Positions 1 through 20,000 of a stretch of 20,000 nucleotides of DNA are shown in pieces. Below the pieces are notes generated by a model. It made no database searches and was not told where the DNA came from. It saw only the letters and a program-made list of their open reading frames with translations. Location: positions 3,143,444 to 3,163,443 of the forward strand of contig NC_057753.1 of the NCBI RefSeq assembly GCF_004010195.1, given 5' to 3'. The DNA is from Chiloscyllium plagiosum (Eukaryota). Position numbers and translations under genes: made by a program. Position 1 is the stretch's first letter; every line of letters starts with the position of its first letter.

Positions 1-169
1 ACCTGCACATCTTTGGACTGTGGGAGGAAACCAGAGTACACAGAGAAAACCCACGCAGACACAGGGAGAATATGCAAACTCCACACAGACAGTCGCCAGA
101 GGTTGGAATTGAACCCGGGTCCCTGGCATTGTGAGGCAACAGTGCTAACCACTGAGCCACCATGCCACC
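1..169 (-). mobile_element. tRNA-derived SINE (HE1/V-SINE type), 5' half; continues beyond the left edge
   Basis: The reverse complement starts GGTGGCATGGTGGCTCAGTGGTTAGCAC (A box) ... CCCGGGTTCAATTCC (B box), followed by GAGTTTGCATATTCTCCC..TCTGCGTGGGTTTTC. It is homologous to the SINEs at 17863 and 18361. Confidence 0.92.
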
Positions 170-890
170 TGATGGTAGAGTCACTCAGCCCTGGATATCA
201 TCAACATGGCAATGCGAAAGGAGACATCCTTAATCTCAATGTGGCAAAAGATTTCAAACATGAGCATTGCTGGAAAAATACCAAGCCACCGACATGAGTG
301 TTAGAGCTTACTGACTATAGAAAGAGCTTTAACCATTTTTACAATCTTAAAAGCAACACAGCAGACGGAAACTACTCGTGCTGTCTGCGTGGAAATAGTT
401 ATCCATCCAAAAGAGTTTCAAGGGCACCCACACATGGGGAAAACTTAGAAATATGAGGATTGAGGTCAAGGTTTCAGATGCCCATCTTAGCTGGGAAAAA
501 GCTGTTTACCTGCACACTCCATCATCCCACATGCTGACACACCAGCAAGCTTACATGGACAAGAGATCCTTTACATGTCCAAACTGCAGGGAGTTCTATA
601 AAAGCTCGGAGGTACTGATGCTTCAGCAACACATTCACTCTGATGAAAGACCCTTTATGTGCTCTCAGTGTGGAACTAGGTTCAAGTGATTATTTGATCT
701 CACTGCACCAGCATGTTCACACTGGGGAGAGGCTGTTCTCCTGTCTGTGGGAAGAGATTTACCACCCAATTCAACCTACACACACATCAGCATCTATACT
801 CTGAACAAACGATACACATGCCCTGAGTGGGCAAAGGGACTCATTAAGTGAAATGATTCATTAATCTTCAGATACATTGGCAAATTCATT
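170..890 (+). pseudogene. Degenerate tandem C2H2 (Kruppel-type) zinc-finger exon, 5' part
   Basis: Frameshifted or stop-containing finger remnants: KSFNHFYNLK (~321-350), RSFTCPNCREFYKSSEVLMLQQHIHSDERPFMCSQCGTRFK* (564-689), HQHVHTGERLFSC (~706-744), YTCPEWAKG, and NLQIHWQIH (863-889). Confidence 0.88.
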
Positions 891-1029
891 ACAAGACTAT
901 AAGACATAGGAGTGGAAGTAAGGCCATTCGGCCCATCAAGTCCACTCCATTCAATCATGGCTGATGGGCATTTCAACACCACTGACCCGCACTCGCCCTA
1001 TATCCCTCAATTCCTTGCGAGGTTAAGAA

Positions 1030-3640
1030 TTTATCAATTTCTGCCTTGAAGACATTTAACGTCCCGGCCTCCACTGTGCTCTGTGGCAATGAATTCCACA
1101 GGCCCACCACTCTCTGGCTGAAGAAATGTTTCCTCATTTCCGTTCTAAATGGACCCCCTCTAATTCTAAGGCTGTGCCCACGGTCCTAGTCTCCCTGCCT
1201 GACGGAAACAATTTCTCAGCATCCACCCTTTCTAAGCCATGCATTATTGTGTAAGTTTCTATTAGATGTCCCCCTCAACCTTCTAAACTCTAATGAATAT
1301 AATCCCAGGATCCTCAGCTGTTCATCGTATGTTAAGCCGACCATTCCAGGGATCATCCGCGTGAATCTCCGCTGGAAACGCTCCAGTGCCAGTCTGTCCT
1401 TCCTCAGGTGTGAGGCCCAAAACTGGACACAGTATTCCAAACAGAGCCAAACTAGAGCTTTATGAGGTCTCAGTAGCACATCGCTGCTTTTACATTCCAA
1501 CCCTCTTGAGATAACATTACATTTGCTTTCTTAACCACAGACCCAACCTGCAAGACAACCTTTAGAGAATCCTGGACTAGCACTTCCAGATCCCTTTGTA
1601 CTTTGGCTTTATGAATTTTCTCACCGCTTAGAAAATAGTCTGTTCCTATATTCTTTTTTCCGAAGTGCAGGACCTCGCATTTGCTCACGTTGAATTTCAT
1701 CAGCCATTTCCTGGACCACTCTCCTAAACTGTCTAAATCTTTCTGCAGCCTCCCCACTTCCTCAGTACTACCTGCCTGTCCACCTAACTTCGTATCATCA
1801 GCGAACTTCGCCAGAATGCCCCCAGTCTCTTCATCCAGATCATTAATATATAAAGTGAACAGCTGCAGCCCCAACACTGAACCCTGCGGGACACCACTTT
1901 GTCACCGGCTGCCATTCCGAAAAAGAACCTTTTATCCCAACTCTCTGCCTTCTGTCAGACAGCCAATCCTCAATCCATGCCAGTAGCTCACCTTGAACAC
2001 CGTGGGCCCTCACCTTACTCAGCAGCGGGTTTCCCTGGTCTAACCAACTTGTTACCTCTTCAAAGAATTCTAACAGGTTTGTCAGGAACAACCTCCCCTT
2101 ACTAAATCCATGCTGACTTGTTCTAATCTGACCCTGCACTTCCAAGAATTTAGAAATCTCATCCTTAACAATGGATTCTAGAATTTCACTTACAACCGAG
2201 GTTAGACTAATCGGCCTATAATTTTCCATCTTTTGTTTTGATCCTTTCTTTAACAAGGGGGTTACAACAGCGATTTTCCAATCATCTGGGACTTTCCCTG
2301 ACTCCAGTGACTTTTGAAAGATTACAACCAATGCCTCCACTATTTCTTCAGCCACCTCCCACAGAACTCTAGGATGTAGCCCATCGAAGCCTGGAGATTT
2401 ACCAATTTTTAGCTTTTCTAGCACTTTCTCTTTTGTAATGGCTACCATACTTAACTCTGCCCCTTCACTCTCCTTAATTGTTGGGATATTACTCATGTCT
2501 TCTAGTGTGAAGACTGACACAAACATTCTTCAGCTATTTCCTTATCTCCCATCACAAGCCTTCCTGCATCAATTTGGAGTGGCCCAAATTCTATTTTTGC
2601 CTCTTGTTTATTTCTTATGTATTGAAAGAAACTTTTATTATCAATTCTAATATTACTGGCTTGCTTACCTTCATATTTGATCCTCTCCTTCCTTATTTCT
2701 CTCTTTCTTATCCTCTGTTTGTTTTTGTCGTCTTCCCAATCTTCTGATTTCCCAGTGCTCTTGGCCACTTTATTAGCTCTCTCTTTTTCTGTGATACATT
2801 TCCTGACTTCCTTTGTCAGCCATGGCTGTCTAATCCCACCCCCGGATAATCTTTCTTTTCTTTGGGAAGAACCTCTGTTACTGTGTCTTCAATTACACCC
2901 AAAAACTCCTGCCATTGTTGCTCTACTGTCTTCTCCACTAAGCATTGCTTCCAGCGACTTTCGTCAGTTCCTCTCTCATACCCCTGTAATTACCCTTATT
3001 TAACTGTAACACCATTACATCTGATGTTGCCTTCTCTCTTTCAAACTGCAGACTGAACTCTACCATATTATGGCCGCTGCCTCCTAAGTGTTCCCTTACT
3101 TTAAGCTCGTTTATAAAGTCTGGCTCATTACATAGCACTAAGTCCAGAATAGCCTGCTCCATCATAAGCTGTTCCAAAAAGCCATCTTGCAAGACTTGCA
3201 TGAATTCCCTTTCTTTGGATCCACCGGCAACATTACTCACACAGTCCACTTGCATATTGAAGTCCTCCATGATCACCGTGACTGTGTCTTTCTGACATGC
3301 TCTATCTATTTCCTGGTACATCGTGTGGCCCTGGTCCTCGGAGGTCTGCACACAAGTCCCATTGTGATTTTTTTGCCTTCGAGGCTCCTCAACTCCACCC
3401 ATCTGACCCTCTGTCATTTAGTGCCATAGATTAATTTCATTCTTAACTAACAAGGCAACCATGCCCCCTCTGCCCACCTCCCTGTCTTTTCGATGTTGTA
3501 AATCCTTGGATGTTTAACTGCCAGTCCTGAACCCCCTGCAACCACATCATAATCATTCACAATGATTTGTGCCGTTAATTCATCTGCTTTGCTCTGAATA
3601 CTATGAGCATTCAGGTAAAGCACCTTAATGCTAATTTTCT
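1030..3640 (-). pseudogene. CR1 ORF2 (APE endonuclease plus reverse transcriptase), disrupted; boundaries approximate
   Basis: ORF-track pieces 2938..3417, 2502..2768, 1843..2526, 1470..1877 and 1216..1500 are colinear CR1 ORF2 segments (KSPGFDGLHPRVL, PDDWKIAVVTPL, YINDLDE..FADDTKLGG, LEYCVQFW) separated by frameshifts and deletions. Confidence 0.92.
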
Positions 3641-3808
3641 TATCCTCATGATTTCCATCACCTCTAGTAGTATGTCCTCAGTTATCCTTCCTTTTTGTTT
3701 CATTCCTAGACTGCCTTGAACTGAAACCCTGCTCACATGCTAACCTGCTGCTTATCTTTCTACCTGATTCCATACTCTCTGTTGCTCTCCCTTTCCCTTC
3801 CCACCGAC

Positions 3809-4486
3809 TCACAAGTTTAAAGTCCTAGTGACCACCCTATTGACCCTTTTCACCAGAACGCTGGTTCCAGATCGGTTCAGGTGGAGGCCGTCCCATCACT
3901 ACAGATCTCCCTAGTTCCAAAACTGATGCCAATGTCCCATGAAATGGAATCCCTCCTTCTCACACCAATCTCTTAGCCACGTGTTTACTTCCCTAATTCT
4001 CTGTTCCCTATGCCAATTAGCACGTGGCTCAGCAGTAATCCAGAGATTGTGACCCTCGAGGACCTGTTCTTCGATTTTGTTCCTAGCGCTTGATAATCCC
4101 TAAACAGATAATCCCACAACAACTGGATCCTCTCCCTCCTGCTCCAATATCCTTTCGAGCCGGTCGGAGATGTCCTACATCCTGGCACCGGGCAGGCAAC
4201 ACACCATGAGGGACTCCCGATCCGGCTCACAAAGGAATACTATCTGTCCCCCTAATTATAGAATCCCCTACAACAACAACTTGTCTGTTTGCTCCCCTGT
4301 TGAATGGCCTTCTGCACCATGGTGCCGTGGTCAGCTGGCTCATCCTCCCCACAGCCCTTTCCCTCATCCATACGGGAAGCAAGAATCTCATATCTGTTAG
4401 ACAAGGTCAAGGGCTGAGGCTCCTCCACTCCTGAACTCAGAATCCCCCTACCTGCCTCACTTACAGTCACACCCTGTTGTTCCTGG
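3809..4486 (-). pseudogene. CR1 ORF1 C-terminal part with SGNH-hydrolase (esterase) domain
   Basis: Minus-strand translation gives LSNRYEIL, VVVVGDSIIRG (GDS at ~4260-4268), RMVCCLPGAR, WDGLHLNRSGTSVL (~3857-3895), and ends RVVTRTLNL* (stop at 3809-3811). Esterase ORF1s are established for CR1/L2 elements. Confidence 0.88.
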
Positions 4487-4725
4487 TTGTGGTGTGAGGG
4501 CGTTCACCTGCTCGAACTGAAGGAAGGGATTCACTTGCTTGTTCCACTTGCTGAGTTACCAGCGAGTTCACAAATGACTACGTCAGCTTATTTTTTGTTA
4601 ATCACAATCCAGACTGAACCATGTTCATTGGGCTCTCCTGCTAGTATTAATGAGGTTCAGCCCAATTTTACTGCCTAATATGCAGATGACAGTCAAACGA
4701 AATGTTTTGCTCTTTTTAGATACTG
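4487..4725 (+). pseudogene. Last zinc finger, stop codon and probable 3' UTR of the ZNF pseudogene begun at 170-890
   Basis: 4491-4577 translates GVRAFTCSN*RKGFTCLFHLLSYQRVHK*, a decayed GERPFTCxxCGKGFxxSSHLLRHQRVHK*. The UTR assignment is inference. Confidence 0.8.
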
Positions 4726-4749
4726 AACACAAGTTCATTACCTTTGAAG

Positions 4750-5614
4750 GGCTCTCTCCCCCTTCCCTTCCTCCTCCATTGCATCTCCACCAAAGAGCAC
4801 TATGTCAGGAGCTCATGCAGTTCCTTTATCACTAAAATGCAAACCATCAAATCAGCTCCCTCTTCTGCTTCCCTTTCCCTCACTGGGCCAAACTGTCTAA
4901 ATTTCCTTGTCGGAGCCCTAAGCTTGGACCATTCTTCAGTGTTTCTCTGATCTCCCTTGATGGACTCTCAGAGCTCACCATATCCACAAGTCTAACATCT
5001 GTGAGATCAAAACCACTCACTGAATTTTCAGCGGTCAGTATCCCATGCCGTAAATGGCGAAGTTTCCAGGAACAGTCACTCTCTCCTTTAAACTGCCATC
5101 ATCACCAGTCTTTAAACAAAATCTGTTCAACTCTTCTTTGCAAACAACTGTCTCATCTCCAACCTCCCTTTTTGTTTCCTTGAGAAATGTTTCGCCTGTA
5201 AAATCTATGCACCTCCTTTCCAGAACTCCACGTCTGAATGCATCCAAGCAGTTTTCAGTCCCTGCCGCTGTACCCAAGCGTCTGTTATCAAAAGCACAAA
5301 TTACATCCTCCGGGACGATTCAGCCAAAAGGCTGGCCACAGCATTACTCCCCCGTTCTGACAAACAGACATGTGGGACGCAAAATATTAGCAGTTTCTCT
5401 TTCCACACATGCTGAGTTTCTGCACCACTCTCTGCACTTCTTTCAGATTTCCAGCAGCCACAGTATTTTGCTTTCAATCATTCCAACATCTCGCCAGTGT
5501 CATCCAACCAAGTGGGCTGCTCTCTCCTGCTCCCATTCTTCTCTGCCTGATCGTAACACTGGCAATGTCTTCCCTTCCCCCTCAGTTTCCTCTGGTGTCC
5601 CTTCTTATTTGTTA
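4750..5614 (+). mobile_element. Ancient L2-type LINE ORF2 (RT) fragment, left part
   Basis: Frameshifted remnants ELMQF/FITKMQTIKSA, GTVTLSFK/TAIIT, ANNCLISNLPF (cf. NYRPISNLPF), QHLASVIQ, ALSCSHSSLPDR and VSSGVP follow the L2 RT motif order. Confidence 0.72.
5354..5474 (+). repeat. Short degenerate interspersed repeat inside the L2 fragment; resembles the Penelope-type terminal repeat common in cartilaginous fish
   Basis: GTTCTGACAAA...TTTCTCTTTCCACACATGCTGAGTTT...TTTCAGATTTCCAGCAGCCACAGTATTTTGCTTT interrupts the L2 reading. The family is recognised from memory only. Confidence 0.5.
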
Positions 5615-6010
5615 ACAGAACACAGGATGGACATAGGACAGATGTCAGAGGTAGTTTCTTTACTCAGAGAGTAGTAGGGGCATGGAACTTACTGCCTGCA
5701 ACAGGATTGGACTCGCCAACTTTACGGGCACTTAAATGGTCATTGGATAGACATCTGGATGAAAATGAAATAGTGTAGGATAGATGGGCTTCAGACTGGA
5801 TTCACAGGGCAGCCCAACATCGAGGGCCGAAGGGCCTGGACTGAGCTGTTATGTTTTATGTTCTAACACAGAACTGCACAGCACAGGAATGGGCTCTTCA
5901 GCCCACGATGTTGTGCTGAACATGATGCCAAATTAAACTAATCCCTTCTGCCTGTATTGTCCATCTCCCTCCATTTCTTGCATATTTATGTGCTTATTTA
6001 AAAGTTCCTC
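5615..6010 (-). mobile_element. CR1-a 3' end (tail at 5615-5625, body at 5872-6010); continues at 13377-13519
   Basis: ACAGAACACAG + AACTGCACAGCACAGGAATGGGCTCTTCAGCCCACGATGTTGTG is a reverse-strand CR1 terminus. The whole element is bounded by TGTTA at 5610-5614 and 13520-13524. Confidence 0.85.
5626..5864 (+). mobile_element. CR1-b, short 5'-truncated 3' fragment inserted into the CR1-a tail
   Basis: Encodes RTDVRGSFFTQRVVGAWN and ends GGGCCGAAGGGCCT...TATGTTTTATGTTCT. Flanked by AACACAG at 5619-5625 and 5865-5871. Confidence 0.9.
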
Positions 6011-6028
6011 GAGTTCAGCAGAGATTTA
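6011..6028 (+). mobile_element. CR1-c 5' stub (VQQRF); continues at 12936
   Basis: GAGTTCAGCAGAGATTTA joins CTCGGACGTTGCTG to give VQQRFTRTLL, matching CR1 'RVQRRFTRML'. ATTTA is duplicated at 6024-6028 and 12931-12935. Confidence 0.8.
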
Positions 6029-6049
6029 GAACATAGAAAAGTACAGCAC
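6029..6049 (-). mobile_element. CR1-d 3' tail stub (the L1 target site); continues at 12131
   Basis: GAACATAGAAAAGTACAGCAC continues seamlessly as AGAACAGGCCTTTTGGCCC at 12131. Confidence 0.88.
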
Positions 6050-6219
6050 GGGGTTCCAAGATGGCAGCGACCCAGCAAGTCTGAGTCTACAGTGCTCCTC
6101 CTAAGACTTGGGCAAAGTGGGTCACTCACCCCCAACATACTCACCAAATCATTTAAAATAGCTGTTTAATCTAATTAGTTGTTTAGTATTGAATTTAAAC
6201 AATTTAATCTTCAGTATAT
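6050..6219 (+). promoter_or_regulatory. L1 5' UTR / putative internal promoter with YY1 motif CAAGATGGC at 6057-6065
   Basis: The motif sits at +8..+16 of the element, like the YY1 site near the 5' end of mammalian L1. The UTR is only 170 bp. Confidence 0.65.
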
Positions 6220-7065
6220 ATGACTAAAGGGAAGGGAGCCCGCAGCTCTCAGCAAGCAGGAACCCCTCCCCCACCCTCTCCAGCTGCAGCAGAGGCGTCC
6301 GCAGCCGCCCCGGGGGATTTAACTACGGTGGCGAGCCTCGTGGAAATCATCTCCAAACTGGATACGAAGATCGACGCTTTTATTGAAGAATCCCGAAGTC
6401 AATGGGACTCACTCTCGGCCGCGCTGCAAAAGCACGACCAAGACATTAAGGAAACCGAGCGCCGAGTCGGAGGGGCAGAGCTAAAGGCCGCAACCTCCGA
6501 GACTACAGCGCAATCGGCCGTGGATCAGGTCCAGACTCTCGAACAGTGAGTCCGGACCTGAGAGAACCACACTGATGACCTCGATAATCGAGGTCGTCGA
6601 AAACATATTAATTTGCTGGGCCTTCCCGAACGGGAAGAAGGCGGCCAGCTTACAGCGTTTCTTGAACAGTGGCTGCCACAGCTTTTAAATCTGGAGGCTG
6701 GATCAGGCCAGGTAAGGGTGGAATGGGCAATATGCGGGCCTGGCTCGAACCAGCGTCGTCGCCCGGTCCTGTTCCGGCGGGAGACCTAGAAGGAGAGGCA
6801 GATACTCCTATAAGCCTCTAGAAATCTTGGAAAAAATCCCCAAGCCATGATCCATAAAGGTTCCAAGATCATGTTATTCCAAGACTTTTCCCCAGCTCTG
6901 GTCCGAAAGAGGAAGGCATTCAATGAGGCGAAGAAGTATTTAAGGGACTTAACTATTCAGTACTCCTTACGCTACCCAGCGACGCTACGCTTTAACCATG
7001 AAGGAACCGTGTATAACTTCGGATCGCCGGAAAAGGCTAAGGAATTTTTGGACCCTCTTACATAA
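6220..7065 (+). pseudogene. L1 ORF1p (coiled coil, RRM and CTD; Transposase_22 type), 282 codons in one frame with 4 internal stops
   Basis: Motifs DDLDNRGRRKHINLLGLPE and FQDFSPALVRKRKAF..YSLRYPATLR. Stops at 6547, 6559, 6787 and 6811. Confidence 0.93.
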
Positions 7066-7778
7066 GTTGTAAGAGATAATTTGATGTTGGTTTGCCTTCC
7101 CCCCCTTTTTCTTTTTTTAACCTTACTGTTTAATATTATCTTGGGGGGTGGGGAGAGGGATTTATTTATTTGTTCTGTACTTAACGATTTTCTCCCCCCC
7201 CCCTTGGTTTTTTTATTATTCTCTCTCNNNNNNNNNNNNNNNNNNNNNNNNNNNNNNNNNNNNNNNNNNNNNNNNNNNNNGTGGTTACCTTATTCTATTT
7301 TACCTCTGTCTCTAGGAGCGGGGTTGTTTTCCCTTGTTATTTTGTATTATTATATTTAATTATTACTCGTTGAGGTTGTAATTTTATAGTTATATATGTT
7401 TATACATGGTATTAACATTACCAAATATATCCAGGTGTTGGTGTGGGTGGGGGTAGGGGTAGGGTGCTCACTGTTAACTCTAGCTCTGTAGTATATTTGA
7501 ATTCACCTCATCCTATTGAGGAGCGCCTGGGTCAAGGGTGGGGCACTGGTTGGGAGAGGATAGGATGGACCTTTGGAAAGGAAGTGATACCCCCTGGGAA
7601 CAAGGGGGAAAATCTCCATTTAAATACGTTTTATTTTTTTTTATTTAGAAATAGTTTTTTATTAAACTGTTGTGAGTGTATTAGAGCCTTTATTTTTGTG
7701 AATTTTATATGCTCTACGCTCGGGATGTTCTGGATAGGGTTCCCCCTCCCGAGGGGTCTCGGATTTGCCCGGACGATT
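7066..7778 (+). other. Long (~710 bp) T/G-rich L1 inter-ORF spacer, including the N gap at 7228-7280
   Basis: Lies between the ORF1 stop (7063-7065) and the likely ORF2 ATG (7779, MVDQSGKCCIWNVKG). Contains T tracts and G runs. Confidence 0.8.
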
Positions 7779-10700
7779 ATGGTTGATCAGTCGGGTAAGT
7801 GCTGCATCTGGAATGTCAAGGGGAGTAATTCGCCAGTCAAAAGGAAGAAAATATTATCAAATCTTAAGAAAGAAAGGGTTGATATAGCTCTCCTACAGGA
7901 GACACACCTGTTGGATAAAGAACACTTGGAATTGCGACAGGGTGGATTTGATCAGGCCTTTTTTTCTTCTTTTAGCTGAAAAAGCAGGGGAGTTGTTATT
8001 CTTATTCGGAAGAATTTCCCTTTCAAAATCCTAAATCAGATAAAAGACGAATCTGGACGATATATTCTGATTAAAGCCCTTATAAATGGAGAGGAATATG
8101 GGATTTTAAATTTGTATTGCCTCCTGGCACATCCTTTTAAATTTATAACGGAAGCCTTCTCAAAATTGATGACTTTTGGTGCCAGTCATACAATTATAGG
8201 GGGAGACTTTAATTGGATTATGGATCCAGAAATAGATAGGATTCCCAAGAGTACTGCAGGGGTATCTCCCAGATCTAGGCAATTGGTGGATCTGAATAAA
8301 GAGTTAGGATTAGTAGATGTATGGTGATGTCTTCATCCACAGGGCAGAGAGTTTTCTTTTTACTCCAATCCACATAAATGTCATACCAGAATTGATGTGT
8401 GTTTTGCCCCCTTGATTTTTTAAAATTCCATATCATCCTGTAAAATAGGTAGTATAGCAATTTCTGACCACGCTGCTGTATATATGGAAATCAAGGCGAG
8501 GAACAATGGGACATCTCCTCGGCATTGGCGTATGGACCCCTTCCTGATGAAAGATAGTAAATTTGTAAAGTACTTCTCTCAAGAATTTAAAACTTTTTTA
8601 GAAATTAATTTAGGTACGGCTAGCAACCCATCAATGATGTGGGAGACCATCAAAGCTTACGCGCGAGGTTTGATCATCTCCTACTCAGCGACCCAGAAAA
8701 AATTAAAGGGAGAACAACAGCATCTGCTCGAAGCTCGCTTAAAAGCAGCTGAAACAGCATACACTGATAGACCTTCTACTATTAAATTGCAAAGGATTAC
8801 GGCTCTTAGGACAGCTCTAAACACTACGCTTACCCAAACGGCTAAGAGGGAAAGATTATTTACAAAACAAAGGTTATATGAATTTGGCGACAAACCAGGT
8901 AGATACTTAGCATTTCTTACAAAGAAAAAAAAAGGCCCCAAACTATCACGTCTATCAAGGAAAGTACGGGTATTTTGACTCATGATCATAAAAAGATTAA
9001 TGCAATCTTTAGAAAATTTTATTCTGATTTATATAAATCGCAGGATTGTGAAGACAGGACTAGGAGGATGCAATCATTTTTTAAAAANNNNNNNNNNNNN
9101 NNNNNNNNNNNNNNNNNNNNNNNNNNNNNNNNNNNNNNNNNNNNNNNNNNNNNNNNNNNNNNNNNNNNNNNNNNNNNNNNNNNNNNNNNNNNNNNNNNNN
9201 NNNNNNNNNNNNNNNNNNNNNNNNNNNNNNNNNNNNNNNNNNNNNNNNNNNNNNNNNNNNNNNNNNNNNNNNNNNNNNNNNNNNNNNNNNNNNNNNNNNN
9301 NNNNNNNNNNNNNNNNNNNNNNNNNNNNNNNNNNNNNNNNNNNNNNNNNNNNNNNNNNNNNNNNNNNNNNNNNNNNNNNNNNNNNNNNNNNNNNNNNNNN
9401 NNNNNNNNNNNNNNNNNNNNNNNNNNNNNNNNNNNNNNNNNNNNNNNNNNNNNNNNNNNNNNNNNNNNNNNNNNNNNNNNNNNNNNNNNNNNNNNNNNNN
9501 NNNNNNNNNNNNNNNNNNNNNNNNNNNNNNNNNNNNNNNNNNNNNNNNNNNNNNNNNNNNNNNNNNNNNNNNNNNNNNNNNNNNNNNNNNNNNNNNNNNN
9601 NNNNNNNNNNNNNNNNNNNNNNNNNNNNNNNNNNNNNNNNNNNNNNNNNNNNNNNNNNNNNNNNNNNNNNNNNNNNNNNNNNNNNNNNNNNNNNNNNNNN
9701 NNNNNNNNNNNNNNNNNNNNNNNNNNNNNNNNNNNNNNNNNNNNNNNNNNNNNNNNNNNNNNNNNNNNNNNNNNNNNNNNNNNNNNNNNNNNNNNNNNNN
9801 NNNNNNNNNNNNNNNNNNNNNNNNNNNNNNNNNNNNNNNNNNNNNNNNNNNNNNNNNNNNNNNNNNNNNNNNNNNNNNNNNNNNNNNNNNNNNNNNNNNN
9901 NNNNNNNNNNNNNNNNNNNNNNNNNNNNNNNNNNNNNNNATAGCTTCAGTGTGGGTAGTGGCTGCCGTCAGGGATGTCCCCTCTCGCCATTGTTATTCAC
10001 GCTAATAATTGAACCACTAGCAGATGCTATACGAGCTGATCCTAATATAGTGGCCCCAAGGATTGGTACAGGTAAACATAAAATTACCCTTTATGCAGAT
10101 GATGTTCTTCTATTCCTCAGTAACCCTTTGATGTCCATACCTCGCTTAATCCAAGTTATTAATACATTTAGTGCATTCTCAGGCTATAAAATTAATTTTT
10201 CAAAATCGGAGGCTATGCCAATGGGTGGCCTTGCTGTGATACCCCGCTTAGCGGACGGTTCCCTTTTTCCCTTTCGCTGGTCCCTGGGGGGTTTCTTATA
10301 TTTAGGCATTTTTATTACTCCAGTATTTGGTCAGTTGTATAAGGCTAATTTTGTGTATTTATTGGAAAGGATAAGGCAGGACCTCCAGCGGTGGGGAGAC
10401 CTGCCAATTTCCTGGTTGGGTAGAATAGCATTAATCAAAATGAATATCCTGCCCCGTCTCCTATATCCTATGAGAATGCTTCCGGTGATGCTGCCGAGGA
10501 CAGCTTTATGTAAATTATACGGCTGGCTGAGTTCCTTTATCTGGAACCATAGGCGGCCCCTCATTAAGCTGAAGAAGCTACAGCTTCCACAGGCAAGGGG
10601 TGGATTGGATTTCCCAGATTTTAGGAAATATCAATTAAGTTCCCTATTAAGTTATATAGCTGATTGGGTCTTGTCTGATCCACATTCAATCTGGTTGGAC

Positions 10701-11794
10701 ATCGAGGCTTGTCAAGTAAAATACCCACTTATTAACCTTTTATTCTCAGACAAGAGGAAAATCATTACAGATCACTGTAAAAACCCTATAATACTAAACA
10801 CAATTAAGGCTTGGAATATAATGCGGCAAAATGAGGGTAATTCACATAAAACATCCCCCTATGCACCGATAGTGGGAGCATGGGGATTCCAACCGGGGTT
10901 AACAGATGCCACTTTTAAACTCTGGAGATCCAGGGGTATCTCATGTCTAGGGGATCTATTTAAAAATGGGGTCCTGATGTCTTTCGGATAGCTGCGTCAG
11001 AAATTCGGATTACCCAATGGAGACCTCTTTCGATTCTTCCAAATTCGAGATTTTATACAGAAGACTACGTTATTAGATAGTCTTTATAAATCCGATAGAG
11101 AATGTAGTGTCCTACGACCAGTGGGGGTATCTTCCGTCAGTAATATTTATCATTTGCTACATGATGAAGTATCGGGAGATATGGATAATCTGCTTAAAAC
11201 ATGGGATCAGGATTTGGGACTGGAAATCTCTATAGAAATGTAGAATGACATTTGGGAAAATGCCAGAAAAATTTCCATCTGCAACAGAACTCAGGCCATT
11301 CAGTTGAAGATACTTCATAGGGCCCATATAGCACCGGTTCGATTGGCAAAATTTAAGGCAGGAGCATCTCCAATGTGTCCCAAATGTAAAATAGAGGTGG
11401 GCACTCTTGTACATTGCCTATGGACCTGTCATAAGATCCGTAGATATTGGACTAAAGTAGCAAGTGCTCTGACAGAAATCTTAGGAACGGAAATTAGAGT
11501 GGACCCTGTATCTCTCCTTTTGGGCTTTTCGAACTTACCCTCCCTGGATATGTACGGGAAGAGATTATTTTCTATTCTCTCTTTCTGTGCAAGGAAAAAT
11601 ATTTTGGTAAACTGGGTGGCTGAGGGCCCCCCGGACTTTCAAATTGGCACAGGTTAATTATGGAATGTATTCCCCTTGACTTCCTTACAAATATGGTGCA
11701 CCAAAAGGCCGAATTATTTCATAAAATATGGCAGCCCTTCTTGAATTACATAAATACAGATATTTCGGCTAACCTAACAAGGGCTTTTATTTAA
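7779..11794 (+). pseudogene. L1 ORF2p (APE endonuclease, RT, C-terminal CCHC), disrupted; partly within the N gap
   Basis: Motifs WNVKG, LQETHL, GGDFN, ISDHA, GCRQGCPLSPLLF, YADD (10092-10103) and CPKCKIEVGTLVHCLWTC. Stops at 7977, 8325, 10989 and 11241. Frameshifts near the A-run at ~8930 and the C-run at ~11630. Ends ..WQPFLNY..RAFI*. Confidence 0.95.
9088..9939. other. Assembly gap (852 N) within L1 ORF2
   Basis: Run of N. Confidence 0.99.
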
Positions 11795-12130
11795 TTGAGA
11801 TTGCGAACCTGGCTAGTCCAGGGCCCCTTGGGAGAGGAATCCCGCATGAATACGGGTTTTGTTACATTTGATGTTAACACATTCCGAGCATGTATCTCAC
11901 TACCCAATTTCTGTATTATCCGTTGTTTTTTTTTCTTTCTCTTAGTTGAATAATGTAAGAGACTTAATTATACACTCTGGTTTTTCTGTTGTTAAATTTT
12001 GGTTATTATTTATTTAAGATTTAATTGTATATCAATGTTCGTACTTGAGAGTTTTGCTTATTTTTATAAACTTGTAAAAATGTTAAATTTCCAATAAAAA
12101 TATCTATAAAAAAAAAGAAAAGTACAGCAC

Positions 12131-12930
12131 AGAACAGGCCTTTTGGCCCACGATATTGTGCCGAGATTTAATCCGAATGTCAAACATAATAACTTAACCT
12201 CCGCTCCCCTCAACTCACTGCTATCCATGTGCATGTCCAGCAGATGCTTAAATGTCCCCAATGACTCTGCTTCCACCACCACCGCTGGCAACGCATTCCA
12301 TGCATTCACAACTCTCTGCAGAAAGAACCTACCTCTGCGGTCTCCTTTATACCTTCCTCCTAATATCTTCAAACTATGACCCCTCATACCAGTCGATCCT
12401 GCCCTGAGGAAAAGTCTCTGGCTATTGACTCCATCCATGCATCTCATTACCTTGTACACCTCTATCAGGTCTCCTCTCTTCCTCCTTCTCTCCAGAGAGA
12501 AAAGTCCGAGCTTATTCAACCTTTCTTCATAAGGCAAGCCCTCCAGTCCAGGCAGCAACCTGGTAAAACCTTCTTTGCACCCTCTCCAAAGCCTCCACAT
12601 CTTTCCTATAGTAGGGTGACCAGAACCGGACACAATATTCCAAGTGTGGTCTCACCAGGGACTTGTAGAGCTGCAGCAAAACCTCGCGGCTCTTAAACTC
12701 AATCCCCCTGTTAATGAGAGCCAAAACATGCTTTCTTAACAACCCTATCCACTTGGGTGGCAACTTTGAGAGATCTATGTACTTGCACACCCAGATCCCT
12801 CTGTTTCTCCACACTGCCAAGAATCCTGTCTTTAATCCTATATTCAGCATTTGAGTTCGACCTTCCAAAATGCATCAGTTCGCATTTATCAAGGTCGAAC
12901 TCCATCTGCCATTTCTCAGCCCAGCTCTGC
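12131..12930 (-). mobile_element. CR1-d body, 5'-truncated (~820 bp total with stub)
   Basis: ORF2 C-terminus WAEKWQMEF, LYKSLVRPHLEYCVRFWSP, LGLFSLERRR, FFLQRVVNAWNALP, plus the 3' UTR stem-loop. Confidence 0.93.
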
Positions 12931-12935
12931 ATTTA

Positions 12936-13373
12936 CTCGGACGTTGCTGAGAATGGAGGGTTTAAGTTATAGGGAGAGGCTGGACAGGCTGGGACTATTT
13001 TCACTGGAGGTTAAGAGGTGGCCTTATAGAAGCTTCTCAAGTCATGAGGGGCATGGACAAGGCAAATGGCAGATGTCTTCTCCATCAGATGGTGGATTCC
13101 GAGACTCGGGGGCAAATTTTCAAGATGAGAGGAGAAAGATTTTTTAAGACAGTGATTTTCTTTTTTACACAGAGTGGTTCGTGTGTGGAATGAACTTGAG
13201 AGGAAATGGCGGATGCGGGTGCAGTTACAACATTTAAAAGACGTTTAGAGAAGTACATGAATAAGAAAGGTTTGGAGGGATATAGCCCAAGCAGGCAGGT
13301 GGGACTAGTTTAGTTTGGGATTATATTCGGCATGGACCGGCTGGACCGTAGGGTCTGTATCTGTGCTGTATGA
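12936..13373 (+). mobile_element. CR1-c body and 3' end
   Basis: Encodes TRTLLRMEGLSYRERLDRLGLFSLE and FFTQSG..WNEL, and ends GGACCGTAGGGTCTGTATCTGTGCTGTATGA(CTC). CTC occurs at 6008-6010 and 13374-13376. Confidence 0.9.
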
Positions 13374-13376
13374 CTC

Positions 13377-13519
13377 TTAAATGCCCCGATCGTATCTGCC
13401 TCCACCAACACCCAGGCAGCGCATTCCAGACTCCTATTACTGTGTAAAACGTCTTGCCCCTCACATCTCCTTTGAACTTCCCCCTCTCACCATAAATGGA
13501 TGCCCCTCAGTATTAGGCA
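13377..13519 (-). mobile_element. CR1-a, remainder (5'-truncated end)
   Basis: TTAAATGCCCCGATCGTATCTGCCTCCACC...GGCAGCGCATTCCA continues from TGTGCTTATTTAAAAGTTCCTC (to 6010), in the same order as in CR1-d at 12228-12300. Confidence 0.85.
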
Positions 13520-13524
13520 TGTTA

Positions 13525-13600
13525 TCCACCCACTCAGTAATGAGGGGTTTGGAAACAGTGTCAGCTCTTACATGTTTACTGACAGCTTCCAGCCTGGCCT
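13525..13600 (+). mobile_element. L2-type RT fragment, right part (decayed YADD region)
   Basis: PLSN...VSSYMFTDSFQ resembles PLGDII..VSFHMYADDTQ, the motif expected just after GVP..LLF at 5594-5610. Confidence 0.6.
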
Positions 13601-13644
13601 CAGTGACCCTGGAAGTATCATAACTTTAAGATCACCATCGAGCT

Positions 13645-13715
13645 AAAGTAAAGGAAAAGGCCCTTTGGCCCATCGTATCTGTGCTGGTCATGAAAAAAAA
13701 ACACCTAGCTGTTCT
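13645..13715 (-). mobile_element. Very short CR1/SINE 3'-end fragment
   Basis: GAAAAGGCCCTTTGGCCCATCGTATCTGTGCTGG is the conserved CR1 3' stem-loop on the reverse strand. Confidence 0.6.
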
Positions 13716-14051
13716 ATAATATGACAGAAATTCAGAACAGATTATTCTAGTTTCTGTGAAACATTATTTCTCCTTTCATTTCCTCAGATCTATAAATACC
13801 CTGTCTCAAACGCATGTCCTCATCTTCCCTCTTGCTCACTGTTCCATTTTCAGGTCTTCTACGAGATTCATTCAGCGCAGTAAAGGCCCACTGCACCTAC
13901 ACAACTACCACGGAATGTACGCTCATCCCAATTTCCTGCACTTGTCCCTTACCTTTGAATGTTATGTTATTTGAAGTACTCATCCAAATTGTTTTTTTAA
14001 TAAGGTTATAAGGTTTGGGCCTCTGCTTCTCAGTGCTTTGCAGGTTCCCAC

Positions 14052-14781
14052 TGCAAGCGGGCATCAGACCGCCCTGCTTTTGACACGGGACTATGCCTAC
14101 ATCAGGAAACTATAAGAATTCATTTTGTGTTTTAAACAGCAGTCGCAGCTTTAAACCCACAGAACTCAGCAGCTGCCGGTCTGCCCACGTGACCGGGAGA
14201 TAGGAGACAGAGGACAGATCAAATCCACACTAGACCAACACTACCCATGACTCATAGACCAAAACTCCGGAATTAATTAATATGGAAACCCATCTCCGAA
14301 TCACATCAAGAGACTGACTGAAACACACCCATACCCATCGATACGGAACCATTCTGACACAAAGGACAGGCATCCACCAGACAGGAACGGACAGACCAAT
14401 ACACACCAACACCCCAAGGGAACAAAGGGGGGTGCTAGCCCCCTGCCCTCACAGAGAGAGACAAGCAGATAATACCCGGACCCGTTTTACATAAACCAAT
14501 TAGCACCCTATTGTGCGTGCCCTGCAACTCTCCTGGGACGGTAGGAAACAGTCTATTCGCACCTACTCCAGTGATGATGGGGAACTATCATCCCATTCAT
14601 CCTCAAATTCCACACATCCTGACAACTAAAAGTATATAATATGTAGCTGCGTGCGGGAACAGGACAGCAGCTGAGATTCAGACCTTGGTTGGTCTCCGCC
14701 GGCGTTACTGTAACAATAAACGTTACCGATTGTTGAACCGCACTCTGGGCTCGGACTGATATCATTTCATCCGCGCTAACA
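14052..14781 (+). mobile_element. Candidate solo LTR (730 bp; ERV class I or Gypsy type)
   Basis: Termini TGCAAGCGGG...CGCGCTAACA form TG..CA with an imperfect inverted repeat. 4-bp TSD CCAC at 14048-14051 and 14782-14785. CCAAT at 14496, TATATAA at 14633-14639 and AATAAA at 14715-14720. The CR1 host resumes after it. Confidence 0.82.
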
Positions 14782-15548
14782 CCACCATCTGCCGAGTGAA
14801 AATGTATTTTCCCAAACCCCCTGGGAATCTCCTGCTCCTTACGGTATCATGATTTCTCCCTCAACCAAGGGAACACCTGCTCTCTATTCACCCTCACCAT
14901 CTTATATCCCTCAATCGCCCCTCAGAATCCACACACGATCATACACTTGAAGAATTCTAACCAATTTGTTAGACGTGACCTCCCTCTGACAAAGCCGAAC
15001 TAAGTCACGCCTTGCCAAGTGGGCCTGAGTTCGCTTCTTCAGAATTTTCTCCAATAATTTTCCTACCACTGACATGAGACTCACCGGTCCATCTCTACCA
15101 CCCCTTTTCAACAGTGCAACCACATTAACCATCCTCCAGGCCTCTGGCACTTCCCCTGTGGCTAAACAGAAATTAAAAATTTGTATCAGAGCTCCTGCAA
15201 TTTCCTGCCTCGTCTCTACAGCAGCTTGGGATGCAATTACTCTGGGGACTTGGCAGTTCTTATGACCAACACAGCCTCCAATATCTCCCGATTTCCTATG
15301 TCAAACTGCGCAAGTTCCTCACAGTCCTTTTTCCTGAATTCCTTATCTACGTTGTTCTATTCTAGAGTGAAGACCGAAGAGAAGTCTTCATTCAACACCC
15401 TTCCAATATTCTGCGGCGTCACACAATTCTGAGGTGGCCCCTTTCATCCCTAACAGGCCCCATTCATTCCCTGTTTAACCTCTTCCCTTTAATAGGATTC
15501 TCCCTAATCCTGTTCGCAAGTCTTTTCTCATGCCCCTTTTTTGCTCTT

Positions 15549-16238
15549 AGAATTATAGAGATGTACAGCACGGAAACAGACACATCGGTCCAACTCATCC
15601 GTGATGACCAGATATCCCAACCTAATCTGATCCCATTTGCCAGCACTTGGCCCATATCCCTCTCAACCCTTCCTTTTCATATACCCATTTTAAAATGTTG
15701 TAAATGTCCCAGCCTACACCACTTACTCATATACATACCACCCTCTGTGCGAAAAAGTTGCCCCTTAGGTCTCTTTTATATCTTTCCCCTCTCACCCTAA
15801 ACCTATGCCCTCTAGTTCTGGACTCCCCGACCCCAGGGAAAAGACTTTGTCTATTTACCCTATCCATGCGCCTTATGGTTTTACAAACCTCTATGAGGTC
15901 ACCCCTCAGCCTCAAACATTGCAGGGAAAACAGACCAAACCTATTCAGCCTCTCTCCGGCAACACCCTTGTAAATATTTTCTGAACCCTTTCAAGTTTCA
16001 CAACATCTTTCCGATAGGATGGAGTCCAGAACTGCACGCAATATTCCAACAGTGGCCTAAACAATGTCCTGTACAGCCGCAACATGACCTCCTAACTCCG
16101 GTACTCAATACTCTGACCAATAAAGGAAAGCATACCAAACGCCTTCTTCACTATCCTATCTACCTGCGACTCACTTTCAAGGAGCTATGAACCTGCACTC
16201 CAAGGTCTCTTTGTTCAGTAACACCGCTATTCAGTGTA
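15549..16238 (-). mobile_element. Younger CR1 (HER1-like), 5'-truncated, ~690 bp
   Basis: Tail ATAGAGATGTACAGCACGGAAACAGAC and ORF2 end MRLRGDLIEV..FFAQRVV. It interrupts the old CR1. Confidence 0.9.
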
Positions 16239-16945
16239 TTCTAATTGCTTTCGTCAGTTCTTTCCTGCACTTCTTGTGTTCCTTTAGGGCCGCAGCTGAA
16301 TAGGCTTGAGAAAAGCACTACTCTTCTTCTTTACCCAGTCCTGAACTATCCTAGACACCCAGGGTTCTCTGAACCTATTGCTACTGCATTTCCCTCGAAA
16401 GGGTAGACGTTGGAGCTGCATTCTCCCCAGTTCCTTTTTGAATGCCACCCGGTTGCTCAGCTACACACTTACCCGCAAGGAGCCACTCCCAGTCTACTGT
16501 GGGATATACTTTGAATTAAATCTGTGCTTCGACTAATCCAAAGCCATCTTTTGCAGGCCATCTTTTTCTTTGGCCAAAACATAATTGAACCGCAGTACGT
16601 TGTGATTGCTATCACTAAAACAGCGCTCCCCCACTGCAACATGGAACATGAGTCCAGCTTCTTCCCTCAGAATCACAGCCAGCAATATACCATCCCTTAT
16701 TGGAGCTTCTACACATTGATACCAAAATGTCCCCAGATGCATTTTGAGAAATCCACCCTCATTACACCTTTAATACGATGGCTATTCAAAGTCATGTTGA
16801 GAAAGTTGAAATCCCCGAATACAATCACCTGATTATTACTCTCACACACTTGTGAGCTGCCTACATATTTGCACCTCTCTTTGACTCTTTGGGGGCATAT
16901 AATACACTCCCACTAAACTCGCTGCTCCCTTATCATTCCTAAGTT

Positions 16946-17453
16946 ATAGTGATAGAGATGTAGAGCACGGAAACAGACCCCTCGGTCCAACTCGTCCATG
17001 CCAACCAGATATCCGAACCTAATCTAGTCCCACTTGCCAACACTTGGCCCATACCCGTCTAAGCCCTTCTTATTCACATACCCATCCAGATGCCTTTTCA
17101 ATGTTGTAATTGCACCAGCCTCCACCACTTCCTCTGGCAGCTCATTCCATACTCGCACCCGAAACCTATGCCCTCTGGTTCTGGCCTCACCTTAATCCAG
17201 GGAAAAGACTTTGTCTATTTATCCTACTTGTGCCCATCATAATTTTATAAATCTCTATAAGGTCAGCCTCCAATGCTCCAGGGAAAACAGCGCCAAGCTG
17301 TTCAGCCTCTTGTTATAGCTCAAATCCTCCAGCCCCAGCAACATCCTTGTAAATCTTTTCTGAACTCTTTCAAGTTTCACAACATCCTTCCGACAGGAGG
17401 GAGACCAGAATTGCACGCAATATTCCAACAGTGGCCTAACCAATGTCCCGTAT
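16946..17453 (-). mobile_element. Younger CR1, same subfamily as 15549, ~510 bp
   Basis: Tail ATAGTGATAGAGATGTAGAGCACGGAAACAGACCC and TLVRPLLEYCVQFWSP. GTT at 16943-16945 and 17454-17456 is a possible TSD. Confidence 0.9.
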
Positions 17454-17862
17454 GTTCTCCCCACAAAGCCTTGTTTGATGACCACTCCAAGATATTGTCT
17501 CTCCTCACTGTAGTAACTGACTCCTTAATTAAGAGTGCACACCACCATCCTATTTACAAACTCCTCTGTTTCCCCTAAAGATTCTTTACTGCAGAATGTT
17601 GCGTTGCCAGTCCAGCCCTTCCCTCAAAAATATGTTGTGATGGCAACAATATCACATGTCCATGTGTCAATTCATGGCATTAACTCATCAGTCTTACCTC
17701 ATACACTCTCAGAGACACAGTTCACTGCATAGATATATCTTGTAAATGCATAATATTGCAGATACTGGAGACGAGGTTAGCTAACTGGGTGAAGGAAGCC
17801 ACTTTGAGACTGAAAGTTAACTGAAGAGAAATCCTGCGATTAACCAAATGTATAAACTCGTT

Positions 17863-18136
17863 AGGGGCTGCACGGTGGCTCAGTGGTTAGCACGGCTGCC
17901 TCACAACACACAGACCCGGGTTCATTTCCAGCCTCAGGCAACTGTCGTGTGAAGTTTGCACATTCTCCCGATGTCTGCGTGGATTTCTCCGGGTGTGCAG
18001 GTTATTGCCCATAGTGTTAAGTTCACTAGTCAAAGGGAGATGGGTCTGGGTGGGTTGCTGTTTGGAGGGACGGTGTGGACGTGTTGGGCCGAATGGCCTA
18101 TTTCCACACTGTAGGGAATCTAATCTAATCTGATCT
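17863..18136 (+). mobile_element. HE1/V-SINE type SINE with internal deletions
   Basis: A box TGGCTCAGTGG (17876-17886), B box GGTTCATTTCC (17919-17929), CR1-like stem GGGCCGAATGGCCT and an (AATCT)n tail. Possible TSD CTCGTT/CTCATT at 17857-17862 and 18137-18142. Confidence 0.92.
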
Positions 18137-18289
18137 CTCATTCTTTCTGACAGAAACCACGGTATGGAATTTAAAACAGGCTCGCAGAGTTTGAAGTTCA
18201 ACCCAGTCTTTTAATATAACTGCTGATTAATCATTAATTTTTCTGTTATAATTAATTGATGCTCACTGCTTATGTAATCACCTCTTTCT

Positions 18290-18788
18290 GATTGATTAGA
18301 TTAGTTAAAGTGTGGAAACAGGCCCTTTGGCCTGACAAGTCCACACCGACCCTCCGAAGATTAGATTAGATTAGATTACAGTGTGGAAACAGGCCCTTCG
18401 GCCCAACAAGTCCACACCGACCCGTCGAAGCAAAACCCACCCATACCCCTACATTTACCCCTAACCTAACACTACGGGCAATTTAGTATGGCCAATTCAC
18501 CTGACCCTGCACATCTTTGGATGGTAGGAGGAAACCGGAGCACCCGGAGGAAACCCACGCAGACACGGGGAGAACGTGCAAACTCCACACAGTCAGTCGC
18601 CTGAGTCGAGAATTGAACCCGGGTCTCTGGCGCTGTGAGGCAGCAGTGCTAACCACTGTGCCACCGTGCCGCCCACAACAGAAGAGCAACCCACACAGAC
18701 CCATTTCCCACACCTAACAGTATGGGCAATTTAGCATGGCCAATTCACCTAACCTGCAAATTTTTGGACTGTGGGAGGAAACCGGAAC
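18290..18788 (-). mobile_element. Outer SINE (18290-18360 plus 18686-18788), lacking its tRNA head
   Basis: Tail GATTGATTAGATTAG and ..CCGACCCTCCGAAGA resume as GCAACCCACACAGACCCAT..GGAGGAAACCGGA, then stop at the minisatellite. Confidence 0.85.
18361..18680 (-). mobile_element. Inner full-length, young HE1/V-SINE type SINE
   Basis: (TTAGA)3 tail, complete body and head GGGCGGCACGGTGGCACAGTGGTTAGCAC with B box GGTTCAATTC. TSD GAAGA at 18356-18360 and 18681-18685. CpGs are retained. Confidence 0.95.
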
Positions 18789-19032
18789 GCGAGAGCGAGT
18801 GACAGCGCGAGAGCGAGAGACAGCGCGCGAGAGAGAAAGCGCGAGAGAGAGAGAGCGAGAGAGAGAGAGATCGCGCGCGCGGTCTCTCTCCCTCCCGCGC
18901 GCGGGCGAGAGACAGAGAGCACGGGCGAGAGACAGAGAGAGCGGGCGAGAGACAGAGAGAGCGGGCGAGAGACAGAGAGAGCGCGTGAGAGACAGAGAGA
19001 GAGCGCGAGAGACAGAGAGAGAGCGCGAGAGA
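18789..19032. repeat. GA/CG-rich compound micro/minisatellite with ~20-bp units GCGGGCGAGAGACAGAGAGA
   Basis: About six 18-22 bp units at 18901-19032, preceded by (GA)n and (CG)n runs. Confidence 0.95.
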
Positions 19033-19049
19033 TACAAATATCTCAACAT

Positions 19050-20000
19050 CGATAGTCACAGGTGAGGTGCCGGACGACTGGAGGTTGGCAAACATGATGC
19101 TACTGTTTAAGAAGGGCAGTAAAGACAAGCCAGGGAACGATAGACCGGTGAGCCTGACCTCAGTAGTGGGCAAGTTGTTGGAAGGAATCCTGAGGGACAG
19201 GATGTACATGTACTTGGAAAGGCAAGGACTGATTCGGGACAGTCAGCATGGCTTTGTGCATGGGAAATCATGTCTCTCAAACTTGATTGAGTTTTTTGAA
19301 GTAACAAAAAAGATTGAGGAGGGCAGAGCAGTAGATGTGATCTATATGGACTTCAGTAAGGCGTTTGACAAGGTTCCCCATGGGAGACTGATTAGCAAGG
19401 TTAAATCTCAAGGAGTACAGGGAGAACTAGCCATTTGGATACAGAACTGGCTCAAAAGGTAGAAAGCAGAGGGTGGTGGTGGTGGAGGGTTGTTTTTCAG
19501 ACTGGAGGCCTGTGACCAGTGGAGTGCCACAAGGATCGGTGCTGGGCCCTCTACTTTTTGTCATTTACACAAATGATTTGGATGCGAGCATAAGAGGTAC
19601 ACAGTTAGTAAGTTTGCAGATGACACCAAAATTGGAGGTCTAGTGGACAGCGAAGAGGGTTACCTGAGATTACAACAGAGGATCTGGACCAGATGGGCCA
19701 ATGGGCTGAGAAGTGGCAGATGGTGGTTAATTCAGATAAATGCCAGGTGCTGCACTTTGGGAAAGCAAATCTTAGCAGGACTTATACACTTAATGGTAAG
19801 GTCTTAGGAAGTGTTGCTGAACAGAGACACCTTGGAGTGCAGGTTCATAGCTCCTTGAAAGTGGAGCTGCAGGTAGATAGGATAGTGAAGAAGGCGTTTG
19901 CTTTCCTTTATTGGTCAGAGAACAGAGTACAGGAGTTGGGAGGTCATGTTGCGGCTGTACAGGTCATTGGTTAGGCCACTGTTGGAATATTGCGTGCAAT
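19050..20000 (+). mobile_element. CR1 LINE ORF2 (RT), 5'-truncated and disrupted; continues beyond the window
   Basis: Motifs [63 protein letters not shown] and WAEKWQM. Confidence 0.95.

Follow-up and report, generated by a model that had tools for sequence, protein, structure and literature searches.

Five dead non-LTR elements are nested one within another at this shark locus, and the nest is real. With high probability, it is a stack of independent insertions by target-primed reverse transcription that took place at different times in repeat-saturated shark DNA. A full-length L1 lies in the CR1 fragment CR1-d, which itself lies in CR1-c, CR1-c in CR1-a and CR1-a in a decayed outer host, while CR1-b entered CR1-a from the side (Table 1). 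All positions refer to the window, namely, the whole stretch of 20,000 nt that was analysed.

Table 1. Coordinates of the nested elements, their direct repeats and further features in the window.
Feature	Position	Strand	Remarks
Outer host, left part	4750-5609	+	heavily decayed; probable RT region of the L2 clade, labelled by its motifs
Additional short repeat within the outer host	about 5346-5478	.	candidate 4-bp repeat CATT at 5342/5479; missed by the earlier note
TGTTA, CR1-a target duplication	5610-5614 (left), 13520-13524 (right)	+	
CR1-a 3' tail	5615-5625	-	unit ACAGAAC on + strand; includes left AACACAG
AACACAG, CR1-b repeat	5619-5625 (left), 5865-5871 (right)		
CR1-b	5626-5864	+	239-nt CR1, truncated at its 5' end, inside the CR1-a tail
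CR1-a, middle part	5865-6010	-	includes right AACACAG; ends in left CTC
CTC, CR1-c repeat	6008-6010 (left), 13374-13376 (right)		
CR1-c 5' stub	6011-6028	+	VQQRF; includes left ATTTA
ATTTA, CR1-d repeat	6024-6028 (left), 12931-12935 (right)	+ (right)	
CR1-d 3' tail	6029-6049	-	includes left L1 duplication
L1 target duplication, left copy, AGAAAAGTACAGCAC	6035-6049		15 bp; within the CR1-d 3' tail
L1	6050-12115	+	full-length, dead
L1 5'UTR	6050-6219	+	
L1 ORF1	6220-7065	+	4 stops
N runs inside L1	7228-7280 and 9088-9939		not mentioned by the earlier note
L1 ORF2	7779-11794	+	5 stops, 2 frameshifts outside the gap
L1 AATAAA	12093-12098	+	
L1 short poly(A), A8	12108-12115	+	
L1 target duplication, right copy, AGAAAAGTACAGCAC	12116-12130	+	15 bp
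CR1-d body	12131-12930	-	whole element 821 nt, 5'-truncated
CR1-c body	12936-13373	+	whole element 456 nt
CR1-a, 5'-side part	13374-13519	-	includes right CTC; whole element 293 nt
Outer host, right part	13525-13640	+	IHPL...SYMFTDSFQ, from translation
Repeat in repeat	18359-18680		same 20-kb window

Direct repeats were present at all five junction pairs that the earlier note had listed, and none was longer than given there. From 4000 random position pairs with a slack of ±2 nt per junction, the probability of finding a repeat of the same or greater length by chance was 0.30 for 3 bp, 0.025 for 5 bp, 0.003 for 7 bp and 0.0008 for 15 bp. The 15-mer flanking the L1 occurs only twice within the window. 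The first two letters of the right ATTTA are common to the CR1-d 5' end. CTC alone is not evidence because of its high chance of occurrence. It also equals the end of CR1-c's own tail, and AACACAG is a rotation of the 7-nt tail unit of CR1-a; as read from the letters, both repeats are indistinguishable from the tail sequence of CR1. The repeat lengths of 15 bp for the L1 and of 3-5 and once 7 bp for the CR1s agree with the clade-specific peaks at 13-15 bp and 3-5 bp (PMC4245944).

After excision of the inserts, CR1-a, CR1-c and CR1-d were collinear with paralogs and homologous proteins, and their host parts had the same orientation and were continuous across the insert. Removal of CR1-d restored VQQRF-TRTLL in CR1-c, which then aligned without gaps across the junction to CR1 proteins (aa 808-840 of P0003) as well as to an in-window paralog, with 17 of its first 19 nt identical. 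The rejoined CR1-a aligned across the junction to all four CR1 3' ends in the window, but contained two extra nt approx. 5 nt left of the junction compared to each of them. Since it is 2 nt too long, the CTC reading of the CR1-c/CR1-a junction is not unique. The earlier note was right on the L1 in the minus-strand CR1-d and on CR1-d in the plus-strand CR1-c. For CR1-c in the minus-strand CR1-a, the nesting stood, with a junction that can be read in more than one way; for CR1-b, the repeat is present, but may be a host tail unit.

All four CR1 layers matched the six proteins P0001-P0006, which we take to be CR1 proteins by their motifs; their source records do not call them CR1. CR1-d matched them with E ≤1e-42 and 67-83% identity over 235-244 codons with 2-3 frameshifts, followed by CR1-c with E ≤6e-13, 47-55% identity and 3 frameshifts. 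CR1-b (E ≤2e-10) was 72% identical to aa 893-942 of P0005 without lesions in 50 codons, while CR1-a matched all six weakly (E 4e-8 to 0.02). As is typical of the CR1 clade, the layers (239-821 nt) are 5'-truncated and end in short tandem-repeat 3' tails without poly(A). The CR1 paralogs in the window are only 62-65% alike. For family DNA, a metagenome scan gave 80 loci (40-53% protein identity) and a GTDB scan 15 loci (43-59%), none of which was sufficiently close to be used as such; the best had 57-64% DNA identity to CR1-d.

At the core of the nest lies an L1 that is full-length but dead. Its ORF1 matched residues 105-277 of human L1 ORF1p (E = 6e-5) and is of the L1 type; in Pfam, it gave weak coiled-coil matches and no Transposase_22. 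ORF2 matched human L1 ORF2p with E = 5e-51 compared to 6e-7 for R2, and PF03372 (APE endonuclease, E = 7e-12) and PF00078 (RT, E = 6e-13) were both above the cut-off. Its best relatives were fish L1-like proteins with 51-58%. The element shares with the vertebrate L1 clade (human ORF1p 2ykp, ORF2p 8sxt; fish L1-like proteins P0057-P0176) the 5'UTR, the coiled-coil ORF1, the APE endonuclease-RT-CCHC ORF2, AATAAA with a poly(A) end and the 15-bp duplication. It differs in being dead, with 9 stops and 2 frameshifts outside the gap, and in a spacer of ∼700 nt between the ORFs. The N run in ORF2 comprises 852 nt, while ∼642 nt would be expected from homologs (aa 436-650), an excess of ∼210 nt. The interior sequence is incomplete and could at most be a mixture of copies. 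At the insertion site, the bottom strand reads 5'-TTTTCT/AT, a pyrimidine run like that used by L1 endonucleases.

Public contigs were considered as 32 listed of 324,591 pieces and 15 listed of 1001 joints from four runs. Among these 32, contigs bridged two of the ten junctions, both on the right side and none at the L1, namely, the CR1-c/CR1-a junction (X15 record 23, 13325-13482, one difference) and the right TGTTA junction (X15 record 24, X1 record 8 and X10 record 16). CR1-a is present at the same site in a related species (organism C) with 4-6% divergence and therefore predates the split from it. CR1-c has a probable ortholog in organism B (12967-13316). No empty-site joint was found among the 15 listed of 1001 joints. 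Paralog contigs join 5954 to 13374-13455 (13376 in all four runs, with 4, 2, 2 and 4 contigs), the intervening letters not being known. In all four runs, 133-189 contigs carry CR1-d family sequence that departs from the window exactly behind 12932, and these loose ends place the 5' truncation of CR1-d at the right repeat. The absence of long near-identical contigs in L1 and CR1-d in the same-species runs was not used as evidence, as the records were filtered with 32 listed of 324,591. An assembly in which the two halves had been scaffolded wrongly across the N runs would account for these two runs, the excess length of one of them and the lack of a contig spanning the L1 or its junctions among those listed. 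Still, a false join would not yield four repeat pairs in mirror order, including a 15-mer with only two sites in the window, or three hosts with collinear halves, and such an artefact is hardly credible.

The outermost layer is plausibly an L2 RT, a label that we assign by its motifs. The translations of the left part contain ISNLPF..LE and SSGVP, and the end of the right part is presumably a decayed form of the L2 string YMLPL...MYADDTQ. The motifs stand in the order of L2 on both sides, and the decayed YADD follows PL after 13 residues, which is the spacing of L2. In the CR1 proteins, the span from GVPQG to ADD is 34 residues, 3 shorter than in L2. Between 4600 and 5233, contig depth was 26-31 compared to 22.7 for a single-copy contig (X15) and no paralog was found at ≥88%; the summed depth indicates only an absence of close paralogs, not a copy number.

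Every tool search with the outer host was blank. Phmmer against 1.8 billion representative proteins gave two matches, both tandem-repeat artefacts, a word search gave six candidates with none at E ≤10, and an atlas one match at 0.76 that was counted as blank. No match was obtained in Pfam, by a degenerate motif scan of viral contigs or by blastn against plasmids, and none of the RT loci taken from five contaminated genomes matched in an L2-like way. When all 178 proteins were compared by tblastn, noise alone was returned for the outer host, and its motif strings had only irrelevant matches in the literature. A frameshift-aware CR1 profile scored 16 compared to 14.8 ± 2.0 for shuffles, and the right part added nothing. 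The blank results would suit a nest of four levels only, in which the outer sequence is decayed DNA, either unrelated or in a different arrangement, and linked by nothing but TGTTA. This is unlikely, given the 5-bp repeat exactly at both CR1-a ends and the ordered, correctly spaced motifs that we take for L2; the tests are moreover weak, as the references compared included no L2 sequence. Of the earlier claim on this layer, the repeat-flanked CR1-a was borne out, but the searches returned neither the L2 identity of the host nor the adjacency of its halves. At the additional short repeat in the outer host, 409-510 contigs per run end loosely behind 5474 in three of the four runs. Galeomorph sharks are reported to lack detectable full-length L2s (PMC13343379), and the locus is consistent with this.

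Because the nesting is confirmed, the order of insertion is outer host, CR1-a, CR1-c, CR1-d and L1; of CR1-b, the nesting tells only that it came after CR1-a. This is the chronology of the earlier note, apart from its naming of the oldest layer as L2. The note had also expected divergence to fall from outer to inner layers. Frameshifts per 100 codons did fall from 5.0 in CR1-a (3.3 without the one at the junction) to 2.5 in CR1-c, 0.8 in CR1-d and 0.2 in L1 ORF2, with counts of 2-3 events. However, protein identity did not separate CR1-a from CR1-c, nor did total lesions separate CR1-d from the L1. Decay proxies resolve only that CR1-a and CR1-c are older than CR1-d and the L1.

The five left junctions span 435 nt (5614-6049), in agreement with the ∼440 bp from which a local insertion hotspot had been proposed, and a further insertion lies ∼270 nt leftward. 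A hotspot of a few hundred bases at the level of the chromatin or locus is nevertheless very unlikely. Given the nest and the host lengths, a left span of ≤440 nt has a probability of 0.083 under random insertion and the span cannot exceed 1816 nt; with hosts this short, the clustering requires no regional hotspot. Outside the nest, the window is likewise dense in repeats and nests: at least 64% of this remainder is repeat, and it holds three or four other nests, with two further CR1-in-CR1 insertions whose host is continuous at aa 125/126 and 365/366 of P0004. The long separation of the insertions, with CR1-a older than the split from organism C, also speaks against a hotspot. With a repeat content of 33%, a uniform-insertion model, which ignores deletion and loss of recognisability, gave 61-123 elements per Gb that lie five or more levels deep; the number rose to 752-1504 per Gb with 50% repeat, and with 70% the model gave 0.16-0.31 per 20 kb. 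In elasmobranchs, 22-34% of the genome consists of CR1-group elements (PMC13343379). Rfam gave no matches in the window. Antisense insertion as a rule was considered, since each of the five inserts runs antisense to its host, which chance would produce in 1 of 32 cases. It was rejected, as the two other CR1-in-CR1 nests are sense.

Proximity to host ends exceeds what uniform insertion gives. The 40-nt cluster has p≈0.004 (uncorrected and with a post hoc threshold), counted as three of four insertions no more than 21 nt away from a host end. Two of these three fall into CR1 3' tails, a sequence that is a target in itself. It is in such tails that the L1 and CR1-b lie, at 21 and 11 nt from the end, respectively. 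Together with the pyrimidine run at the L1 site, this could reflect strong sequence targeting in which the L1 family, and perhaps the CR1s, home on microsatellite or T-rich CR1 tails. Position hotspots within hosts are the rule in human nests, where 654 of 799 types of insertion depart from what is expected (PMC2836564). Strong targeting is doubtful, however, as there is a single locus, 13 loosely matching sites are present in CR1-d, the other nests in the window lie in host bodies, and the L1 has an ordinary ORF1 and its closest ORF2 relatives among fish L1-like proteins. L1s of this type are not known to be target-specific. Targeting would add to the explanation by independent insertions and not replace it. 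The more specific version, a shark L1 family strongly directed to 5'-TTTTCT/AT in CR1-d-type tails and CR1s priming on each other's tail repeats, is improbable. If true, the abundant CR1 tails would form a genome-wide sink in which deep nests are built and L1s diverted from unique DNA. Literature searches, with most subscription journals outside their coverage, gave no account of shark CR1/L1 nests or CR1-tail targeting.

In the favoured sequence of independent insertions, an old element, probably an L2, would have received the 3' fragment CR1-a, which was then entered by two further CR1 fragments, CR1-b in the tail and CR1-c in the body. CR1-c would have received CR1-d, whose T-rich tail was probably nicked by the L1 endonuclease at 5'-TTTTCT/AT. 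Target-primed reverse transcription may have used 2-4 nt of microhomology between tail and primer. The left clustering would result mainly from the shortness of the hosts and from the leftward position of minus-strand tails, together with a modest preference for the sequence of CR1 tails. The nest is presumably neutral and without a function of its own.

It is an ordinary transposon-in-transposon stack rather than a special structure; where a genome is saturated with repeats, such by-products are expected and have been well described. TinT analyses used the same element-in-element logic for relative chronology, with 1,978 nested CR1 cases in chicken and, for primates, more than 9,300 Alus in nests (PMC2169234 and PMC3014933). 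Here, a single shark locus is five deep and cannot yield family activity periods, and its CR1 junctions have short repeats, which bird CR1s are treated as lacking in those studies. The 18-nt CR1-c stub is below the TinT default minimum of 20 nt. For the human genome, close to 300,000 exact nestings are reported, and older elements are likewise entered at preferred positions, e.g. the A-rich Alu linker (PMC2836564); in contrast to those genome-wide statistics, the tail preference here is suggested by two events only. PMC4245944 describes the same ∼15-bp duplications for full-length L1s and, for truncated L2/CR1-type inserts, 3-5 bp duplications accompanied by 5' microhomology or extra nucleotides. 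The 7-bp repeat of CR1-b exceeds that 3-5 bp peak.

As it stands, the nest matters little beyond being a clean teaching example of nested retroposition. It adds one data point to the chronology of shark LINEs, with an old L2-like host, three CR1 waves and then an L1, and scoring its layers as present or absent could provide markers for the three related species of the public runs. Greater importance would follow only if a genome-wide count showed shark L1s homing on CR1 tails.

The main support for the nest is the continuity of the host halves, and the direct repeats are of unequal evidential value. All five repeat pairs claimed in the earlier note were found at their positions and none was longer. 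Between 4000 random position pairs from the window, with 2 nt slack per junction, repeats of at least 3, 5, 7 and 15 bp occurred by chance in 30%, 2.5%, 0.3% and 0.08% of cases, respectively. The 15-mer flanking the L1 is present just twice in the window. CTC also forms the terminal letters of the tail of CR1-c itself. AACACAG can be obtained by rotating the 7-nt repeat unit of the CR1-a tail, so that the same picture would result if a tail of three units had received a blunt insertion.

Features of the nest and of the rest of the window (strand in brackets)
Feature	Position	Direct repeat	Observation
L1		15-mer, 6035/12116
CR1-d		ATTTA, 6024/12931
CR1-c		CTC, 6008/13374
CR1-a		TGTTA, 5610/13520
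CR1-b		AACACAG, 5619/5865	side insertion in CR1-a tail
Insert in outer host	5346-5478	candidate CATT, 5342/5479	terminal part of a short, very abundant repeat
Larger N run in L1	9088-9939
Coding remnants	540-830		decayed, zinc-finger-like by eye (presumably C2H2), within uncovered stretch 170-996
CR1 left of nest	997-3695 (-)		near full-length decayed ORF2, endonuclease to C-terminus
Uncovered stretch	13640-14907		1.27 kb outside protein and self-similarity screen coverage; starts with CR1-tail-like fragment
A/C-rich segment	~14190-14750		within 13640-14907
Split CR1	14931-17713 (-)		long, decayed, interrupted by two younger CR1 3' fragments
First fragment	~15546-16244	candidate TTGCT, 15541/16245
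Second fragment	~16944-17452	candidate TAT, 16945/17451
Short repeat	18290-18790 (-)		host of a similar, (ATTAG)n-ended copy; presumably a SINE
(ATTAG)n-ended insert	18359-18680	GAAGA, 18356/18681	one junction with 4 extra letters
Its relatives	1-170; 17865-18136

Removal of CR1-d rejoined CR1-c to VQQRFTRTLL as proposed, and the product aligned in a single piece to CR1 ORF2 proteins (aa 808-840 of the reference P0003). It also aligned from its first base to a paralog at 16940-17480 with 17 of 19 nt identical over the junction. The rejoining proposed for CR1-a stood in part: it aligned over the junction to each of the four CR1 3' ends present elsewhere in the window, but exceeds all of them by 2 nt, ~5 nt left of the junction. 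Given this surplus, the CR1-a/CR1-c junction may have arisen through a 3-bp duplication to which an insertion was added later, or through blunt insertion accompanied by extra 5' nucleotides. Contigs from other copies link 5954 to 13376 in all four public runs compared (4, 2, 2 and 4 contigs; intervening letters not known). CR1-d showed 67-83% identity over 235-244 codons to six homologous reverse transcriptase (RT) proteins, the best match being from Stegostoma; by motif reading we take these references (P0001-P0006) to be CR1 proteins, their source records giving no CR1 name. In all four runs, 133-189 CR1-d-family contigs per run depart from the window behind 12932, which fixes the 5' truncation point of CR1-d at the right copy of ATTTA; the microhomology there is 2 nt. 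CR1-like RTs were also found under bacterial names, namely P0002, P0004 and the loci L081-L094 (Klebsiella, Carnobacterium and a Dysgonomonas MAG, the last with 135 RT matches), apparently contaminating animal DNA in these assemblies.

The L1 matched human L1 ORF1p (E=6e-5) and ORF2p (E=5e-51), and the endonuclease and RT Pfam domains of its ORF2 scored above cut-off. Its ORF1 is of the usual L1 type. Judged from its sequence it is a dead copy, because ORF1 carries four stops and ORF2 five stops and two frameshifts in 1043 codons; both frameshifts are letters absent relative to other copies in public contigs. The larger of its two N runs spans 852 nt vs ~642 nt needed by homologs. The ~210 nt beyond the missing ORF2 stretch may stem from a wrongly sized gap or conceal one more insertion. 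Its pre-insertion site, the CR1-d tail, reads 5'-TTTTCT/AT on the bottom strand and resembles TTAAAA, the L1 motif cited by PMC3014933.

The outer host translates to ISNLPF..LE and SSGVP on the left side and IHPL..SYMFTDSFQ on the right side, which we take to be L2 RT motifs in correct order and with L2 spacing. No search gave a match to an L2 reference or profile, and the L2 label, drawn from these motifs, is putative. No paralog of the outer host was present at 88% in the four runs, as expected for the oldest layer; its depth was 26-31 vs 22.7 for a single-copy contig (X15). The abundant short repeat inside it is a sixth insertion in this host, and contig ends lie loosely behind 5474 in three of the four runs (409-510 per run).

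Four of 24 public runs were compared. The unique flanks were 99.2-99.8% identical in organism A (2/871 and 7/869 letters different), and organisms B and C differed from the window by ~3-6%. Two of ten junctions were bridged among the 32 of 324,591 contig pieces listed: the right CR1-c/CR1-a junction by X15 record 23 (49 + 106 nt flanking, 1 difference) and the right CR1-a/host junction by X15 record 24, X1 record 8 and X10 record 16. Since the last comes from organism C, the CR1-a insertion is older than the split from that organism. X5 record 31 fits 12967-13316 with 21 differences and 11 gaps (depth 9.8) and is probably the CR1-c ortholog in organism B. No empty-site joint was found among the 15 of 1001 joints listed. 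A 610-nt contig of organism B (X5 record 32) fits 13630-13943 alone, its first 281 letters being unmatched, and no contig of B among those listed crosses 13604; possibly, a B-specific insertion or deletion lies near the right end of the nest.

The nesting upheld the proposed insertion order of host, CR1-a, CR1-c, CR1-d and L1; for CR1-b, only an age later than CR1-a follows. The expected fall of divergence from outer to inner layers was seen in frameshifts per 100 codons (CR1-a 5.0, or 3.3 minus the junction one; CR1-c 2.5; CR1-d 0.8; L1 ORF2 0.2), but protein identity did not separate CR1-a (47-59%) from CR1-c (47-55%), nor did stops plus frameshifts separate CR1-d (0.8) from L1 (0.7, or 0.8 with ORF1). 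CR1-b had no frameshift in 50 codons. With 2-3 events per CR1 layer, the decay measures support a coarse order only.

Non-LTR elements insert by target-primed reverse transcription, and each layer would represent an independent event of this kind. From the sequence, CR1-d would have used microhomology of TA with the primer at its tail and AT at its 5' end, and CR1-c CTCT at its tail. The repeat lengths agree with the clade-specific duplication peaks in PMC4245944 (L1 13-15 bp, L2/CR1 3-5 bp), which also describes truncated inserts with microhomology. All five insertions of the nest at 5610-13524 are antisense to their host (chance 1 in 32); the window's other two CR1-in-CR1 nests have sense orientation.

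The regional hotspot suggested from the clustered left junctions was not borne out against random nesting: hosts of 293, 456 and 821 nt allow a maximal span of 1816 nt, and a span of ≤440 nt has P=0.083 given these lengths. Lower values were obtained for the tight cluster (CR1-d 18 nt, L1 21 nt, same side; P=0.004) and for three of four insertions lying ≤21 nt from a host end (P=0.004), both uncorrected and picked post hoc. Two of these three end-near insertions are in CR1 tails. Targeting of CR1 tails is an improbable reading; a mild preference for them is plausible, because human nests commonly show positional hotspots within the host element (PMC2836564).

A uniform-insertion model, with deletion and decay left out, put the number of elements at depth ≥5 at 61-123 per Gb for a repeat content of 33% and at 752-1504 per Gb for 50%; for 70% it gave 0.16-0.31 per 20 kb. 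Repeats make up 78-83% of the window in total and at least 64% of its part outside the nest. The window holds further nests; the protein register of the split CR1 is continuous at P0004 aa 365/366 and 125/126. Reported values are 33% LINEs and 50% repeats for the whale-shark assembly (PMC8455134) and 22-34% CR1-group elements for elasmobranch genomes (PMC13343379). On these grounds, such nests, compact ones included, are expected without a regional hotspot. The situation is the same as in TinT chronology, for which PMC2169234 and PMC3014933 describe thousands of nested events in birds and primates, and the locus is a new example of an already known kind of nest.
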